Virus record (IMG/VR): IMGVR_UViG_3300020477_001849
Location: 11,651 to 75,650 of that record
Origin: a virus
DNA: 64,000 bases
Strand: one strand, 5' to 3'
Shown here: piece by piece, positions 1 through 64,000 of the stretch
How positions within the stretch are numbered: position 1 is the first letter of the stretch
Layout of the letters: each line of letters starts with the position of its first letter
Program-made: the position numbers and the translations under genes
The notes under the pieces: generated by a model
What the model was told of the DNA's origin: nothing
Databases searched by the model: none
What the model saw: only the letters and a program-made list of their open reading frames with translations

Positions 1-3000
1 AATAGTACCGCGGTTGGTAGAGGTATGGCACCTTGCGGTAAGTATGCTGGTGCAAAATTATATTGCATCTTGGCACGCTCAAGTATATGAGATTCAATAG
101 TAAATTGTACCCCCAAGAATTCTGTCTTTTTTGGAAGTAATTGCTCTATCATAATTCCTACAGAGTCGTCAAACCACCTAAAAAACTCAAAGAATTCTTT
201 AATCTGGATCCTACCCGTTAGTCGATTGAAATAGATATCACGCAATCTCCTAAGATCTGGATAGCTAGATGCGAACAGTAGCTCTGGATTTCCTAGGGAA
301 TTCTCAAAATCTTCCAAGGTGCCAAAGATCTTAATAATATCTTCATTCAATGCCTGGACAAATGAATTCTCAATTAAAAAACGTGTGTCGTCCCAAGGCT
401 CTTCGTTCGGGGGAATTTGATATGCAGGGGCACCCTGTGTTCTTTGATCATCAATATTCTCTTGATCCAGGAAGCCCCTCACCCTAATCTTATTAAATGA
501 GCTTCTTTCATCAAATTTAGGATCAATCGTGCTGTAGTATGTTAACCACGGTTTAATAATTTCTCGTTGAGGCACAAAGCCTGCACCTAACATCATAAAC
601 CTCTGCCTCGACGGATAGACGGGGATACCTCTGCTACCAGTAAGGTTCCATGGAGCACCGTATGTGCCCGTTAGGGATAAATTTTGAGTAAAATCAAAAA
701 ATGACAGCTCACCGTTAACAGAAGATTGCGTGACTATCTGGTCCATACTAACGTCTAATCGTAATCTCTCAAATGAACCCGTGGGTGTATGAATAAAATT
801 AAAGTGTTTATTTGGGTATACTGTACCCAAAGATTCAGGGTCCCTTATATGTGCCTTAACCTCCTCGCTGGTTAATGCCTTTGACCAAAACCTTATTTTC
901 CCTATCTTACCTGAGAAGTTTGTCGACCTTGCAGTCTCAGATGAATACCTAGAATCGTTTAAGCCGGGAACATAATATCTGATTGCATTACTTTCTATTC
1001 CATTCTGGAGGCTTTGAGATCCAATCGCCAAAAAACACCCGCGGTCGATCCCGAACGCACTCGCGAAACCATCACCTGCTGATGAACATGACCACCAATC
1101 CCACACGCTAACGCTAGTGCCATATTTTGGCACTGTTGAATTTACTGATTTTGTCTCACCAAAAAAAGAGCTTGTATGATAAAATGATAAAATAGAGCCG
1201 TTATTTTGCGAGCCGGCATTTATAAAATATGATGCCGTCGGTGCATGCTCGGCAGTGCGATTAGGCTGAATTTGTTGCGGTGCCACACGCCCGAAGGATA
1301 TATGCCACTGTTGCCCATCAAATATATTGACGCCTGTCATAACTAGCTTAAATGAATTGTCAGGATCAGTCGCATTCTTGATAGACCGACCCCCAGGTCG
1401 TACATGCAACTGTAAAGATGATGTTATATTCTCGCTAATAGAGCCAGATATAGCTACACAGTTTAATAGTGCATATTGCCCTTTATTGTATGCAAGCTTC
1501 GCAGAAGTCATTCCTAACATGCCACCTGTCATATGAATTCTCATCAAACTTTGGGTCGTATGATGCCGAACTCCTGGCAGCGGAGACTCTAAAAATTGAT
1601 AAAGACCCTCGACGGTAAATGACCCGCTTGTAAACAGCCCGTCTTGAGGGTGAGTAGACCTCCCATGGGGGGGATAGAGCTTCTTATTTGCCATATTCTC
1701 AGGATTGATTGTTGGCATTCCTACCTCAAGCCTTGCACCTGATAGGAATGTTGACATTGCATGCGGAATTTTCTTATTAAAACCGGTGGGGTCATTCGAC
1801 GCCGGTAAATGAGCCGTATTCGATATTATAGACCCAGAAAAGTCTGCCATTCTTAGAATTGATCTCTTTGGCCTATACGTCTCTATTAACTCTCTAGACC
1901 GAGCACCGCCAAATTCCCTAAACTTGAAATTACTCTCAGGATCTATTCCGCATGAGCGTATAAGCGACTTAATGGAGTGTATTGTGCCCTTACTTTGTGT
2001 AATATTCCTAAGGTTTACAAGAACTCTTCGCCACATTTGGTTCTGGACAAACCTCAAGCTATTTTTACTAAATTGGGCGTTTACTAGTAAGTCTTCTCCC
2101 TCTATGTACTGTTTAATTTGAGCATTTGTATAAAAGCTTGGAAGCGGAAACCCATAGTATTGCCCTAAGAATGTCAAGAACTGGTTTGCGATCGTCCTAT
2201 CTTCTTCATACTTAACAGTTAATAACTTGCCGAACTGGTCGGTGAACATCTTTAGTTCATCAAAATATGAAGACCACATCAACATCATCAATGTGATTAT
2301 TTGAGGAGAACCTATCTTACCGCCACCGGGAAAATTAACAGATCCGGTTGCATAAGGTTTTCCTACATCACCCTCCTCAGTCTTAAATCCTTGAAATTCT
2401 TGAGACTCCAGAAGGTAATGCCTAGGAATTAACCTAGTAATTAAGTTGGGATTATTAAAATCATAGTTGCTAGCAGAAAATAGAAGCCTTTGATTTAAGC
2501 TGGCGACTGCATTCTCAGTCGGAAACAAGATCGGATTAACATCTTTTCTCTCATTCTTTAGGGGCATTGTAAGCCCGACTGTAGCTGTCTCTGATCCTCC
2601 CTCACCTCTATTTCTTGCCCTAAGAGATGAAGTAAAATTAGATATTTTTGAATGCAGCGAATTCCCTGAACTGTCTAGGACAATAAAATTGTTCGTATAC
2701 GACCCCGTGGGTTCATTGAACTTGAAATACAACCTAAGATCTTTCGAGGGAAAAACATTTTTAAATTGGAATTTTCTTTGTTGTCCCGGGGACCTAAATT
2801 CATGCCAAACCCTAAATTCGTCTATTGCTCCTGAAAATGTTTGGAGAGGTGTAAAGTATGAACTCGCTCCCGTTGATGATGTTAAAACAGTGGATCCTGA
2901 CCCAATTATAAAGTCGGAGGATTCAAATGGCAATCCTTCAAATTTATATGATGTTGCGGACTGCTCCTTGAACACGCCGCTTTGGTACATCTTTATCCTG

Positions 3001-3773
3001 TGTTGACCAGACCTCCTATCTAATGACAGACAAACATTATTGAATTTGCCTTTAGGCAGTGACATACTAGAAACTAGATTTGCTGTTCCTGACGAAACAT
3101 GCATGAATAATGAAACATTCTCCTCGGCGATGTCACTACGCTCTATGCCTACTGTCAATGCACCCTCTGAAGAAGACTTTTGTATAATGACCTGCTCATC
3201 ATGTGTATGTAAAGGCACCCATACGGTCATCTCGAATGTTAACGTTTGTATACCTGTTGGGCCTATTATTACCTGACCAGATTCATCTTTTGAGAGTGAA
3301 GGAATGAGAGATCCAGCAGCATCTTTAACTTTTATATACGTTCCTGACGACCCACCTGGAACTTGTCCCGTGTTAGTTCCTGAAAAGTGGAGGAATCCGA
3401 GATGTTTTGGAAACTGCTTGTATACCCAATGCTCGAACCCTGATAGGTCGTCTAAAAATTTCTCTAAGTCCTTTCTGTCTCCGTCAAATGGAAACCGATT
3501 AATAACCTTGTCAAAAGCGATATTAACCTTAGACTCAGCTGAATTATAAAATGTATGATTTTCAAATTTGGAGAAATCAATTGCCAGCTGTTGCGTCGAC
3601 TTTATAGGCCCGGAGGGTGCATCATACCGAAATGACGAAGTGCTTGAAATATTAGAGGAAGACAACGACGCGCCAACCTGACCTCTAAGAATATTGGCAT
3701 TATAGGTCATTCTTTTTAGGGTCTCGACTGAGAACAAGTCCCTCTGCTTAAATAACGGATTTGTCTTGGCCAT
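1..3773 (-). CDS. Large virion structural protein, probable baseplate wedge subunit with LamG/ConA-like domains; 3' end runs off the window
   Basis: Not in the ORF track because the stop lies outside the window. ATG at 3773 follows the stop of the upstream gene. My translation begins MAKTNPLFKQRDLFS...IDFSKFENHTFYNSAESKVNIAFDKVINRFPFDG, and the same frame reads ...LLPKKTEFLGVQFTIESHILERAKMQY near position 60. I checked both ends, not every codon. Lies in the baseplate cluster. Confidence 0.75.
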   Translation of the reverse strand, partial: MAKTNPLFKQRDLFSVETLKRMTYNANILRGQVGASLSSSNISSTSSFRYDAPSGPIKSTQQLAIDFSKFENHTFYNSAESKVNIAFDKVINRFPFDGDRKDLEKFLDDLSGFEHWVYKQFPKHLGFLHFSGTNTGQVPGGSSGTYIKVKDAAGSLIPSLSKDESGQVIIGPTGIQTLTFEMTVWVPLHTHDEQVIIQKSSSEGALTVGIERSDIAEENVSLFMHVSSGTANLVSSMSLPKGKFNNVCLSLDRRSGQHRIKMYQSGVFKEQSATSYKFEGLPFESSDFIIGSGSTVLTSSTGASSYFTPLQTFSGAIDEFRVWHEFRSPGQQRKFQFKNVFPSKDLRLYFKFNEPTGSYTNNFIVLDSSGNSLHSKISNFTSSLRARNRGEGGSETATVGLTMPLKNERKDVNPILFPTENAVASLNQRLLFSASNYDFNNPNLITRLIPRHYLLESQEFQGFKTEEGDVGKPYATGSVNFPGGGKIGSPQIITLMMLMWSSYFDELKMFTDQFGKLLTVKYEEDRTIANQFLTFLGQYYGFPLPSFYTNAQIKQYIEGEDLLVNAQFSKNSLRFVQNQMWRRVLVNLRNITQSKGTIHSIKSLIRSCGIDPESNFKFREFGGARSRELIETYRPKRSILRMADFSGSIISNTAHLPASNDPTGFNKKIPHAMSTFLSGARLEVGMPTINPENMANKKLYPPHGRSTHPQDGLFTSGSFTVEGLYQFLESPLPGVRHHTTQSLMRIHMTGGMLGMTSAKLAYNKGQYALLNCVAISGSISENITSSLQLHVRPGGRSIKNATDPDNSFKLVMTGVNIFDGQQWHISFGRVAPQQIQPNRTAEHAPTASYFINAGSQNNGSILSFYHTSSFFGETKSVNSTVPKYGTSVSVWDWWSCSSAGDGFASAFGIDRGCFLAIGSQSLQNGIESNAIRYYVPGLNDSRYSSETARSTNFSGKIGKIRFWSKALTSEEVKAHIRDPESLGTVYPNKHFNFIHTPTGSFERLRLDVSMDQIVTQSSVNGELSFFDFTQNLSLTGTYGAPWNLTGSRGIPVYPSRQRFMMLGAGFVPQREIIKPWLTYYSTIDPKFDERSSFNKIRVRGFLDQENIDDQRTQGAPAYQIPPNEEPWDDTRFLIENSFVQALNEDIIKIFGTLEDFENSLGNPELLFASSYPDLRRLRDIYFNRLTGRIQIKEFFEFFRWFDDSVGIMIEQLLPKKTEFLGVQFTIESHILERAKMQYNFAPAYLPQGAIPLPTAVL

Positions 3774-3776
3774 GTC

Positions 3777-5384
3777 TTAATCCACCCTAAATCTCACATT
3801 TTTAGCTTCTTGGATTAATTCTAACCCAGCTTCCTTGATTAGAAAATCAATTGTATATGTCCTACCCTTTGGTAGATAATCTACGTATGTCTCAAAAAAC
3901 ATGCCTTTGGAATCGCTAGATAGCCTAGTAGCATTATTTTTCTCCTCAAATGGTACCCATACATAATCATCATCTATATCTCTAATTCTGTAATACACTT
4001 CTTCTAAAATAACACTCTTTAAATTGTAGGGTAACCTCGCAGCCTTTTGATTCGCAGCAAAATCACGTACAAAAACCCTAAACATTACTTTTTCATTGGA
4101 CTTATAGGAATTTTTTGCATTTGTGACTATCATATCAAGCCGCTTGGGTGCAATATTAAATGATGTAGGGTCATTTCTACCCACAGTTAAACTACCGGTA
4201 TAGTAACCCACTTTCCCATCAACAGAACCCCATATTTCATCAAAGGTTATTGATCCACTGGCTATAACAAAATCTATGACCCTTGTACTACCGAATATGA
4301 CACCGGTGTCTTGGCTAGATATAGCAAATGATGCAGAGTATACACCTGTCATGTAGTTGAATATCCTGGTATCAGCTCCAGCTGCAGATATAGAATTATT
4401 TAGAACCTTTGTTCCAGCCTGGTGCTGAGATGCTGAAATTTGCTTACTGTATGAACCTGATTCTATTTTTAGAATCATGCAATCCGTACCAGTGACTTCA
4501 GAGGCAGCAGTACCAGACAATATGCTCGCAGGAATTCCTCTTTTAAAATTCTTAAGAAATACGGACCCGGTTAAATCAAAAAATAGATTTTGGTGTTGAT
4601 CTTTTATGGTGTCATCGTACGTAACAACAAGTCTAGGAATTTTTGTCTTATCTCTTACATGCCGACTTGCAAACCTCTTAACAAATCTAGTTTTTGCATC
4701 ATTTTCTTCTGAGCCTGTGAATGACAATCTCCACCCGCAGTCAGGTAACACCCCCGCAATGGTTGCTGAGACAATTGTCGTCACATCCATAGACAGGTTC
4801 TCGCTTCCCTGCTTAAATAACTGTGAAACCCCTAATCCTGTGGTACCGTTTCCATCATTTAAATTTCCGGAAACTATAATATCAATATCAGCAGGGTATC
4901 CGGTGCCGGATGTCTTGTCAATAGTGCCTTGCGCATTTGCCCCAGAAAGATACCATGCAACATTTGATGCATTTTTATAAGATGCAGTAACAAAATTTGC
5001 AACGTCTAAATCAGAAAATGACACTACGTTCTTGCCAATCCCTTCGTCAAATGATTGTGAGAGTGGAAAAAGCATTAATGTAAAATTAGTGGGGGTTACT
5101 TGGCCACCCATAATATCGAAAAGCTCTAATGTACACTTGAAGTCAGAGCCATCTAGGTTCAAATTTTCCCTTGATAACTTTTCTATTCTCTCAAAATCAA
5201 ATTTTATTAGCCCTCGTGATAACTCTACAGGATTATCCACACCGGTCAGAAATGATTCATCATAAAGCTTAAACAAATCGATGGTGGAAGCTTTTCCCGT
5301 ATTAGCATCTGAGGCACTAAACGCATTCGATATAATCTTATTCGTGATATATGTGTCTTTGCTAGCAGTTAATGTAAGATACAA
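3777..5384 (-). CDS. Virion structural protein (baseplate-associated), function unknown
   Basis: 535 aa, TTG start after AGGAGG. Ser/Gly/Thr-rich beta-type sequence beginning ASKDTYIT, between baseplate genes. Confidence 0.6.
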   Translation of the reverse strand: MYLTLTASKDTYITNKIISNAFSASDANTGKASTIDLFKLYDESFLTGVDNPVELSRGLIKFDFERIEKLSRENLNLDGSDFKCTLELFDIMGGQVTPTNFTLMLFPLSQSFDEGIGKNVVSFSDLDVANFVTASYKNASNVAWYLSGANAQGTIDKTSGTGYPADIDIIVSGNLNDGNGTTGLGVSQLFKQGSENLSMDVTTIVSATIAGVLPDCGWRLSFTGSEENDAKTRFVKRFASRHVRDKTKIPRLVVTYDDTIKDQHQNLFFDLTGSVFLKNFKRGIPASILSGTAASEVTGTDCMILKIESGSYSKQISASQHQAGTKVLNNSISAAGADTRIFNYMTGVYSASFAISSQDTGVIFGSTRVIDFVIASGSITFDEIWGSVDGKVGYYTGSLTVGRNDPTSFNIAPKRLDMIVTNAKNSYKSNEKVMFRVFVRDFAANQKAARLPYNLKSVILEEVYYRIRDIDDDYVWVPFEEKNNATRLSSDSKGMFFETYVDYLPKGRTYTIDFLIKEAGLELIQEAKNVRFRVD

Positions 5385-5393
5385 AATACCCTC

Positions 5394-7247
5394 CTATGAA
5401 GCAGTGCCAATTATGTCGAAATCCGGATATCTTAACTCGAATATCCCTCCCTCCATAGGAACAATCATTCCTTTTATATTCATCTTAGATGGTTCAAATC
5501 CTATTATAGAATATTCCCTACCGTTGACTATTCCCACACGAGGTATTATTTTTGGCATCTCTTGAATTGCTATAACCCCCTCGGTATTAACAATAATATT
5601 AACAATATCAGATGTCACTATTGGTTGGCCTATCTGGAAATTCTCTATAGTTAAGATATCCCTAATGTTAGCTATAACCTCCTGAACAACTGTTGACTTA
5701 TTGGAGGATGGGTGCGTGACAATCGAAAACTCTACGCCGAAGTTTAGAACCCGCGTATCCAAGATGTCCACTGCATCCGAAACTAGCCTAAATTCATTTA
5801 AGTACTTTCTTAAATTCTTTTTTAGTGCATCTGGAGATACAGTTAACCTACCTTCCCTGTCTAGGCTAATAACATAAAGATTAGATGCAAGAGGGTTCAT
5901 TGGATTATTTGTAGCCATGGCACGATACACCCTCCCAAACCTAGCAGGTAATGTAAATATCCTGGCATATAAATCTGACCTTGTAACCATGCGGGCTTGT
6001 GAATTTCTCGTGGATGCTATTGCAGCCCTGAGATCGTCTAGGGTAGGGGGATTTAATCCTCCCCCCGCCGGTTGTGTGTTTATAGCTGCGATAGACTGCT
6101 TGACACCGTCCGACATTGCTTTTGTTATGCTAGTGTTAGGAAACAATATCTGTAGAGTCTCTATAGTATTAATTGAATTTGCATTTACGTTATGTGATAA
6201 CCCACCCCCAAAACGATACTTGATAGAAAGAGTAGTATTAACTGGTGCAATTCCCAATGTTTTTGTCTCTAGTAATGAGTTGGGATCTATAACGAACCTA
6301 GAGAATGTTTTCTTTCCATATAGCTTTAAGGCTAACTCGCTAGGGTCGGGAATAATGTCATCGTTAAGAGACTTAGCTGTTCCACCACCGAACTGTAGGG
6401 TTGTTATTTTTGTCTTAGGGTCCACTATCTTTACGAACCTGCGAGGGGCAGGTATGATCTCCATATCCTGCTCTACAAGCGCGCCTTCGGCGTCCGGACG
6501 TAGCTTTCCGCCGTATACGACATCATCAACCAATGAAGAAACCTCATAATACTGGTTTCCGTTTGTGTCATAGACGGATATTACTTCAGTCACATTAACA
6601 TTCCCTAAATCTATTTGCCTAAAGGGTTCATGTACATTAGGGATAAAAAATGTCTCGGTTGTTTCTTGGCCTGAAACACAAATACCTTTTTGCGAAATAT
6701 TATAGGCTGTAGGGGCTCCCTCATAGTCTACGCCGGCTATCGAAACATCTGCCCTAAGATCTCCGGACTTAAACTGGCTACCCATGTTAATGTCTTCTAT
6801 CAGCGTAAATTTTATGCCACCAGGACCGACTAAAACTGTTCCCTGTTGTATAATGGGCAATGCTGTCCTATTTGGACTACGTACACCATATGAATTTTCT
6901 TGATGTGGAACTTGAATAGAGAATGTAATCTCAGCAACCGCAGGAGAAGCTGTCACTATATCCACGCCGGCGTTCCTCAGGTGTGATATCACATTATCAG
7001 GTTCTATTGCAGTAAATGGATTTAGCTCATTAAATTGATGATCTAGATAAAAAGACAGGTTGTCACCAACCATTGCTGCAAAGTCTAGTAGCATTCCCCC
7101 TAATGACGACTCAGAAAAATCTTGTATCTTATCAGGAAAATAAGTCTTTGCATATCCCAATAAGTCTGCCCTTAGGCTATCAAAATCCTTTGCTAGGTAT
7201 GTCCTACTACTTACATTCTTTAATTTATTCTTAATATCTTTTGGCAT
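5394..7247 (-). CDS. Baseplate wedge protein (T4 gp6 / baseplate J-like)
   Basis: N-terminal YLAKDFDSLRADL...YFPDKIQDFSESSLGGMLLDFAAMVGDNLSFYLD, plus LQFGGG, YRFGGG, AGGG and QARMVTRSD motifs typical of gp6-like wedges. Directly downstream of the gp25-like gene. Confidence 0.85.
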   Translation of the reverse strand: MPKDIKNKLKNVSSRTYLAKDFDSLRADLLGYAKTYFPDKIQDFSESSLGGMLLDFAAMVGDNLSFYLDHQFNELNPFTAIEPDNVISHLRNAGVDIVTASPAVAEITFSIQVPHQENSYGVRSPNRTALPIIQQGTVLVGPGGIKFTLIEDINMGSQFKSGDLRADVSIAGVDYEGAPTAYNISQKGICVSGQETTETFFIPNVHEPFRQIDLGNVNVTEVISVYDTNGNQYYEVSSLVDDVVYGGKLRPDAEGALVEQDMEIIPAPRRFVKIVDPKTKITTLQFGGGTAKSLNDDIIPDPSELALKLYGKKTFSRFVIDPNSLLETKTLGIAPVNTTLSIKYRFGGGLSHNVNANSINTIETLQILFPNTSITKAMSDGVKQSIAAINTQPAGGGLNPPTLDDLRAAIASTRNSQARMVTRSDLYARIFTLPARFGRVYRAMATNNPMNPLASNLYVISLDREGRLTVSPDALKKNLRKYLNEFRLVSDAVDILDTRVLNFGVEFSIVTHPSSNKSTVVQEVIANIRDILTIENFQIGQPIVTSDIVNIIVNTEGVIAIQEMPKIIPRVGIVNGREYSIIGFEPSKMNIKGMIVPMEGGIFELRYPDFDIIGTAS

Positions 7248-7253
7248 AAATTA

Positions 7254-7736
7254 TCATCCTGCTACATATAGCATTACCTGGACCTGTTTATCAAATGCAT
7301 TTAAAAGAGGGATATCAAATGTTACCCTAATTCCAATCTTAGCAACATCTTTGTTGTCAAGGTGATCTGTAAAGGTTGTGAAGTCCTTTAAGGTTATAAA
7401 TGGCATATATTTTGCAGATGTAGCAGATATTCTCTCCATTGCTACAGCATCGATATCTTCACTGCCAAGTTCAAATGTTAATTCTCTTAAATTTGCACCA
7501 AAGTCATAATGAACCATCCTCTCACCATGATTTGTTAAGACCATATTTCGAAAATTATCTACCATCTGATCCCCAATGTCTTTATGCATCTTAAATAAAC
7601 CGTCATCAGTTTCGCCATACTCTATGGGTGTTTTAATACCCAAGGGTAATGCATCCTGTTGTGGTAACAGCTGCTGCTCATCTAAGCTGGAAAGACCTGA
7701 GCTGATGAAACTGTATGTCTTTTGGTTTTGTGGCAT
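7254..7736 (-). CDS. Baseplate wedge gp25-like (GPW/gp25 family) protein
   Basis: NFRNMVLTNHGERMVHYDFGANLRELTFE matches the gp25 signature LxTxxGERxxxPxFG. Confidence 0.88.
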   Translation of the reverse strand: MPQNQKTYSFISSGLSSLDEQQLLPQQDALPLGIKTPIEYGETDDGLFKMHKDIGDQMVDNFRNMVLTNHGERMVHYDFGANLRELTFELGSEDIDAVAMERISATSAKYMPFITLKDFTTFTDHLDNKDVAKIGIRVTFDIPLLNAFDKQVQVMLYVAG

Positions 7737-7766
7737 TCTCTGCTCTATAGAGTTGTCGTTATGGAT

Positions 7767-7773
7767 TAAATAT
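7767..7773 (-). promoter_or_regulatory. Putative late-promoter motif ATANTTA (ATATTTA) upstream of the gp25/gp6 genes
   Basis: 30 nt upstream of the gp25-like ATG. The same 7-mer recurs upstream of several other minus-strand genes (see findings). Confidence 0.45.
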
Positions 7774-7871
7774 GTACTCTAGCAAATCCTATAACGAATA
7801 GAGCTTAAATAAAACACGCGTAGTGATATATACGCTAAAAGATATACAAATATCTTAAGATATGACGGCTA

Positions 7872-9089
7872 TTAGCTGTCTTTTGTAATAATCGGTGGGA
7901 GTGCTAGAATCCTCAAGTCACCGGGTGGTAGGCATGCTAGTAGGTGATGCATATGTATCGCTTTCCAGTTAACGGTACCAATTTCTGGCATCTCTTGAAC
8001 AGAGTATGGCTCCGTAACAGGTGGAATGGGCACAGCATTCAAATCATCTAAGTTGGCAGAGATTGCCGAAGTGCCTGGATCGGGGACGCTCAGTGATAAT
8101 AATTTAGCGGATCCCTGGGTCAATGCCATCCCAATATCTGTATCTACTACATTGGCGGCACCCAATATAAGGCCGGTCCATGCGGCAAGCACATCACCAA
8201 GTACTTTACCCAGCAGGCCCTCGTCTTCTGAAGCTGCCAACTTCTCATATGTCTCTTCACCTGCTGCTAATCCTAAGGACAACAAGACCTCATCAGGCTT
8301 TGTCGCCAAAAGTGCCATTACCGGAATTGCAGGAAGTGGAGGAATCATATATGCTGTTGCAACCTCGGGTGCAATAACCTCGTTAAATACCGTAAATAAT
8401 ACTGGAGCAACAGCATCAATTATCTTTTGTCCGTCCTCATCACCGTATAATGCCTTCACAGAATCCTGAAGAAGTGCAGGGGCACCTGCTGATATTGCAG
8501 GAAGCGATCCACCTGCCTGTAGAATACTATCTTTTACAATCCAGTCAAGTGCATTAAATACTGTATCATCACCACCATTACCATGGGGATCAATGTTGAA
8601 CCCCCCCGGGGCCCCGTCCCACTCTAAACCTAGGTCCGGTGGGGCAGGCTGGCCTGAATATGATGTTACAACGGCCATTAGCAGGTTTGCATACCCTAGC
8701 GGATCTTTAATGTCCATCGGGGCATCAAGTTGTGTCGTAGATCGTAAGATAATTGCCTTCATCATCGCAAGCTTATCTCTGGCCCAGGAGGCATCTTTAA
8801 GAGTATTCTCATCCGGTATTGAATCATCATTAAAGCGTCCGACAATATATGAAAATACAGGTTTTTTTGCGCCGAGCCGAACTGCGGGGTTGGGGTCGGT
8901 TGCAAGTGCCTCCATGTACACCTTTGACGCGCTCATTTTCACATTTGCTAGTGTCGGAGACATGTCACCGGCTTGAAGGACTGGGTTTTGAGGGGGAATA
9001 GTGGGTACGGTACCTGCCCCCGCATTTCCTGTAAACCCGGGCTTGTATAGGGGGTCATTATCTATAGTCTCTTCATATACTTCAGGCAT
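7872..9089 (-). CDS. Hypothetical acidic, Pro/Ala-rich protein, probably virion-associated
   Basis: 405 aa, start overlaps the stop of the gp5-like gene. No motif recognised. Confidence 0.5.
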   Translation of the reverse strand: MPEVYEETIDNDPLYKPGFTGNAGAGTVPTIPPQNPVLQAGDMSPTLANVKMSASKVYMEALATDPNPAVRLGAKKPVFSYIVGRFNDDSIPDENTLKDASWARDKLAMMKAIILRSTTQLDAPMDIKDPLGYANLLMAVVTSYSGQPAPPDLGLEWDGAPGGFNIDPHGNGGDDTVFNALDWIVKDSILQAGGSLPAISAGAPALLQDSVKALYGDEDGQKIIDAVAPVLFTVFNEVIAPEVATAYMIPPLPAIPVMALLATKPDEVLLSLGLAAGEETYEKLAASEDEGLLGKVLGDVLAAWTGLILGAANVVDTDIGMALTQGSAKLLSLSVPDPGTSAISANLDDLNAVPIPPVTEPYSVQEMPEIGTVNWKAIHMHHLLACLPPGDLRILALPPIITKDS

Positions 9090-10699
9090 TAGGCATCATT
9101 CTTCATGAAGATTGTTTTACTTTTCATCTGGGTCAGCTTGCCCTGTAACGTTGTGGCCGCCGTTACGACAGGACTGTCAGGGACACCTAGGTTGCATATT
9201 GACAATGTGAGGTTCGTACAGAATTCATCCAATAGTTCCACAAGTTTATCACCCATCACTGCAGCCTGAGCCTTTGACTTTGCTGGATCCCCCAAAAATA
9301 TCTGGTCTGCCTGCCCGTCGCCTATAAATACCTCTTTTGCATCAATAGCAACTTTTCCACCTGGTAATAGTGAAACAGAACACCTGTTTGCAGGGTCGGC
9401 GCCTTCCCTAATTATTAGAATTGAACCATCCGCCGGTGGCTTTGTAGCAGGATCCTTCCTGGCAACTATTCGAACCTCATTGGATTTCATTATCACATAA
9501 GCATTATCATCAACGGCCTTGACCTTAAGGTCATTCTTAACAAAATCACCTAGAGAATCCAGCAGCTTAAAGTTGGTATCACCTGATGTTTTCATTGAGA
9601 TATACACACGTGAAAGGTCGGACATGAAATCCGGATCACCCTCCTGTGGGTTTGCATACCAGTTATTTTTTACTAGAATTATCTCTTCATTATCTTCAGG
9701 TGTAGCATCAGTGCCGGCTGGTGAAAAATCTGATCCGAAATTAACAGGGTTCTTATTTGTCTCTTTCCAACTACGTGTATTTGCTATGGTGAAAGGCTTA
9801 GTCCCATCAACCTGACCTCTGCCTGCGACGATATCGATTGTCCCCTTAAGTGCCGGTTCTTTTGCAGCACTTATACTATCCCCCCTATTCCCAAATGGAA
9901 ATCCCTTATCAACCTTAATATTTGCATTACTGACAGTTGTCCCATCACCCTTTGCGGGGTCGGTTGAGCTTTTGTCAGGGGTATTAGTGCCTGTGAAACC
10001 CCTATCTTCACCAAGGCATATCAGTGTATTATTCGACCCCTGCAGGGCTAAATCACCTGGACGCTTAGTAAACCTAGGAACTGCCTCAAAATTTACTGAC
10101 TTATTCGATATCGAGCCAGTAAAAATCATATCATAATCATCTGGCATCGCTAGGGTAAATGTATCATCAGTGTCAGTGCCATTCATGAATGCCGGCTTAT
10201 CGGGAGGTGTTTCTGACTTAATCTTCGTAGCAACCTCCATCAACGTTCGGTCCCAATGGGTAAAGTTGATATCATCGACGAAGTCAGCAGCTGGAATTCT
10301 ACACAGCCAGAACATTAGATCTGATGTTGTTGTTGGATCGGGATCTATTAGAAAAACAGTCTCACCTGCCTTAACCGGTAGTCCTATGTGGGGAGGAAAA
10401 ATAGGATAAGCAACAGACACCTTTTGTCCTTGCGCTGACTTAGCACGATCCAAGCCCCCTGTGACATCCCTAACCAGAATTGAATTACGGGGAGCCGATA
10501 TCAGGTATGCACTATTCTGACATTCATCAAAGTATATATCCCTCTGCTTAGCAGGAATAGCACCTGGGTCATTTAGTACCTCTACAACGACACCAAACCT
10601 TAAGGTGGGTTGTGCCGGTGCTTCCGCCTCCGCAAATGCGGATGTAGGATTTGAGTCGCTAGCCAGGTAATCGACATAGTCAAAATTGCGTCCGGCCAT
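9089..10699 (-). CDS. Baseplate central spike/hub protein (gp5-like: OB-fold plus beta-helix)
   Basis: N-terminal AYPIFPPHIGLPVKAGETVFL (OB-fold-like), KRPGDLALQGSNNTLICLG, and C-terminal beta-helix-like IDAKEVFIG...AVMGDKL. Upstream of gp25/gp6. Confidence 0.65.
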   Translation of the reverse strand: MAGRNFDYVDYLASDSNPTSAFAEAEAPAQPTLRFGVVVEVLNDPGAIPAKQRDIYFDECQNSAYLISAPRNSILVRDVTGGLDRAKSAQGQKVSVAYPIFPPHIGLPVKAGETVFLIDPDPTTTSDLMFWLCRIPAADFVDDINFTHWDRTLMEVATKIKSETPPDKPAFMNGTDTDDTFTLAMPDDYDMIFTGSISNKSVNFEAVPRFTKRPGDLALQGSNNTLICLGEDRGFTGTNTPDKSSTDPAKGDGTTVSNANIKVDKGFPFGNRGDSISAAKEPALKGTIDIVAGRGQVDGTKPFTIANTRSWKETNKNPVNFGSDFSPAGTDATPEDNEEIILVKNNWYANPQEGDPDFMSDLSRVYISMKTSGDTNFKLLDSLGDFVKNDLKVKAVDDNAYVIMKSNEVRIVARKDPATKPPADGSILIIREGADPANRCSVSLLPGGKVAIDAKEVFIGDGQADQIFLGDPAKSKAQAAVMGDKLVELLDEFCTNLTLSICNLGVPDSPVVTAATTLQGKLTQMKSKTIFMKNDA

Positions 10700-10702
10700 G
10701 AT

Positions 10703-11068
10703 TTAATCCTCTATTTGTGCAAAAATATCATCCGGATTAACACGGGCAGCTCTCTCTTCACATTTTGTTATCAGTTCGGCTAGCCGCAGTATCTGGTCAT
10801 TCGATTTACACATTCGCTCGATATACTTCGACAATGTAGGCCCTAGGGTAACATGCTCAGTAGTCCCTGATTGCATTTGTTGAAATGCATCAGTAAATAA
10901 CATGCCTGCATTCTCCCTATCCATTACTGCATTATGGTATATCTCTTTCCATAACAGCTTCTTTTTATCCTCTGATGCATCTATTGAATCAAGTAGCTCT
11001 GCAAAGTCTGCTACTTTTTGCTGGCTGTTCCTATACTTGTCAAACATCTTATCGACATCATTACTCAT
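10703..11068 (-). CDS. Conserved-looking helical phage protein, function unknown (small terminase subunit is one possibility)
   Basis: 121 aa, all-alpha, between the sigma factor and the spike gene, overlapping the sigma stop. Confidence 0.45.
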   Translation of the reverse strand: MSNDVDKMFDKYRNSQQKVADFAELLDSIDASEDKKKLLWKEIYHNAVMDRENAGMLFTDAFQQMQSGTTEHVTLGPTLSKYIERMCKSNDQILRLAELITKCEERAARVNPDDIFAQIED

Positions 11069-11796
11069 AGCAATTCCTCCAATATCGTCTTTTGTTTAAC
11101 TATATCTTTATAATGTTTTCTAATAGATGACATTGCAACAGACAGCTGTTTAGGATTGAGCCCTGATATATCTCTGACATATACAAAAATCGCCCTTTTG
11201 TTTAAAAAATCTAATTCATCTATATTCTTAAACACCGTAGTTATGGCCTCGATACATGCTATTTCTTTTTGGCCTTTCACCCTACTTCTAATTTTTACTA
11301 AAATTTCCAGTATCTCATTTCTGAGATTTCTCTTAATTAATATCTCGTCAGGAGCAGGGACAACATCATAGTTTGCTAGAAAACTTTTGTCAACCGCATT
11401 CATTGAACTATAGTCACTCAAGCTGACATGTCTCATTGCCCGCTTCTTTAGCTTTCTAGAATTCATTATAAGCCAATTTTTTGCAACAACATTAAAGTAA
11501 GAAAAAGCCTTAGTTCCTCGAGACCCATCCCATTTATGAATAGTCTCATATAAAAAACTAACACAATCATTCTTTAAGCTAATATAAGGCTGCTGGGGAT
11601 TTACAAAGCCGTAAACGAAGATTAAGTTCTCTGCCAGTTTATCGAATGCCGGCAATATTTCTTCTACGTATATTTTTTCTTTGTCGTCCATAGAATCAGT
11701 ATCTTGATATTTTTGAATACTGGCCTGAGTATCTTTACTGAAGTATGGCTCTTGACCGGAGCGGCGGCGCCTCCTTGTTTTTTTCTTTCCTTGCAT
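11065..11796 (-). CDS. Phage RNA polymerase sigma factor (T4 gp55-like late sigma)
   Basis: Region-2-like FLYETIHKWDGSRGTKAFSYFNVVAKNWLI (compare the gp55-family FAYFT motif), basic N-terminus with YF motif, adjacent to structural genes. Confidence 0.72.
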   Translation of the reverse strand: MQGKKKTRRRRRSGQEPYFSKDTQASIQKYQDTDSMDDKEKIYVEEILPAFDKLAENLIFVYGFVNPQQPYISLKNDCVSFLYETIHKWDGSRGTKAFSYFNVVAKNWLIMNSRKLKKRAMRHVSLSDYSSMNAVDKSFLANYDVVPAPDEILIKRNLRNEILEILVKIRSRVKGQKEIACIEAITTVFKNIDELDFLNKRAIFVYVRDISGLNPKQLSVAMSSIRKHYKDIVKQKTILEELL

Positions 11797-11818
11797 GGTC
11801 GGGAATCTCCATTTTAAA

Positions 11819-12118
11819 TTATTCCTCAGTAGGTGGCGGCGCCTCGTCTACACGGGTTATTGAATTTGCAACGTATAAAATTGCATCTCTACTTTTCTCT
11901 ATATCAGTTAAAACTCTACGTATTTCTGGACTATCGTAAAAAAGAGGTGTTTGTAGCACATTGTACATGCTGCTATATCTCTCATCCAAAATATCAAGTG
12001 AGCTCTCTATTGCATCTTGAAACTTTAGAATCGTTAACCCAAATCTTATTGCGTAAAATGTAGAGATTATAGATAATAAAGATAAAAAAGCGACTATGAG
12101 GACAATAGGCCAGCTCAT
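11819..12118 (-). CDS. Small membrane-anchored protein (N-terminal TM helix plus coiled coil)
   Basis: Hydrophobic N-terminus IVLIVAFLSLLSIISTFYAI followed by an amphipathic helix. Confidence 0.55.
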   Translation of the reverse strand: MSWPIVLIVAFLSLLSIISTFYAIRFGLTILKFQDAIESSLDILDERYSSMYNVLQTPLFYDSPEIRRVLTDIEKSRDAILYVANSITRVDEAPPPTEE

Positions 12119-13278
12119 ACAAAATACTTCCCTATTGCACTATCGTATAGAGAATTTATGCTGCCTTGATTGAACGTAGTTAGTAACTTTTCCCTAAGCT
12201 CTTTTGCCCACTGTTTAGGAATTACGTTGGACTTTCTAAATTTCCGAAGCCTGGCACGTGCATGCTCACTAGAAGCCTCAGCCCACCTTGCATTTTGCAT
12301 AAAAATTTGATTATCAACCCTCGTCTCATGAATAGGTGACAATTGATAATCTACGCTGACATATTTTCCGAGGCGTAAAAAATCGACATGTCCGGACCAT
12401 GCTGTTGCAATAACAGGTAGCCCGCTAGCTGCCGCCTCTAATATTGGAAGGCCAAAACCCTCGCCTCGTGTTAATGATACCAGTGCAGAAATTTGAGGAT
12501 GCCTGTATAGAGAAGCTACCTCCTTAGTCGACATTGCACCGTGGATCATATGAACCTTAGGATAAGGACCCTCTCTAATCTCGCTAACAAGCTGCTGTAC
12601 AATGCCGCTAGTTATTTTTCTATCAATTTTTGTATTTTTTCCTGAGTTTGTTTTTAGCACTATTCCGACATCAGGATCATCTTTAAATTCATCACAAATC
12701 CACTTTATAGTATTGAATAAATTTTTCCTATCATTATAGGGATTATTTCCTGTTAATTGACCAAAAACAAGAAAATTGAAGTCCGTCTCAAACTTAATGT
12801 CGATAGGGTCTAAATCTTCTTTCTCAATATCCTCATAGAAGGACTCGGGGACAACATGCACAGGCACATTACACTTTCCGGAATTCTCTATAACTCGCCT
12901 GACATGCTGAGATGGTACGACAATACAGTCCATCTTGTTACATGCATTTATCCACTCAGGATTACATACATCTGTTTCCACAAATGCAGATACACCTATG
13001 TTGATATTTGCCAAATTAGGATCCCACTCATTTGGCAGCTGTACCTGTATCGAAATGTCACATTTTGCTGGAGGATTATTGGATCTAGCCATTATTTCTC
13101 CAGCAAGGCCTGACTCTATATCCGGATTAACCATCCATGGTGTGATCCCCCAGGGTACACAACTCGTAAAAATATTGGACTCAGGATATCTATTCAGTAG
13201 CCACTTAAATATCTGCCTCGAGTGTGTACCATACCCAGAATACGTTAACAATGGTGCCCTAATTATAATATTTTTCAT
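12115..13278 (-). CDS. Glycosyltransferase, GT4-like (GT-B)
   Basis: SGYG near the N-terminus, RKN, and TRGEGFGLPILEAAASGLPVIAT. Confidence 0.9.
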   Translation of the reverse strand: MKNIIIRAPLLTYSGYGTHSRQIFKWLLNRYPESNIFTSCVPWGITPWMVNPDIESGLAGEIMARSNNPPAKCDISIQVQLPNEWDPNLANINIGVSAFVETDVCNPEWINACNKMDCIVVPSQHVRRVIENSGKCNVPVHVVPESFYEDIEKEDLDPIDIKFETDFNFLVFGQLTGNNPYNDRKNLFNTIKWICDEFKDDPDVGIVLKTNSGKNTKIDRKITSGIVQQLVSEIREGPYPKVHMIHGAMSTKEVASLYRHPQISALVSLTRGEGFGLPILEAAASGLPVIATAWSGHVDFLRLGKYVSVDYQLSPIHETRVDNQIFMQNARWAEASSEHARARLRKFRKSNVIPKQWAKELREKLLTTFNQGSINSLYDSAIGKYFV

Positions 13279-13280
13279 GC

Positions 13281-14534
13281 TTAAAATGTCCTACACACCC
13301 AGCTATTATGATTATCTTTCCAGTTATCAATAGTATGCATCAGCGTATCATGCCATTTATCGATTGTATCCTGGTGTAAAAATTCAGATAAGACATACTT
13401 CCTAGCCTTTTCTCCCAGCTTTTTTCTACCCTCAGGACCCTCTTCAAACATTTTCATTAATGCCGCAGCAATTGTCTCTGCCGACGTGTAGTCCTCAAAA
13501 ATATAGGGTACCGATTGTGAACCCACAAGCGATTTGAGCTCGATCGGTAATGCAACACCGTTCTCAGTTCCATCCCTGTGGTCTACAACCTGCCTGGTCA
13601 AGCCTCCTGTTGTAGTGGCTATAATCGGGGTACCTGTCTGCATTGCCTCCAGTGTCGACAAACCAAAACCCTCAGCATAGCTCACCTGTATACATGCGTC
13701 AGAAATATTGTGTAAGACATTCATATGATTAAAATCAACTCTTTCAGTTGAAAAGACAACGCTTTGTTTTACATCGAATAGCTCAACGACGCTGAATAGG
13801 TTTGGGCCTTCGTGATCCCCGGGGTCAGTATGCATAAGCAAAGTGACTTTATCATGCCCATATTTTTCCTTGACTTCCTTGACAAACATAGACCACGCCC
13901 ACACAAGGTCTGCGGGTCGCTTCCTGCGTGCATTTCTGTTTATCCATAAAACCACGAAATGATCTTCTCTCTCTTTTCCCAATAGAGAAACCCTACACGT
14001 ATCTATGTCTTTCTTACTCATAGGAAAGAAGATGCCTTCGGGAAGCGAGTGAGGAATAAAATTTGTCTTTTCCGGAAAATTTTCACTAACAACTTCATAT
14101 GTTAAGTGAGAATGACAATTGATTAGATCTGTTGATTCATAAAGAACATCATTAAACCTGGGTGTCGGCCGATTATCCCATACATGCCACCACACTATAG
14201 GGCACACTTGATGAATTTCATCTTCCATCTCAAACAACCACGTAAAAAATCGGGGATCTGTGAATAGAAAAACTGCATCAGGTTTCTCTGTTGCTAGTGT
14301 GACCCTTAGCATCTCAGGTGTGCCGAAACCATCAACAGGCTTAATAATAAAGTCGTCATTAACAACTACTGTCTCATAGTCCCCATGTTTAATCGCTGCG
14401 CCGAACTGACGAAAAGACCAACAGCCTTTCTTGATCAAGCCCTCGATTAAATGGCGACTTTGCACACCGACGCCTGACGTACATAAAGCATGATCAGATA
14501 ACATTAATACTTTTTTCTTATTTGCCATATGCAA
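13281..14534 (-). CDS. Glycosyltransferase, GT4-like (GT-B)
   Basis: NRNARRK and SYAEGFGLSTLEAMQTGTPII. Confidence 0.9.
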   Translation of the reverse strand: MHMANKKKVLMLSDHALCTSGVGVQSRHLIEGLIKKGCWSFRQFGAAIKHGDYETVVVNDDFIIKPVDGFGTPEMLRVTLATEKPDAVFLFTDPRFFTWLFEMEDEIHQVCPIVWWHVWDNRPTPRFNDVLYESTDLINCHSHLTYEVVSENFPEKTNFIPHSLPEGIFFPMSKKDIDTCRVSLLGKEREDHFVVLWINRNARRKRPADLVWAWSMFVKEVKEKYGHDKVTLLMHTDPGDHEGPNLFSVVELFDVKQSVVFSTERVDFNHMNVLHNISDACIQVSYAEGFGLSTLEAMQTGTPIIATTTGGLTRQVVDHRDGTENGVALPIELKSLVGSQSVPYIFEDYTSAETIAAALMKMFEEGPEGRKKLGEKARKYVLSEFLHQDTIDKWHDTLMHTIDNWKDNHNSWVCRTF

Positions 14535-14564
14535 AACCTATCCCTTATTGAGAAACAGTTAATA

Positions 14565-15434
14565 TCAATCTTTTTCTATCACTGCCCTACCATTCATAAG
14601 CTCCCAATCCCTATATTCTCTCACCTCATCATTTTTTTCTTTTACTGCGTTGAGAACGCTGGGGGAAATATCAAAATTACTCATTACATTAATCATTGCA
14701 GACAAATCCTTCGGAAAACAGTGGCCGCCATAGCCAAAATGCCCATCAGGACCAGGAACAGAAAAGTGTGACTTGCCTAATCTATCATCATACAATGCAT
14801 ATTCTGCAACTTTATCATAATCAACCCCTAGCTTTTCACAGACCTGGTATATTTCATTTGCAAATGAAACCTTTGTGGATAGAAAACAATTTATAAAATA
14901 CTTCACCATCTCAGCATGGGTTGAGCTGGTCTTAATAATTGGTATTGTAGGAAACGCTTTTCGAAACATCGTCTTCACCATCGATGATGAAGGGCGCGGC
15001 CCTCCGACGATAATCCTTGACTGATTTTTAAAATCATCAAATGAATTTGCCTCTGTTAAAAACTCGGGGCTAAAAACTATCGATACACTTGAATACTTCT
15101 CATCCAGATAAGCAGTTGTCCCCGGAGGAACTGTCGATTTTATGATCAGTATCTTGTTATCTAGATTATTGGCTGAACATAATTCATTTATATCGCTTAT
15201 TGCCTTCTCAACAATACCGGTATGACAGCTGCCATCTTTATGCATCGGCGTTGGCAGGCATACAAAGACAAAATCAGACTTTGAAACAAGGTGATATAAA
15301 GACTCGCAGTTTCTTAGTTCAGGCTTAATATCATATGTTAATACGCTATAAAAATCTTTTAGGCCTTCGCGGATTGCGGACCCCACGAAGCCCTGGCCGA
15401 CTATTCCTACTTGGTATTCTTGATTATTTTTCAC
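14565..15434 (-). CDS. ugd: UDP-glucose/GDP-mannose 6-dehydrogenase family, short form lacking the C-terminal domain
   Basis: GIVGQGFVG, VCLPTP, IKSTVPPGT, SPEFL, EMVKY and catalytic GYGGHCFPKD. Confidence 0.88.
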   Translation of the reverse strand: MKNNQEYQVGIVGQGFVGSAIREGLKDFYSVLTYDIKPELRNCESLYHLVSKSDFVFVCLPTPMHKDGSCHTGIVEKAISDINELCSANNLDNKILIIKSTVPPGTTAYLDEKYSSVSIVFSPEFLTEANSFDDFKNQSRIIVGGPRPSSSMVKTMFRKAFPTIPIIKTSSTHAEMVKYFINCFLSTKVSFANEIYQVCEKLGVDYDKVAEYALYDDRLGKSHFSVPGPDGHFGYGGHCFPKDLSAMINVMSNFDISPSVLNAVKEKNDEVREYRDWELMNGRAVIEKD

Positions 15435-15444
15435 TTATTTCTCC

Positions 15445-16269
15445 TTAGGTACAATGCTCAGTTTGATGATAATCACAATATGTGCATGAATTTCTATTTT
15501 TTACATAAAATCCCTTTCTAACAGCCGATATCATGCTATCGACCATTTTTCTGGATTTTGCTATTGTCTTTGGCCCGGCTGAGATGGGGAAAAACTCGCA
15601 TGTGTTCCCCGGCTTTCCTCCTCTCTTTAAAAGAATAAACCCACACCCTACATCCTTGAGGGGTATGCCATTCTTTCTAGACCAAAAATCTTTATACAAA
15701 ATAATTTGAGCCTGTGTCAAAAAATCCTGCTTTTTTCTTCTATCCCACCCATAAGACTTTGCAGTCTTCCAGTCTAGGATCCAATATTTGTACGTTCCAT
15801 TTTTCCTAGGAACCTTTATGATTGCGTCGATAAATCCCTTGAAGTTTAAATCCTTCGCCTCTATAAACTCGTATAGCTCTTCTTCAGCACGAACAGGTTC
15901 CCATCCAGGAAAGGTCTTATCTAAAAATTGCGGAACATCATCCCACATGTTAGATGCCCATTGGCACCACTCACCTACTGGGTGGTACTTATACCACCCT
16001 GGCTGAACCTTGACCCAATCAGGATTATCAAATCCATTTTTCTCCCAAGCGTCCTTAATATTTTGTAACAGTTTATCCTTGGGAATATCTCCTGTATTAA
16101 GAAAACTCTCGCAGCCCTCATGAACATTAGTACCAAAATCTAGGTACGGTGAGGGCTCGAACTTATCAATCTTATCAATATGCTGTAGCTTATGACGGTA
16201 AGGGCACTCTTTCCAACACCTCACCTCTGAGTATGACACATGTTTCTTTCCTGTCGGGAAATCACTCAT
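15445..16269 (-). CDS. PD-(D/E)XK exonuclease, Cas4/AddB-like with Fe-S cysteines
   Basis: SYS...ECP, GTNVHE, GFIDAI, ILDWKT, Q...Y and C-terminal CTYCDY...C. Confidence 0.85.
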   Translation of the reverse strand: MSDFPTGKKHVSYSEVRCWKECPYRHKLQHIDKIDKFEPSPYLDFGTNVHEGCESFLNTGDIPKDKLLQNIKDAWEKNGFDNPDWVKVQPGWYKYHPVGEWCQWASNMWDDVPQFLDKTFPGWEPVRAEEELYEFIEAKDLNFKGFIDAIIKVPRKNGTYKYWILDWKTAKSYGWDRRKKQDFLTQAQIILYKDFWSRKNGIPLKDVGCGFILLKRGGKPGNTCEFFPISAGPKTIAKSRKMVDSMISAVRKGFYVKNRNSCTYCDYHQTEHCT

Positions 16270-17119
16270 TATTGTCTCCTAATATGCTAACTGCACCTTC
16301 TATACTAGTCCAGTCATGATTTTTTCTAACTTCTAGATTCTTATCCCATGCAGCCTTAAGAATCTTTGGGTCTACACCGACATCTTTACATTTATGAATA
16401 ATGGCATTAATGTCTTTTGGAAAACATTTTCCACCAAACCCTAGGTCACCATCATGTCCAGGTACATCTAAGTGTGAATTACCAACCCTACCATCTAAGA
16501 CTAGCCCATTAACTACATCATCCCAATCTGCATTTACGGCATCAGATAATTGCCTTATCTCATTCATGAATGAAACCTTCACAGCAAAAAAGCAGTTTGC
16601 AATATATTTGATTAATTGTGCAGATGCAAAATCTGTCTTTAAGATAGGCGTTGCTGAAAATCTACTTCTGTATAGAATTTCCACCCTACTGTTATTCACG
16701 TTATCTCCGCCTAGCACTATTCTAGACGAATTGATAAAATCTAGGCGCGCCCGACGCTCAGTTAGAAATTCAGGGTTAAAAACAAGATTCAGGCCTGGAA
16801 ATTGTTCTGCATATCTTTCCATTGTGCCTGGAACAACTGTCGACTTAACTATTATTACATTATCACGTGTATTAATATTCGAGATATCTAACATGAGATT
16901 ATCTAGAATACTAGTGTCAATCTCCCCTCCCAGGACATCTTTCATAGGTGTGGGTACACTTAAGAATACAAAGTCTGAATTTAGTAGGACATCCTCTAAG
17001 CTATGCGTAGACTTTGTGGGGTCAATGTCATGGATGAAAATATCATCAACATGTAACACAAAGCCCGCTGCTATAGCGGACCCCACAAACCCATTCCCTA
17101 TAATTCCTATCTTTTTCAT
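16262..17119 (-). CDS. ugd: Second short UDP-glucose/GDP-mannose 6-dehydrogenase paralog
   Basis: GIIGNGFVG, SVPTP, VKSTVVPGT, NPEFL, GFGGKCFPKD. Confidence 0.88.
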   Translation of the reverse strand: MKKIGIIGNGFVGSAIAAGFVLHVDDIFIHDIDPTKSTHSLEDVLLNSDFVFLSVPTPMKDVLGGEIDTSILDNLMLDISNINTRDNVIIVKSTVVPGTMERYAEQFPGLNLVFNPEFLTERRARLDFINSSRIVLGGDNVNNSRVEILYRSRFSATPILKTDFASAQLIKYIANCFFAVKVSFMNEIRQLSDAVNADWDDVVNGLVLDGRVGNSHLDVPGHDGDLGFGGKCFPKDINAIIHKCKDVGVDPKILKAAWDKNLEVRKNHDWTSIEGAVSILGDNNE

Positions 17120-17755
17120 TTAGCCTATCCCTTTCCACGTTGCACCCCCAGGCGTCCAGTGATGATTACACTCCATGGCAGGCTCATAAAGATACGTCAT
17201 CCCAGAAGACACTGCGTCGGCAGCCCAGTACCGATCTTCTTTTGACACTACACCTTCATTAAACGGTAGCTCAATAAGTGCCTTCTTATCATAAAAACAA
17301 AATGCATTATGTAAGAAATTTCTGCTCTCTAATTCAGACCACATGTTCTCAACTTTTTCATCAACAAAGTGTGACCAAATATACCGCTTATTAATTTTCT
17401 TTCCGCGGTATACAGGGGTCTGCTTTCCAAAGACTGCGGAATATGACTTTAATGCATCATTAATCTCTGACATATCAGGCATCTTCATTATCTGGCTGTG
17501 CGCTGACAATATTAGGACTACATTATATGATGCTTTTGATATGCCAAAATTTAATGCCTTACCTGGCGTATATTGATCTATAGCATGTACTTTGATATTT
17601 GAAAAACAGAACTCGTTAACAACACTTAAAGAATCATCAGAAGACTCATTATCAATAATGATAATCTCGGGGTCACTAAAAAAATCTAAACATGACTGTA
17701 TTGCATGCCCAATCCATCTAGCTTCATTCTTATTTCTAATAATGACACTAATCAT
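17120..17755 (-). CDS. Glycosyltransferase family 2 (GT-A)
   Basis: ISVIIRNKNE, IIDNESSD, ALNFG, ED motif. LSAH replaces DxD. Confidence 0.85.
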   Translation of the reverse strand: MISVIIRNKNEARWIGHAIQSCLDFFSDPEIIIIDNESSDDSLSVVNEFCFSNIKVHAIDQYTPGKALNFGISKASYNVVLILSAHSQIMKMPDMSEINDALKSYSAVFGKQTPVYRGKKINKRYIWSHFVDEKVENMWSELESRNFLHNAFCFYDKKALIELPFNEGVVSKEDRYWAADAVSSGMTYLYEPAMECNHHWTPGGATWKGIG

Positions 17756-18552
17756 TTATTAAATCTTCCAGTATAAAATTCTCTAGAGCTTCTCTCTTGC
17801 TCTAAGAAATCCAAGCCATGCCATATGTGCATTTGTTCATGCATATGAATATAGTCACATAAATTCTTCAACTCGTGAGGTAAAATAGCAAATTTATTAT
17901 CTCTACCTGGTAGGTTGTGATCAATGGTAAAATGTTTTTCTATAGCACAGACATCATATTTCATGGCAACCTTTGCTGACTCTACCCCGAAGATATGGTC
18001 ACTGTACCCTATATTTTTAGTAATAGTCTTTAGGTTTTCTAGCTTTCGTATATTCGCAATGGCTGGATCGCAAGGGTATGACGAGACGCAATGCATTAAA
18101 ACTAGATTAACATCACATAAAAGCTTACAAGAACTAGAGATCTCATCCCATGTTGAAGTACCTGTAGACATAAAAATTTTGTCGAAACTCTTATTGCAAT
18201 AAGACAAGAGTGCGCTATTTCTGCATTCAAAGCTAGGGATCTTAACCTCTTTAATGCCCAAAGAAACCAACAGCTTTGCATCGTCGATGCTAAAAACCGA
18301 TGACAGAAACTTTATGTTATGCTTTTTGCATATCCCTATTAGGTGCCTATGATCGTCTACCGTAAGTTCAGCATTCTCGTATATTTGTCGTCGGCCGTCG
18401 GCGTCCCAATCACCAGCCTTAAGCCTATCAACGGACCATGTTTGAAATTTTGCATATGCAGCCCCACTCTCCGAAGCCGCCTTAATCATTTTCTCAGCTA
18501 AAGCCATATCACCCATGTGATTCCAGCCAATTTCTGCAATTACTTCAATCAT
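17752..18552 (-). CDS. neuB: N-acetylneuraminate synthase (NeuB/SpsE) family, lacking the C-terminal SAF domain
   Basis: IAEIGWNHMG, KFQ, KIPS, STG, HCVSSYP, GYSDH, IEKHFT. Only 266 aa. Confidence 0.88.
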   Translation of the reverse strand: MIEVIAEIGWNHMGDMALAEKMIKAASESGAAYAKFQTWSVDRLKAGDWDADGRRQIYENAELTVDDHRHLIGICKKHNIKFLSSVFSIDDAKLLVSLGIKEVKIPSFECRNSALLSYCNKSFDKIFMSTGTSTWDEISSSCKLLCDVNLVLMHCVSSYPCDPAIANIRKLENLKTITKNIGYSDHIFGVESAKVAMKYDVCAIEKHFTIDHNLPGRDNKFAILPHELKNLCDYIHMHEQMHIWHGLDFLEQERSSREFYTGRFNK

Positions 18553-18585
18553 CTCAGAGACCTCTTGCCTAATGATTTATTAATT

Positions 18586-19536
18586 TTAAGCACTTTCAAG
18601 TATTTTTACAAGCTTTTGTGCTGCAAACTGGTAGGCTAGGTTTTGTGCATCTATTGTTGAGCCGCCTACATGGGGTGTCACCGTAACATATTCGTCAGGC
18701 ATTGACAGAAGCCTACTGGCTCTATTATCGTCAAATTCCCCCTCTATAACATCTGTTGCATAATGAGATACTAGTTTTTTCTCTATGGCTCTAAGGATAT
18801 CATCTTCACAAACTATTTCTCCCCTTGATGTGTTAACCACAACTAGGCCAGGGCGTGCAAGGCACAAAACATCATTATTTATCATATGCACCGTTTCTTT
18901 ATTAACATGTACGTGTATAGAAAGTGCATCTATTATTGGCATCATTTCATGGATGCTGTTAACGCGTGTATATCTTTTGTCATCAACGTGAGGATCAACA
19001 TAAAAAACCTCTGCACCGAAAGATGAGCAATATTCAGCCATCATAATGCCTAGCCTACCTAATCCTAAAATACCAACTGACATCTGATTTAACTGTCGTC
19101 CTAAAAATGGCCTCCAATCCCACCCTACATTCTTAGCATAAAAATTAGCTGGAACTGTCTTTCTAATACTAGACAATAATAACCCAAACGCATGCTCTGC
19201 AGTTGATGTAATCTCTTTAAGTAACTCATAATCTCTCGTTATAGAGATTACCTGTATGTTATTGTTATCACAGTACTCCATCTCAATATGATTTAGGCCA
19301 GTAGATGCAGTACAGATTGTGGAGACGTTTGACCCATGAAGGAGGTGTTTATTAAGCTTAAAGCCTTGCATATTGGGATTTGTGAAAATAACAGTAATAT
19401 TTTTAGTCCTTAAAACGTCATAAAGATCCTCACTTGAGATGAGAGGCATCTGGAATAAATTTCCAGCATTACCTAGGATATTTGAAACATTTTCTAGGTG
19501 GTCAATTGGTGTAATACATAAGATATTGTTGTTCAT
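18586..19536 (-). CDS. D-isomer-specific 2-hydroxyacid dehydrogenase
   Basis: STAEHA, GILGLGRLG, VNTSRGEIV, ATDV, TPHVGG. Confidence 0.88.
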   Translation of the reverse strand: MNNNILCITPIDHLENVSNILGNAGNLFQMPLISSEDLYDVLRTKNITVIFTNPNMQGFKLNKHLLHGSNVSTICTASTGLNHIEMEYCDNNNIQVISITRDYELLKEITSTAEHAFGLLLSSIRKTVPANFYAKNVGWDWRPFLGRQLNQMSVGILGLGRLGIMMAEYCSSFGAEVFYVDPHVDDKRYTRVNSIHEMMPIIDALSIHVHVNKETVHMINNDVLCLARPGLVVVNTSRGEIVCEDDILRAIEKKLVSHYATDVIEGEFDDNRASRLLSMPDEYVTVTPHVGGSTIDAQNLAYQFAAQKLVKILESA

Positions 19537-19540
19537 ATTC

Positions 19541-20227
19541 CTACCTTTTCTTTACCATAATTCTTGCTAGCTCTAAATCTATAGGTTCATCAATATTAAT
19601 CGTCCTTGACTCCGGCATTATGTAGGGCCTTGTGACATCCCCTAGTCTTGATCCATATTCCTTTATTGTTTTAACCCTAAATGCATATATCGACCCATTC
19701 CTAATGTATGCAGGTGGTGTAAGATCTTGTCTCCTAGACTCCGGCACTTCAGGGTAAACATCAACAAGCGTATCATTCTCTATAAACTTAATTCTGCTAG
19801 GATGATAATCCCACACCCTGCATACAGAAACTGCACTGTCACCCCCTAGGTCATCTAGCTTTTTTATCACACCGTCGATATCACATGCTAGCTTTAAGGG
19901 ATTTGTGCACATAACCTCGACTATATAATCATAATCGCCAGGAACAATAGACAATACATGAAGTATTGCATCTGACGATTTTGAGGTATCTTTTGCTAAG
20001 CCCGTGGGCCTTAAGACCGTTGAAATACCTAGCGACTTAACAAAAGATATAATTTCTTGATCATCACTTGACACTACATAATCATCGATAAACTCACTCT
20101 TCTTAACTTCATCAATTGTGTATTTCAGTAATGGTTGACCACATATGTCAACCATGTTCTTTTTGGGTACACGTTTTGAACCTCCCCTCGCAAGAGTAAT
20201 AGCCAAAACCCGCTTATCATTAATCAT
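19541..20227 (-). CDS. neuA: Acylneuraminate cytidylyltransferase (NeuA/KdsB family)
   Basis: LARGGSKRVPKKN, VSSDD, RRQDL, NGSIY, NIDEPID. Confidence 0.9.
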   Translation of the reverse strand: MINDKRVLAITLARGGSKRVPKKNMVDICGQPLLKYTIDEVKKSEFIDDYVVSSDDQEIISFVKSLGISTVLRPTGLAKDTSKSSDAILHVLSIVPGDYDYIVEVMCTNPLKLACDIDGVIKKLDDLGGDSAVSVCRVWDYHPSRIKFIENDTLVDVYPEVPESRRQDLTPPAYIRNGSIYAFRVKTIKEYGSRLGDVTRPYIMPESRTINIDEPIDLELARIMVKKR

Positions 20228-20285
20228 ATTATCACCAACTACCCAAAATAAAGTTTAACACCATATTATAAAAAGAACAAGGGCA

Positions 20286-21014
20286 TCATATGTAGATTTT
20301 TTTAACGAGATAACACCCGCTAGCTATTGAGTCTTGTACCTGAATATCAGATAAGCATGCATCATTAACGATCATCACTGATCCGGGCTCTTGCTTAAAT
20401 CGTATAACTGGAGAAGAAAAAGATATTTCAGCATTGACATCTAATGATCTGCATATGCATGGGTTTAATTCACAGCTACATAACCTATGAGATCCTAGGA
20501 CATATGAGTATAGGTCAAGATTATTGACATCAGGCTCTATAAAAAGTATGACCGTGTAACTATTTTTCGAGCCAAAGCTTGAGGTCCTATGAATTTTTTT
20601 GGCAACAATATCTCGACCTGGAGGCAAAAGAAAACTATACTCCCTCTTTATCATCCCACAAAAAATAGTATTTGAAATTGCATCAACTGCTGCATGCAAG
20701 GCACTGATTAATTCGCCTGTGAGATTTTGGGAGTTCCATATCCTTTGTACCTTACCCCCATCTATCTCTAGCATTACCTCAGGTATAAGAGGGGTACCAT
20801 TATTTTCATCAAATAATAAGTATGAGTCTACAGAGTTATTTTTGAATGACCTAATTTTGCCTGTGTGCATTACAGGACTAGTTATCTTAGAGATATCATT
20901 CAAGACATTGGAGAAAATAGAGTGATCGACAAACACGTTTGACAAATATGCAACACCATCCTCTAACAGTATTGATATTGCATCTTCAAATAATTCTTGT
21001 ATTACTGGATTCAC
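20286..21014 (-). CDS. Degenerate PhyH-like (2OG-Fe(II) dioxygenase fold) protein
   Basis: EDGVAYL, YVLGSHR and PGSVMIVN are PhyH-like, but the HxD...H triad looks incomplete. Confidence 0.4.
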   Translation of the reverse strand: MNPVIQELFEDAISILLEDGVAYLSNVFVDHSIFSNVLNDISKITSPVMHTGKIRSFKNNSVDSYLLFDENNGTPLIPEVMLEIDGGKVQRIWNSQNLTGELISALHAAVDAISNTIFCGMIKREYSFLLPPGRDIVAKKIHRTSSFGSKNSYTVILFIEPDVNNLDLYSYVLGSHRLCSCELNPCICRSLDVNAEISFSSPVIRFKQEPGSVMIVNDACLSDIQVQDSIASGCYLVKKIYI

Positions 21015-21753
21015 TTTTTAGTTTATGACTTTCCCTAAAGGGTATTAGATCGACCCTGGAAGTATATTCGCTTAACCTTACAATCTCAATTTGCTTAATG
21101 TTTTCTTGAAATATAGAGAATACGATGTGATGATTATCTAGCCCGTTACGATGAGGACGCGGGTTCAAGACGGATGGGGCCCGGTTCAACATTCTATTAT
21201 CTAGATTTTTCTTGGCATCATTTGAAAAAAAATCAAATATGTCACCTTTTTTACCTATGATAAAATCATCAGCCAATCTTTTTGAGTCGTCATACAAAGT
21301 ATTCCACTCAGGATTATCTCCGGGGAAATACACACGGGCTTTTTGAGAATTTTCAGCTATTATATCATTGATCTTTAATTGCTTATTGTAGAACATGTCG
21401 AACCTGCAAGATAGTATTATGTCGTCATTGCAGTATTTTTCGCACATGTTTATGCTCTTATAGAGGCTATAAAATTTACTAAACCTACGCTGATCTTCTT
21501 GAGATACACCCTCAAAAACAATTTGATTCTCTATAACATGTGATGTTGGATCGTATAGACTCAATATACTGTCTTTCTGATCAACGCTCCAGCTATGTAT
21601 AAAAACATCAATCTTTTCGAAATCGCCTTCATTTGCTGCAATTACATTATCCCTGAAATGTGAGAATAACTCATGAATATCCAGTGCACCGCCGGCATTA
21701 TCTTTACCTTTCTTTCCTCCGACAATACCATGTATACAAACAGCTAGCCTCAT
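20986..21753 (-). CDS. Putative glycosyltransferase-like protein
   Basis: Likely start at ATG 21753 (MRLAVCIHG); the track start overlaps the upstream gene. DVFIHSW and RFD motifs resemble phage/capsule GT-like proteins. Confidence 0.55.
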   Translation of the reverse strand: MRLAVCIHGIVGGKKGKDNAGGALDIHELFSHFRDNVIAANEGDFEKIDVFIHSWSVDQKDSILSLYDPTSHVIENQIVFEGVSQEDQRRFSKFYSLYKSINMCEKYCNDDIILSCRFDMFYNKQLKINDIIAENSQKARVYFPGDNPEWNTLYDDSKRLADDFIIGKKGDIFDFFSNDAKKNLDNRMLNRAPSVLNPRPHRNGLDNHHIVFSIFQENIKQIEIVRLSEYTSRVDLIPFRESHKLKSESSNTRII

Positions 21754-21757
21754 ACAA

Positions 21758-22564
21758 CTAACGACCCTCACGGTGTGAGTCAGAATAGAGTGCGCGCTTC
21801 GCTTCTTGTTTTTCCAATTCAGCACGCAGGACACCTACGGTATAGTTTGTGCGATATGCGGTTTCTTCCTCAAATTCAATATCTGATTTTTTCTTTATAT
21901 CTGACCTGGCCTGTAAGACGATTGCCCGGCGATCGAAGGGGCCGTTGTTTGATGTTGAACCATGAAGAAGTAGGTGGTTAAATATTACAACATCACCAGG
22001 CTCCAGTTCCAAATTTAATATTCCATATTTCTGGTAGGCTCTTTCAACATCTGTGTACGTCGTTATTCTCTTATGTCCCATGTTTGGACCAATGAAATCG
22101 ATATGCTCCAATACACCCATCTTATGTGACTGCGGTATTATCTTTAAGCATCCATTTTCTAAATTTTGAGGATCTAGTGGTACATATACTTGAGCAAAAC
22201 AGTCCCAATCTTCTTTATTAAATCCGGGTGCAAATGTCTTAATATTATACACTTCCTGATGCCAGTTCTCCAACAAGCCATACCACCTAACTTTATTATG
22301 GACGTACAGGTGATTATAAACGTAATTTCCCAAAACTTTAGAAAGTACCTCATTTGTCGCCTTGTTGTTAACGATAAAGCCTAGGTTATTATCATCTACG
22401 AGATTACCCCACCCCCATGGTATTTCAGTGAACGGTATGAAGACTTTGGGAGGCATACTGTCTAGATAATTCTTTAAGTTATTGCACTCCTCCCTAGAAA
22501 AATTTGATTTTAATATTACGTACCCATTTTCATGATAACTCTTTATGATATCTTTATTATCCAT
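21758..22564 (-). CDS. Phytanoyl-CoA dioxygenase (PhyH) family 2OG-Fe(II) oxygenase
   Basis: YHENGYV, WHQE, ENGCLKIIPQSH, PGDVVIFNHLLLHGS...N...RR. Confidence 0.88.
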   Translation of the reverse strand: MDNKDIIKSYHENGYVILKSNFSREECNNLKNYLDSMPPKVFIPFTEIPWGWGNLVDDNNLGFIVNNKATNEVLSKVLGNYVYNHLYVHNKVRWYGLLENWHQEVYNIKTFAPGFNKEDWDCFAQVYVPLDPQNLENGCLKIIPQSHKMGVLEHIDFIGPNMGHKRITTYTDVERAYQKYGILNLELEPGDVVIFNHLLLHGSTSNNGPFDRRAIVLQARSDIKKKSDIEFEEETAYRTNYTVGVLRAELEKQEAKRALYSDSHREGR

Positions 22565-24146
22565 GATGACCCCCTATTTTTCTCAATGTATTATACAGTT
22601 TTAGCTTTCCAAAATAGAACAAGAATTGATCAAATGGTGCATGGTGAAGGCTAGCCATATTTAGCCAAACGATGGCAGTCAATAAATCCATTTTCGCAGT
22701 ATCAAATCCCATTTTTTCCACCTTTTCTCTAAATGTAGATTGACACTCAACTAGATTATTGGATCTCAATATATCACACTTAATTTTATCAACACCAATC
22801 TCTAATTTAAACATGTCTCTATTAATAATGTCATGATTAACAACCAGGTTATGATTCATCTTTGCAAGATCATAATAGATGTCGCCCCACTTAAGTTGGC
22901 CGCCAAAATCTTGCCTCCAGTCAATCGCTGTAAATGATCCATCACTAGTCATTAATATATTTTCTAAAATAAAATCTCCATGAAACCAACATGGTATATC
23001 GGTGACTAAGTAGTCCCAATCAATACTGGCTATTAATTCTGATATAGGTGGAACAGCAATTCCATTTATGGGCAAGATGATTTCATTATATTTTTCAAGA
23101 TAATCAGTAATTCTACCAGAGGTTTTTTCCTTATAGAACTTCATACACACATTACGGACTTCATCCCTAGAGACGCTGACGGGTACCCAGAGATTATCGT
23201 TTGCCCAGTCGATCAGGTCATTAATGATAGCAGCATTTATGTTAGAAGATAGTACGTTCCCACTTATAAACTCGTAACAGTAAAAGTTCTTAGAGCTAGA
23301 AATGATATTAGGAAATACAGGGCTATTCTTTGCACGTGAGACCCGTCCGGAAACTACAGATTCATCATGAAAAAATTTTATAACCCGATCGCCAGAAGAT
23401 GATATGGATTCTTTCTCTTTTCTTAAAACAGGAAAATTCTTCTTTTTAGTAGCATCAATATCGACTAATATCTCAAAACTACCTACATCATACCACTGGC
23501 TAAATTCATGAATATGACTAGCATATCCCTCTTTGATACACTCCTCCAGGCATTTTACGTCATTATTTTCTGGGTTACTTACGTCAGCATTATAAATTTG
23601 CCTCATCTTATCCCAAAATACCGAATAGTCAAAAACGCCTATTAAGCCTATGTGTGCGTAGTCTCCCCTGTCTAAAGAATTCTTTAAGTGAAGCTTAACT
23701 ACATTTCCTGATGTGTCTGCAGAGACGGTGCTGTATAGAGATGTGTTTTCTAGTTTCTTGACTACCCCTATCCAGTTTGTTGCATCAACTGCTGGTATAG
23801 GTCCATCAACTATAGTGTCACATGCATTAAAAATAAATGGGCATTGTAGATGTTCATGGGCACAAAGCATTGAGTAAGCTAAGCTGCTACCATCATTTTC
23901 GTAATTATCTACATCAACAAAGATAAAATCCCTATCAGGATATGCTATTTTACAGTACTGCCTAACATGATCACCATAATAACCTAACGTAATTACTATA
24001 GTCATGCCCTTTGGGTAATTATCTATTATTCTTCCAATAGCTAGTTTATCGCCCACGCTTACAAGCGACTTATTGGTATATTTTGTTAAGTTACCTAGCC
24101 TTTCCCCTTTTCCTGTGCATGTTATTAAAACCCGTGTTTTCATCAT
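22557..24146 (-). CDS. Fusion of sugar-phosphate nucleotidyltransferase and APH/choline-kinase-like phosphotransferase
   Basis: N-terminal GKGERL...TNKSL...WYDVG. C-terminal WFHGDFILENIL...IDWRQDF...YYDLAK. Confidence 0.85.
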   Translation of the reverse strand: MMKTRVLITCTGKGERLGNLTKYTNKSLVSVGDKLAIGRIIDNYPKGMTIVITLGYYGDHVRQYCKIAYPDRDFIFVDVDNYENDGSSLAYSMLCAHEHLQCPFIFNACDTIVDGPIPAVDATNWIGVVKKLENTSLYSTVSADTSGNVVKLHLKNSLDRGDYAHIGLIGVFDYSVFWDKMRQIYNADVSNPENNDVKCLEECIKEGYASHIHEFSQWYDVGSFEILVDIDATKKKNFPVLRKEKESISSSGDRVIKFFHDESVVSGRVSRAKNSPVFPNIISSSKNFYCYEFISGNVLSSNINAAIINDLIDWANDNLWVPVSVSRDEVRNVCMKFYKEKTSGRITDYLEKYNEIILPINGIAVPPISELIASIDWDYLVTDIPCWFHGDFILENILMTSDGSFTAIDWRQDFGGQLKWGDIYYDLAKMNHNLVVNHDIINRDMFKLEIGVDKIKCDILRSNNLVECQSTFREKVEKMGFDTAKMDLLTAIVWLNMASLHHAPFDQFLFYFGKLKLYNTLRKIGGHHG

Positions 24147-24838
24147 GGAACCAGCTTTTTCTCTATCTCAGATACAAATGAATTGATAGTATCATTTAAA
24201 GGACCGTCTTGAGGCCTGAAGATAGTACTTGAACCGCACACCAATATAGATGCTCCAGCCTTAATTAAATCTGCTGAATTATCTTTTTTCACTGACCCAT
24301 CAATCTGTATTTCTATATCTTGACGACCTGCTGAATCTAGGTACGCACGAGTCATTTCTATCTTTTCATAGAGTGGAGGCCAAATTCCCTGGTTTAAAAC
24401 ACCGGGATTAATTCCCATTAGTAGTACCAGCTTTACAGCTGGATTATCTATGATCCACTTAAGCGTAGATTCATTTGTAGCTGTATTTAATATAATTCCT
24501 GCATCCATTCCTGAAGCTTGAATTTTTTTTACAGTACGATTAACGTCATTATTTCCCTCTACATGAACAGACATTAATGATAGGCCTGCTTGTGCAAATA
24601 CATTGATATACGGCTCGGGGTTAGTGACCATCATATGAGCATCTATTTTTTTATCCGTATATCTTCTAATAGCAGCTACCTGTTCCGGAAACATCCCCAG
24701 CCTAGGTACAAAAATACCGTCCATTACATCAATATGCAACCAATCAACTTGAGACTTATGTAGTGTCTCAGTCTCGCTACCTATGTTGGCTTGATCTGCA
24801 CAGATCATCGATGCACTTATTTTCCACTCTCTATTCAT
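24143..24838 (-). CDS. rpe: Ribulose-phosphate 3-epimerase family
   Basis: HIDVMDGIFVP, DAHMM, HVE, MGINPG, IQIDGS, LVCGS. Confidence 0.88.
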   Translation of the reverse strand: MNREWKISASMICADQANIGSETETLHKSQVDWLHIDVMDGIFVPRLGMFPEQVAAIRRYTDKKIDAHMMVTNPEPYINVFAQAGLSLMSVHVEGNNDVNRTVKKIQASGMDAGIILNTATNESTLKWIIDNPAVKLVLLMGINPGVLNQGIWPPLYEKIEMTRAYLDSAGRQDIEIQIDGSVKKDNSADLIKAGASILVCGSSTIFRPQDGPLNDTINSFVSEIEKKLVP

Positions 24839-24842
24839 ATTA

Positions 24843-25406
24843 CTACTCTAAATTTGAATGTCTTTCCCACATCGACTCATGTGACTCGCCCATATGATCC
24901 ATCATAAGTAAGACAATCGAATCGTACAACACCATTAATGATTGCTCATTCAATGTTGTCATGGGCTGAACTGATTTCCTATTGACATCATGTTTTGAAC
25001 TAGCCCCCATTACAACCACATGATCAGCTAGTTTTCCTATTCTGGAATCTGGATTGCACGTTAAAAGGCATATCCTACACCCATTCTCATTAGCTCTTTT
25101 TACGATATCATAAATTGTTTGAGTTTCTCCTGACCCTGATGCAACTATTAGTAAGTCATTTTTTCCAATACACGGTACAGTTGAATCACCCAAGAACCAT
25201 GAATTTAACCCTAGGTGCCCTAGCCTCATTGCAAATGCCTTAGATGCAAGGCCGACCCGGCCTGCGCCACATACCACGACCTTTTCTGCATTGAGTATAT
25301 TTTCTACCAACCCATGAGACTCATCATGTGAAATATCCTTAAGCGCATTAGTAATCTCGGTCACGACGACCTGTATCTTGTCACCAATATTATACATCAA
25401 TATCAC
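24843..25406 (-). CDS. SIS-domain sugar-phosphate isomerase (HxlB/KdsD-like)
   Basis: GAGRVG...AFAMRL, ASGSGET, C-terminal RHSNLE typical of HxlB/PHI. Confidence 0.85.
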   Translation of the reverse strand: MILMYNIGDKIQVVVTEITNALKDISHDESHGLVENILNAEKVVVCGAGRVGLASKAFAMRLGHLGLNSWFLGDSTVPCIGKNDLLIVASGSGETQTIYDIVKRANENGCRICLLTCNPDSRIGKLADHVVVMGASSKHDVNRKSVQPMTTLNEQSLMVLYDSIVLLMMDHMGESHESMWERHSNLE

Positions 25407-25749
25407 CTATACCCTTATTTCGAACCAAGTTAACCGCTACAGCAGTAGGTTCATTACTATTTGTTTTAAGGTCGTTAATCAACACACGAGGGCCACCGCC
25501 TACACCCATAATTAGTTGATCATAAAATATCCCAAGATTTTTTAATTGTAATTCAGTTAAATCTCGCAATGATTCTCTCCGACCGGTGATCAGGATTATA
25601 TTATACCCCTTAATATCCCATTCATTAAATTTCTCCCTAACACCGGGCAGTAATTCAGGTTCTTTGAATATCTGTGCATCTAGGCTACCATTGTGCCTGA
25701 TGAGTGTGCCGTCTATGTCCGATATTATCGTTGTGGGTCTCTTCATCAT
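25390..25749 (-). CDS. Small cap-less HAD-superfamily phosphatase
   Basis: DIDGTL, ITGR, INDLK. Confidence 0.8.
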   Translation of the reverse strand: MMKRPTTIISDIDGTLIRHNGSLDAQIFKEPELLPGVREKFNEWDIKGYNIILITGRRESLRDLTELQLKNLGIFYDQLIMGVGGGPRVLINDLKTNSNEPTAVAVNLVRNKGIGDIDV

Positions 25750-26885
25750 ATTACTCCATTTGTCCTTAGGCCATTCAATATTTTAACAACGTTTTTTGAA
25801 AAAAGTTCTACGCAAAAATACTCTGCTGCTTTCTCTTTTCTGGGGTGAGCTAAACCTTTATCTAGATCATCTATGTTCTCAATTTCTACATTCATAAACT
25901 CATCCGGAAATTTTATAAAATCCGGTAAATATGGCAGGGAACCGAAATACGGTTGGCTAGAGTAGTTCATAGAAATAGATTTACAGTTTGTGAAAAATGT
26001 TTCCCATGCGATGTGACTTCCTGACATATTAAATAGAAGATCTGAATAGAGTATGGCAGCATGGTGATCTTGGCTGTGTATTATCTTTACGTTCCCAAAA
26101 CCAATCTCTAAAAATTCATATTGAGATGTACCTAAAGCACCAGGATAAGTTCTCTTGTATATCCCTGTATACTTACCTGAATTCTCATGAAAAATATAGT
26201 CATGAGGGTAGGTCTTTACTAGTATTTCATAGTCATTTTTACTAAAGTGGCTTATAATAGAGTCAAGAATTTCAACATTTTTATTAAACTGTTGTACATG
26301 ACTAGCAGGATTAGATGGTGCAATAACAACCTTCTTTTTTGATACATCCAACCCATATTTTAGGCAAAAATCTTCATAACCTATGGGAGGACCATACCCT
26401 GTAAAGCCAGGCATGTAGTAGTCATAATGTGGTGTACCTGCTACATAGACATTTTTCATGCCCATTTTATCTAACCATATTTTCCATGAGGGACCCTTTA
26501 CCAAGTATACATCTGCCCTATAGTCAGTGAGTATATCAGATCCCCCTATATCCCAAAGTCCATGAAGGCACTTTAGGTCTCCAGGGCTTAAGACTCGCCT
26601 ATTTTTTGGAGCTATCTTAGGGCTTGACATAAGAAAATCATAGTCAGAAGAAACCTTTTTCAGGTCGTCCCAAGTGTCGATGACCTTGAGCCCTGGGCAG
26701 TCAACAAAATGTGGCTTATGAAAATGATATTTTTCGTTACCTGTAAATTGTTTATTGAGGCGGATATCTTTTGAAAACATTAAAAAATCAACATCAAAAC
26801 TATCGCTTAAAGCATTATAGACATTTAGCGAATCGTAGGGTATGCTGCTCCAAAATAGATCTCCTGCAAATACTGCTACTTTCAT
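25746..26885 (-). CDS. Putative GT-B glycosyl/phosphotransferase (capsule or TagF-like)
   Basis: VAGTPHYD, LVKTYPHD and SHIAWE resemble the G-x-P-x-x-D, K-x-HP and S...E motifs of TagF/sialyltransferase-like GT-B enzymes. Confidence 0.5.
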   Translation of the reverse strand: MKVAVFAGDLFWSSIPYDSLNVYNALSDSFDVDFLMFSKDIRLNKQFTGNEKYHFHKPHFVDCPGLKVIDTWDDLKKVSSDYDFLMSSPKIAPKNRRVLSPGDLKCLHGLWDIGGSDILTDYRADVYLVKGPSWKIWLDKMGMKNVYVAGTPHYDYYMPGFTGYGPPIGYEDFCLKYGLDVSKKKVVIAPSNPASHVQQFNKNVEILDSIISHFSKNDYEILVKTYPHDYIFHENSGKYTGIYKRTYPGALGTSQYEFLEIGFGNVKIIHSQDHHAAILYSDLLFNMSGSHIAWETFFTNCKSISMNYSSQPYFGSLPYLPDFIKFPDEFMNVEIENIDDLDKGLAHPRKEKAAEYFCVELFSKNVVKILNGLRTNGVI

Positions 26886-27820
26886 TTCTTTGTTTTACCT
26901 ATTATGTGACGAGCAATATCCACATACCCTATCGACATGTCATGTGGAACCCTATTATATTTTTTTACCGCATCGGTATAGACATGGTATTTTAATATAA
27001 GCTGATCTAAACTTTTAATTAGCGAATCAAAGCATGAATAAGATAATCCATACCCGCTACAATACTCGTTAATGCTTCCTCCTCCCTCATGAAACAGAAC
27101 AGGGAGCCCACATGCCATGGCTTCTAAAACATGATTTGCGCCTGCTTCCTCTAGGCTAGCAGTTATATAAACGTCGTGCAAAGGAAGTTCGGCTGAAATC
27201 TGGCCAGTATCCATAGGCTCAAAGTATGTCATCCCATAATCTGGCAATGGGTGTCTAAACCTGCCAATATACGAAAATTGATATTTATCAGGATTTGCTT
27301 GACAAAAAGATGCTAATTCCCTGTAAGTCTCAAAGCCTTTTTTTTCGTTATCAGACCAGTGATGAGTTACTATCCGAATAGGCTCTGATAGTGTATGGCC
27401 TAGTTTTCTGTGTTTATAGAAATCCTCTAGGGGTGAATTATTAATAATACTGCAGTTATTTCCAGAAAAACCCACATATTCCTTAGCCCACTTGCTGGGG
27501 AAAATAACAAAGTCAGAATAAGCAGTGCTGGCCCTCACTAGTTCTGTGAGATCTTTTTTCCCGTGGCTACCGGTATCACCTACCCGCTGCAGTATGGGTA
27601 TACCATACTTCAGTTTTGCATTAATAAAATCCTGAAACCATACACCTTCATCATTTGGCCGCGGGTCATGACAATAAATTAAATCCGCAGAAGCAATATC
27701 TTTCCAGCTATAGGATATCTCAAAACCAGAAGAGGCTAATTCTCTCTCTAAAGAAAGAAGAAATTTAGAACCGCCGCCCCATGGGCCTTGTACGGGTTTT
27801 CTATTTATATAAATTTTCAT
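26882..27820 (-). CDS. Glycosyltransferase, GT4-like
   Basis: GPWGGG, KKG, ASLEEAGANHVLEAMACGLPV. Confidence 0.85.
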   Translation of the reverse strand: MKIYINRKPVQGPWGGGSKFLLSLERELASSGFEISYSWKDIASADLIYCHDPRPNDEGVWFQDFINAKLKYGIPILQRVGDTGSHGKKDLTELVRASTAYSDFVIFPSKWAKEYVGFSGNNCSIINNSPLEDFYKHRKLGHTLSEPIRIVTHHWSDNEKKGFETYRELASFCQANPDKYQFSYIGRFRHPLPDYGMTYFEPMDTGQISAELPLHDVYITASLEEAGANHVLEAMACGLPVLFHEGGGSINEYCSGYGLSYSCFDSLIKSLDQLILKYHVYTDAVKKYNRVPHDMSIGYVDIARHIIGKTKK

Positions 27821-28875
27821 TCTATACCAAAGTTGACTAGCTGGTTTTTATGTGATGAATACTTTATCCCCTGTATCACTAGATTGTCTATGTAGCTATC
27901 TGTTACGCTATAGGTGTTTCCAGCGGCGGCAGCCAAAATTACAGATGCTATAGCAATATCTTGATCACGGAGGTTGTACTCCGGAAATGGATTAGTCCAC
28001 TTAACCCTAAATTCCTCGGCATCTATTGAGATGATACTATTATTAGATCTGGTAATTTTCGGTGACAAGCTAATCGTCTCATTCCCCATTAGAAACCGAA
28101 TATCAATAATTTCATAATCGTTACTCTTATCCAGGCGGCGACCTGTGATTATTGAACCATTCCTAGAATATCCCCTTAGCGTCTGTAATCCACGAGTCGG
28201 TGATATCTTGCATGGATAAGAGAAAGTGTGATTTATTACTGCACCTGATCTCATTTTCACTATCCCAATATCAAATATGTCATTTAATAACCTTTCCTGT
28301 ATTGGAATTCCTTCCATGTTATTATGAGGAGGTAATAGAGCGCCGGTACTCATTGCATATGCAGAAACTGGAATGGTATTACTGCCTAGATAACTACGAA
28401 GTTGAGCTATAGCATGATAATCATACGACCTACAATCATTCTGTACCAGGAAGGGACGCTCTATAATTGATAAATCATACAATTTCTTTTTAAATTGCTC
28501 AAGAGGTAAAAATGGCCATTGTTCCATAACACCTACCGGTGAACTACATTCCCTTGATGCATTTACGACATTGATATCAACAATTGGTGTATCTAATAGA
28601 ATAGTACCTGAAAATCCTTTAAGCGCATGAAGAGCGCTTAACTGAGCATCAACTGGAACTGATACTATTATTATGTCGGGAGAAGCTAGTACTAGGGAGT
28701 CTGGAGTGCGAAAATACTCAATCCCAAATTCTTTAGCATTTTTCTCGGCAGCATCATTATTTCTCCTATAGAATCCCGTTACGCTAAAATACTTCTCAAG
28801 CTTTTTGAGCAGAGGAACATAGACGTTTATGGCCCTTTTACCAAATCCAAAAAATGCGACCGTATGATTACTCAT
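27817..28875 (-). CDS. Gfo/Idh/MocA family oxidoreductase
   Basis: Rossmann FGFGKRA, DIIIVSVP, LLDTP (EKP-equivalent), YH motif. Confidence 0.7.
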   Translation of the reverse strand: MSNHTVAFFGFGKRAINVYVPLLKKLEKYFSVTGFYRRNNDAAEKNAKEFGIEYFRTPDSLVLASPDIIIVSVPVDAQLSALHALKGFSGTILLDTPIVDINVVNASRECSSPVGVMEQWPFLPLEQFKKKLYDLSIIERPFLVQNDCRSYDYHAIAQLRSYLGSNTIPVSAYAMSTGALLPPHNNMEGIPIQERLLNDIFDIGIVKMRSGAVINHTFSYPCKISPTRGLQTLRGYSRNGSIITGRRLDKSNDYEIIDIRFLMGNETISLSPKITRSNNSIISIDAEEFRVKWTNPFPEYNLRDQDIAIASVILAAAAGNTYSVTDSYIDNLVIQGIKYSSHKNQLVNFGIE

Positions 28876-29533
28876 TTAAAAATGCCTCTGTCTGCTTTTG
28901 AATTAAGAAAATCATGTATAGCTGGGGTAAGTCTTCCCATAATGTTAATAATTCATACGTAATTCCTAGCCCAAGTGACCACTGGTGTTGTTCCCCTAAG
29001 TCTAAAACGCTAGGTACCTCTTCAAAGATTGCTTTTTTAACGTCATCATATCCAAACTTTTTAACATATTCTTCGAATTGCTTGTATGCTGGGCGGTCTA
29101 TGAAAGAGTCGTGCCAAATTGCTGACCATAGGAAATTCTCTTCTTCGTATGCAAATTCATGCTCATCATTTTTTACCCACCCAACCTTATAGTCATTAAA
29201 CCTCCAGTGATCGCCTACTCCCCAGTCGACCAGTATAAGCCCTCCAGGAACAACAATGTCAAGACACTTCTTAAGAAATGCAGAAGGATCTTTGGAAAAA
29301 TATGCACACCTTGTGCATACAACTAAATCATAGTTTTCCCCGATATCCCATTCATCATCATTAATAAACCAATTGTCAAGCTGCATATCAAAATAGTGTC
29401 CAACACCATGCGATATCGAGTTAGTGAAATCAGACGGGCCCGTAAATCCTAAAAATGCAACCTTAGAATATTTTTTATTACCACCCAACATTCCGAGATA
29501 GGATGAAAAAACGTGTGGGTCAGACTTTCCCAT
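28868..29533 (-). CDS. Class I SAM-dependent methyltransferase-like protein
   Basis: YDLVVC...FLKKCLDIVVPGGLILVD. Confidence 0.6.
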   Translation of the reverse strand: MGKSDPHVFSSYLGMLGGNKKYSKVAFLGFTGPSDFTNSISHGVGHYFDMQLDNWFINDDEWDIGENYDLVVCTRCAYFSKDPSAFLKKCLDIVVPGGLILVDWGVGDHWRFNDYKVGWVKNDEHEFAYEEENFLWSAIWHDSFIDRPAYKQFEEYVKKFGYDDVKKAIFEEVPSVLDLGEQHQWSLGLGITYELLTLWEDLPQLYMIFLIQKQTEAFLNE

Positions 29534-30249
29534 TATTTACTCCTTAAGTCATGCATGAATAAAAACTCAACTTCATCCTTATGATTATATAAAAAAGCAA
29601 TTAGCTCGTCAAGTAACTGTTGGGAAAAATAGTTTTTGTCCCACTCACATGCATGATAAACTATCTTACATTCTTCTTGTCTCTTAAGGGCCTTAAACGG
29701 GGGTGCAAAGTCGTATAATACAATGTCATCGCCTATATCTTCTGCATCATAGAATACTTTTGCGTAGTCATCTGGTGAAAGAGCCAAAACTTCAATACCT
29801 CTACTCCTTGCAACACGAATGGCGTCAGGGCTCATCCTCCATGCCGGTGGCCTAAAAATGGGCTTAAAAATATCACCCATGCCAGAATTGCTTATCTCAT
29901 TTTCTATTAGCGAAAACTTATTTTCTGCATCTTCCCTCGATAACCTAGCAAATTCATCATTATTTGACTTACCTGGTATACCGTGAAAGTGGCCATGGAT
30001 ACCAATTTCAAAATTTTTTTGAGGTAACTTTTTAAGATATTCACAGAACGTAGGAAAACTGGATAAACTATATGGTGTATTAGACGCCACATGGGGAGGT
30101 CTTGGTACGGTTCTCCAATAAGCAGATGGGACGAACAAGGTAAATTTTGCGTCAGGAAACTCGTCTATAAGAGAAAAACATCTAGAGAGCACCTTTATAC
30201 TAGAATATGGATGTGGTGAAATATCATCTATGCTAATATTAATTTTCAT
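29533..30249 (-). CDS. Polysaccharide deacetylase (CE4/NodB-like) protein
   Basis: ISIDD, TLFV, EIGIHGHFH, FRPPAW. Confidence 0.8.
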   Translation of the reverse strand: MKINISIDDISPHPYSSIKVLSRCFSLIDEFPDAKFTLFVPSAYWRTVPRPPHVASNTPYSLSSFPTFCEYLKKLPQKNFEIGIHGHFHGIPGKSNNDEFARLSREDAENKFSLIENEISNSGMGDIFKPIFRPPAWRMSPDAIRVARSRGIEVLALSPDDYAKVFYDAEDIGDDIVLYDFAPPFKALKRQEECKIVYHACEWDKNYFSQQLLDELIAFLYNHKDEVEFLFMHDLRSK

Positions 30250-31024
30250 TTGATAAATACCTCAGATAAAATTCATTCCACCCAGGAAGATATACCCTGT
30301 TGGGCTTATTGTAGGCGTTGAATGATTTTGGTACGCCCCTGCCTAAATGCATGAACATAACATTTCCGCTTGAATCTATGCACCTGTCTACATGAAAAGA
30401 TTTCCATGGTTCATCTAATGTGTCAACAAGGGACGGCATATTAAATGTATTTTTAAAACATAATATAGGCCGAGAGTTATCTCGGCAATATTTTGTAATT
30501 GAGTCGCAAGCGTCTAAAATAGTTTGACCCTGGTGCAGTTGAGGCATTAAGTCAACTTTTGATATTAGGTCTGTTTTGACGTAGAATCCGGATTGATGAA
30601 TTGCATTAATCCTACTATTGTCTATAGACGTGCCAATTAAATCATACCCTTTATCCCTAGCATTGAATATTTCATCATAAAATGATTGTGATGTTATACA
30701 AACATCGCAGTGAGCGATAAAGACAAAGTCATCATCTATATACTCAAGGCCTGCCATTATTCCCATGACATTTGCTGTTGAACCTGGGCTACCGATAAAT
30801 GTACCTGCATTCATCTTGGACGCATCAGCTTTAGGATTTTGTACCCATGTAACAGACTCTGCGAGGGATAAGGTATGGTCCTTATAGGAGCTATCATTTG
30901 AATTTTCAACAATTACATAATGGTTTTCTACATTATTAGGCCTAAATTTCTCAAATGTCTTAATCAAGACATGCACCAAGTCTGGTGTATGATATGCTGG
31001 AACTATTATAGAAAATTTTCTCAT
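30239..31024 (-). CDS. Glycosyltransferase family 2-like
   Basis: FSIIVPAY, IVEN, FIAHCD. Confidence 0.65.
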   Translation of the reverse strand: MRKFSIIVPAYHTPDLVHVLIKTFEKFRPNNVENHYVIVENSNDSSYKDHTLSLAESVTWVQNPKADASKMNAGTFIGSPGSTANVMGIMAGLEYIDDDFVFIAHCDVCITSQSFYDEIFNARDKGYDLIGTSIDNSRINAIHQSGFYVKTDLISKVDLMPQLHQGQTILDACDSITKYCRDNSRPILCFKNTFNMPSLVDTLDEPWKSFHVDRCIDSSGNVMFMHLGRGVPKSFNAYNKPNRVYLPGWNEFYLRYLSNEN

Positions 31025-31027
31025 TCT

Positions 31028-31975
31028 TCATCTACCTATTATTGCATCGATGGTGCATTGCAGTGACTGTGTAAAATCTGATGGACTGCTTATCCCTAGG
31101 GCTTTAATTTTCTCATTTGATATTGAGTAACGAAAATCATGACCTGGACGATCTTTAACAAAAGTAATCACACTGCTAGCATCTACACCCATAATTTCGC
31201 ATATTTTTTGGACAACAACCAAATTATTAACTTCTTGATTATGTGATAGATTATATGTCTCATTATATTTTCCTTTATCTAGTACATCATATATCATTCT
31301 TACACAATCTTTTACATAAAACCAGTCACGAACATTAGTTCCATCCCCGTATATTGGGACCGGCCGGTTTGAGAGGATGCAATTGACAACTGTTGGTATA
31401 AGCTTTTCAGCATGCTGCCTAGGGCCAAAATTATTACTCATCCTGACCATCTTGAATGTAGTGTTGTATGTGTTGTGATATGATGTCACTAAATGCTCTG
31501 CAGCAGCTTTGCTAGCAGAGTAGGGATTTCGTGGATTAAGCTTATCTTCCTCACTAAAAGACCCGGCATGCGCAGACCCATATACCTCATCTGTAGATAT
31601 GTGTAGCATTTTTATCTCAGGTAAGTCCTTACAGACATTCAATAATGATGCAACACCTTCTACATTCGATTTTAAGAATGGGATAATACTATTAATAGAA
31701 TTATCCACATGTGTTTCGGCCGCAAAATTAATAATCCAATCTATATTCCTTAAGTCGCAGAGCTCGCCGATGCTGTGAGTAGAACGTATATCATTATTGT
31801 ATAGCTTAAACTTATCATTGTCGTAATTGTGTTGAATATTTCCAGCTGAACCGGCATATGTAAAGCAATCCACGCCGATAACGGTATGTCCCTTCTCAAG
31901 CAATAGATCAACCATATGACTTCCTATAAATCCGGCGCATCCAGTCACCAGTATATTCATACCCTCAACATTCAT
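31028..31975 (-). CDS. rmlB: dTDP-glucose 4,6-dehydratase
   Basis: VTGCAGFIG, TYAG, FAAETHVDNSI, ISTDEVYG, PYSASKA, NNFGPRQ, RDW, DRPGHDFRY. Confidence 0.93.
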   Translation of the reverse strand: MNVEGMNILVTGCAGFIGSHMVDLLLEKGHTVIGVDCFTYAGSAGNIQHNYDNDKFKLYNNDIRSTHSIGELCDLRNIDWIINFAAETHVDNSINSIIPFLKSNVEGVASLLNVCKDLPEIKMLHISTDEVYGSAHAGSFSEEDKLNPRNPYSASKAAAEHLVTSYHNTYNTTFKMVRMSNNFGPRQHAEKLIPTVVNCILSNRPVPIYGDGTNVRDWFYVKDCVRMIYDVLDKGKYNETYNLSHNQEVNNLVVVQKICEIMGVDASSVITFVKDRPGHDFRYSISNEKIKALGISSPSDFTQSLQCTIDAIIGR

Positions 31976-33287
31976 TTAAACCACCATACCCCTCTATCAT
32001 TTTGCATATATAAGAAATCATTTCTTTTGACAGCGTGGGTGAGCAACCTATAAAGAACACATTGTCTAAAACCTTGTTTGAGTTAGGGTAATTCCTATAG
32101 TCTTCTATATGGCTATACGCTGGGTGTAATAAAATATTTCCTGCAAAATAATTTCGTGTCTGAATTTTATTATCCTCGAGGTACTTAACGAAGTCTTGTT
32201 TGAGCCCTTTAGTATTACAGACAATAGGTACACCAAACCAACTGGTCTCAGAATGAACTAGTTCATCCACCACCCTCACGCCCTTTATCTTTTCAACTGA
32301 CTCGTGTATTCTATCCTTATTTTCCCTGCGGATCTGGTGTATTTTGTCAAACTTTTTTAATTGTATTGAGCCTATCGCACCCTGAAAATCTAGGGGCTTT
32401 AAGTTATACCCTATATTGGAAAAAACATACTTGTGGTCAACAATCTCATCATATCCACTGATCCACTTGTCAAATCTCTTACCACATGTACCACAAGAAA
32501 GTAAATTTGCAGACCCCACGCAATAACAGTCCCTACCCCACCATGCAAAACTTCTTGCTAGCGAAATAACCTCAGGTATATTAGATGAAACCATCCCACC
32601 CTCACATGTCGTAATGTGGTGGGCAGGATAAAATGAACAAGAAGCAGCTACGGCATACTCAGTTAGAAATTTATCACGCCATTTTGACCCTAAGCTATCA
32701 CAGTTATCAGCTATTATTTTTACATTATTTTTCTCACAAATATTTACTAACCTATCTAAGTCATATGGATTTCCCAAAACAGGGGAAGAAAAAACTGCGA
32801 CGGTCTTGGCTGAGATTTTTCTTTCAACTTCATCCAAATTCCAGTTTAGGTCATCAAAATTTATATCAACGAATACAGGTTTAAGGCCGTTTTGGATAAT
32901 AGGGTTTAGGGTAGTCGGAAATCCCACACAGGAAACAATGATCTCGTCCCCATCTGACCACCCAAAATATTTCTTTAAGGCTGCGATGAGTACCAGGTTC
33001 GCGGAGCTACCGGAGTTCACCATAACAGAAGATTTAAACCCAAACTTTTTAGAAAAAGCTACCTCAAATTTTCTGACATGTTCTCCTGATGATAGCCACT
33101 TTCCTGATATTAACGAATCAAAAATTGCAGCAATCTCTTCTTCATCCCAATATGGGCCTGAGTAATATACCGGCGTCTTTCCAGGAACAAAGTTATTAGA
33201 ATTTTTAACATTAGCAAGGTACTTGAAAATGTTATCTTCTGATTTGCTCTCTAGTAGGCCGATCAGCCTTTCTTTAATTCCTTGCAT
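31965..33287 (-). CDS. rfbH: NDP-4-keto-6-deoxyglucose 3-dehydratase (E1; RfbH/DdhC family, PMP and 2Fe-2S)
   Basis: VNSGSSANL, DNCDSLG, SFYPAHHIT (His in place of the Schiff-base Lys), WGRDCYC...TCGKRF, DHKY, GYNLK, SWFG, FAGN. Confidence 0.9.
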   Translation of the reverse strand: MQGIKERLIGLLESKSEDNIFKYLANVKNSNNFVPGKTPVYYSGPYWDEEEIAAIFDSLISGKWLSSGEHVRKFEVAFSKKFGFKSSVMVNSGSSANLVLIAALKKYFGWSDGDEIIVSCVGFPTTLNPIIQNGLKPVFVDINFDDLNWNLDEVERKISAKTVAVFSSPVLGNPYDLDRLVNICEKNNVKIIADNCDSLGSKWRDKFLTEYAVAASCSFYPAHHITTCEGGMVSSNIPEVISLARSFAWWGRDCYCVGSANLLSCGTCGKRFDKWISGYDEIVDHKYVFSNIGYNLKPLDFQGAIGSIQLKKFDKIHQIRRENKDRIHESVEKIKGVRVVDELVHSETSWFGVPIVCNTKGLKQDFVKYLEDNKIQTRNYFAGNILLHPAYSHIEDYRNYPNSNKVLDNVFFIGCSPTLSKEMISYICKMIEGYGGLNEC

Positions 33288-34123
33288 AATCTCTTGATCC
33301 CTAGTTCAATATCATTTTTTTTCTTGTACCCCAAAGATAGAAGCTTACTGTTGTCTAGGTACATGTCCTTTACCTGGACTACTTTATGAAATTCAGGTAT
33401 TTCTATATGATTAATTTTACTAGTACTTTTTGTAATTTTCATTGAAAAATCTATAATATCTCTTATTTTTATTGGTTCTCCGTTTCCAATATTGAATATT
33501 TCATTTACACCCCCTTTCTTTAGAACCAGGTCTATCGCTTCACATGTGTCATTAATATGCATATAGTCCCTTATAACATTACCACCGTCATACAAATTAA
33601 CCTCTTCGTTATTTATTACTCTTTCCACCATATAGTGAAGGGCATTTTTTTTTGCTGAAGCTTTGAGGTCAGTTTTTCCGTAGACATTACACAACCGTAT
33701 TATTCTGTAGTTAATGCCAAATGTCTTACAATAACTGATGAGTAAATCCTCTGCACATTTCTTGGTTATAGAATAAAAGCCAGTTGGAAAACAATGGCTG
33801 TCTTCCCTGGCAGGTAAATCTGTATTTCCGTAGACAAACCATGAGCTTATAAAGTTAAAGACATCTAGGTGTTCCCTGTTGGCTTCAAGTACTGATATCA
33901 TGTGACTCAAATTTGTATTAATATCGACATGAGGATTATCAAACACATTGTAATTGTTGTTAGTGCTAATGAAATATAGAAAATTGCCGTTAGTAGACTT
34001 TAAAGAATTTCTGGGAATCGTGACATACGAATCACCAATAGCATCCTTATATTCACAAAAATTTGAACCGACATAGCCGGTAGATCCAAATATCGACAGC
34101 ACCTTATTCCTCATCACATGCAT
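33263..34123 (-). CDS. NAD-dependent sugar epimerase/reductase (extended SDR)
   Basis: GSTGYVG, ISSWFVYG, YSITK, RDYMH, FNIGNG. Confidence 0.85.
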   Translation of the reverse strand: MHVMRNKVLSIFGSTGYVGSNFCEYKDAIGDSYVTIPRNSLKSTNGNFLYFISTNNNYNVFDNPHVDINTNLSHMISVLEANREHLDVFNFISSWFVYGNTDLPAREDSHCFPTGFYSITKKCAEDLLISYCKTFGINYRIIRLCNVYGKTDLKASAKKNALHYMVERVINNEEVNLYDGGNVIRDYMHINDTCEAIDLVLKKGGVNEIFNIGNGEPIKIRDIIDFSMKITKSTSKINHIEIPEFHKVVQVKDMYLDNSKLLSLGYKKKNDIELGIKRLCKELKKG

Positions 34124-34823
34124 GCATCAACATATTTGCTTTATGGTACGATGTGAAAGTTCCAGCATCTGTCCACCACCCTTCTAGAAATGTGAATCCA
34201 GCTAAACCATCCTCAATGTACCCATGGTTAAGCTCTGTAATTTCATACTCTCCTCTACTCGAGGGTTTAAGCGATCTAATTCGATCAAAAACTGAATTAT
34301 CATACATGTATATTCCAGTAATACACAAGTCAGAAATGAACTCTTGAGGTTTTTCAATTGCTGCAACGACCTTTCCTTCTTTAATAACTGCGACTCCATA
34401 CCTTTCAGGGTCCGGCACTTTCTTTAGGAATAAAGAACATGGCATATCTGAGTTTTTATACTCATTAACGTGGGTCGCGAGATCATCTTCAAAGATATTA
34501 TCCCCTAATAGGACTATAAATTTCTCGTCTTTAACAAAGCTCTCTGCTAACCTAAGTGCATCTGCAATTCCTGCAGAACCGTCCTGGACTTTAAACGTAA
34601 AACTACAGCCGTGATTATTTCCGCTCCCAAGTAAGCTAATCATGTCTCCCATATGCTCAGTACCTGTAATCACCATTATATCTGAGATACCGGCAGTCGT
34701 TAGCTTAGAGACCAAGTGGAGTATCATCGGCTTTTTCCCTACGGGTAATAAATGCTTATTTGTAACATGAGTAAGAGGATGTAAACGACTTCCGGTACCC
34801 CCTGCTAGAATTACACCTTTCAT
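34104..34823 (-). CDS. rmlA: Glucose-1-phosphate thymidylyltransferase (short form)
   Basis: GVILAGGTGSRLHPLT...NKHLLP, LGDN, EKP, RGEYEIT, WTDAGT. Confidence 0.92.
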   Translation of the reverse strand: MKGVILAGGTGSRLHPLTHVTNKHLLPVGKKPMILHLVSKLTTAGISDIMVITGTEHMGDMISLLGSGNNHGCSFTFKVQDGSAGIADALRLAESFVKDEKFIVLLGDNIFEDDLATHVNEYKNSDMPCSLFLKKVPDPERYGVAVIKEGKVVAAIEKPQEFISDLCITGIYMYDNSVFDRIRSLKPSSRGEYEITELNHGYIEDGLAGFTFLEGWWTDAGTFTSYHKANMLMHACDEE

Positions 34824-35587
34824 TACTTAGTATCCTCACTTTCTCTAATACTCGTTAGTCTATCACTATAGGCTTTCCTAACTTTTGCATGTGTGGGATC
34901 AGATAACATCTCTTCCGTGAATTGATTATCTTCTATAAAAGAAAAAATCAACCTTATAGATCCGGGCCCTGAATCACCGATAACGTTGTGGAGCATAGAT
35001 GTGTTAAAGAGAAGTGCCTTATTGTTGTCTGCGCTAATAACCCTCTTTTTAAGAACCCTAAAGATCTCTTTATCATATCCACTAAACCCAGGAGACAAAA
35101 AGCTACTTGACTCTTGGTTTAAAAACCACATTAACTGGCTACCCTCAAGTATTTCCAGCATTGGATATAATTTTTCGCTAACCTCAGGATAGTATATAAT
35201 CTTATGGGCGGGTGGTACCATCCCGACCGACTTGCCGGAACTATAGTAGGCATCTCTATGCCATGGCATATAACTGCTAGTGCTAGAAGACTTTCTTATT
35301 TGAATATGTGATAGTACTAAGTCATGACCAACTAAGCTATGAATTGCATTATGGAAATTATTTTCAAATAAAAATTCTACAAAGCAATCATCATACCCAA
35401 AAACATTAGGCCTGAGATCTTTTGTGCCACGGTATTTCTCTTCCCATGTAAAGCCATTTTTTAAAGAGTCATTTAAAAAAAAATTCTTTAAATTTTCATT
35501 AACAGCAGTTGTACTAGTACACTCCTTGATATCAAGGAGTGAATATCCCTTAACAAAAAAAGATGATCTTGAACTATGAATATTCAT
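34823..35587 (-). CDS. 2OG-Fe(II) dioxygenase (PhyH-like)
   Basis: PWHRD...LLFNTSMLH...R facial-triad pattern. Confidence 0.7.
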   Translation of the reverse strand: MNIHSSRSSFFVKGYSLLDIKECTSTTAVNENLKNFFLNDSLKNGFTWEEKYRGTKDLRPNVFGYDDCFVEFLFENNFHNAIHSLVGHDLVLSHIQIRKSSSTSSYMPWHRDAYYSSGKSVGMVPPAHKIIYYPEVSEKLYPMLEILEGSQLMWFLNQESSSFLSPGFSGYDKEIFRVLKKRVISADNNKALLFNTSMLHNVIGDSGPGSIRLIFSFIEDNQFTEEMLSDPTHAKVRKAYSDRLTSIRESEDTK

Positions 35588-35592
35588 ATTTG

Positions 35593-36333
35593 CTACCAGT
35601 CCATGATATAGTCTTCCAGCTTAATAGAGGGATGTGTTAGAAGTACCTGTCCGTAGTCTATTTCATCATCTGCTAACCTTCTATCATCGAAGAATATTCT
35701 CCTATCCATAATAATCAACTCTTTACTATCATCTTGTATTTCGTCAATTACTGTTGCACAGTCTATGTCAAGTTGCTTTTTAGATGGAAGGTGATAATCA
35801 TCAAAAAGCAAAAACTTCGTATATCGATCTTTAGATAGGTTCCAATCCTGTAAAACGGCATCATACCTGTGGTCACCATCTATGTATATCAATTCATAAT
35901 TATCGGAGGTATCGCCTAAGAAATCTTGTGACTTACCTTTCACAAAATCTATCTTATTCCACCATGGCTGAGGTATAACCCTAGCTAGGTTTTGAAAAAG
36001 TTCTTCATCCAAATTTGGATCAACAGTAGTAATGTTTCCATCGATACCTAGGTCGGCCATGGCCTTTGCCATACAGATAGCTGAGTACCCTCTTCCGGTA
36101 CCAATTTCTAAAATGCTACTTATATTAAAGGTTGCAATAAGCGAGTGAAGCAAAATACCTCTCTCATAATTAGGCCTAAAAAAACACCCAACAGACTTGT
36201 ATAAGTCTTTTGAGGGATCCCTAGCTTTCTTTGCAGTCATTTCTCCTATCTGGTCAAAATCGCCTAGCGAAATGCGATCTAGAGAAAACCCTATCTCTTC
36301 TAACTTATCCTTAATAAAAACTTTTTTAATCAT
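35593..36333 (-). CDS. Class I SAM-dependent methyltransferase (Methyltransf_24-like)
   Basis: LEIGTGRGYS, IYIDGDHRYDAV, FDDY. Confidence 0.85.
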   Translation of the reverse strand: MIKKVFIKDKLEEIGFSLDRISLGDFDQIGEMTAKKARDPSKDLYKSVGCFFRPNYERGILLHSLIATFNISSILEIGTGRGYSAICMAKAMADLGIDGNITTVDPNLDEELFQNLARVIPQPWWNKIDFVKGKSQDFLGDTSDNYELIYIDGDHRYDAVLQDWNLSKDRYTKFLLFDDYHLPSKKQLDIDCATVIDEIQDDSKELIIMDRRIFFDDRRLADDEIDYGQVLLTHPSIKLEDYIMDW

Positions 36334-36354
36334 ATTATACCTCGTCGTATTTTA

Positions 36355-36717
36355 TTAATCACCTTTTAAAAGGCGATAACTATCTTCATCAAAATGCTGG
36401 GTGGAAAACTCAAATAATTCAGTGTCCTCGAGAGCTATCATTTGATGACGAAGCCCTCTATAGACATGAAAATTGTCTCCAGGAACCAACACCGCCTCCT
36501 CTGCAAGGGTAATATCATCCTTGTCAGAGTATTTTACTAACAACTTTCCTGATTGGACATAAAAAACTTCATCTTTTATTTTGTGGTAATGCCAAGAACA
36601 TCGCTTATCTTTAACGAAGTAAAGTAACTTTCCGCAATATTCTTCGCAGTTAACAATCCACTTCTCAAATCCCCACCCTTTCGGCACAAACTTAATTGGT
36701 AACGCGTTCTGCATCAT
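36355..36717 (-). CDS. Cupin-fold sugar isomerase (mannose-6-phosphate isomerase type II / lyxose isomerase-like)
   Basis: KGWGFE, SWHYHKIKDEVF, H...EFST, DSYR. Confidence 0.8.
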   Translation of the reverse strand: MMQNALPIKFVPKGWGFEKWIVNCEEYCGKLLYFVKDKRCSWHYHKIKDEVFYVQSGKLLVKYSDKDDITLAEEAVLVPGDNFHVYRGLRHQMIALEDTELFEFSTQHFDEDSYRLLKGD

Positions 36718-37490
36718 ACATCATCCCTATTAACGACGTATGTACCAAAGCTCTTTACCGATATTGCAGCAATCTTATTTGCGAACTTTATGGATTTCTC
36801 GATATCCCTATCAAGCATATATGAATTTATAAAGCCGGCAAAAAACGAATCACCTGCCCCGCAAACATCAAAAACCTGTACATCATCTGTGGGGAAAGTC
36901 TTATTGTTCCACACCGCGCCAGACTTTCCCAGTGTTACGATAAGCTCATATTCATTAGGTAGTTTTTTAAGTTTCTTACTTTCTTTCTCATTTATTTTTA
37001 TAAAAGAGTTATGAAAACAAGACAAGTCACTTTTTTTGCTGTCAACGAATACGGGGATATCAGCTTCATTAGCTATCCTGGTAATCTTTCTCGCTACAGC
37101 ATGACTAACAAATCCCTTATCATAGTCTGATATAACGACACATGAATATAGAGAAATATTTATCTCATCTATTGACCGCAAGGACATTTGAGATACTTTT
37201 TGCTCTTCGCCATGATCAACACGTAGCATATGCTGCATGAAGGTATTTTCAACAAATCTCTCTTTAACTATATTTTCTTTATTGGTGTAGATGTCGACAT
37301 TAAAACAAAAATTCTCCAAGTGCCGCAAGACATTTAGCGCCATCCCTGGACGATTCTCTACCCTTATAGTTTTCAGTATAGGAACAGGAGCCTCTGGGCT
37401 CATTCTTTCGCATATACCAAAATTATATTTGTCGGTGCAAGAATCACCTATCAATAATATTCTTGATGATTTTTGTTGTTGAGTATTCAT
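36714..37490 (-). CDS. hldA: PfkB-family heptose-7-phosphate kinase (HldA / HldE kinase domain)
   Basis: ILLIGD, ERMSPEAPVP, ISDYDKG, FVDSK, KINEKE, DVCGAGD. Likely start ATG 37490 inside the hldC 3' end. Confidence 0.85.
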   Translation of the reverse strand: MNTQQQKSSRILLIGDSCTDKYNFGICERMSPEAPVPILKTIRVENRPGMALNVLRHLENFCFNVDIYTNKENIVKERFVENTFMQHMLRVDHGEEQKVSQMSLRSIDEINISLYSCVVISDYDKGFVSHAVARKITRIANEADIPVFVDSKKSDLSCFHNSFIKINEKESKKLKKLPNEYELIVTLGKSGAVWNNKTFPTDDVQVFDVCGAGDSFFAGFINSYMLDRDIEKSIKFANKIAAISVKSFGTYVVNRDDV

Positions 37491-37836
37491 TGATGTAATT
37501 AAAAATGACAACCTTAGCTATGTCGTTGCCAATAACCTCTGAGTGTTTGTAGTCGCCGCCTTTAACGATTATATCAGGTTTTAACTGTTTGATTAAGCTG
37601 TAAGGCGTATCCTCATCAAAAATGATAACCTCATCAACATACCTTAAAGCCCTCAACAATTCAGCCCTATCATCTTGATTATTAATAGGACGATGAGACC
37701 CTTTGATACGACGAATACTATCATCCGAATTTAGCCCTAGGATAATTCGGTCACCTAATGTACTACAAAACCTTAATAATTCTATATGCCCACGGTGTAA
37801 AATATCAAAACACCCATTAGTAAAAATGGTAGTCAA
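37444..37836 (-). CDS. hldC: Heptose-1-phosphate adenylyltransferase (HldC / RfaE domain II)
   Basis: FTNGCFDILHRGH, GLNSDDS, KG..RP, FDEDTP, KGGDY, YSTT. Confidence 0.92.
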   Translation of the reverse strand: MTTIFTNGCFDILHRGHIELLRFCSTLGDRIILGLNSDDSIRRIKGSHRPINNQDDRAELLRALRYVDEVIIFDEDTPYSLIKQLKPDIIVKGGDYKHSEVIGNDIAKVVIFNYINEYSTTKIIKNIIDR

Positions 37837-38669
37837 ATCTTAAGATTCTCCAGTATTGCAGTGGATATCTCTGTTGGGTCGTGCATTGATGCATCTTTTT
37901 CACAGTCAGCACACTTAATTTTCATCCCGCAGGGTCCATGAGTAGATATATCAATATTGATATTCTGGGGATATGCTACCATTTTAGAAGACTGGTATCC
38001 GGTAATGACAACAACTGCTGGGGTATCTACTGCTGTTGCTGCGTGAACAAGGCCGCCCTCAGACCCAACAAACATTAATGACCTCTTGATAACAGCAGAA
38101 GCTTCTCTAAACGTTGTTTTTCCGGTGAGATCTATGACAGAATCTAGGACAGGTGACCCTTCTACACCCACTTGCACAACGCTAACGCTCGTAGAAATTT
38201 TATTGACGACCTGTTGCCACTTAGGTAGGGGGTATGCTCTGTTAGGTGTATAATTGTCCTTTGAGTACGGCTCTATAACAATAAAGTTATTCAGGTTAGA
38301 AACTAATTCATCAGCATATTTCTCTTCACTGTCATCTAGAAATAGCTCACATTTAAGTTGGGGATGATCGATTCCATATGCTTTACAGATTGTTTCTATG
38401 ATGTGATTATCACATTTATGCAGTGCATGTCCAGGAGTGTCCTTAATACAATAATTTGTCTTAGGATTATTCATCTCTACTGGAAATGAGTTATTCGATA
38501 GATCGCTAAGCTCTTGTGATATTATGGGATTGTTCTTAAACGCATCTGAGAAAACTAGTTTGATGAATGAACCGTGGCGTTCTATAGGCAAAATGCGGAT
38601 TGGAAAGCTCACAGTTTTTTGGATTTCCCTAGCAAGTGCAGTCCATGTTAAATATCCTCCAAGTCCCAT
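37833..38669 (-). CDS. Glycosyltransferase family 9 (heptosyltransferase-like)
   Basis: GLGG N-terminus, DLTGKTTFRE, FVGSEGGLVHAATAV. Confidence 0.8.
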   Translation of the reverse strand: MGLGGYLTWTALAREIQKTVSFPIRILPIERHGSFIKLVFSDAFKNNPIISQELSDLSNNSFPVEMNNPKTNYCIKDTPGHALHKCDNHIIETICKAYGIDHPQLKCELFLDDSEEKYADELVSNLNNFIVIEPYSKDNYTPNRAYPLPKWQQVVNKISTSVSVVQVGVEGSPVLDSVIDLTGKTTFREASAVIKRSLMFVGSEGGLVHAATAVDTPAVVVITGYQSSKMVAYPQNINIDISTHGPCGMKIKCADCEKDASMHDPTEISTAILENLKI

Positions 38670-38685
38670 AATAAAAATTCCTACG

Positions 38686-39588
38686 CTATCCAGCTGCGAT
38701 TGTTTCTAAAACAGTTAAGTACTTTTTTGCACACGATAAAATATCAAGGCTGGAGTCATTTCCAGTATGCACAATTTTCGAAAAGTCCATTTTAGGGGGT
38801 TCATAAAGTTTTGTCGGGTTTAAGTCCCATTCATCTTCTTGAATTATAATTGCATTTTTTCCTGCAATCTCTTTTGTGCCCCCGGTAGAAGAACAAATAA
38901 TCTGGCAACCACTAGCTCTGGCATCCACCACTACATTGGGACAATGATCTAACCATGACATATGTACAAATTTATCGGCCCTTTTACATAATCCTATTAG
39001 TTGTGTCCAAACAACATCACCCACAAAAAATATCCTGTCATCTCCTAGCTTCTTCATTGTGGCATCATCTACGGTACCTGCAACAATCATGCATGCATCG
39101 CTAGGGGCGCATTCATGGAAATACCTAATATTCTCGTCTAGCCTCTTATGAGGCCTCCAGTGGGATGCACAAAGCCATACCTCTGATCTATTATCTAATT
39201 TGTGATCATTAATTGGATTAATATTATCAATATTTTTAGTGTATGTACCATTATGAATGACGTGTAAATTATCTCTATTACCGAAATATTTCTTAACAAG
39301 CCCTAAGTCAAACTCAGACTGAATTATAATTGCTGCTGCATCATCATATGATGCCTTGATGGGCTCATTCATTCTTTCCCACTCTTGAGCACTGTTAAAA
39401 TAGATTCCGTCTAACCTTAAGGCAACAGGAGCATATTTCCTAGTGGTTGAAATAAAGCTCAACTGTACATCTCCGCCACGTGTCGTTATAGCGTGGCCCA
39501 TGTCATGAAAACCATGCGCTAGTTTACCAGCAAATTGATTAGGGCCTGAATTACTATAGAAGTCTACATTATTAAAACATATTCTCAT
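38686..39588 (-). CDS. Glycosyltransferase, GT4-like
   Basis: SGPNQF, RLDG, WRPHKRL, DHCPNVVVDARASG. Confidence 0.8.
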   Translation of the reverse strand: MRICFNNVDFYSNSGPNQFAGKLAHGFHDMGHAITTRGGDVQLSFISTTRKYAPVALRLDGIYFNSAQEWERMNEPIKASYDDAAAIIIQSEFDLGLVKKYFGNRDNLHVIHNGTYTKNIDNINPINDHKLDNRSEVWLCASHWRPHKRLDENIRYFHECAPSDACMIVAGTVDDATMKKLGDDRIFFVGDVVWTQLIGLCKRADKFVHMSWLDHCPNVVVDARASGCQIICSSTGGTKEIAGKNAIIIQEDEWDLNPTKLYEPPKMDFSKIVHTGNDSSLDILSCAKKYLTVLETIAAG

Positions 39589-40331
39589 ATAATGAATCCT
39601 CTTTCCCTTATCTTCTCAGCAGATTGTTTTTGATTGAGGGACCTATCACATGTAAAAAGGTGGGGATCTTTTAAGTCTATACTGTAGTGGTAGCACACCA
39701 TAGGTAAAAACATCCTATGCCGTTTCTCGACCCTTGCTTTGTGTAGTATAGGCAAGAAAACAGCTTGATCACACGCAATCATGATCCAATTACCATCTTC
39801 ATCTTTAAAATTATTAATGTTAATATCATCAATCGATTTTTTTCGAAACGTCTTTAGGTGACTACTAACCCATGGGTACTGGTATTCATTAGCATCAGGT
39901 GGCAGCGGTGCAGATATATTTTTATTGGTAAAAGACCAGCGGTGTTTTGTCCATACTAGTGCAGGGTCCTTTGAACGATATACATCATCCAGTATTCTGA
40001 GTGTATCTAGATCAGTTAACCAATCACCACCATCTAATCTACAAACTACCTCATCGTCCTCTATCGTTTGGACAGCATCAATGGTATTTCTTACCTCGCC
40101 AAATTTCTCTTCCCTTTTTATAACCGTTAATTTATTGCCTAAATTAAAATGCCTAGACATTGCCTCAACAACTTCTGCTGTATTATCCGTTGACATATCA
40201 TCATACACAACCATCCTCCAGTCTTGATATGATTGTGCTATGACCGAGATACATGTCTGAACTATATTGTTTGCACAGTTAAATGCAGGTGTAACAATTA
40301 CAAACTTAGTCTTGTCTTGATAACCACTCAT
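39585..40331 (-). CDS. Glycosyltransferase family 2
   Basis: IVTPAFN, SVIAQ, DDMSTD, RLDGGDWL. Confidence 0.85.
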   Translation of the reverse strand: MSGYQDKTKFVIVTPAFNCANNIVQTCISVIAQSYQDWRMVVYDDMSTDNTAEVVEAMSRHFNLGNKLTVIKREEKFGEVRNTIDAVQTIEDDEVVCRLDGGDWLTDLDTLRILDDVYRSKDPALVWTKHRWSFTNKNISAPLPPDANEYQYPWVSSHLKTFRKKSIDDININNFKDEDGNWIMIACDQAVFLPILHKARVEKRHRMFLPMVCYHYSIDLKDPHLFTCDRSLNQKQSAEKIRERGFII

Positions 40332-42240
40332 TCATAACCTCCGGGTGATTACATGCTAGCTCTATATGAGGTGTCGGCTTATCAAAATCGACCTTTTCAT
40401 GAAATACCCATCCACCCATCTTTTCTTTAAGCTCTAGGGCTAATGCATCTATCTCTTCCTCTTTTACTGAACTCCATGACTTTTCGAAAAACATATTATT
40501 CTCAGGTGTGTCATCTTGCTCTATATCATAGAGGCTTTGCCAGTGCTTACTCCAGTAATCCCTATATGTCCGTATCTTTCTTCCTAGGTCAAACCACGAA
40601 TAATGATGGACTGATGGTAATAATTCTATGTTTCTAGAAAACCATTCTTGATACATCTTGAGGGCATCTTCATTTTTCATTAGGGCATGTGCCCTTAAAT
40701 TATGTGCTTCCGAATTATAGAAATTAGCATGAGCTATGATATCATAATTTTCATTATGTATGTAGTCGCACCCATCAGTACCAGGCATTGCGTATAATGA
40801 TCCATTATCATCAAATTTTCGTAATGAACCTGGTATGCCATGTGTAATAAATTGGGAATTCTTTGATAGTCTCCACTTCCATGGGTTGACGTCAATCCGA
40901 ACCTTTTCTTCACCACCCCAGTACTCAACGACAGGTAATGAAACTAGGTCGACCACACCTGGAAATGATTTAATCAAGTCTCTAATTTTCTTATAGTCAT
41001 TCTCATGCACAATCTCGTCTGCATCTTGCTGCCAACAAAAATTACCAGTGCATAAAGATCTAGCATATGCCTTTTGTTCACCATCATAAACTGCAAACCT
41101 GGGATTATCCCAATCCCTAACATTTTGTACTGCCCTAATTTTTTCATTACCAGCAGCCATTGTTTGTAGCTCACTCCAGGTGCTATCAGAAGAACCCCCA
41201 TCAACTACAATGACCTCATCACAAAAACCTAGCATCGAGATAATGGATTCACGCCATGGATACATTTGCTCTTCTGCGTTCAACAGTGTTGTGTATCCGG
41301 ATATTGTAGGGTACCAATTCATAGAATGCTTAATGGAATTCCAGAATCTTTCTCTGGCTGCATAAAGATAAGCTTCCGTATCAAACTCATCATCAGTATT
41401 AAACCAGATTTCATCTTTGTGCTGAACATTATCATTAAGTTCAAGTTTGCAACCCAGCATCTTTGCTTCAATAACCAGCCTAGGACACGTGTCTCCTCCT
41501 CTAGGGAGATATACCAAACCTTCAGCTGTAGCTAGTCTGTTAAGGACGTCTTCATATTTCCAACCCCACACAATGTCATACTCTTTTCCGTTATTCTCAC
41601 ACCACTCTTTCGCATTCTCGAATCCCTTGACCCAGCTATTTGATCCTAGGACGACCCATCCTTTCCGAACAGCGTTTTCATACTTTTCCTTTAGCACCTT
41701 CACTGACATGAAAAAAGACTCATCAAATACAGAGGATAGGATGACGTTTTCTCTTTCATTTAAGAATGGAAATAATTCATGGTAATGGTCCATTTGCTTT
41801 TCGGACATCCACCATAGGGATTTTGCGCCATAGAGAAATGCAGATACCATCTTTCCCTGAACGTCATTTTCACAGCTACATTCTTCCCCCTCCGCTTCTT
41901 TATGCTTTTCCGGGGAACGCCACTTACAGTACTTGTAATCATACTCGAGTACAGAATAATCTAGGTTACCTATGATTGAAGGAATAAGTTCTGGACTCAT
42001 TAAAGAAAAATTACCAAATATCCAGTATTTTTCCACACCCTCTTCTAAAAGGGCCATAGTGAGATCTGATGATTTTATTTTTTGAACCTTAAATGGGCTC
42101 GAGTCTATTAGCGCATGCGTAGTCATCTCTGCGCCACCACTATATTCTTCAGCAAACATATCAGAAACAAATATGATATCAGAATCTGCTATAGTGATAT
42201 CTGGACCTTGATTGGTTACAAAAGGACTGTTGGCAAACAT
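40306..42240 (-). CDS. Two-domain glycosyltransferase (GT-B-like N-terminus plus GT2 C-terminus)
   Basis: N-terminal GGAE...KG...DTCPRLVIEAKMLGC. C-terminal ISGY...VVDGGSSD...QQDADE. Confidence 0.85.
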   Translation of the reverse strand: MFANSPFVTNQGPDITIADSDIIFVSDMFAEEYSGGAEMTTHALIDSSPFKVQKIKSSDLTMALLEEGVEKYWIFGNFSLMSPELIPSIIGNLDYSVLEYDYKYCKWRSPEKHKEAEGEECSCENDVQGKMVSAFLYGAKSLWWMSEKQMDHYHELFPFLNERENVILSSVFDESFFMSVKVLKEKYENAVRKGWVVLGSNSWVKGFENAKEWCENNGKEYDIVWGWKYEDVLNRLATAEGLVYLPRGGDTCPRLVIEAKMLGCKLELNDNVQHKDEIWFNTDDEFDTEAYLYAARERFWNSIKHSMNWYPTISGYTTLLNAEEQMYPWRESIISMLGFCDEVIVVDGGSSDSTWSELQTMAAGNEKIRAVQNVRDWDNPRFAVYDGEQKAYARSLCTGNFCWQQDADEIVHENDYKKIRDLIKSFPGVVDLVSLPVVEYWGGEEKVRIDVNPWKWRLSKNSQFITHGIPGSLRKFDDNGSLYAMPGTDGCDYIHNENYDIIAHANFYNSEAHNLRAHALMKNEDALKMYQEWFSRNIELLPSVHHYSWFDLGRKIRTYRDYWSKHWQSLYDIEQDDTPENNMFFEKSWSSVKEEEIDALALELKEKMGGWVFHEKVDFDKPTPHIELACNHPEVMNEWLSRQD

Positions 42241-42436
42241 ATTCGAATTCTCCGTATCTACATACCAGTAGTCTAAACAAACATATTTTTTTTTAGATGT
42301 TTAAATTATACATCCTATTAAATGTAGGTTTATTCTAGAATCTATAGATCAGAATTCCCAGTTTTCAGCATTCAGTAATTATAGAAACTTAATTCTAGAA
42401 TTTAAGTACCTAATTTAATAGAATTTAGATTACTGA

Positions 42437-43741
42437 TTACAGTATATTAGAAGCCATGGCAGCAATTGCTGATCTCTGGCTATCTTTTAAATGAGCATGC
42501 GCAGCCAATTCAGTATTTTTTAATTTTTCGATTGCTATCGATAGCCCATTTGATTTTTTATCGATATAGGGTGTGTCGACCTGATCGGTATCACCCATCA
42601 GTACAATCTTCGAGCCATGTCCAATTCGAGTAATTATTGTTTTTAGTTCGTGAATAGTTGCATTTTGTGCTTCATCAACTATTACATAGGAATCATTAAA
42701 GGTTCTTCCTCTTATATACGCTAATGGGGCTATTTCTATTTCACCCTTTTGTTTCATCATGTCAAAATATGTTAGATCCTTAAAGGCATGCCTAAAATTA
42801 TCCATAATGGGTGCCATCCATGGTGCCATTTTTTCGCCCATATCACCGGGTAAATAACCTAAATCTCTCCCAACAGGCTGTATTGACCTGGTCACAATAA
42901 TTCTTTTATATTTTCTAGTCATAAGCCCAGCTAGCCCGCACATTAGGGCAAGATATGTTTTACCTGAGCCGGCTATACCTGTTAATGATACTAACTGAAT
43001 TGTGGCATCACACAGAATATTCATAGCATATGCTTGCTCTTTTCCTCGGGGCTCTATATTAACTGTTGAACCCAGTTCAGTCTTTCCAATTTTATGTATC
43101 TGATTTTTCTTAAAAATACCGATTAGCGATTTTCCTGAATAGCTTTTTGCTATAACAAACTGGTTTGGGTATAATTCATGATCCAACCTGGTCAGGTCGA
43201 TATATCCATCTTCATAAAATTTATCAACATCAGAATCGTCTAGACTTAGGATACTAGGCTCTTCAGGCCCTTCCGAATCCGTCGACGGAATATGATCCTT
43301 CCAGTAGTCCTCTCCTACCAACCCTAGGGCATCACATTTAACTCGAAGGTTAATATCCTTGGTTACGAGCTTAACTGTCCTCTGGGGATGAATCCTAGCC
43401 AGTCCTAGGGCTGTGGCAACAATCTGGTTATCAGCATAATCAGGTAATAAGCCGGCGGGGATATCTTCAGGTTTTGAATAGCTGGTTTCTATCCTGATTG
43501 TTTGATCAGAATTAGGCAACTGGACTTCCTTATCCAACCGGCCGATTTCCCTAAGGCCGTCGAGATACCGGTTAACATACCTAGCAGACTCGCCCAATAG
43601 CCCGGATTTATCTTTAAACCTATCTAGTTCATCTAAAACCGGAAGAGGTATAATAACGTCGTTTCCTGGAAATGAATGAATTGCGCTTTTATCATATAAC
43701 AGCACGCTGGTATCTAGTACCAGTAATTTTCTGTTGCTCAT
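42437..43741 (-). CDS. phoH: PIN-PhoH fusion (PhoH2/YlaK-like ATPase with PIN RNase domain)
   Basis: PIN: VLDTSVLL, ELD, D...TKDINLR. PhoH: GIAGSGKT, GYLPG, YIRGRTF, DEAQN, GDTDQVD. Confidence 0.92.
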   Translation of the reverse strand: MSNRKLLVLDTSVLLYDKSAIHSFPGNDVIIPLPVLDELDRFKDKSGLLGESARYVNRYLDGLREIGRLDKEVQLPNSDQTIRIETSYSKPEDIPAGLLPDYADNQIVATALGLARIHPQRTVKLVTKDINLRVKCDALGLVGEDYWKDHIPSTDSEGPEEPSILSLDDSDVDKFYEDGYIDLTRLDHELYPNQFVIAKSYSGKSLIGIFKKNQIHKIGKTELGSTVNIEPRGKEQAYAMNILCDATIQLVSLTGIAGSGKTYLALMCGLAGLMTRKYKRIIVTRSIQPVGRDLGYLPGDMGEKMAPWMAPIMDNFRHAFKDLTYFDMMKQKGEIEIAPLAYIRGRTFNDSYVIVDEAQNATIHELKTIITRIGHGSKIVLMGDTDQVDTPYIDKKSNGLSIAIEKLKNTELAAHAHLKDSQRSAIAAMASNIL

Positions 43742-43757
43742 CTAGTATATTCCCTCA

Positions 43758-43785
43758 TGTACAATCTTGAAAAAACCTATATGAT
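43758..43785 (+). promoter_or_regulatory. Putative sigma70-type promoter TGTACA-N16-TATGAT
   Basis: Upstream of the plus-strand gene at 43819. Same architecture as 45130-45157 and 56390-56417. Confidence 0.5.
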
Positions 43786-43818
43786 GTCTTATTACTAAAT
43801 ATGCACAACTTATAACTT

Positions 43819-44094
43819 ATGGATCATAATAAATCAAGTGAGATAGTCAAAGGCACTACATGTTTTAAGGAACATGAAAAAAGATCTTTAGCATGTGAAA
43901 AAACAGAATGCCGGCATTGGATTCATTACGAAGACTGTTATAACTGTACGATACTTGCTAGCGATAAACAAAAGCATACACTTCAAGAAATAGGCGATCT
44001 ATTTGGTATTACTAGAATGAGAATATGTCAAATAGAAAAATCAATACTGCAAAAGCTACTAAAGAATCGTGATGTAAAAAGCACTAAGCAGTAA
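43819..44094 (+). CDS. Stand-alone sigma-70 region-4 HTH protein with Cys-rich (Zn-binding?) N-terminus
   Basis: HTLQEIGDLFGITRMRICQIEK (compare the sigma70 4.2 consensus TLEEVGxxFxVTRERIRQIE), preceded by C..C..C.HW..C..C. Confidence 0.8.
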   Translation: MDHNKSSEIVKGTTCFKEHEKRSLACEKTECRHWIHYEDCYNCTILASDKQKHTLQEIGDLFGITRMRICQIEKSILQKLLKNRDVKSTKQ

Positions 44095-44128
44095 TTCTAG
44101 ATGACTAGCCACATTTTTTTAGATTAAT

Positions 44129-44486
44129 TGGTGGAGATGCCGGGAGTCGAACCCGGGTCCAAAATAAGTCTATAATCAGGTCATTCACAAGTTTAGCTAA
44201 TTTATTCCCGAACTAGCAAGGTATCTCGAAAAATCAACATTCCTATCGAGAATCGGAACCCACCTATTTCTAGGGACCATTCTTAATCTTTTTTATGTCG
44301 GTGAGATTAACCACTTATCCAGCTTTGATAACAAGGTTGCTGGAAACCCCGGATTAAGCAGCTAAGGCGTAATCATACTCAACATTATCGTTGGCATTTA
44401 AAGTTTATGACACTGTCAATCCATGTGTCACAGTTGGATACTTGCACCCTCGAACTTTCTTACCTTGTCGATACCAATTCACCCCC
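44129..44486 (-). ncRNA. ssrA: tmRNA, one-piece, about 358 nt; tag ANDNVEYDYALAA encoded at 44395-44354
   Basis: 5' GGGGGTG pairs with 3' CATCTCC-ACCA (G3:U70 alanine identity, encoded CCA). T-arm CCGGG-TTCGACT-CCCGG. Internal frame GCC AAC GAT AAT GTT GAG TAT GAT TAC GCC TTA GCT GCT TAA after ...TAAAT. Confidence 0.96.
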
Positions 44487-44499
44487 ATATTAGTAGGTA

Positions 44500-45102
44500 T
44501 TATGGTTTGGCAATATTTTTCTTACGTGTCTTACGATGAATATCATCATTATTATCTATCCACTTGATAATGGGATCCCCGCTATAGCAGTTTTCAAATA
44601 CATACCATGCATAGACCATCATCCCTGTACGGTATTTTCCATCGTCTCGTAGTTTTTCGCCTAACATAGGATACCTGGTAAATACATGTACATGTTTAAG
44701 ACCGTAATTGCGATCGCTGTATACATGATCATACCGCCGTTTTCCATGTAGGTATGATAAAGGAAGTAGCAGCGCAAACTTATTGACTGCTACTTCCTTT
44801 GCTTTTTCAATAAATTCCATTGCTAGCGAAAAAGGTGGATTCGTAACAACGTAATCATACTGTTTAGTCTCTGTTAAGAAGTCAACATCTGCATCATATG
44901 ATGTAATATTGCCATTCCAGAATTTATTCAATACCCTTACAATCGCACCGTTACCACATGCAGGTTCGCATATATTAAGGTCAATATTGAAATTTTCATT
45001 TGCAAATAAATGTTCTGTTATTGAGTAGGGCGTTTCATAAAAATCAGACCTTTTTCTCTGCCCTCGATTGTTACGACTAAAATTTTTCCCTTTTTGTGAC
45101 AT
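44500..45102 (-). CDS. Orphan DNA N6-adenine methyltransferase
   Basis: DFYETP, EPACGNG (motif I), VTNPPF (motif IV), YAW. No adjacent restriction nuclease. Confidence 0.85.
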   Translation of the reverse strand: MSQKGKNFSRNNRGQRKRSDFYETPYSITEHLFANENFNIDLNICEPACGNGAIVRVLNKFWNGNITSYDADVDFLTETKQYDYVVTNPPFSLAMEFIEKAKEVAVNKFALLLPLSYLHGKRRYDHVYSDRNYGLKHVHVFTRYPMLGEKLRDDGKYRTGMMVYAWYVFENCYSGDPIIKWIDNNDDIHRKTRKKNIAKP

Positions 45103-45129
45103 ACCATACTCCAGTGCTAATATAGTTTG

Positions 45130-45157
45130 ATTATATTAAAACATTGATATGTGTACA
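45130..45157 (-). promoter_or_regulatory. Putative sigma70-type promoter TGTACA-N16-TATAAT
   Basis: Consensus -10 upstream of the MTase and tmRNA genes. Confidence 0.55.
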
Positions 45158-45225
45158 GATTGTCCTCGTTAAAGGGTGTATACCCATCAATACATCATAC
45201 TTTTTGCTAGGGTAGATTTATTTAC

Positions 45226-45408
45226 CTACTTTTTTTCTGTGCTTAGGGTGATCTTAACTAGGTCTGCTGCTTCCTTCTTAAGTAGCCTCAGGCCTTTCCT
45301 TGCACGTACCCCGGCTGAAGCATTTCCTCCTGCATTTTTGTGTACGTCTAGATCTAAACTCTCAACTAAGACCTTAATCTCATTCCATTTTTCTAAAATA
45401 CCTGACAT
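45226..45408 (-). CDS. Histone H1-like (Hc1 family N-terminal domain) small basic protein
   Basis: GNASAGVRARKGL matches the GNxxAGxRARK motif of bacterial Hc1-like proteins. Confidence 0.75.
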   Translation of the reverse strand: MSGILEKWNEIKVLVESLDLDVHKNAGGNASAGVRARKGLRLLKKEAADLVKITLSTEKK

Positions 45409-45421
45409 TTTAAAACTCCTT

Positions 45422-45652
45422 TTATACTATAACGTCATTATTAGAGCTAGATGTAATATCATCTAGATAATCCTTAATACAACTAGAGATATTTGACATT
45501 GCAAATGTATCTTCTAACTCTAGTGATAAAAGATAAGATATTCTTAAAATTTGCTGTTGGCTAACGCCATACTCTAGAATTCTTTGCACTATTTCTCTAC
45601 ACTCCAGCAATTCTTTTGCTTTTGATTCGCTGTCTGTTGTTCCTAACTTCAA
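45422..45652 (-). CDS. Hypothetical protein
   Basis: 76 aa in a co-oriented run, SD-like GAGG upstream. Confidence 0.55.
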   Translation of the reverse strand: MKLGTTDSESKAKELLECREIVQRILEYGVSQQQILRISYLLSLELEDTFAMSNISSCIKDYLDDITSSSNNDVIV

Positions 45653-45676
45653 AATATCATCCTCACCTACATGTAA

Positions 45677-46138
45677 CTATACTGTTGTTCGATATACGAA
45701 AGGCTCAATCTTAAATTTATCTTTTCTCTCAAATACCAATCTTTTACCGCTTATCTCATCATCAATAGTCTCTTTTGATATGACTATGCTTTCTCCCCAC
45801 AATTCATTCTGCATAATAAATGAGGCATTCTCAAATGTAGCAACATCAGATTGATAACTCTCCAATACATCACAAACATCTTTTTCAAGTGATAGCTTAA
45901 TGTCATCTATAGTAGCTATTGATCTAATCTCATCTCTTCCTGCTACAATTTCTGATTTACATAAGTCATGAACCTTATGTACTACATCACAATTATTACA
46001 CTGTGCATACTTCGGGACTACGGTATTACTATCATCAATTATTGAGAAAACAATAAATTTATGATATACAGGATTCTTGGCATTACGATACTGAGGTAGA
46101 ATGCAGTGGCACTCTACTATGTGCTTAATTCCCTGCAT
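45677..46138 (-). CDS. Hypothetical protein with putative Zn-binding CxC...H...CxxC...H...C
   Basis: ECHC, YHKF, QCNNC, HKVHDLC. Confidence 0.6.
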   Translation of the reverse strand: MQGIKHIVECHCILPQYRNAKNPVYHKFIVFSIIDDSNTVVPKYAQCNNCDVVHKVHDLCKSEIVAGRDEIRSIATIDDIKLSLEKDVCDVLESYQSDVATFENASFIMQNELWGESIVISKETIDDEISGKRLVFERKDKFKIEPFVYRTTV

Positions 46139-46358
46139 CCTTACTATTTTTCACAGTAGATAGCACACCGTTCATGCCAACAGTAAATGACTTTTCAACC
46201 GAGCCATGTGTTTGATCAATAATCCATTGAACATCAGATATATCAAGGCCGGCATCCAAGAATTTTCCCTTAAGACCTCCGAGGTGCACAGTTAATTGCC
46301 CCTTGACATAGTCCTTAAGATCTATTAATGATTTTCCTACATTTGCTTCTAGGCTCAT
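46125..46358 (-). CDS. Hypothetical protein
   Basis: 77 aa, AGGAG SD, overlaps the next gene. Confidence 0.55.
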   Translation of the reverse strand: MSLEANVGKSLIDLKDYVKGQLTVHLGGLKGKFLDAGLDISDVQWIIDQTHGSVEKSFTVGMNGVLSTVKNSKDAGN

Positions 46359-46418
46359 AGTATTCTCCTATGAAAAAAAATACATATATCTCTCTAGAAG
46401 TAAATAAATTCATTATGA

Positions 46419-46883
46419 TTACTTCGTATGCCTATCCGCGATTGAGAATGAAGCCCATGAATCCGGCTTGACAAAACAGCTGTATCCCATGGATTTAACA
46501 TAGTTGACTAAAGGGCTTAAAAATTTAGAGCTAGCAAATTTAGGATTTTGGTTTATATCAATATGAATTGATATTCTAGAAGCATCGATGTGCTTTTGAA
46601 TTTCTTGTGCTACATCAATTGAATGTGTTACTTCTTTTTGTAACCTAGAACCTAGGGCGGCGTTTAAGTATTTTTTTTCCCAAATTCTTCTATAGAAATA
46701 CCTGCCGCCCTTTTTTGGCTGGACAACACAAATTGCTATAGCAAAGTTAACTTTTTCTTTTTTGACCTGTGAGTCTGTACCGATATGAATTTGGCTTCCT
46801 GGATGATTCCTTACAACAGTTAACATTTCATTGAATGAAATCCTATCACCTGATCCGGTATTCCAGAAACTATTTTGGTTCAT
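46419..46883 (-). CDS. RNase H-like YkuK (DUF458) family protein
   Basis: IHIGTDSQ, RLQKEV..S, IHIDIN, KPDSWAS..ADR. Confidence 0.85.
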   Translation of the reverse strand: MNQNSFWNTGSGDRISFNEMLTVVRNHPGSQIHIGTDSQVKKEKVNFAIAICVVQPKKGGRYFYRRIWEKKYLNAALGSRLQKEVTHSIDVAQEIQKHIDASRISIHIDINQNPKFASSKFLSPLVNYVKSMGYSCFVKPDSWASFSIADRHTK

Positions 46884-48286
46884 TTATTTTCACACAAGAT
46901 CATGGTAGAACAATTTCCGAGTGTTCGTGTAATAGAAATACAACTTTTCAAAGCTTCACACATCGCAATAAAGCTTAAACTATCAAACCCATATTTTTCA
47001 AGCTTTATTAATGATAAATATAACCACCTAACATCCAGTGGTATTTTTTTAATATCCACCAACCCGAACCTAGACAGGTCCCTAGTTAATTTAATACCGG
47101 TCTCTAATCTATCAAGGTCAATTCCCTTTTTTTCCATTAGCGAGTCCCTTAGCTTTATGTGTACGCATCTAGAGACTAGCCCATTTAATCTTCTAGACAG
47201 AAATTCCCGCTTTTCTATAGATTCGCATGCCTCTATGTCTTCCTTGATATTCCTCACATGAAGACTAACTGACCGTGATGTATTATCATTCTCTATGACA
47301 ACATGGCCATTATCTAATGTTACTTTAGGAATATCTAAGATATCTTCAAACGTAATAGATGATATTAACTCGCCCTTAAGCGACGAAACCACGTCAGTCC
47401 CACAGATAACTGCAATATCCTTCAAGAGGTTTGCACCCTCTAGGTCATAAGGTACCGATACTGGAATAACCTCCAGCGTCTTTCTCATCCAATTGGTCGC
47501 AAGAGTAGCTAGTACTTCTTCACCATAACCTCTCGCAAAGATAATGCCTGCCTGTTTTTCTTCATGAAATTTCTCTAATAAAAGGTTAACCTCAGACACT
47601 TTCTCTATTATACCGTCAATTATAATTGGCTTTACATCGTGTAAGGTAATTGATTTAAGCTTCGTCATTAACCGAAATTCTTGTGGGGGTGGCAAATAAT
47701 ATGAGTACCCACAGACTAGCTCTATAGAGCTTTCTTTAGAATTTTTCTTATCGATAAAGATATTTCCGTTTGCACCAGCTAGCGATATCGCAGATTCTAG
47801 AATATGTGATATTTCATTATCCCTAAAGAGCATGTCGTAATAGTGACATAGGTCATCTTTATTGGCAGGTAAAATTGAAGCGTGTATTTTCTTTAATAAC
47901 CCCTCAATCTCGCTTACTATGTTATTAATATCTTGGGGTCTTCTACATAGTTCTAAAAGACTACTGGATACTAAAAACAAAAATAGTATTCCTGCTGTGG
48001 CATGCTTTCTCTCACACCGCACAGCGGCATTTCGCAATATTTGTAGAATAAGATTTTCTTCTTGTTCACTAAAGGAGTGATTTGTAACGAGTCTCAAAGA
48101 CTCAGATAAAGATAGGGGAATAAATCTAGATTCGTACGACTGATGTATGTTACCCTTAGAAATGTTTTCCAGCATTTCTGATAGGAATACAGCTATCTTT
48201 TTTTTAGCGCCCCTAGTCTTGTTACTAAAGACCGGTACGCTGAAGCTTGGTTCCATATCTTTAGTGCCTGACCGGTGGTTCACCAC
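46880..48286 (-). CDS. Divergent chaperonin (GroEL/Cpn60-like) with degenerate ATP-binding motifs
   Basis: Apical-domain-like IIDGIIEKVSEV..LLE...IIFARGYGEEVLATLATN...LLKDIAVICG and EKREFLSRRLNGL...IKL. GDGTTT is absent. True start may be ATG 48256. Confidence 0.75.
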   Translation of the reverse strand: MVNHRSGTKDMEPSFSVPVFSNKTRGAKKKIAVFLSEMLENISKGNIHQSYESRFIPLSLSESLRLVTNHSFSEQEENLILQILRNAAVRCERKHATAGILFLFLVSSSLLELCRRPQDINNIVSEIEGLLKKIHASILPANKDDLCHYYDMLFRDNEISHILESAISLAGANGNIFIDKKNSKESSIELVCGYSYYLPPPQEFRLMTKLKSITLHDVKPIIIDGIIEKVSEVNLLLEKFHEEKQAGIIFARGYGEEVLATLATNWMRKTLEVIPVSVPYDLEGANLLKDIAVICGTDVVSSLKGELISSITFEDILDIPKVTLDNGHVVIENDNTSRSVSLHVRNIKEDIEACESIEKREFLSRRLNGLVSRCVHIKLRDSLMEKKGIDLDRLETGIKLTRDLSRFGLVDIKKIPLDVRWLYLSLIKLEKYGFDSLSFIAMCEALKSCISITRTLGNCSTMILCENK

Positions 48287-48512
48287 CGTGACCCGACGTT
48301 GCTAGGTTCAACAGCGTATCTCTTACTTTTAGCAATGCACTGTCGATTGCCTGACTTTCCTGTTGGGCTTTTTGATTTGCCAACCCCAACCTCCCCATCC
48401 CTAACACTAGTGATAAAGCAAATAGAATCCATGCAAACACAGAATGGTTAGTGGTATAGAGTAAAACTGATAACAGTAAACACAGTTCAGGATATTCAAA
48501 GGTAATTTTCAT
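48261..48512 (-). CDS. Small membrane protein (two TM segments)
   Basis: Two hydrophobic stretches, strong AAGGAGG SD. Confidence 0.6.
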   Translation of the reverse strand: MKITFEYPELCLLLSVLLYTTNHSVFAWILFALSLVLGMGRLGLANQKAQQESQAIDSALLKVRDTLLNLATSGHGGEPPVRH

Positions 48513-48555
48513 AAAGAGCCTCCTTTGAAAATTATAAGTTACTGAACGCTATTGT

Positions 48556-50484
48556 TTAGCTGTCTCTCCATAAGTTATTACTAGCGAATGTCAAAACCTC
48601 TTCAGCAGAATCTTCAGTGTATCCATACTCATGAATCATTACTGATATCATGTCACCATATTTCTTTTGCTGTTCATCATCTCTTGTTTTTGACTTAGTA
48701 ACAATCCTCGCCATATCCTTGACAGAAGATATGAGATACGATTCAATCGCTTCCTTTAGGGGTTCATAGCTAGAGTAGTTAACTTTCTCGCCCCTTCTCA
48801 TCTTAGCAAACATGTATGCAGTAACATCACTTCGGAACCCATCCCTAGATGATCCTACAATTCCTATTTGCTCTTCTATAGTCCTCATGAAAGTCTCGTC
48901 AGGCTCCATCTCTTCTTTGGTTATTCTATCTTTCAGTTTTTGCCTTGTAGTTGCAGCTTCGGCATTGTCTAGGTAGTTATCAAATAACGATTGAGCCTGC
49001 TCTTCATAAGCAGTGATAAATGCTTTTGCAATTTCTGTTTCTAATATTTTTAGGTACTCTTCTCTTACAACCTTCTGTATAAGCTCAAGACAGTTATTAC
49101 GAAATTCTTCATCCACTATTTGCTCTTTGACCTGCCTAGTCAACGAGTCCATTACCGATATCGGTGTAATCATAGACTTATCACTATCCGATAGTGCACT
49201 ATCAAGTGCCTTCATTATAAACCTAGTAGAAATACCTGTCATTCCTTCTTTTCTAGATTCATCCCTCAGGTCTTTGATGTCTATCTTTTTAACCCTGCCT
49301 TTCTCTATAACATCATCGCCATTGTAAATTTTCATTTTAGTTAATAGGTCACATTTGCTTGAGGGCTTAAGTCTGGACATAACACTAAACATTGATGCAA
49401 TTTTTATAGTGTGAGGAGCGATGTGGTCGTTAAATTCAGATCTACCTAATTGCTTTTCATAGATTTTTATTTCTTGATCTAATTCTAAAACATATGGCAC
49501 GTTAATCTTAACAACACGATCAAGAATTGCTTCATTTGTATGCGACGACTGGAATCGATTCCACTCCGCTTCGTTACAATGTGCGACTATTACTCCATCG
49601 AAATAAATCATGTCATTCTTACCAGGAGAAGGTACTCTTTTTTCCTGAGTTGCAGTTATAACAGTGTGAAGAAATTCAATTTCATTCTTAAATATCTCGA
49701 CAAATTCTACTATCCCTCTATTTCCAACGTTAAATGCACCATTAAGGGAAAGGACCCGCGGGTCATCTTCAGGGTATTTATCAAGCTTCGAGATATCCTC
49801 AGAGCCTACTAGCACCGATACATCTTGGCTATTTGCATCCATCGGAGGTACGGATGCAACCCCACGCCTACCCCTCTGAGAAAAGGTAGACTGTGTTACT
49901 GGAAAGTTCTCGTATTCCCCACCAAGATCAGAAAAAAGCATATGCCTTGCTATAGGACTAATATCACCCTCTATTTTAACACCCAGCATTTTTTCAAATT
50001 TACCACGAAGGCTGCGAGGTAAAAGCTGTAAAGGTTCCCCACGCTGTGGGTCTCCGCTTAAGTGATAATACACATGTCCCTCTAGAACAGATTTTATATG
50101 CTCAGTAAGGGCTGATTTTCCAGCACCAACAGGTCCCATCAGCAATAGTACCTGGCGACTTTCCTCCCCCTTAAGGGCAGCCGACTTTAAGAATCTCATA
50201 ATTTTTGCAATTACTCTTTCCATTCCGAAAAAGTCTTCTTGGAAATATTCGTAAATTTTAATATTGCTGGAATCAAATAGTTTGTGGTGCCTAGGGTCAG
50301 ATGTGTCCATTGCACTAACACCATGATCCTCTATAGCATCACACAATCTTTTATGAGATAGTTTCACTACACCTGGATTTTTTGATACTAAATCTAGGTA
50401 ATCCAAAAAAGTCCCATCAAACTTTTCTTCTTTTTTAGAACTTCTTTGTTTTTCAATTAGCTTTCGAAAATTTGCCTTAGCCAT
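48556..50484 (-). CDS. prkA: PrkA/YeaG family AAA+ 'serine protein kinase'
   Basis: FFGME, Walker A LMGPVGAGKS, GNRGIVEFVEIFK, HCNEAEW, NEAILDR, HIAPH, EGMTGISTRF, YGY. 642 aa, full length. Confidence 0.93.
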   Translation of the reverse strand: MAKANFRKLIEKQRSSKKEEKFDGTFLDYLDLVSKNPGVVKLSHKRLCDAIEDHGVSAMDTSDPRHHKLFDSSNIKIYEYFQEDFFGMERVIAKIMRFLKSAALKGEESRQVLLLMGPVGAGKSALTEHIKSVLEGHVYYHLSGDPQRGEPLQLLPRSLRGKFEKMLGVKIEGDISPIARHMLFSDLGGEYENFPVTQSTFSQRGRRGVASVPPMDANSQDVSVLVGSEDISKLDKYPEDDPRVLSLNGAFNVGNRGIVEFVEIFKNEIEFLHTVITATQEKRVPSPGKNDMIYFDGVIVAHCNEAEWNRFQSSHTNEAILDRVVKINVPYVLELDQEIKIYEKQLGRSEFNDHIAPHTIKIASMFSVMSRLKPSSKCDLLTKMKIYNGDDVIEKGRVKKIDIKDLRDESRKEGMTGISTRFIMKALDSALSDSDKSMITPISVMDSLTRQVKEQIVDEEFRNNCLELIQKVVREEYLKILETEIAKAFITAYEEQAQSLFDNYLDNAEAATTRQKLKDRITKEEMEPDETFMRTIEEQIGIVGSSRDGFRSDVTAYMFAKMRRGEKVNYSSYEPLKEAIESYLISSVKDMARIVTKSKTRDDEQQKKYGDMISVMIHEYGYTEDSAEEVLTFASNNLWRDS

Positions 50485-50502
50485 TAAGCACCCCGAATAT
50501 AA

Positions 50503-51810
50503 TTAGATTTCCCATGGTTCTTCTTCAATAATAGTTATTAATTTTGCAAGATCACCCCACAATGTACTGACATGTAGTATAACCTCGTCTGCATATGTGA
50601 GCTCTAAATCTCTGCCATCGTGATCATGCCTCAAGCATAAAATATTGCCGTCCTCTATCTTATCTACATAAATCTTAGGTATGGAATTAATACCTACATT
50701 TTTTAACAACGACTCTTTTACTAGTTTCCATCCATCGTCATCTGATATTTCTGACACACTATACGTACCTTTCTGGTTTTTAAATGAAAACAGGTTTAAC
50801 TCTTCACAATCATCCCTTGTTAGGTATTGCCTAAGAAATGCTTCGTCATGTGAAACTTCTCTAGCCACAAAACACTCCTCAAGGCCGTGACGTTCCTCTA
50901 TTTTATTAAACAGATAAAATCCCAAATGATAAGGATTAATTCCTCCTATGTGAGGCCTAATAACTTGGTTGTGACTTTTTATAAATGGTAGGTGTAAATT
51001 TTGGGGCAGGTCAAGTTCATTCATCATCCTATAATGCCAAAAGCATGCCCAACCTTCATTCATAATTTTCGTTTGTATTTGTGGAATGAAATACCTAGCG
51101 TGATCTCTAACTATTTCCATTAGGTCAACCTGCCAATCTTCGAGATTTCTAGCATGTTCTAAAATGAACCCCAGCAAATCGCGGTCAGGTTCTAGTGGAA
51201 TTTTCTCAAGATCAAAATCTTCATACATTCCGGATGCATCATTTTTTACTAACGATGTATATTTTTTCTTTAGTTCCTTATGGGATTCTCTTTCATACGG
51301 AAAGCTAGGCACCTGAAATTCTATTGCATGGGCAGAATCCAATATTTGTTCTACCGCTGCAATTCCTATGCTGGGATCTTCTATGTACCCCTGTATCCTT
51401 TTTTTTGCATTTCTAAACCTAGAAACAACAGTCTCAGCACGTGTATTTTGAAACATTCGATTATTTTTAAAAAAGTCTGAATGCCCTACGCAGTGACACA
51501 TAATCAGTATTTGTAGATAGAGAGGGTTTTCTCTCATTAAGTACGATATCGAAGGGTCAGAGTTAATAATAAGCTCGTATGGAAGTCCCTCAGCTCCAGC
51601 ATTGTACATCTGGTGTGTTCTTTCAAAGCTTTTCCCAAATGACCAGTGAGAATAATGGCTAGGCATACCATGATAGGCCATATTACCAATCATCTCGAAA
51701 TAATCACATGTCTCATAAACAATAGGGTACCAGTCTAGGTCATGTGATTTTGCCAATTCACAAATTTTTTCATCCCATTCAGATAGGTCATCTAAATTCC
51801 AATCATTCAT
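50503..51810 (-). CDS. spoVR: SpoVR/YcgB family protein
   Basis: GMPSHYSHWSFGK, YELIINSDP, HCVGHSDFFKNN, YFIPQIQTKIMNEGWA, NPYHLG. Confidence 0.93.
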   Translation of the reverse strand: MNDWNLDDLSEWDEKICELAKSHDLDWYPIVYETCDYFEMIGNMAYHGMPSHYSHWSFGKSFERTHQMYNAGAEGLPYELIINSDPSISYLMRENPLYLQILIMCHCVGHSDFFKNNRMFQNTRAETVVSRFRNAKKRIQGYIEDPSIGIAAVEQILDSAHAIEFQVPSFPYERESHKELKKKYTSLVKNDASGMYEDFDLEKIPLEPDRDLLGFILEHARNLEDWQVDLMEIVRDHARYFIPQIQTKIMNEGWACFWHYRMMNELDLPQNLHLPFIKSHNQVIRPHIGGINPYHLGFYLFNKIEERHGLEECFVAREVSHDEAFLRQYLTRDDCEELNLFSFKNQKGTYSVSEISDDDGWKLVKESLLKNVGINSIPKIYVDKIEDGNILCLRHDHDGRDLELTYADEVILHVSTLWGDLAKLITIIEEEPWEI

Positions 51811-52978
51811 CTAATTTCCCCCCAAAGATCTTTCTAAATGATGGCCAGATGTCCTCTTTAGAGAATATCTTTACTATCTTAAAGTTCTTATCAACCAGGT
51901 TTGCAAATGCATTAGAAAGCCTAGAATCTCTATCTTCAAGCCATTGTACTCGATCACGCTCAGGTTCAATTTCGCAATAACAATAGAGCTGGCAGACATC
52001 CTTTAAGGCAACTGCTGCTTCATTGCAACTAGAAGTATCATCAGGCCAGTTATCACCATCTGAACACTGGAACGTATACACGTTCCATGACTCGGGATGA
52101 TATCTTTCATTAACTACTTCAAGTGCCCTCTTAAGTGCACTTGAGACTATAGTTCCACCCCCGCTTCCTCTAGTGAAAAATTGTTTCTCATTAACTTCAT
52201 AAGCGGATGTATCATGAGAGATAAATACAATGTCGACATTTTCATAGCGGTGGCGAATAAACTGGTATATTAGAAAATAAAAGCTTCTTGCTATGAATTT
52301 CTTATCCTTGGTCATCGATCCGGAGATATCCATTATAAAAAAGATTACGGCGTTACTAGATTCTTTATGCGTCTTTTTTATGTGCCTATACTCTAGATCG
52401 TTGTTGTGAAAAGTGAACCGATCTTCATCATACATCCCTTCACGCTTAGCACCAGCACGCCTTTTAAGCCGATTAATAGCTGTCTTTTTCTTGTCAAGCC
52501 TAGGACGTATTCCTTTTTTCCTATAACCACTTCTCTTAAATTTCTCAGAGGTTATTTTCTTAATCTTTTTTCTTTGTAGCTCTGGTAGTTCTAGGTCTCT
52601 AAACAGGTATTCAGCCAGTTCATCTAACGATATTTCAACCTCATAGTACTCAGCACCCTTCTCATTTCCAGCCTGCTTTCCCTCTCCGGGCTTTGGCTGT
52701 GATGGTGCCTGCCCTACCGTCTGTCCACGCTTTACGTTCTTACCTGGCGCAGATCCAGCCTTAGAGTTACTTTCATTATCGCCATATACAAAGCGGTATT
52801 CTTTAATACCTCGTACGGGTATCTTAATTCGCTTCTTTCCGTCTTCACCGATTATCGATTCTTCTGAGACAATATCATATATCCCTTCCCTAATCGCCCT
52901 TTCTATTTTTTGCTTATGGCGACGGCGATCAGATGCAGAACGATCAGCTGATGTTTTATGTTCTTTAAATGTAGACAT
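51803..52978 (-). CDS. yeaH: YeaH/YhbH (DUF444) vWA-domain protein
   Basis: DRRRH, DLELPEL, AVIFFIMDISGSM (MIDAS), FF..GSGGGT..SS, WNVY.FQCSDGDNW. Confidence 0.92.
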   Translation of the reverse strand: MSTFKEHKTSADRSASDRRRHKQKIERAIREGIYDIVSEESIIGEDGKKRIKIPVRGIKEYRFVYGDNESNSKAGSAPGKNVKRGQTVGQAPSQPKPGEGKQAGNEKGAEYYEVEISLDELAEYLFRDLELPELQRKKIKKITSEKFKRSGYRKKGIRPRLDKKKTAINRLKRRAGAKREGMYDEDRFTFHNNDLEYRHIKKTHKESSNAVIFFIMDISGSMTKDKKFIARSFYFLIYQFIRHRYENVDIVFISHDTSAYEVNEKQFFTRGSGGGTIVSSALKRALEVVNERYHPESWNVYTFQCSDGDNWPDDTSSCNEAAVALKDVCQLYCYCEIEPERDRVQWLEDRDSRLSNAFANLVDKNFKIVKIFSKEDIWPSFRKIFGGKLDE

Positions 52979-53018
52979 ATTACCTATAATTATGCGGCAA
53001 AGTGGCTACAAAGTTTAA

Positions 53019-53978
53019 CTAATTTTCAACCATACATCTCGCAGAGATTAGTGCCGGCCTCAGATAGTTCTTAATATCGGCCTCGATTTCATCCCATGTT
53101 AACCATTTTGCTGCATGATGTTCACACTCACCGGTTGCAGGATTCGGTCGAATAATGGGGTCTTGCTCAGTCACGCCGACGTATAGCGTAACATGGCTAA
53201 CCCTAAATGTCTTATAGCCCCATGGGAATTTGATGTCGGATAACCCTGCCTCTTCATACGTTTCTCTTATTGCTGCATCAAAGGTATTTTCACCTGGTTC
53301 TATATTTCCCTTAGGCAGGTCATATTTTTCATATATCCTTAGGCCCAAAACCCTGTACTCAAGCCCTACTTGCTTTAAAACAATAATTCCTGCAGAGGGG
53401 CATCTACTTTTTTTTTCCATAATAGTCTCCCTTATGAAATTGCGAAGATCTGTTACGTCGTTTTCTATGACACCCTCAGACACCAGTGTGTGGCTAAAGC
53501 CTACACCCGAGGCCTCGGCTGCATTTTTAATGGCATATACATTTTTTATGTTATCTTCATACACATGTACATGTGTATAATCTCCAGCCTCTAGTCTTTT
53601 CGCTACGTACAAGCCTTTGTCATTTGGATTAGATGATCCTAGTGCGACAATGGAGATATTACTACGTAGCCCATTATCTTTTAAGAATTTTCTAACGGGA
53701 GGTGCAGAGCTTCTTGCTGTTAAAATAACGACGTTGCTAGCACCATGTTCACCTATAGTTTGCTGTAACTTTTTAAAGGTGCTTGGTATTGTCCTCCCCC
53801 CAGGGGGGTAGATTTCAAATTCAGAGAAATCAAATTTATCATCTGCTAATGGCTCATATAAAGCAAATTCTCCGCTATCTAAGTAACTAGTAGTACCATC
53901 ACCATGATATACTGTGACCTGCGCATCTGAAATTGCTAGCGTATCATCAAAATCAAATATGTGCAATGTATCATTCAT
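53019..53978 (-). CDS. HAD-like phosphatase fused to a Nudix hydrolase (Ap4A-hydrolase-like)
   Basis: N-terminal IFDFDDTL, ILTAR, K, YEDN. C-terminal Nudix box PKGNIEPGENTFDAAIRETYEEAGL. Confidence 0.85.
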   Translation of the reverse strand: MNDTLHIFDFDDTLAISDAQVTVYHGDGTTSYLDSGEFALYEPLADDKFDFSEFEIYPPGGRTIPSTFKKLQQTIGEHGASNVVILTARSSAPPVRKFLKDNGLRSNISIVALGSSNPNDKGLYVAKRLEAGDYTHVHVYEDNIKNVYAIKNAAEASGVGFSHTLVSEGVIENDVTDLRNFIRETIMEKKSRCPSAGIIVLKQVGLEYRVLGLRIYEKYDLPKGNIEPGENTFDAAIRETYEEAGLSDIKFPWGYKTFRVSHVTLYVGVTEQDPIIRPNPATGECEHHAAKWLTWDEIEADIKNYLRPALISARCMVEN

Positions 53979-54042
53979 AACATAATATAACTATACTAAT
54001 CCCATTACATATATGAACATGCCGGGCCTAATTAACTTGATA

Positions 54043-55674
54043 CTACCGAATGCATTCCCGAAATCCCCGGGGAAATAACGGTTTATTCATCCTGTAGAAC
54101 CTGTCCCAGTCAGAGTCAAGTATGTAGGTAACTGCGTGATCTTCCTTACTTCTTACACTCCTGCCCACTGATTGCATAATTGTTTTCGCAGTGTTTAATG
54201 GATACCACCACTTCCACCTATTCATCTTTTTTCGTATCAGTTTATCACCCAAATATGGATAGGGAATTTTGCAAATAACCTGAAACCTGCTGGATTCATC
54301 CTTGAGATCAACACCTTCCGTCATAGAGGGTGATAGTAGTACTGTGGGCTTTTTAGATGCTTTATGCTTCTTAAGCATCTCTTCTCTATTATGGCTATTG
54401 TGAATTATAAATCTTCTAGTTCTGATATTGTTTTTTAGATATTTTGCAATCTTGAAAGTGTGACAATGGATAATACCCTTTTCCGTTGGGTGATTATCTA
54501 GTATTTTCTTTACGCCTTCTGCCATCCTAGGAAGAGTCGAGTCAATTTCTTTAGATGACATACTGCCCAATCCGCATACAACTATCGGGCGGTTTTTAAC
54601 TGGAAAAGGTGATGGAATAGAAATAAAAGATACATCATCCAGTCCTATGCCTAAAAGTTCGCACAGTGCCTTGTGGTCAAGGACTGTAGCCGACATCATT
54701 ATGACCTTCTTACCTAATTTGAATAACATTTCCTCGGAATACGGTGCAACGTCAATTGGTTTAAATTCTATTTTCCTACCGGATTTTCCGTCGGCTGGAA
54801 TTAAATTACATACCCAGTTATTGTTGTCATAAAGCTCCATGAACCTGCTTAACTTGCAGCCATGCTTATCTAAAAGGTCAAATTGTTTTGCAATGGAGGT
54901 AAATTCGTTTAGCTTTTCTTTGAGCCCAGCATATTTTTCCAACATTTTTTCAATGTGCTTAATATGTGAAAATAGCTTTGGAGAATAGACATTCTTAATC
55001 CAGTTAATTGCCTGTGGTTGGGTTGAAATATCAGGCATATCCAGCTTTAGTGCCTGTTTTGCAAACCTAGAAGTTACTACTATTTCAATAAATTTAGATA
55101 GCTCATTAGGTACATTATGAGCTTCATCTATTATAAGCGTTTGTCGGGGTGTAATTTTTCCTGCGTACGCAGTCTCTGCTAAGAAATATGGGAAGTTAGT
55201 CACACTCTCTTTGGATTTTAAAAATTCCTCTTTTGCCGCCTTATAATTGCAGTTAAAAACGCATGATTTGAAAAACCTAGAATCTTTATCTGCAGTTCTC
55301 AATGCCTGGGCACTTTCAGCACATGAGTTTTTCTTATAGAAACTGCACTGATAATTCGTAGAAGACTTAATGGATTTCATTATTCCACCGTGACGCCCAA
55401 AGTCTTTTACATATTGCTCTTGAAGAATTTTCTGCGTAGTTAGAAAATATGATCCTCCCTCGTATAAATCATCACCCTTGTTATGCGACTCTAAATATCT
55501 GGCAATCGTTAATCCAATTGCACTTTTTCCTACACCGGTACCGGCCTCTATTATAACAAACCTTTTGTTTTCATTGATAATAGAATTTAAAGTAAAGTCA
55601 ATTGCAGCATGCTGACAATCTCTTATCTTTTTATGCGGAAAATATTTTGACCAATGTTCACTAGTAATATGCAT
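54043..55674 (-). CDS. DinG/Rad3-like SF2 helicase
   Basis: EAGTGVGKS, Cys cluster, IIDEAH, MSAT, EGVDL, KIPYP, QSVGRSVRSKED. Confidence 0.9.
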   Translation of the reverse strand: MHITSEHWSKYFPHKKIRDCQHAAIDFTLNSIINENKRFVIIEAGTGVGKSAIGLTIARYLESHNKGDDLYEGGSYFLTTQKILQEQYVKDFGRHGGIMKSIKSSTNYQCSFYKKNSCAESAQALRTADKDSRFFKSCVFNCNYKAAKEEFLKSKESVTNFPYFLAETAYAGKITPRQTLIIDEAHNVPNELSKFIEIVVTSRFAKQALKLDMPDISTQPQAINWIKNVYSPKLFSHIKHIEKMLEKYAGLKEKLNEFTSIAKQFDLLDKHGCKLSRFMELYDNNNWVCNLIPADGKSGRKIEFKPIDVAPYSEEMLFKLGKKVIMMSATVLDHKALCELLGIGLDDVSFISIPSPFPVKNRPIVVCGLGSMSSKEIDSTLPRMAEGVKKILDNHPTEKGIIHCHTFKIAKYLKNNIRTRRFIIHNSHNREEMLKKHKASKKPTVLLSPSMTEGVDLKDESSRFQVICKIPYPYLGDKLIRKKMNRWKWWYPLNTAKTIMQSVGRSVRSKEDHAVTYILDSDWDRFYRMNKPLFPRGFRECIR

Positions 55675-55692
55675 TACAACATATCTCCAACT

Positions 55693-56106
55693 TCAACTAT
55701 TTTTTATCTTAATAACGTCGAACTCATGAGAATCCGATGTGTAAAAAACACGGCGAACACCTACGAATCTTAAAACATCCATGCACATTTCACAAGGTTT
55801 TGACATCTGGAAATTTCCTCTTTTCCCTACACGGACTACAAATACATTTGCACCCTGGGTTATTTCTTTAGGTATACCTAACACAGCACCAATCTCAGCA
55901 TGTACAGTTGCCCTACCACTATCCTTGCTTCGAAATCGGGCTCCAAATGAACAGAAGCTATCTTTATTAAAAGATGTCTTCAATACACGTCCACCCTTAA
56001 CAAGAATAGCACCATGGCTAATATTTCCGTATGTGGAATTACTAGCTGCGCGCCTTGCAAGTTCGAAATATCTTTGAATTCGCTTGCTGGAATCAGGAAT
56101 AACCAT
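55693..56106 (-). CDS. Cytidine/dCMP deaminase-fold protein
   Basis: HGA, HAE, SKPCEMC Zn-binding motifs. Confidence 0.85.
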   Translation of the reverse strand: MVIPDSSKRIQRYFELARRAASNSTYGNISHGAILVKGGRVLKTSFNKDSFCSFGARFRSKDSGRATVHAEIGAVLGIPKEITQGANVFVVRVGKRGNFQMSKPCEMCMDVLRFVGVRRVFYTSDSHEFDVIKIKNS

Positions 56107-56138
56107 GATGCCTTATTGCAGAACCGGTAGTAGGGTGA

Positions 56139-56360
56139 TTACCCGAATACCAGAATATAGGCTTTGTCCCAAAATCCCATGGACGGCAAGTCCTCAGAAT
56201 TCTTTTGAGCTCTACCCAAGCCGGTTTCAATTTCTTTATCAGTTAATAGGAGCGTATTAATGTCACCATGATTATCGATGTACGTTATGCCGTTATAAAA
56301 ATCACCGGCTACGCCTCTTTTTCCAGAATTTTTAACTGACTTTAACTTTCCGATATTCAT
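56139..56360 (-). CDS. Hypothetical protein
   Basis: 73 aa, GGAGG SD, downstream of a near-consensus promoter. Confidence 0.6.
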   Translation of the reverse strand: MNIGKLKSVKNSGKRGVAGDFYNGITYIDNHGDINTLLLTDKEIETGLGRAQKNSEDLPSMGFWDKAYILVFG

Positions 56361-56389
56361 TCTACAAGCCTCCCTATGGCATTTTTTAA

Positions 56390-56418
56390 ATTATAATCAA
56401 AACGCGTATCATTTACAA
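56390..56418 (-). promoter_or_regulatory. Putative sigma70 promoter TTGTAA-N17-TATAAT (equivalently TGTAAA-N16-TATAAT)
   Basis: Heads the 56360-deaminase-helicase run, in a divergent intergenic gap. Confidence 0.6.
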
Positions 56419-56473
56419 CGGAATGAAGAAAAAAAGACTTGCCTATTTAAATTTATGAGAGGTTAAAAATCTT

Positions 56474-57316
56474 ATGAAAAAACCCAAGCTTAAGCTTAAC
56501 AGTATCATCTGGATTGTCGTTATTTTTTCCGCCCTTTGTTTGAGTTATTCATGTTGCGCAACATCCCAATTGGGGTTGGTGTCTAGAGAAGACGCAACTC
56601 ATATTAATAGAAATGCATTTACGCTAGTAGAAGCATCTTATGAGTTAATAGCAACCGAATGCCTAGGAAATGAAAAGAAATGTAAAACAATGCCAAGAAA
56701 CATAAAAGTAAATTCGATGCAAGCACGCGGGTCAGGTGTTATTATAGAACATCGAAGAAATTCGACATACATCATGACTGCTGGTCATGTATGCGAGCAT
56801 TCATTTCCAGACACAGTAAATGTCGATGGCCTAAAGTATGCAACAAGATCCCATACTAGCATAAGGTTCTTTGACCTATACGGGTCGTCTCATGAAGGTA
56901 GGGTGCTATACTCTGACATGGAGGCTGACATATGTATCGTTGAGTCACCTGGTCAGTGGGGCTCAACAATTAGGATAGCTGATTCAATGCCACGGCATGG
57001 AGCTAGAGTATTTAATACGGCTGCACCGTTTGGCATTTATTCACCCAAGATGGTGCTAATCTTTGAGGGATTCTACTCAGGTGAAGACATGACAGGCAAC
57101 GTATTTTTTACGTTACCTTGCCGTCCCGGAAGCTCAGGATCTCCAGTCTATAACTCAGATGGTGAACTTATAAGCATTATTCACTCTGCATCTGTAATGT
57201 TTGAAAACCTAGGTCTAGGCTCTAGGTTAGAGATCATTAAGGAAGCAATCAAGGCTCATATACCACCTAAGCTAGAACCTATCGTACATTATATGTGGTA
57301 TAAAGAAGTTAACTAA
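56474..57316 (+). CDS. Trypsin-like (S1) serine protease with N-terminal signal/membrane anchor
   Basis: Basic then hydrophobic N-terminus ending in SCC, GSG, TAGHVC, D in ADIC, PGSSGSP. Confidence 0.88.
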   Translation: MKKPKLKLNSIIWIVVIFSALCLSYSCCATSQLGLVSREDATHINRNAFTLVEASYELIATECLGNEKKCKTMPRNIKVNSMQARGSGVIIEHRRNSTYIMTAGHVCEHSFPDTVNVDGLKYATRSHTSIRFFDLYGSSHEGRVLYSDMEADICIVESPGQWGSTIRIADSMPRHGARVFNTAAPFGIYSPKMVLIFEGFYSGEDMTGNVFFTLPCRPGSSGSPVYNSDGELISIIHSASVMFENLGLGSRLEIIKEAIKAHIPPKLEPIVHYMWYKEVN

Positions 57317-57588
57317 CGCATTTTCTTTGAGGCTTTAAGCCTTTCATGGTGATACTTGGTCGGCTTTTTAATGATCTCCATTATATTTGCTAACCGAAAC
57401 TGTCCACACATTTCGCATGCGAAACTGATATAGTCTTCACCATCGCTTGGACAATCAATGTGAAAGCTAGCTATAGCACCGTATCCAAGCTTACCGTCTG
57501 GGTACCTTTTTACGAATACCTTTTGACCGTATTTATACCCACCAAAGCTAGATATGTCTGGTACGTATTCCTTCTTTTTTCTAGGCAT
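57313..57588 (-). CDS. Hypothetical small beta-barrel (SH3-like) protein
   Basis: YGQKVFV...GYGAI pattern. Confidence 0.5.
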   Translation of the reverse strand: MPRKKKEYVPDISSFGGYKYGQKVFVKRYPDGKLGYGAIASFHIDCPSDGEDYISFACEMCGQFRLANIMEIIKKPTKYHHERLKASKKMR

Positions 57589-57589
57589 A

Positions 57590-57916
57590 TTAGTATTCTA
57601 TATCAGAAACTGCAGGTGTACCAGTGTCTATATTTTTTGACAACCTTTCCCTATTCGCTTTTTCGACATTCTGTCTTGCGAAATTCTGAGCATCTTCTTC
57701 GCTGGCAAATATCCTTAAGGGTGTTGATAGATTATCGTCAAATTCGACAGTAACTTGGGAATACCACTGCTGACCATTTCCCATAGGATATACATCAACG
57801 CTGATCCCAGGATAGTCCTCCCAAGAATAGGGATCATTATCAATAGTATGGTAATTCCTCCCTATTTCTTCCCTTAGTATTGTTCGAACTATTTTTCTAA
57901 GTGTACTTATTTTCAC
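57590..57916 (-). CDS. Hypothetical protein with an MKISxLRxIVRxILxEE leader
   Basis: GTG start overlapping the upstream stop. Leader shared with 60666-61097 and 62631-62990. Confidence 0.65.
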   Translation of the reverse strand: MKISTLRKIVRTILREEIGRNYHTIDNDPYSWEDYPGISVDVYPMGNGQQWYSQVTVEFDDNLSTPLRIFASEEDAQNFARQNVEKANRERLSKNIDTGTPAVSDIEY

Positions 57917-58113
57917 TGACCATCACCCCTGTTATAAATAGAAGTTAAGTCTTTAATCATACCACGAATTCGTGATGCACTTAATACATCACCCTTAGTT
58001 AGATATAGGCCAATGAGTGCCTCGAGGTATCTCTTTGCATTATGATATATCGTTTTCTTTAGGGCATCTTCGTGATCAACCGCAATCAACTTTTCATCTT
58101 TTTGATTATGCAT
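57913..58113 (-). CDS. Hypothetical protein
   Basis: 66 aa, GGGAG SD. Confidence 0.55.
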   Translation of the reverse strand: MHNQKDEKLIAVDHEDALKKTIYHNAKRYLEALIGLYLTKGDVLSASRIRGMIKDLTSIYNRGDGQ

Positions 58114-58179
58114 GTCACTTCTCCCTTTCTAAAATTTTAAATCAAATAATGTTTCCTCGATAGAACTGACTTGGGGGCA

Positions 58180-58440
58180 TCATGGTATTATTGCAACTTT
58201 CCATGTACCGTTTTTTGATTTTACCCAAGTCATCTTACGTGGTGTAGCATCGCTGGAACCTTTAAGAAATTCCGGCTTGAATAATGTGTATTGTAGGCTA
58301 TCTTTTGGGTTAACTACCGGATTCTCTAGCATCAAATGATTGTGGTGAATATCCGTGGATACCTTGTTGGTGCCTAGAGTTTTGCACCCTATCAACATAG
58401 TAACTATAATAGCCGTAATTAGTAACATTTTGCTTTTCAT
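58180..58440 (-). CDS. Putative lipoprotein
   Basis: MKSK, hydrophobic core, lipobox-like LIG-C. Confidence 0.6.
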   Translation of the reverse strand: MKSKMLLITAIIVTMLIGCKTLGTNKVSTDIHHNHLMLENPVVNPKDSLQYTLFKPEFLKGSSDATPRKMTWVKSKNGTWKVAIIP

Positions 58441-58463
58441 GAAAACCTCAACTCTACTAGTAC

Positions 58464-59090
58464 CTATGGTCTATCTATCAAATTATATTCCGGAGGTATA
58501 CCTTTTCCAAAATCTATAAGTTCCATATCGTACGTATATAGTGACCAACCAATTGGCTCATGACCACCGGCCGCGGCGATCATCTTTTTTGATAATTCAG
58601 GAAGGCTCTTAAAGGGCCCTCGAATTCCCCAGTTTCCCGTGTGATATAGCTTTTTAGGATTTCTTCCTCTAAAAAATAAACATACCGCATGCCCAGAAGG
58701 CTTGCCTTCTAGGGTAAGCCATGATGTAGTAAAATATAGCGGCTCGAAATTTGGATTAATACAATTCACCGCCCATGCTGAAAAGTCATCACAATCCAAA
58801 GAGCCATCAGGCTGTGAACCGGTTTCCGCTATACTGTCGATACAATGTTGTACCCAATAGGGTGATCCAACGGCATCCCCTAACTCTTTGAGCCCATCTT
58901 TTTTCCACGTAAGTGTATCCATCAACTCTGTGGCTTGATCCGGATCTAGCCCTAGGCTAAGTACAACATGTTTGTATTTTCTATGATAAATGAATCGATA
59001 GATAGAGCTCCACAGGGTATATAACCTAAATGCATGAGCAGACCAGTGCATTACAATTAGAAAAATTAATTTTGCTTTTCTTAACATCAT
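58464..59090 (-). CDS. Transglutaminase-like cysteine protease
   Basis: LDCDDFS...GHAVC, typical of transglutaminase-like/BTLCP catalytic motifs. Confidence 0.65.
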   Translation of the reverse strand: MMLRKAKLIFLIVMHWSAHAFRLYTLWSSIYRFIYHRKYKHVVLSLGLDPDQATELMDTLTWKKDGLKELGDAVGSPYWVQHCIDSIAETGSQPDGSLDCDDFSAWAVNCINPNFEPLYFTTSWLTLEGKPSGHAVCLFFRGRNPKKLYHTGNWGIRGPFKSLPELSKKMIAAAGGHEPIGWSLYTYDMELIDFGKGIPPEYNLIDRP

Positions 59091-59126
59091 CTTTCACCGT
59101 ATATTATCATAAGTATGACTTAAGAT

Positions 59127-59155
59127 AAAAAAAGGCCCTGGCATGCCAGGGCCTT
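59127..59155 (-). terminator. Rho-independent terminator after hsp20
   Basis: Perfect 24-bp palindrome AAGGCCCTGGCATGCCAGGGCCTT (59132-59155) running into a U-tract on the minus strand. Confidence 0.8.
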
Positions 59156-59182
59156 CTAGCTCATATGAGCTAATCACAGATT

Positions 59183-59650
59183 TTAACTAACGGTGACCCG
59201 TCGTTTAGCCGACTCCTGCTTTTCAACAGGAATATTGATAGTAAGGATGCCGGCGTCATACCTAGCTGAAATGGAATCAAATTCAACTCCCTCCGGTAAT
59301 GACCAAGACTTAGAGAAAGAACTATAGTCAAACCCTCTAGACAAATAGCTATTCTTTACATCACTAACCCCAGCGTTATGTTGTTTCATAGAGATAGACA
59401 ATACGTCTTTATCAATATCAATAGTAAAGTCATCCCTAGAGTAACCGGGGACAGCCAATGCAATCTCAAAACCTGATTCATCCTTAAGGATATTACAGGG
59501 TGGTGAGTTAACATATGCTGAGTTACTCAGTGCTCGAGGTGCAGTCCAAGAAGCATCAGACCACTTGGGAAAAATGCTGTCGAGGATATCATTAAAGTCG
59601 CTGTAGGGATAATACTTCTTTTTTGTTGAAATAGGGAAAAAATTACTCAT
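59183..59650 (-). CDS. Small heat-shock protein (Hsp20/alpha-crystallin)
   Basis: NI...LAVPG, FSKSWSLPEGV, ISARYDAGILTINIP. Confidence 0.92.
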   Translation of the reverse strand: MSNFFPISTKKKYYPYSDFNDILDSIFPKWSDASWTAPRALSNSAYVNSPPCNILKDESGFEIALAVPGYSRDDFTIDIDKDVLSISMKQHNAGVSDVKNSYLSRGFDYSSFSKSWSLPEGVEFDSISARYDAGILTINIPVEKQESAKRRVTVS

Positions 59651-59761
59651 TTAAACTAGCCTCCATTAGATAGTCCGACTTAGTCGGTATTTTCCATATG
59701 GGTAAAAGATAATAACAAGATGAGCTCGGAACAGGCCTAAAGTGCTTTTTTTTTATTTTTT

Positions 59762-59965
59762 TTATTTTTCTTTAGGGTATGAAAGAGGGAACGTGTGTGT
59801 AGTATATTCGTGATAGCCCCTTATGGTTGCTATAACAACTTCACCTGGGTGTAGTTCTTCAAACATACTCTTCACCATGCAACTATCTCTAGGCCCTAGG
59901 AATTTAAAATATGATGTTTTTCCCATAGACCAATTAATCGAAATAACTGTCCATGGTATTCTCAC
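59762..59965 (-). CDS. Hypothetical protein
   Basis: 67 aa, start overlaps the upstream stop. Confidence 0.5.
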   Translation of the reverse strand: MRIPWTVISINWSMGKTSYFKFLGPRDSCMVKSMFEELHPGEVVIATIRGYHEYTTHTFPLSYPKEK

Positions 59966-60180
59966 TGGTCAAGTTCTTCAAGCCAGATGTCTAAGGAATC
60001 TTTAACGATGGTAGAATCCCATGACTCTTGGAATTCTATTAGTGCATGATAAAGATCCGGATACTCTTCTTCAATCTTGCTAAAATCTGATTCGAATACA
60101 GATTCTGCTCCGGTTATAAGGTGATTAATAAGTACTTTAATTGCAGCATGCTGCTCAGCGCTCAAACTTAAATCTGCCAT
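59962..60180 (-). CDS. Hypothetical acidic protein
   Basis: 72 aa, co-oriented. Confidence 0.5.
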   Translation of the reverse strand: MADLSLSAEQHAAIKVLINHLITGAESVFESDFSKIEEEYPDLYHALIEFQESWDSTIVKDSLDIWLEELDQ

Positions 60181-60218
60181 ACTCTACTTTCCTTGACCTA
60201 TCCGCTATGTCTTTTGGC

Positions 60219-60566
60219 CTAACCAATATCTACAGGTTTATCTGTTATAACTGTTTCTGTCACTATAATTTCTTCTACATGCCTATCGAAAACCTCAACT
60301 TTCGAAAGCGGGACGTAACAAGCAAGGCTGTTAGACTTTTCTATAATGAAATACTCTTGATGCCCGTCAATTGTCCCACGCATGTAGCACCCGGATGTAA
60401 TTAGTTCTTCAATATCCTGACGTCCTTCACTGGTTTGGGCCTGGTACTTTAAAATAAAATTTTCCTTAAATTTACATATGACCCATTCTTTACTGGTAGA
60501 ATGACGACTAGTAATCTTATGGGGCTTTATTTTTATACCCATCTCTCTAGTCCTGCCTGTAAGCAT
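60219..60566 (-). CDS. Hypothetical protein
   Basis: 115 aa, co-oriented. Confidence 0.5.
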   Translation of the reverse strand: MLTGRTREMGIKIKPHKITSRHSTSKEWVICKFKENFILKYQAQTSEGRQDIEELITSGCYMRGTIDGHQEYFIIEKSNSLACYVPLSKVEVFDRHVEEIIVTETVITDKPVDIG

Positions 60567-60665
60567 TTAATCATTCTTACCAAAAATACTATAACATAAA
60601 ACTAAAAATGTCGATAGTATAAGAAAAATGCTAAATGCTGTCTTTAGCTCTTCAATTCTATTCAA

Positions 60666-61097
60666 CTATCCGACAACGTCTATAACTGCATCAATCAGGG
60701 GAGTAGAGTCATCGACAATTACCGGTGCATTATCAACCTCAGCGCTCACCTGACCAACGGATGCATTTTCTTGAATTACCTCTACTTGTGCATTCAGCAT
60801 TTCTTGAAGTGCTTCTGCTTGAGCAACAACGGCCTCAACAACCGGTGCTTGTACAGCAACTTCATCAACACACCCCGGACACATATGTGCGGCATTCTGC
60901 ACAGATTCAACGACCTGCTCAAGCGCTCGTGATGCCATAACCATTTCAACAAGAACATCATGCTCAGGTGAGTTACTTTCAACTACGGGGCCAGGCGATG
61001 GTGCCTCAGGAGCAGGTGCCATATCTTCGCCACACTCCAGCATCCTAGCTTTTTCTTCACGAATAATTTTCTTAAGTTGCCTTTTCGAAATTCTCAT
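60666..61097 (-). CDS. Acidic protein with MRISKRQLKKIIREE leader; candidate internal head protein
   Basis: Basic amphipathic leader, then an E/V/A-rich body with repeated (V/L/I)xE. GGAG SD and ATAGTTA upstream. Confidence 0.65.
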   Translation of the reverse strand: MRISKRQLKKIIREEKARMLECGEDMAPAPEAPSPGPVVESNSPEHDVLVEMVMASRALEQVVESVQNAAHMCPGCVDEVAVQAPVVEAVVAQAEALQEMLNAQVEVIQENASVGQVSAEVDNAPVIVDDSTPLIDAVIDVVG

Positions 61098-61150
61098 CTT
61101 TAATCTCCGGTGGTGTACAAATAACTATATTCTTTTAATTAAAATACACA

Positions 61151-61438
61151 TTATGCATTTTTCTTTTTCGGGTATTCAGGATGCTGGATATTCAGGTATA
61201 TCTTTCTTTCCCCAGGCATTAGCTCCACCTGGGTTTTTACCCTCCACCCTACATCCCTGTATTGTTGAATAATATATTGATAAAATGACATCCAGTATTC
61301 TCTAATCTCGAACATCATTCCATTCTGTAGTTGCTTACTTGACCATTCACCCTCGAGGCACCGGTTCACAGCTTTAATTACTGCCCTGCATTCTTCCGAT
61401 GGGCGGTCTTTTAATTTTTTTATTAAGTTAATACTCAT
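61151..61438 (-). CDS. Hypothetical protein
   Basis: 95 aa, ATATTTA motif upstream. Confidence 0.55.
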   Translation of the reverse strand: MSINLIKKLKDRPSEECRAVIKAVNRCLEGEWSSKQLQNGMMFEIREYWMSFYQYIIQQYRDVGWRVKTQVELMPGERKIYLNIQHPEYPKKKNA

Positions 61439-61509
61439 ATATGAGTTACTCAGTCCATCACAACTATCACCAATAAATATTCCGGGTGATGATAAGTTAA
61501 TCTAGAATT

Positions 61510-61728
61510 CTAGACGCCCTTAATGTGCTGCAAAACATGGAATGTATGAGTATTAACATATACAGGTACAATATTGTCGTGGCATAATATTAAGTATGCC
61601 AGTGTTGCTGTCTCACTGGGCATGGTCATCCATTCTTTTCCCATGTATATACCGGTAATGATAGGTGCATTACTGTATATTCTAGGCCTAGGAATGGCTT
61701 GGATCAGATCACCTTCAGCTAGCTTCAT
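61510..61728 (-). CDS. Small SH3/KOW-like beta-barrel protein
   Basis: EGDLIQ...GIYMG. Confidence 0.5.
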   Translation of the reverse strand: MKLAEGDLIQAIPRPRIYSNAPIITGIYMGKEWMTMPSETATLAYLILCHDNIVPVYVNTHTFHVLQHIKGV

Positions 61729-61749
61729 ATTTTGGCATCCTACAGCTAG

Positions 61750-61926
61750 TTATATTATCCTCAATTCTTCTGGCGTGTACATTCCAACTGATGAGTCTTG
61801 CCACAGCACATGTATTACGATAGGGGTATCATGATGAATTGACTTCTTGATGCTAGTAACTGTACCCGTGCCATGTTTTCCTCTTAGCATTACCTTTGTA
61901 CCAATTGATATATCACGACTTCCCAC
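61750..61926 (-). CDS. Small SH3/KOW-like beta-barrel protein
   Basis: Likely GTG start at 61926 (the track start overlaps the next gene). IGTKVML...GTGTV...VLW...EELRII. Confidence 0.5.
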   Translation of the reverse strand: MGSRDISIGTKVMLRGKHGTGTVTSIKKSIHHDTPIVIHVLWQDSSVGMYTPEELRII

Positions 61927-62155
61927 CTGGCCAGTCGCCTTTAAGGATTTCGACTTTATGTGTTCTTGCGGGAATTTTAACGACCTTTCCCTTAAATAGA
62001 ACGGTGTAAAATAAGATTGCACCGGCTTCACTCGCATCTTCCCACTCTTCTCCCATATACAGCGCAGGCACAATCATGTACCCCGTATAGTCTTTTATAG
62101 GCGCTACTATCACCATATCTCCGGGTTTCGGAGAGCTCATGAGTAACCCCGGCAT
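61913..62155 (-). CDS. Small SH3/KOW-like beta-barrel protein
   Basis: KPGDMVIV...ALYMGEEW, resembling 61510-61728. Confidence 0.55.
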   Translation of the reverse strand: MPGLLMSSPKPGDMVIVAPIKDYTGYMIVPALYMGEEWEDASEAGAILFYTVLFKGKVVKIPARTHKVEILKGDWPGGKS

Positions 62156-62182
62156 GTCAATAACATATTATTAATTATGGCC

Positions 62183-62455
62183 CTATAGGGGAATATGTGT
62201 ACCCTTGTTAATAGATGTCATATTAATAATATTGATTTCCGCTAGGCCGCGGTGGTCAGTATAAGTTGGAGGAATGTCTGAAAACCACTGAATTCTCCAG
62301 CACCAGCATGGCCAATCAGCCGGCTTTCCATTTTTTGCATACATGTCGAACCTTTCATATAGCATCCCCCTATAGTCCTCTCCAGGCCTTGACCACTCCG
62401 AAGGCATATCATTAAGGATAACAATATCCCCTTCCTTTAGGCGTCTTCTAGGCAT
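62183..62455 (-). CDS. Small SH3/KOW-like beta-barrel protein
   Basis: LKEGDIVIL...GML...WRIQW. Confidence 0.5.
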   Translation of the reverse strand: MPRRRLKEGDIVILNDMPSEWSRPGEDYRGMLYERFDMYAKNGKPADWPCWCWRIQWFSDIPPTYTDHRGLAEINIINMTSINKGTHIPL

Positions 62456-62630
62456 GCAGTATACCCCTTTAGATCATGATTATAAATGGTACCATACATG
62501 ATAAGCGATTACACGAATTACCGCCGCGCGGTTTTTCTCGAGAGCGTTCTTTTCTCGAGCAGTTTTTAAGGCGAATATTCGTATGTCGCCTCAGGCGACG
62601 TCTCACGTCGTCCATTCCGCGACAATACAG

Positions 62631-62990
62631 CTAGCGTCCGATAGATTTTCCGAGCATGTATGAACGAAGTGAATTTAATCGGTCCAATACGGTAGCAACC
62701 TTGCCTTGACCCCATTCCGGAACGTGTTCCAAGTCTTTGACCATATCGCTAAGCTCCAAGGCAGTAGCCGCAATCGATTGAAGTTGATTAACGGTCATTC
62801 CGACTTCTTCATCGGTCTCCTCAGCTTCAGGGGCCAGACCAATATCTTCAGGATCAAAAACAACAACTTCACTCTCTAGTTCCTCGGCCGGTGGCCACGA
62901 AGATACCTCCTCGTCCACCCCTAGAGGCCCTAGAGCACTTTCTAACTCTTCCTTGATTATACACTTAAGTCTCTGTTTACTGATCTTCAT
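62631..62990 (-). CDS. Acidic protein with MKISKQRLKCIIKEE leader; candidate prohead core/internal protein
   Basis: Likely start ATG 62990 (GAGG upstream). C-terminal helical M..QL....A.EL...PEW.Q.K...Y segment. Confidence 0.65.
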   Translation of the reverse strand: MKISKQRLKCIIKEELESALGPLGVDEEVSSWPPAEELESEVVVFDPEDIGLAPEAEETDEEVGMTVNQLQSIAATALELSDMVKDLEHVPEWGQGKVATVLDRLNSLRSYMLGKSIGR

Positions 62991-63077
62991 GACATGCTTC
63001 CTCACGGGACGTAGCTAGTAATTAATTATACTGTACAGATGACAAAGTAACATAGCCGCCCCCGATAGACAAGCACT

Positions 63078-63494
63078 TCAGGGAAGCATGACCTCCGCCT
63101 GGCCACCCTTCGGCGCAATGATAACAGGGGCACCCAGGCGTAATGCATGTGACTCTACCATTGATCGGCTTTTTGCATTATTAACAAATGCATTAGGTTT
63201 AGTCTCCACTAGCATTAATGCACGCCCCCATTGCGAATCCACATAGTACGCCATCATCCCTACCACATCGGGCCTCATATTGGACGGAAGTTCTCGTGTA
63301 CTCCATAAACACTGAAAATCCTTACACTCTTGGGGTCTCTGAGAATATATGTTACACCCCTTTGAACATGCATGACTGCAATTATTCCATTTTGGCTTGT
63401 TTAGTTCACCAATCTCTAAAACATGGCAGCATGTACGGCAATCACCGCATGGCCGGGGCTTCTGTGACTTCCCGCGGCTTTTCTTCCTTCCCAT
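63078..63494 (-). CDS. YkgJ-like cysteine-cluster (CxxCxxCC) protein
   Basis: CGDCRTCC...C....GCNIYSQRPQECKDFQC. Confidence 0.8.
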   Translation of the reverse strand: MGRKKSRGKSQKPRPCGDCRTCCHVLEIGELNKPKWNNCSHACSKGCNIYSQRPQECKDFQCLWSTRELPSNMRPDVVGMMAYYVDSQWGRALMLVETKPNAFVNNAKSRSMVESHALRLGAPVIIAPKGGQAEVMLP

Positions 63495-63502
63495 TTACTC
63501 AA

Positions 63503-63721
63503 TCATCCTTTATTAACAGATTTTCTTCTTCGGTATGCCATGGCAACCCCCACCGGTCCGATTTGCCATGGCTCGACCTCTACGACCTTGCCATCAACTA
63601 GGGCATGCCATCTCTCTAAGCCTTCCGGTGTGATAGTGCGGTCGACGAGTACAGCCTCCGAGACAGCATATGTGCTGTTAGTCGTTTTGTACTTGATTGC
63701 CACCAATTCGCCTATCCGCAT
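63503..63721 (-). CDS. Small SH3/KOW-like beta-barrel protein
   Basis: MRIGELVAI...ALVDGKV. Confidence 0.5.
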   Translation of the reverse strand: MRIGELVAIKYKTTNSTYAVSEAVLVDRTITPEGLERWHALVDGKVVEVEPWQIGPVGVAMAYRRRKSVNKG

Positions 63722-63823
63722 ATCCTTAAGTATCGACCAACCAGGATAATCGCACCTATGATGACTGTCATAATTGCTAATTCAATCACTGCATGCTTTC
63801 CTAGTCGATTAATCATACTAGTA

Positions 63824-64000
63824 TTATAACCGCTTAGCGCACTTAAGGAAACAGCTAATTTCTGCTAATCTAACCCCAACTAGAGGGCGATGTATCACAT
63901 AGTAATCGATATGGTCTTTATGGTGATCGCCGAATGGGGGAGGTCGTAGTGACTGTATACCATCAATCACTGTGACTACTTCACCCGCGTAGGTCCAAGC
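63824..64000 (-). CDS. Partial hypothetical protein (5' end outside the window)
   Basis: Open frame AWTYAGEVVTVIDG...KCAKRL-stop at 63824, translated by hand. Confidence 0.45.
   Translation of the reverse strand, partial: AWTYAGEVVTVIDGIQSLRPPPFGDHHKDHIDYYVIHRPLVGVRLAEISCFLKCAKRL

Follow-up and report, generated by a model that had tools for sequence, protein, structure and literature searches.

Three minus-strand genes and the families of their products

The window, that is, the whole 64,000-nucleotide stretch of DNA analysed, comes from a phage fragment of 75.6 kb in IMG/VR (virus record) whose source is an uncultured marine jumbo phage, with relatives of up to about 290-320 kb. It carries phage-type genes (baseplate, PhoH and a phage-type helicase), and positions 52978-48556 are occupied by three adjacent and co-oriented minus-strand genes encoding YhbH/YeaH, SpoVR and PrkA (Table 1). 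The yhbH and spoVR coding sequences overlap by 8 nt (51803-51810), a gap of 18 nt separates spoVR from prkA, and the three genes probably constitute one co-transcribed unit. A tight cluster of three full-length genes with this 8-nt overlap had already been described in a first-pass annotation, and both the ORF coordinates and the Pfam assignments agree with that description. The cassette is located between a Nudix gene and a gene for a divergent GroEL-like protein, whose matches to the NCBIfam GroEL models (E about 1e-19) cover residues 155-384 only. The GC content of the triad region (0.375-0.388) agrees with that of its flanks, and the presence in the neighbourhood of a tmRNA and PhoH together with the GroEL-like gene fits a theme of starvation and proteostasis. 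Unlike the cellular operons, the triad sits here in a lytic-type jumbo-phage gene array.

Table 1 Position of the triad genes, the upstream motif and the neighbouring genes in the window
Feature	Coordinates	Strand	Description
Nudix-domain gene	53019..53978	-	upstream neighbour of the triad; Pfam NUDIX 1.2e-11
ATAATTA (within CATAATTA)	52993-52987	-	8 nt upstream of the yhbH ATG
yhbH/yeaH	51803..52978	-	DUF444, 391 aa; Pfam PF04285, E 1.7e-113
spoVR/ycgB family gene	50503..51810	-	435 aa; Pfam PF04293, E 7.7e-122
prkA	48556..50484	-	AAA+ ATPase and PrkA C-terminal (kinase-like) domain, 642 aa; Pfam PF08298 and PF06798
Divergent GroEL-like gene	46880..48286	-	468 aa; downstream neighbour of the triad; phrog_5725

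All three products were recognized by the Pfam models of their families. YhbH scored 380.3 bits against PF04285 and SpoVR 407.4 bits against PF04293 (gathering score of 27 in both cases), and PrkA matched the AAA_PrkA model PF08298 (449.5 bits, E 1.1e-134) and the C-terminal domain model PF06798 (271.4 bits, E 1.2e-80), both with a cut-off of 25, as well as the PDB entry 9xip, 'Serine protein kinase' (E 1.6e-92). SpoVR_C was slightly under its cut-off (26.2 vs. 27.6), YhbH did not reach equivalog level with TIGR02877 spore_yhbH (415.7 bits, cut-off 467.95), and PrkA scored 395.1 bits against the YeaG-type NCBIfam model NF011999, under the cut-off of 576. PrkA thus counts as a member of the family without being a YeaG equivalog, and it falls in the PrkA-type branch. 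The key motifs had been reported as intact, and this proved correct for Walker A, MIDAS and most of the conserved columns. PrkA contains the Walker A sequence GPVGAGKS, whose lysine K123 corresponds to K108 of B. subtilis, a VEFVE Walker-B-like segment, N304 and R323; its core motif segments are near-identical to those of clostridial PrkA, and of the 199 columns with a conservation of at least 97% in bacteria it retains 179 (~90%). The corresponding bacterial comparisons gave 56 of 63 conserved columns for YhbH and 66 of 74 for SpoVR.

In the AlphaFold2 (AF2) model of YhbH (pLDDT 75), a helix at the N terminus is followed by a Gly-rich linker of low confidence and by a vWA domain at the C terminus, whose MIDAS is formed by D217-x-S219-x-S221, T276 and D307, all of them invariant. 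Foldseek retrieved 222 PDB matches with this model at E<=1e-3, all vWA/MIDAS domains, among them Rea1-MIDAS and the NorD of the NorQ-NorD complex, and a profile search added a weak match to the cobaltochelatase vWA subunit. In SpoVR, the invariant residues are H106-x3-H110-x-D112, E252 (within NEGWA), H259 and H280. Its AF2 model (pLDDT 89.2, pTM 0.87) was compared with the PDB by means of VIA-align wide, obtaining 27 chains with Z>=8 and a best value of 11.8, although the note of the tool itself warns that helical models can score about 13 by chance alone; nearly all of the top 50 were zincin metallopeptidases. Neither Foldseek with the same model nor Pfam revealed a peptidase link. SpoVR has no HExxH, its sole conserved His pair being H106-C-V-G-H110 (HVYGH in bacteria), which lacks a Glu after the first His. 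Alignment to M1 peptidases with hhalign likewise found no HExxH upstream of the NEGWA helix, and a single local alignment placed the invariant N251-E252-G-W-A on the M1 motif WLNE(G/A)F, with 2% probability and an E value of 0.022. SpoVR models as a putative zincin-like fold, in which the HExxH glutamate is missing.

The ATANTTA element upstream of yhbH

The first-pass annotation had noticed an ATANTTA motif 8 nt before the yhbH start codon and had proposed that the phage placed the trio under its own promoter. The motif is present, the ATAATTA being followed by TAGGTAAT and then by the yhbH ATG, and its occurrence is beyond chance: of the 76 distinct yhbH upstream regions of related phages, 42 contain ATANTTA (6.2 ± 2.3 expected), and in the window 10 minus-strand copies lie no more than 40 nt from a start codon, where 3.5 would be expected, a number matched by 2 of 1,000 shuffles. 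The promoter claim itself is overstated as worded. The 40-nt intergenic region upstream of yhbH contains neither a sigma-70-like site (TTGACA-N17-TATAAT) nor the T4-type late TATAAATA, and the spacing between ATANTTA and the ATG peaks at 5-8 nt in related phages; at such a distance, the mRNA would be almost leaderless, or the element would be a signal for translation. The motif, the only one of these signals present there, is conserved across the clade, and ATAATTA is a candidate clade-specific promoter or translation-initiation element.

Gene order, relatives and inheritance of the cassette

The gene order in the window phage is yhbH-spoVR-prkA, with prkA in the last place, whereas prkA comes first (prkA-yhbH-spoVR) in all 72 of the nearest bacterial loci with enough flanking sequence. 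This indicates that the permutation in the phage is real, and bears out the earlier remark that bacteria place prkA first. The cellular PrkA-type operons, which belong to Clostridia, other Bacillota and MAGs labelled Deltaproteobacteria, Binatia and Alphaproteobacteria, encode the same three families at full length, tightly linked and co-oriented as in the phage, and share with it the Walker A, the MIDAS and the SpoVR His/Glu columns. Identities between phage and cellular PrkA-type proteins are 53-58% for PrkA and about 38-49% and 39-49% for YhbH and SpoVR, respectively; the phage copies, besides being under the equivalog cut-offs, form their own clade apart from the sampled cellular ones. The same three families are found in E. 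coli as YeaG (SpdA), YeaH and YcgB, the one system whose physiological output is defined, namely an RpoS-dependent, starvation-induced bulk proteolysis that needs YeaG. E. coli YeaG represents a more distant subtype (about 32% PrkA identity) and the outgroup in the trees, and the E. coli genes are split into yeaGH and ycgB, in contrast to the contiguous phage trio.

Phage-borne trios as such have been on record since 2006, from the genome of the Thermus phage phiYS40 (GenBank DQ997624) onwards. The permuted order singled out in the first-pass annotation is not unique to this phage. The Thermus phages phiYS40, TMA, phiLo, Lalka8 and relatives show the same order (vWA/YhbH, then SpoVR, then PrkA), although their PrkA is only 29-33% identical to that of the window and lies on long separate branches, spoVR and prkA are separated in TMA and phiYS40 by an additional gene of 616 aa, and the trios of these phages of thermophilic hosts are located among portal, minor-head and terminase genes. 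Other jumbo or huge phages keep the bacterial order (prkA-yhbH-spoVR), as observed in Ralstonia phage RsoM2USA, the uncultured huge phages LR745206, LR756502 and LR756504, LR756511 and three IMG/VR loci (L054-L056). These are large phages encoding PrkA, YhbH and usually SpoVR, and the window helicase has in their helicase one of its best cultured-phage matches. Their trios, acquired independently, are either of the YeaG type, with 58-65% identity to the E. coli YeaG, or highly divergent. In the GenBank record of Enterobacter phage LAU1, yeaG-yeaH are found at the very end beside tail genes, which looks like host flank and indicates that such artefacts exist.

The trio was found in the same order and synteny in 46 IMG/VR loci, and the independent viral contigs on which this arrangement recurs, dozens in number, reach 318 kb. 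Four contigs, of up to 288 kb, are on record with the identical PrkA. Among 73 related loci anchored on the helicase, 51 contained the cassette and 22 did not (9 kb downstream of the helicase examined), so that it is probably dispensable for this type of phage. In most related loci the GroEL-like gene is syntenic downstream of the triad, but it is also found in relatives devoid of the triad. More distant relatives have the same backbone and no cassette, and in three of these backbones (L224-L226), with the arrangement helicase-Nudix-GroEL-like-o153, about 350-570 nt take the place of the 4.4-kb triad; the GroEL-like block and the trio are therefore separable. Phylogenies of the three genes recovered a congruent phage clade, monophyletic in each tree (support 99, 96 and 100) and in the concatenated ML tree (support 100), and falling outside all sampled cellular copies in the gene trees, which points to a long residence in phages. 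Pairwise distances of the three genes correlated with each other (r 0.83-0.88) and with those of the phage helicase (r 0.74-0.80), PrkA being more conserved than the helicase, and dN/dS values of the trio genes ranged from 0.02 to 0.09. The view that the phage has the whole three-gene machine was thus upheld, and its genes are of full length and subject to strong purifying selection. The trio is inherited by a whole phage clade and is neither a chimera nor a recent capture.

Possible roles of the trio during infection

The non-specific cytoplasmic proteolysis that starvation induces in E. coli requires YeaG/SpdA according to a PNAS study in which YeaH and YcgB are not mentioned (PMC13684143). 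B. subtilis PrkA carries out an ATP-dependent, very slow proteolysis of casein for which the Walker A lysine is needed (PMC9512850), the protease and kinase activities of B. anthracis PrkA were negligible in vitro, and PrkA has been placed by the authors of another study in AAA+ clade III with FtsH/YME1 (PMC13001217). Fitness data from six bacteria show cofitness of yeaG, yeaH and ycgB (bioRxiv 10.1101/072470). The first-pass annotation had inferred a stress/dormancy-control or protein-remodelling machine; the stress, dormancy and sporulation framing is weaker than one of protein turnover given the 2022-2026 literature. Our analysis leads us to favour, with a confidence that is about evenly balanced, that the trio is a phage-resident functional module likely acting in the turnover or remodelling of cytoplasmic proteins during infection. 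PrkA, a hexamer-type AAA+ motor, would use ATP to unfold or remodel proteins, YhbH would assist it as a vWA-MIDAS partner or adaptor, by analogy with other AAA+/vWA pairs, and SpoVR would be a zincin-like, His/Glu-rich third subunit with either non-canonical catalysis or substrate binding only. During infection, the module would drive the turnover or remodelling of cytoplasmic proteins, much as YeaG/SpdA is needed for bulk proteolysis in starved E. coli, and the amino acids and energy thus freed could serve to build a phage of roughly 300 kb in nutrient-poor marine hosts. We infer that the three proteins form a complex, as we do any proteolytic activity, its substrates and the timing of expression.

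The combination of an AAA+ motor with a MIDAS vWA partner is shared by PrkA and YhbH with NorQ-NorD, Rea1/Mdn1 MIDAS and magnesium/cobalt chelatase, but the phage trio shows no sequence-level membership in the AAA+/vWA chelatase, NorQ-NorD, Rea1 or FtsH families, and SpoVR has no counterpart in such pairs or in FtsH. In FtsH, an AAA+ is fused to a zincin protease, and the trio would resemble a split FtsH-type machine if SpoVR were zincin-like, a likeness resting on a moderate fold match and on a SpoVR motif that lacks the catalytic Glu. We give rather little credit to a bolder version of turnover, in which PrkA-YhbH-SpoVR would be a three-part ATP-dependent protease that liquidates the host proteome to gain amino acids and energy in an abundant marine jumbo-phage clade, from a nearly leaderless phage-specific start. 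SpoVR would then act as a non-canonical metal-dependent peptidase (HxxxH plus NEGWA, lacking the customary catalytic Glu) fed by PrkA via the YhbH MIDAS adaptor, and the whole would be a viral version of the starvation-induced 'autophagy-like' proteolysis.

It seems to us unlikely that the module works instead as a kinase-like or adaptor switch, reprogramming the stress, stationary-phase or sporulation programme of the host in the absence of bulk turnover, for example by keeping the host out of dormancy. The kinase-like C-terminal domain of PrkA is intact, as such a switch would have it. Price et al. took the cellular trio as a signalling pathway (bioRxiv 10.1101/072470), loss of PrkA is described in the literature to cause pleiotropic sporulation and osmotic-stress defects, and viral spoVR was taken as a sporulation AMG in marine virome work (PMC8940887). 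Nevertheless, kinase activity was not found for the PrkA of B. subtilis or B. anthracis, the C-terminal P-loop of PrkA has been described as degenerate, and the 2026 E. coli data tie YeaG to global protein loss rather than to specific signalling (PMC13684143). Most marine hosts, in addition, do not sporulate.

Similarly doubtful is a phage-directed chaperone or assembly machine that would act with the GroEL-like protein to remodel phage proteins (of the virion or the replication compartment) and not the host proteome. The position of the GroEL-like gene downstream of the trio in most relatives would suit it, but this block is also kept by trio-less relatives and is hence separable. A machine of this type would also suit the location of the Thermus phage trios among portal, minor-head and terminase genes and the fact that maturation or remodelling is the task of known AAA+/vWA pairs (NorQ-NorD, Rea1-MIDAS). 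Against it, several unrelated phage groups acquired the trio and its neighbours differ among them, and the phage proteins closely resemble cellular homologues of full length (with 90% of the conserved PrkA columns) and have no phage-specific domains.

A counter-defence role, with specific anti-phage proteins of the host as the targets to be removed or inactivated, seems very improbable to us. Counter-defence genes are numerous in jumbo phages, and an ATP-driven unfoldase or protease could target defence proteins, but searches with the PADLOC models gave only weak P-loop matches for PrkA (DolB, 5e-6) and none for YhbH and SpoVR, and the strong conservation shared with housekeeping-type homologues of cells speaks against a target in an arms race. 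Finally, nothing was found in favour of an artefact or passenger, be it a chimeric segment of the host or a silent host operon of recent capture; its probability is negligible and both forms were rejected, since order and synteny are maintained across dozens of independent viral contigs, the identical PrkA occurs on four contigs, the genes are not near-identical to a host copy (the nearest bacterial copies being only 53-58% identical and differently ordered), and the phage clade is monophyletic, with low dN/dS values and a GC content in agreement with that of the flanks.

Gene order of the trio in the window, in bacteria and in other phages

The three ORFs were arranged head to tail on the minus strand, with an overlap of 8 nt between yhbH and spoVR and a spacing of 18 nt between spoVR and prkA, and the sequence 5' of the yhbH start read CATAATTA-TAGGTAAT-ATG. 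ORF positions, Pfam assignments and upstream sequence agreed, so that the first-pass annotation, which had reported a complete triad with an 8-nt overlap and an ATANTTA motif 8 nt before the yhbH ATG, proved literally correct in each element. None of the three proteins reached the NCBIfam equivalog cut-offs (the closest model for YhbH was the Bacillus-type spore_yhbH), which on sequence grounds marks them as diverged family members and not as orthologue-grade copies.

Coordinates of the trio, its upstream motif and neighbouring genes in the window
Feature	Position	Strand	Length	Basis or remark
yhbH/yeaH	51803-52978	-	391 aa	Pfam DUF444/YhbH-YeaH, E 1.7e-113
spoVR	50503-51810	-	435 aa	Pfam SpoVR, E 7.7e-122
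prkA	48556-50484	-	642 aa	Pfam AAA_PrkA, 1.1e-134; PrkA C-terminal domain, 1.2e-80
ATANTTA copy (ATAATTA)	52993-52987	-		Upstream of yhbH
Nudix gene	53019-53978			Upstream neighbour of the trio
83-aa ORF	48261-48512	-	83 aa	Between prkA and the GroEL-like gene; hydrophobic by eye
GroEL-like protein	46880-48286	-	468 aa	GroEL models match residues 155-384 only, E ~1e-19
RNaseH-like protein	46419-46883	-		PF04308, E 8.9e-31
tmRNA, phage-encoded	44129-44486	-		ARAGORN; tag peptide ANDNVEYDYALAA
Stand-alone sigma-70 region-4 protein	43819-44094	+	91 aa	PF04545, E 9.6e-10
PhoH-like phosphate-starvation-inducible ATPase	42437-43741	-		phrog_2765, E 2.2e-94
Trypsin-like serine peptidase domain gene	56474-57316	+		PF13365, E 1.5e-14

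For the comparison with bacteria, the 80 best matches were taken, with one genome per prokaryote species. PrkA was 53-58% identical to these, the nearest sequences coming mostly from Clostridia and other Bacillota and the rest from MAGs with Deltaproteobacteria, Binatia or Alphaproteobacteria labels. The order was prkA>yhbH>spoVR in every one of the 72 bacterial loci that had sufficient flank, which bears out the earlier claim that bacteria usually place prkA first and that the phage order is permuted; the permuted order is real and, in this sample, phage-specific. Two PrkA fragments from public MAGs were 77-82% identical to the phage protein, namely L077 and P0005 (recorded as 'serine protein kinase [archaeon]'), and are probably phage contigs that were binned with cellular genomes by mistake; L077, a 1379-bp contig of a 'Proteobacteria' MAG with 77% identity, is evidently such a fragment.

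A PrkA-anchored scan of IMG/VR returned 50 loci (63-84% identity), 46 of which had the complete trio as yhbH>spoVR>prkA, the remaining 4 being truncated by contig ends; a GroEL-like gene and a gene for a 153-aa protein (o153) downstream were common to most of them. For a survey without selection on the triad, loci were anchored on the helicase by alignment, as a single-protein helicase scan of viral contigs gave only 3 loci. Among the 73 helicase-anchored loci with at least 6 kb downstream, 51 contained the triad, always as yhbH>spoVR>prkA, and 22 had none within 9 kb. The triad was fixed in the nearer relatives (helicase at least ~51% identical). Three more distant IMG/VR relatives without it (L224-L226) had the order helicase>Nudix>GroEL-like>o153, with ~350-570 nt between the Nudix and GroEL-like genes versus the 4.4-kb triad in the window. 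Within a conserved backbone the triad is therefore present or absent as a cassette-sized block, a clean gain or loss. Most relatives kept the GroEL-like gene downstream of the triad, and it occurred also in relatives lacking the triad.

No GenBank phage matched the 4.4-kb region in a megablast search. The Thermus phages TMA/phiYS40, phiLo and Lalka8 shared the permuted order of the window, with a very diverged trio located among portal, minor-head and terminase genes (TMA, locus L002, 1651-7776; Lalka8, L004, 3573-7788; phiLo, L144, 3798-8746); TMA had an additional 616-aa gene between spoVR and prkA, and the phiLo SpoVR was 617 aa long. A YeaG-type trio in bacterial order was encoded by RsoM2USA and, with a PrkA 62-65% identical to E. 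coli YeaG, by the huge phages LR745206 and LR756504. A divergent trio in bacterial order was found in LR756511 and in the surveyed loci L055/L056, and LR756502 had prkA and yhbH only within the flank examined. The GenBank record of Enterobacter phage LAU1 (L145, 1-3308) starts with yeaG-yeaH beside tail genes; this pair, lying at the end of the record, looks like prophage host flank rather than a phage-borne module.

Phage origin and long residence of the trio

The source IMG/VR virus record was 75.6 kb long (CheckV completeness ~21%), with the window covering its bases 11651-75650, and the window genes lay almost all on one strand, the trypsin-like peptidase gene being among the few exceptions. 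PHROGs assignments included a baseplate wedge protein, PhoH, dCMP deaminase and a phage-type DNA helicase (phrog_2488, 1.3e-109), whose best cultured-phage matches were the jumbo phages Tunturi_5, Bacillus phage G, Xoo-sp13 and RsoM2USA. The GC content of the triad region (0.375-0.388) matched that of its surroundings. An identical PrkA was recorded on four contigs, the longest of 288 kb, and, besides the window's own protein, the best 120 of 7,074 metagenomic PrkA matches (E <= 1e-20) were 77-88% identical and included some Tara samples and contigs of up to 312 kb.

FastTree gene trees were built for PrkA (133 rows), YhbH (126) and SpoVR (123). In each of them the marine phage sequences formed one group (SH-like support 99, 96 and 100, respectively), with the sampled bacteria on the other side and the E. 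coli/RsoM2USA type as outgroup, so the three genes agreed on the phage clade. In an IQ-TREE tree of the concatenated alignment (42 rows, 1461 columns), the phage clade had support 100 and was sister to all sampled PrkA-type bacteria (support 91). Inside this clade the three genes had mutually correlated pairwise distances (r 0.83-0.88), which also correlated with those of the phage helicase (r 0.74-0.80); these values are descriptive only because pairwise distances are non-independent. Over the same 14 loci PrkA was more conserved than the helicase (divergence 0.24 versus 0.43). The dN/dS was 0.02-0.09 for all three genes, as given for the closer pairs with unsaturated dS, since dS was saturated in many others. 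Taken together, the congruent trees, the concatenated tree, the distances and the dN/dS settle the check by phylogeny proposed in the first-pass annotation: a phage clade has held the trio for a long time, and the trio is neither a chimera nor a recent capture from a host.

A conserved signal upstream of yhbH

ATANTTA was rarer than expected in the whole window (50 copies versus 97). On the minus strand, 10 of 37 copies lay within 40 nt upstream of start codons, against 3.5 expected from composition-matched shuffles, of which only 2 in 1,000 reached 10; among them were the copies before yhbH, at a spacing of 8 nt, and before the Nudix gene, at 9 nt. In related phages, the motif was present in the last 40 nt of 42 of 76 distinct yhbH upstream regions (6.2 ± 2.3 expected), an enrichment that overstates independence because the regions are from related sequences, and its spacing to the start peaked at 5-8 nt. 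ATANTTA is thus a real, clade-conserved signal, which may be either a promoter, implying a nearly leaderless mRNA, or a translation-initiation element. Neither a sigma-70-like promoter upstream of yhbH nor a terminator after prkA was found above shuffles, and the T4 late consensus TATAAATA was absent near the trio. Hence, of the proposal that the phage had placed the triad under its own promoter, the conserved upstream signal stood, but no site of either recognised type accompanied it. The next small ORF after prkA, encoding 83 aa, was preceded by a sigma-70-like site (TAAACA-N16-TATAAT) and a strong Shine-Dalgarno sequence (AAGGAGG); its conservation in the surveyed loci L010 and L028 was weak.

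Protein folds and possible role of the trio

PrkA retained the Walker A motif (GPVGAGKS, K123) and 179 of the 199 columns that bacteria conserve to 97% or more. Its core segments were nearly identical to clostridial PrkA, and the protein matched the solved structure 9xip, 'Serine protein kinase' (E 1.6e-92). In YhbH, 56 of 63 conserved columns were retained, those of D217xS219xS221, T276 and D307 among them; its AF2 model (pLDDT 75) had a disordered Gly-rich linker (58-104) and a C-terminal vWA/MIDAS domain, and its 222 matches in the PDB (E <= 1e-3) included Rea1-MIDAS and NorD in complex with the AAA+ protein NorQ.

SpoVR kept 66 of 74 conserved columns and was modelled with pLDDT 89 and pTM 0.87. 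Foldseek against the PDB gave no match at E <= 0.001, and an ESM Atlas feature search gave no usable one. An exhaustive VIA-align search with residues 1-330 matched almost exclusively zincin metallopeptidases (27 chains at Z of at least 8, where helical models can reach Z ~13 by chance), including DUF885 (Z 11.8), M1 aminopeptidases, LTA4 hydrolase, thermolysin, M32, M3, ACE and MATCAP. In the model, the family-invariant H106-x3-H110-x-D112 lies on a long helix after the beta-sheet, and the equally invariant N251-E252-G-W-A starts a later helix; in M1 peptidase sequences the third zinc ligand lies within WLNE(G/A)F, and the sole local alignment of hhalign between the SpoVR and M1-peptidase profiles set NEGWA on this motif, with 2% probability. 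When 57 SpoVR homologues were scanned with Pfam at E <= 10, no peptidase family came up, DUF885 sequences sought in five bacterial genomes for a profile yielded one fragment only, and we found no paper linking SpoVR to metallopeptidases. The first His is followed by Cys here and by Val in bacteria rather than by Glu, so the defining HExxH is absent, and SpoVR is accordingly described from its model as a zincin-like fold with a conserved His/Glu cluster and not classed as a metallopeptidase; it could act as a hydrolase of non-canonical type or be a pseudo-peptidase.

In Bacillus subtilis, PrkA hydrolyses ATP via its Walker A lysine and degrades casein slowly, in an ATP-dependent and PMSF-sensitive manner, with no kinase activity (PMC9512850). 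The Bacillus anthracis protein was placed by its authors in AAA+ clade III with FtsH/YME1, its protease and kinase activities being negligible in vitro (PMC13001217). E. coli YeaG, renamed SpdA, is needed for an RpoS-dependent, largely non-specific degradation of cytoplasmic protein in carbon starvation, a source of amino acids and ATP (PMC13684143). Taken with the vWA partner and the zincin-like fold of the third subunit, this literature best supports a reading, to which we give about an even chance, in which the triad would be an ATP-driven machine for protein remodelling or turnover, expressed by the phage as one unit. A regulatory or dormancy switch appears unlikely, and so, to a similar degree, does a chaperone for phage proteins acting together with the GroEL-like neighbour. 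Counter-defence is very improbable, PADLOC defence models giving no match to the triad, and an artefact deserves virtually no credence. As context only, the neighbourhood (PhoH, tmRNA, GroEL-like gene, Nudix) fits a starvation/proteostasis theme.

GenBank has contained phage trios since phiYS40, and each of the three genes has a PHROGs family, of unknown function; PrkA and SpoVR are listed separately in the RsoM2USA paper, which does not remark on the trio, and we found no paper treating the trio in phages. The window triad is a well-supported further case of this known, unstudied trio, of interest chiefly for the access it gives to a mechanistic question of long standing, as the cellular trio is among the most widespread bacterial modules without a known mechanism and YeaG was linked to bulk starvation proteolysis only in 2026. 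The whole trio was acquired by several unrelated phage groups and, in one abundant marine jumbo-phage clade, is kept under strong selection, with a PrkA more conserved than its helicase, which suggests that the three proteins form a self-sufficient unit useful during infection. The phage versions are natural variants, compact and diverged, that biochemical and structural studies could use. In a marine OMZ virome study spoVR was the most abundant viral 'sporulation' gene (PMC8940887), and the present finding corrects this 'sporulation AMG' label of viral spoVR in marine viromes; it also suggests that large phages in nutrient-poor waters may obtain resources by recycling protein. Around the triad, the RNaseH-like gene lies directly downstream of the GroEL-like gene and the PhoH-like gene close to the tmRNA and the triad block, and the tmRNA tag peptide could help host assignment.

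Follow-up and report, generated by a model that had tools for sequence, protein, structure and literature searches.

The window analysed here, a stretch of 64,000 nucleotides, belongs to a genome fragment from a T4-like giant phage, marine and uncultured, and encodes two small, acidic proteins that begin with the same canonical leader peptide. Leader protein A is an ORF of 143 aa on the minus strand (60666..61097) with a Shine-Dalgarno sequence, GGAG, at -13; its leader is followed by ECGEDM, a disordered Pro/acidic linker and a conserved helical hairpin with a CxxC motif. This leader (residues 1-22, MRISKRQLKKIIRE-EKARMLE; 61032..61097, minus strand), found by both a leader HMM and hhalign, has putative cut sites after E14 (I-R-E) and E21 (M-L-E). 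Leader protein B, an ORF of 119 aa with its own family alignment (62631..62990, minus strand), is preceded by the Shine-Dalgarno sequence GAGGAAG upstream of its ATG at 62990, and joins the leader to a disordered acidic linker and a conserved C-terminal two-helix domain. Here the leader, recognized by the same two methods, covers residues 1-18 (MKISKQRLKCIIKE-ELES; 62937..62990, minus strand), with a putative cut after E14 (I-K-E). AF2 models predict a helix (residues 5-21), disorder (25-40) and further helices (44-120) for protein A, and likewise a helix (5-20), disorder (23-57) and helices (57-118) for protein B. Both genes lie among small ORFs beside hsp20, a helicase gene and a presumably deaminase-like gene. 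Identical copies of the window's proteins occur on a 288 kb contig in public assemblies.

The protein A family comprises at least 121 metagenomic homologues. As had been claimed from the letters alone, the protein is rich in (V/L/I)xE: its body holds six [LIVM]-x-E sites, each at least 95% conserved across 61 homologues. Searches of Pfam and PHROGs with protein A, protein B and a third protein starting at 57916 returned no match, a Foldseek comparison of viral structures with the model of protein A gave none at E <= 0.001, and a protein atlas yielded unnamed viral clusters only, all scoring < 0.9.

The original prediction had proposed that a similar basic leader is shared by these three proteins and recurs in the interdomain linker of a HAD-Nudix fusion, and all four segments were indeed found in the sequence where it had placed them. 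To score them, a leader HMM was trained solely on leaders from other genomes, the window's own being left out; its control maxima were 3.7 bits for reversed N-termini and 5.2 bits for internal segments. The N-termini of protein A (34-38 bits) and protein B (20-24 bits) rise well above these controls and belong to one canonical MKITKRQLRRIIKE leader family, but two segments fall below them, the N-terminus of the 57916 protein at ~0 bits and the linker of the HAD-Nudix fusion at -1.5 bits. That the bodies of proteins A and B are unrelated was borne out by hhalign, as their family profiles align in the 22 leader columns alone (probability 96%, E 1.7e-9).

The 57916 protein (108 aa, GTG start; 57590..57916, minus strand) has a loosely leader-like N-terminal helix, which runs without a linker into the conserved core EEIGRNYHT, and the N-terminus varies in length across its family alignment. 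Its family profile matches the leader weakly in hhalign (17 columns, probability 33%, E 4e-4). In the HAD-Nudix fusion (53019-53978), the interdomain helix DLRNFIRETIME (53415..53450, minus strand) resembles the leader core, and the G001 orthologue, which is also fused, retains it as VLRDYIKEMIRS. In G003 and G005, HAD and Nudix are separate genes and the stand-alone Nudix lacks a leader; cleavage of the fusion, as originally proposed, is therefore speculation. What the two outliers do fit is a looser helix motif, L-[RKH]-x-[YFILV]-[IV]-[RK]-x-x-[ILVM], for which the non-canonical proteins of G000 and G003 together yield 10 matches against 0.18 expected, 6 of the 10 at the extreme N-terminus, although this motif was written after the examples had been seen.

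A second element of the original prediction, that the genes for protein A, protein B and the HAD-Nudix fusion sit directly behind ATANTTA, held insofar as the motif is nearby, but it is not adjacent: promoter-like ATAGTTA, ATAATTA and ATAGTTA lie 31, 39 and 16 nt upstream of the respective starts (61122..61128, 63023..63029 and 53988..53994, all minus strand). ATANTTA is depleted across the window (50 matches vs 97 +/- 11 expected) and is present in 10 of the 38 sense-strand intergenic gaps of the contig. A shared promoter of leader genes was considered and rejected, for a Shine-Dalgarno sequence is all that they have in common, ATANTTA standing upstream of 6/187 and its extended form upstream of 6/138 leader genes in arrays. 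A sigma-70 scan of 57-64 kb was not clearly above chance (29 vs 20 +/- 4.9).

Beyond the window, the leader has the consensus MKI[ST]KRQLRRII[KR]E, often extended by EKARLLxE, so that the conserved block spans residues 1-14 and often reaches residue 22. A degenerate DNA pattern for it gave 216 matches at 110 IMG/VR loci, every one of them at an ORF start, i.e. at the extreme N-terminus. The 200 complete leader ORFs among these matches measure 42-458 aa (median 100), and their bodies fall into 126 BLAST clusters, that is, at least 126 unrelated bodies; many leader ORFs contain 2-4 leader copies. In a library of 1.84 billion proteins, the leader matches 10,316 protein clusters (50% identity). 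Other searches were negative: six leader strings had no match in a full-text literature search, and megablast of the window region found nothing. When 50,697 phage records were searched by tblastn, neither protein A nor the consensus leader found a usable match; the sole one had E = 9, and none of the cultured phages among these records matched the leader convincingly.

Conservation within the leader is sharply distributed. Among 139 HMM-found leaders in gene arrays, Ile11 and Ile12 are near-invariant and position 14 is Glu in 137 and Asp in none, whereas position 15 varies freely (E, A, S, Q or T); of 274 unique leaders, 265 have the motif [LI]-x-E at residues 12-14. The underlying codons are mixed, Leu8 appearing in six codons and the Ile and Arg codons being varied as well, and since they vary so freely, it is the peptide and not the DNA that is under selection. 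With a pI of 11 and six to eight Lys/Arg per 18 residues, the leader is a basic peptide, and it has a hydrophobic face; the bodies are mostly acidic (median pI 4.5, 81% < 5.5). According to AF2 models, a confident N-terminal helix is followed by a disordered linker and then by a separate body.

The 75 kb fragment from which the window comes is 21% complete and contains no protease or capsid gene and no head genes, and the genomic context was drawn from five relatives, marine phage records of 200-290 kb that carry 24-40 leader ORFs each, with mutually unrelated bodies. All five encode the Pfam Gp23 capsid protein (~215 bits), all four tested encode a gp21-type prohead protease (Peptidase_S77, 85-94 bits), and the relatives also encode an acidic scaffold-like gene of 540-580 aa. 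In their capsid proteins, V-L-[KR]-E|A aligns with the T4 gp23 site FLTE|A and the gp24 site LLRE|S. Furthermore, a conserved head-module protein of ~150 aa, encoded two genes after the protease, starts with the leader variant MAKITKRMLKGIVKE (17.4 bits vs control maxima of 3.7-5.2), and in G005 five leader genes lie directly behind the capsid gene on the same strand; most leader genes form arrays far from the head module. Pfam and PHROGs searches of the head-module neighbours and of ten long or loosely tagged proteins found the protease alone. The N-termini of capsid and scaffold proteins are leader-like by eye but obtained no HMM score, and the argument from them was dropped. Taken as a whole, the idea of a portable address tag is partly supported, by at least 126 bodies, the near-invariant I-x-E14, the T4-type head genes of the relatives and the head-module variant, and loses two of its first examples, the 57916 protein and the HAD-Nudix linker. 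The leader is real, kept at the peptide level on unrelated bodies with an invariant Glu, and co-occurs with T4-type head genes; the phenomenon is larger than originally described.

The closest known counterpart is the capsid-targeting sequence (CTS) of T4, borne by IPI, IPII, IPIII and Alt and by the gp24 propeptide, and removed by gp21. Both are short helices of 10-20 aa from residue 1 with an M-K start and a hydrophobic-x-Glu end followed by a small or polar residue, both sit on bodies without mutual similarity, and the relatives carry the corresponding gp21-type protease, gp23-type capsid protein and putative acidic scaffold. As here, the tagged proteins of T-even phages are highly variable. 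In T4, Asp in place of the cleavage-site Glu blocks processing (PMC9026906). However, the leader exceeds the T4 tag in length, with 14-22 aa, and is a strongly basic peptide; T4 has a handful of tagged genes, in contrast to 24-40 per genome in long tandem arrays, many of whose ORFs repeat the leader. Between the leader and MKTYQEFIAE or MAKINELLRE, no similarity in sequence is detectable, and the T4 N-termini (IPI, IPII, IPIII, gp24, gp22, gp23, gp67 and gp68; NC_000866) score < 4 bits with the leader HMM. IPI, IPII and IPIII are themselves basic (pI 8.9-9.5), and the leader bodies acidic.

Some traits are reminiscent of phiKZ and SPN3US, likewise giant phages, which have a protease related to that of T4, head proteins by the dozen and expanded head-protein families. 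In SPN3US, gp53 and gp54 have identical 15-residue N-termini and head paralogue family B counts 20 members, an instance of identical short N-termini on otherwise diverged proteins; the proteases of these phages cut after A/S/G-x-E and their propeptides mostly exceed 100 residues (PMC5694885). With Ile at P3 and 14-22 aa, the leader does not belong to this propeptide type. Moreover, phiKZ/SPN3US paralogues are related along their bodies, whereas here the leader alone is common. In microcompartment encapsulation peptides and encapsulin cargo-loading peptides, a short amphipathic helix and a flexible linker direct unrelated cargo into a protein shell. The helix-linker-cargo architecture of the leader proteins is alike in logic only, as no maturation protease cuts off those peptides and the encapsulin ones are usually C-terminal.

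We lean towards reading the leader as a T4-style capsid-targeting propeptide, analogous to the T4 tag and cut after I-x-E; because it terminates in the motif at which a T4-type head protease cuts, its probable role is to bring proteins into the capsid as this forms. As a portable N-terminal propeptide, its basic amphipathic helix would dock the tagged protein on the acidic scaffolding core of an assembling T4-type prohead, whereupon a gp21-type protease would remove the leader by cutting after Glu14, perhaps with a second cut after L-x-E at about residue 22 in many copies. The hypervariable leader proteins would then be candidates for packaged, possibly injected cargo. The near-invariant I-x-E, the protease and capsid genes, the alignment of the T4 cleavage sites with V-L-[KR]-E|A, the head-module leader variant, the G005 genes behind the capsid gene and the many unrelated bodies fit this proposal; the modelled helix-linker-body layout and the pairing of a basic leader with a strongly acidic putative scaffold are also consistent with it. 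Against it count the acidic bodies, the distance of most arrays from the head module, the unlikeness of the leader to T4 sequences, the setting of the window's leader genes among small ORFs on a fragment devoid of head genes, and the physical demand of packing 24-40 different acidic proteins beside the DNA. Further, bodies that survive as cargo would be expected to be poor in [LI]-x-E, but these sites are not depleted and indeed slightly enriched (z = +2.4), and for this reason many bodies might simply be degraded. Protein A, a clade-wide conserved family with six conserved [LIVM]-x-E sites, looks for these reasons more like a conserved prohead-core component that would be degraded at maturation, as T4 gp22 is.

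A different account, which we regard as unlikely yet the most serious competitor, takes the leader for a docking or oligomerisation helix that stays uncleaved and brings many small acidic effectors together on one hub outside the capsid, e.g. the RNA polymerase of the host, the ribosome, a chaperone or GroEL-like or Hsp20 proteins of the phage itself, so that the arrays would represent a cytoplasmic host-takeover or anti-defence arsenal. Arrays of small, acidic, hypervariable proteins do resemble typical phage early or anti-defence regions, most of them are distant from head genes, and the window's two genes have hsp20, the helicase gene and the deaminase-like gene as neighbours; inspection of the consensus furthermore places hydrophobic residues at positions 1, 4, 8, 11/12, 15 and 19 in a heptad-like stripe that would suit docking between helices. 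However, a docking helix leaves unexplained why Glu14 is never Asp while position 15 varies freely, why a head-module protein bears a leader variant and five G005 leader genes follow the capsid gene, and why the leader matches a cleavage grammar conserved in the capsid protein. With still less conviction we consider that a basic amphipathic helix binds membrane or nucleic acid, as an in-plane anchor or an arginine-rich peptide, and so brings the variable bodies to the envelope or to the nucleic acid of phage or host. The high pI, the many Lys/Arg and the hydrophobic face would suit such a role, and the N proteins of lambdoid phages do bind RNA through arginine-rich N-terminal helices; but the stripe is narrow, with four or five hydrophobic residues only, the leader runs on into an acidic stretch (EE...E), and neither the invariant I-x-E nor the head-module link is accounted for. 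That the leader has no targeting function and stems from recent duplication or gene conversion of cassettes, from a translation-enhancing 5' coding ramp or from chance in the window is very improbable, for although tandem arrays favour duplication and recombination and the A-rich first codons (ATG AAA ATC ACA AAA) are a feature linked to efficient initiation, this notion is largely refuted by the extensive mixing of synonymous codons under a retained peptide, conservation over 14-22 residues, the body clusters and the 10,316 library clusters with bodies diverged past recognition, the hhalign result and HMM scores far above controls.

If, instead of entering capsids, the tagged proteins dock on a cytoplasmic hub, the leader would mark a new and very large effector superfamily. 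Under the capsid-loading interpretation that we favour, thousands of marine viral "dark matter" proteins would for the first time be given a functional handle, as core or cargo proteins loaded into the capsid, and the tag would be usable as a packaging signal for synthetic cargo. Its boldest form, in which a widespread clade of marine T4-like giant phages would use a single portable 14-residue tag to load 24-40 small, rapidly diversifying acidic proteins into each virion and deliver them with the DNA, we put forward tentatively and with some doubt. For viral metaproteomics, cutting at the invariant I-x-E would predict semi-tryptic peptides starting at residue 15. Were capsid loading true, the internal-protein strategy of T4 would extend to genomes with dozens of hypervariable cargos each, and in the boldest form the more than 10,000 clusters worldwide would far surpass every injected-effector repertoire known from a phage.

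The leader MKI[ST]KRQLRRII[KR]E begins two proteins of the window, protein A (60666-61097, minus strand; 143 aa, N-terminus MRISKRQLKKIIREE) and protein B (62631-62990, minus strand; 119 aa, N-terminus MKISKQRLKCIIKEE), the latter with a good Shine-Dalgarno sequence ahead of its ATG at 62990. These ORFs and that starting at 57916 are present as described in the original prediction; none of the three proteins has a match in Pfam or PHROGs, and each represents a separate metagenomic family. The proposal that four segments share the leader held for proteins A and B, whose family profiles align within the 22 leader columns only (probability 96%, E 1.7e-9), and failed for the 57916 protein (leader HMM score about 0 bits) and the interdomain linker of the HAD-Nudix fusion (53019-53978; -1.5 bits). 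On the window's own contig, the two canonical genes are the only ones that score with the leader profile. In both families, a conserved N-terminus, MKITKRQLRRII[KR]EE, is followed by a variable acidic or proline-rich linker and then by a family-specific helical domain. The predicted AlphaFold layout of both proteins, with a confident helix at residues 5-21, a disordered linker, and a separate helical hairpin, agrees with this division. Furthermore, Cys73 and Cys76 are invariant in the protein A family (alignment A3), forming a CxxC, and Cys22 is conserved in at least 90%; these cysteines may form a metal site or a disulfide.

The leader extends far beyond this contig. A degenerate DNA pattern gave 216 matches, spread over 110 IMG/VR loci and often grouped 5-8 to a stretch of a few kilobases, and all 216 begin an ORF. 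The 200 complete leader ORFs encode 42-458 aa (median 100), and BLAST sorts their bodies into 126 clusters. Codons within the leader are mixed (six at Leu8, with Ile and Arg codons varying as well) and positions 16-22, which the pattern leaves unconstrained, are also conserved as K-A-[RK]-[LIV]-L-x-E, so that selection maintains the peptide and not the DNA. In five related records of 200-293 kb, two of them rated complete, the profile detects 24-40 ORFs per genome, clustered as arrays. Against 1.84 billion representative proteins it retrieved 10,316 clusters at E <= 0.001; cultured phages gave no convincing match, and a string search of the literature did not find the leader sequences. The leader is a member of a very large superfamily that has apparently not been described so far.

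Predicted ORFs with 2-4 leader copies in frame number in the hundreds, and all of the best 150 matches among the 10,316 clusters are of this kind; examples are the library proteins P0178-P0327, locus L059:3310 (plus strand), and G002:C1:153296 and 153980, which share a single open frame. Internal copies begin with Met in 66%, with Val, Leu or Ile in 18%, and with another residue, not encoded by a start codon, in 16%. Reading these ORFs as polyproteins needs caution, because the E-[GSN]-K recurring immediately upstream of internal copies fits a cut site and an in-frame Shine-Dalgarno sequence (GGAG or AGGA) equally well.

The 57916 protein (57590-57916, minus strand; 108 aa, GTG start, N-terminus MKISTLRKIVRTILREE) also compares weakly with the leader at the profile level; in its family the N-terminus varies in length, and the helix, missing from some members, passes straight into an invariant core, EEIGRNYHT. 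The relatives G003 and G005 have HAD and Nudix in two distinct genes, the stand-alone Nudix having no leader; G001 has them fused, with the linker conserved as VLRDYIKEMIRS. Proteolytic release within the fusion is thus speculation. Non-canonical proteins of G003 and of the set holding the 57916 protein and the fusion (G000) contain a less strict motif, L-[RKH]-x-[YFILV]-[IV]-[RK]-x-x-[ILVM], 10 times, against 0.18 expected; six occurrences, 57916 among them, lie at the extreme N-terminus (0.013 expected) and four, including the HAD-Nudix linker, are internal. As the motif was defined post hoc, after examples had been seen, we take it as a lead and no more. This second N-terminal helix class (e.g. 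MNLLREYIRELLTE, MKLLREYIRSLLNE, MKKSDLRRIVRHVINE) is carried by several larger proteins lacking a Pfam match, encoded in G003 at L142:2179-2775, L142:6038-6571, L143:9170-10000 and L139:17771-18835 (all minus strand, as is 57590-57916). In T4 (NC_000866 65416-67490, locus L147), ipII and ipIII lie two genes away from the Nudix hydrolase gene nudE, and the window's Nudix gene is likewise a few kilobases from the leader genes, which is probably coincidence.

The 75.65-kb source record, of which the window covers 64 kb, is 21% complete by CheckV, the nearest relatives of the window's helicase are giant-phage helicases, and metagenome contigs of up to 288 kb carry proteins identical to its own; the window thus represents part of a giant phage, marine and uncultured. 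The minus strand holds 80 of 85 called genes, and the 61097 and 62990 genes neighbour small ORFs, hsp20, a deaminase-like gene and the helicase. Downstream of hsp20, and close to it, is a strong hairpin resembling an intrinsic terminator (59130-59157, minus strand; 12 pairs, 7 G-C, T-run). Among the few genes on the plus strand is 56474-57316, whose 280-aa product is a serine peptidase of the trypsin type (Pfam Trypsin_2, E 1.5e-14); its N-terminus is hydrophobic and resembles a signal sequence, and it bears no relation to the head protease.

ATANTTA, originally placed directly ahead of three genes (61097, 62990 and 53978), is present there, 31, 39 and 16 nt upstream of the starts rather than adjacent; sites of this type lie at 52987-52993, 53988-53994, 61122-61128 and 63023-63029. 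The window contains fewer matches than expected (50 against 97 +/- 11), and 10 of 38 sense-strand gaps between genes have the motif. An extended form, GATATTTA, shows 11-fold enrichment in the intergenic DNA of the complete relative G003, where ATANTTA-type sites, mostly GATA[TCA]TTA, precede the portal gene (83839-85758), a head-core gene, yeaH, and genes labelled sheath-like and baseplate-like by size and position. GATAYTTA / ATANTTA, depleted genome-wide, enriched between genes and found ahead of structural genes in G003, is compatible with a candidate T4-late-like minimal promoter of the clade. Most leader genes within arrays have no such motif.

Relatives possess a T4-type head module: a Gp23 capsid protein in all five (about 215 bits) and, in all four tested, a Peptidase_S77 (gp21-type) prohead protease (85-94 bits), confirmed by PHROGs as head maturation protease. 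The order is terminase, portal, a 280-aa protein, protease, several small proteins, a strongly acidic scaffold-like protein of 540-580 aa, and capsid protein. Two genes downstream of the protease, a conserved protein of roughly 150 aa begins in G003 with MAKITKRMLKGIVKE. The leader HMM gives this N-terminus 17.4 bits, compared with at most 3.7 bits for reversed N-termini and 5.2 bits for internal segments as controls. Scores are lower for the orthologues in G004 and G005, and borderline, at 6.8 bits, for the gene that comes next (97 aa). The capsid gene of G005 is directly followed, on the same strand, by five canonical leader genes, and two more lie ahead of the module; most arrays are far from it. 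G004 carries two tandem full-length gp23-type genes with near-identical N-termini (L130:10270-12168 and 12262-14151, plus strand), perhaps a pair comparable to gp23/gp24 or the outcome of recent duplication.

In T4, targeting sequences are N-terminal propeptides of 10-20 residues and the only conserved part of highly diverse internal proteins (PMC3012670, PMC9026906, PMC5694885), and Asp at the cut site stops processing while still allowing targeting (PMC9026906). The leader likewise ends in the (L/I)-x-E grammar: Ile11 and Ile12 are near-invariant, and position 14 is Glu in 137 of 139 HMM-defined leaders and never Asp, followed by a variable residue (E, A, S, Q or T). In an alignment of T4 gp23 and gp24 (NC_000866) with the capsid proteins of the marine relatives, the T4 cleavage sites, FLTE|A and LLRE|S, fall exactly on V-L-[KR]-E|A, so the (L/I)-x-E specificity is probably retained. 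The leader profile does not pick up the real N-termini of T4 proteins (MKTYQEFIAE, MAKINELLRE and others), and the relation to T4 is analogy with shared grammar, rather than demonstrable homology. Moreover, the leader-protein bodies, with a median pI of 4.5, are acidic, in contrast to the basic IPI, IPII and IPIII of T4 (pI 8.9-9.5). Being basic itself (pI 11), the leader could pair with the acidic scaffold. [LI]-x-E sites in the bodies are slightly enriched, not depleted; the protein A family has six [LIVM]-x-E sites, each conserved at 95% or more and several followed by Ser or Ala, a pattern that fits breakdown of a core protein during maturation, as with T4 gp22, better than it fits a surviving cargo. 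Capsid targeting with protease cleavage, inferred throughout, is the best-supported explanation of the leader, one towards which the balance tips slightly.
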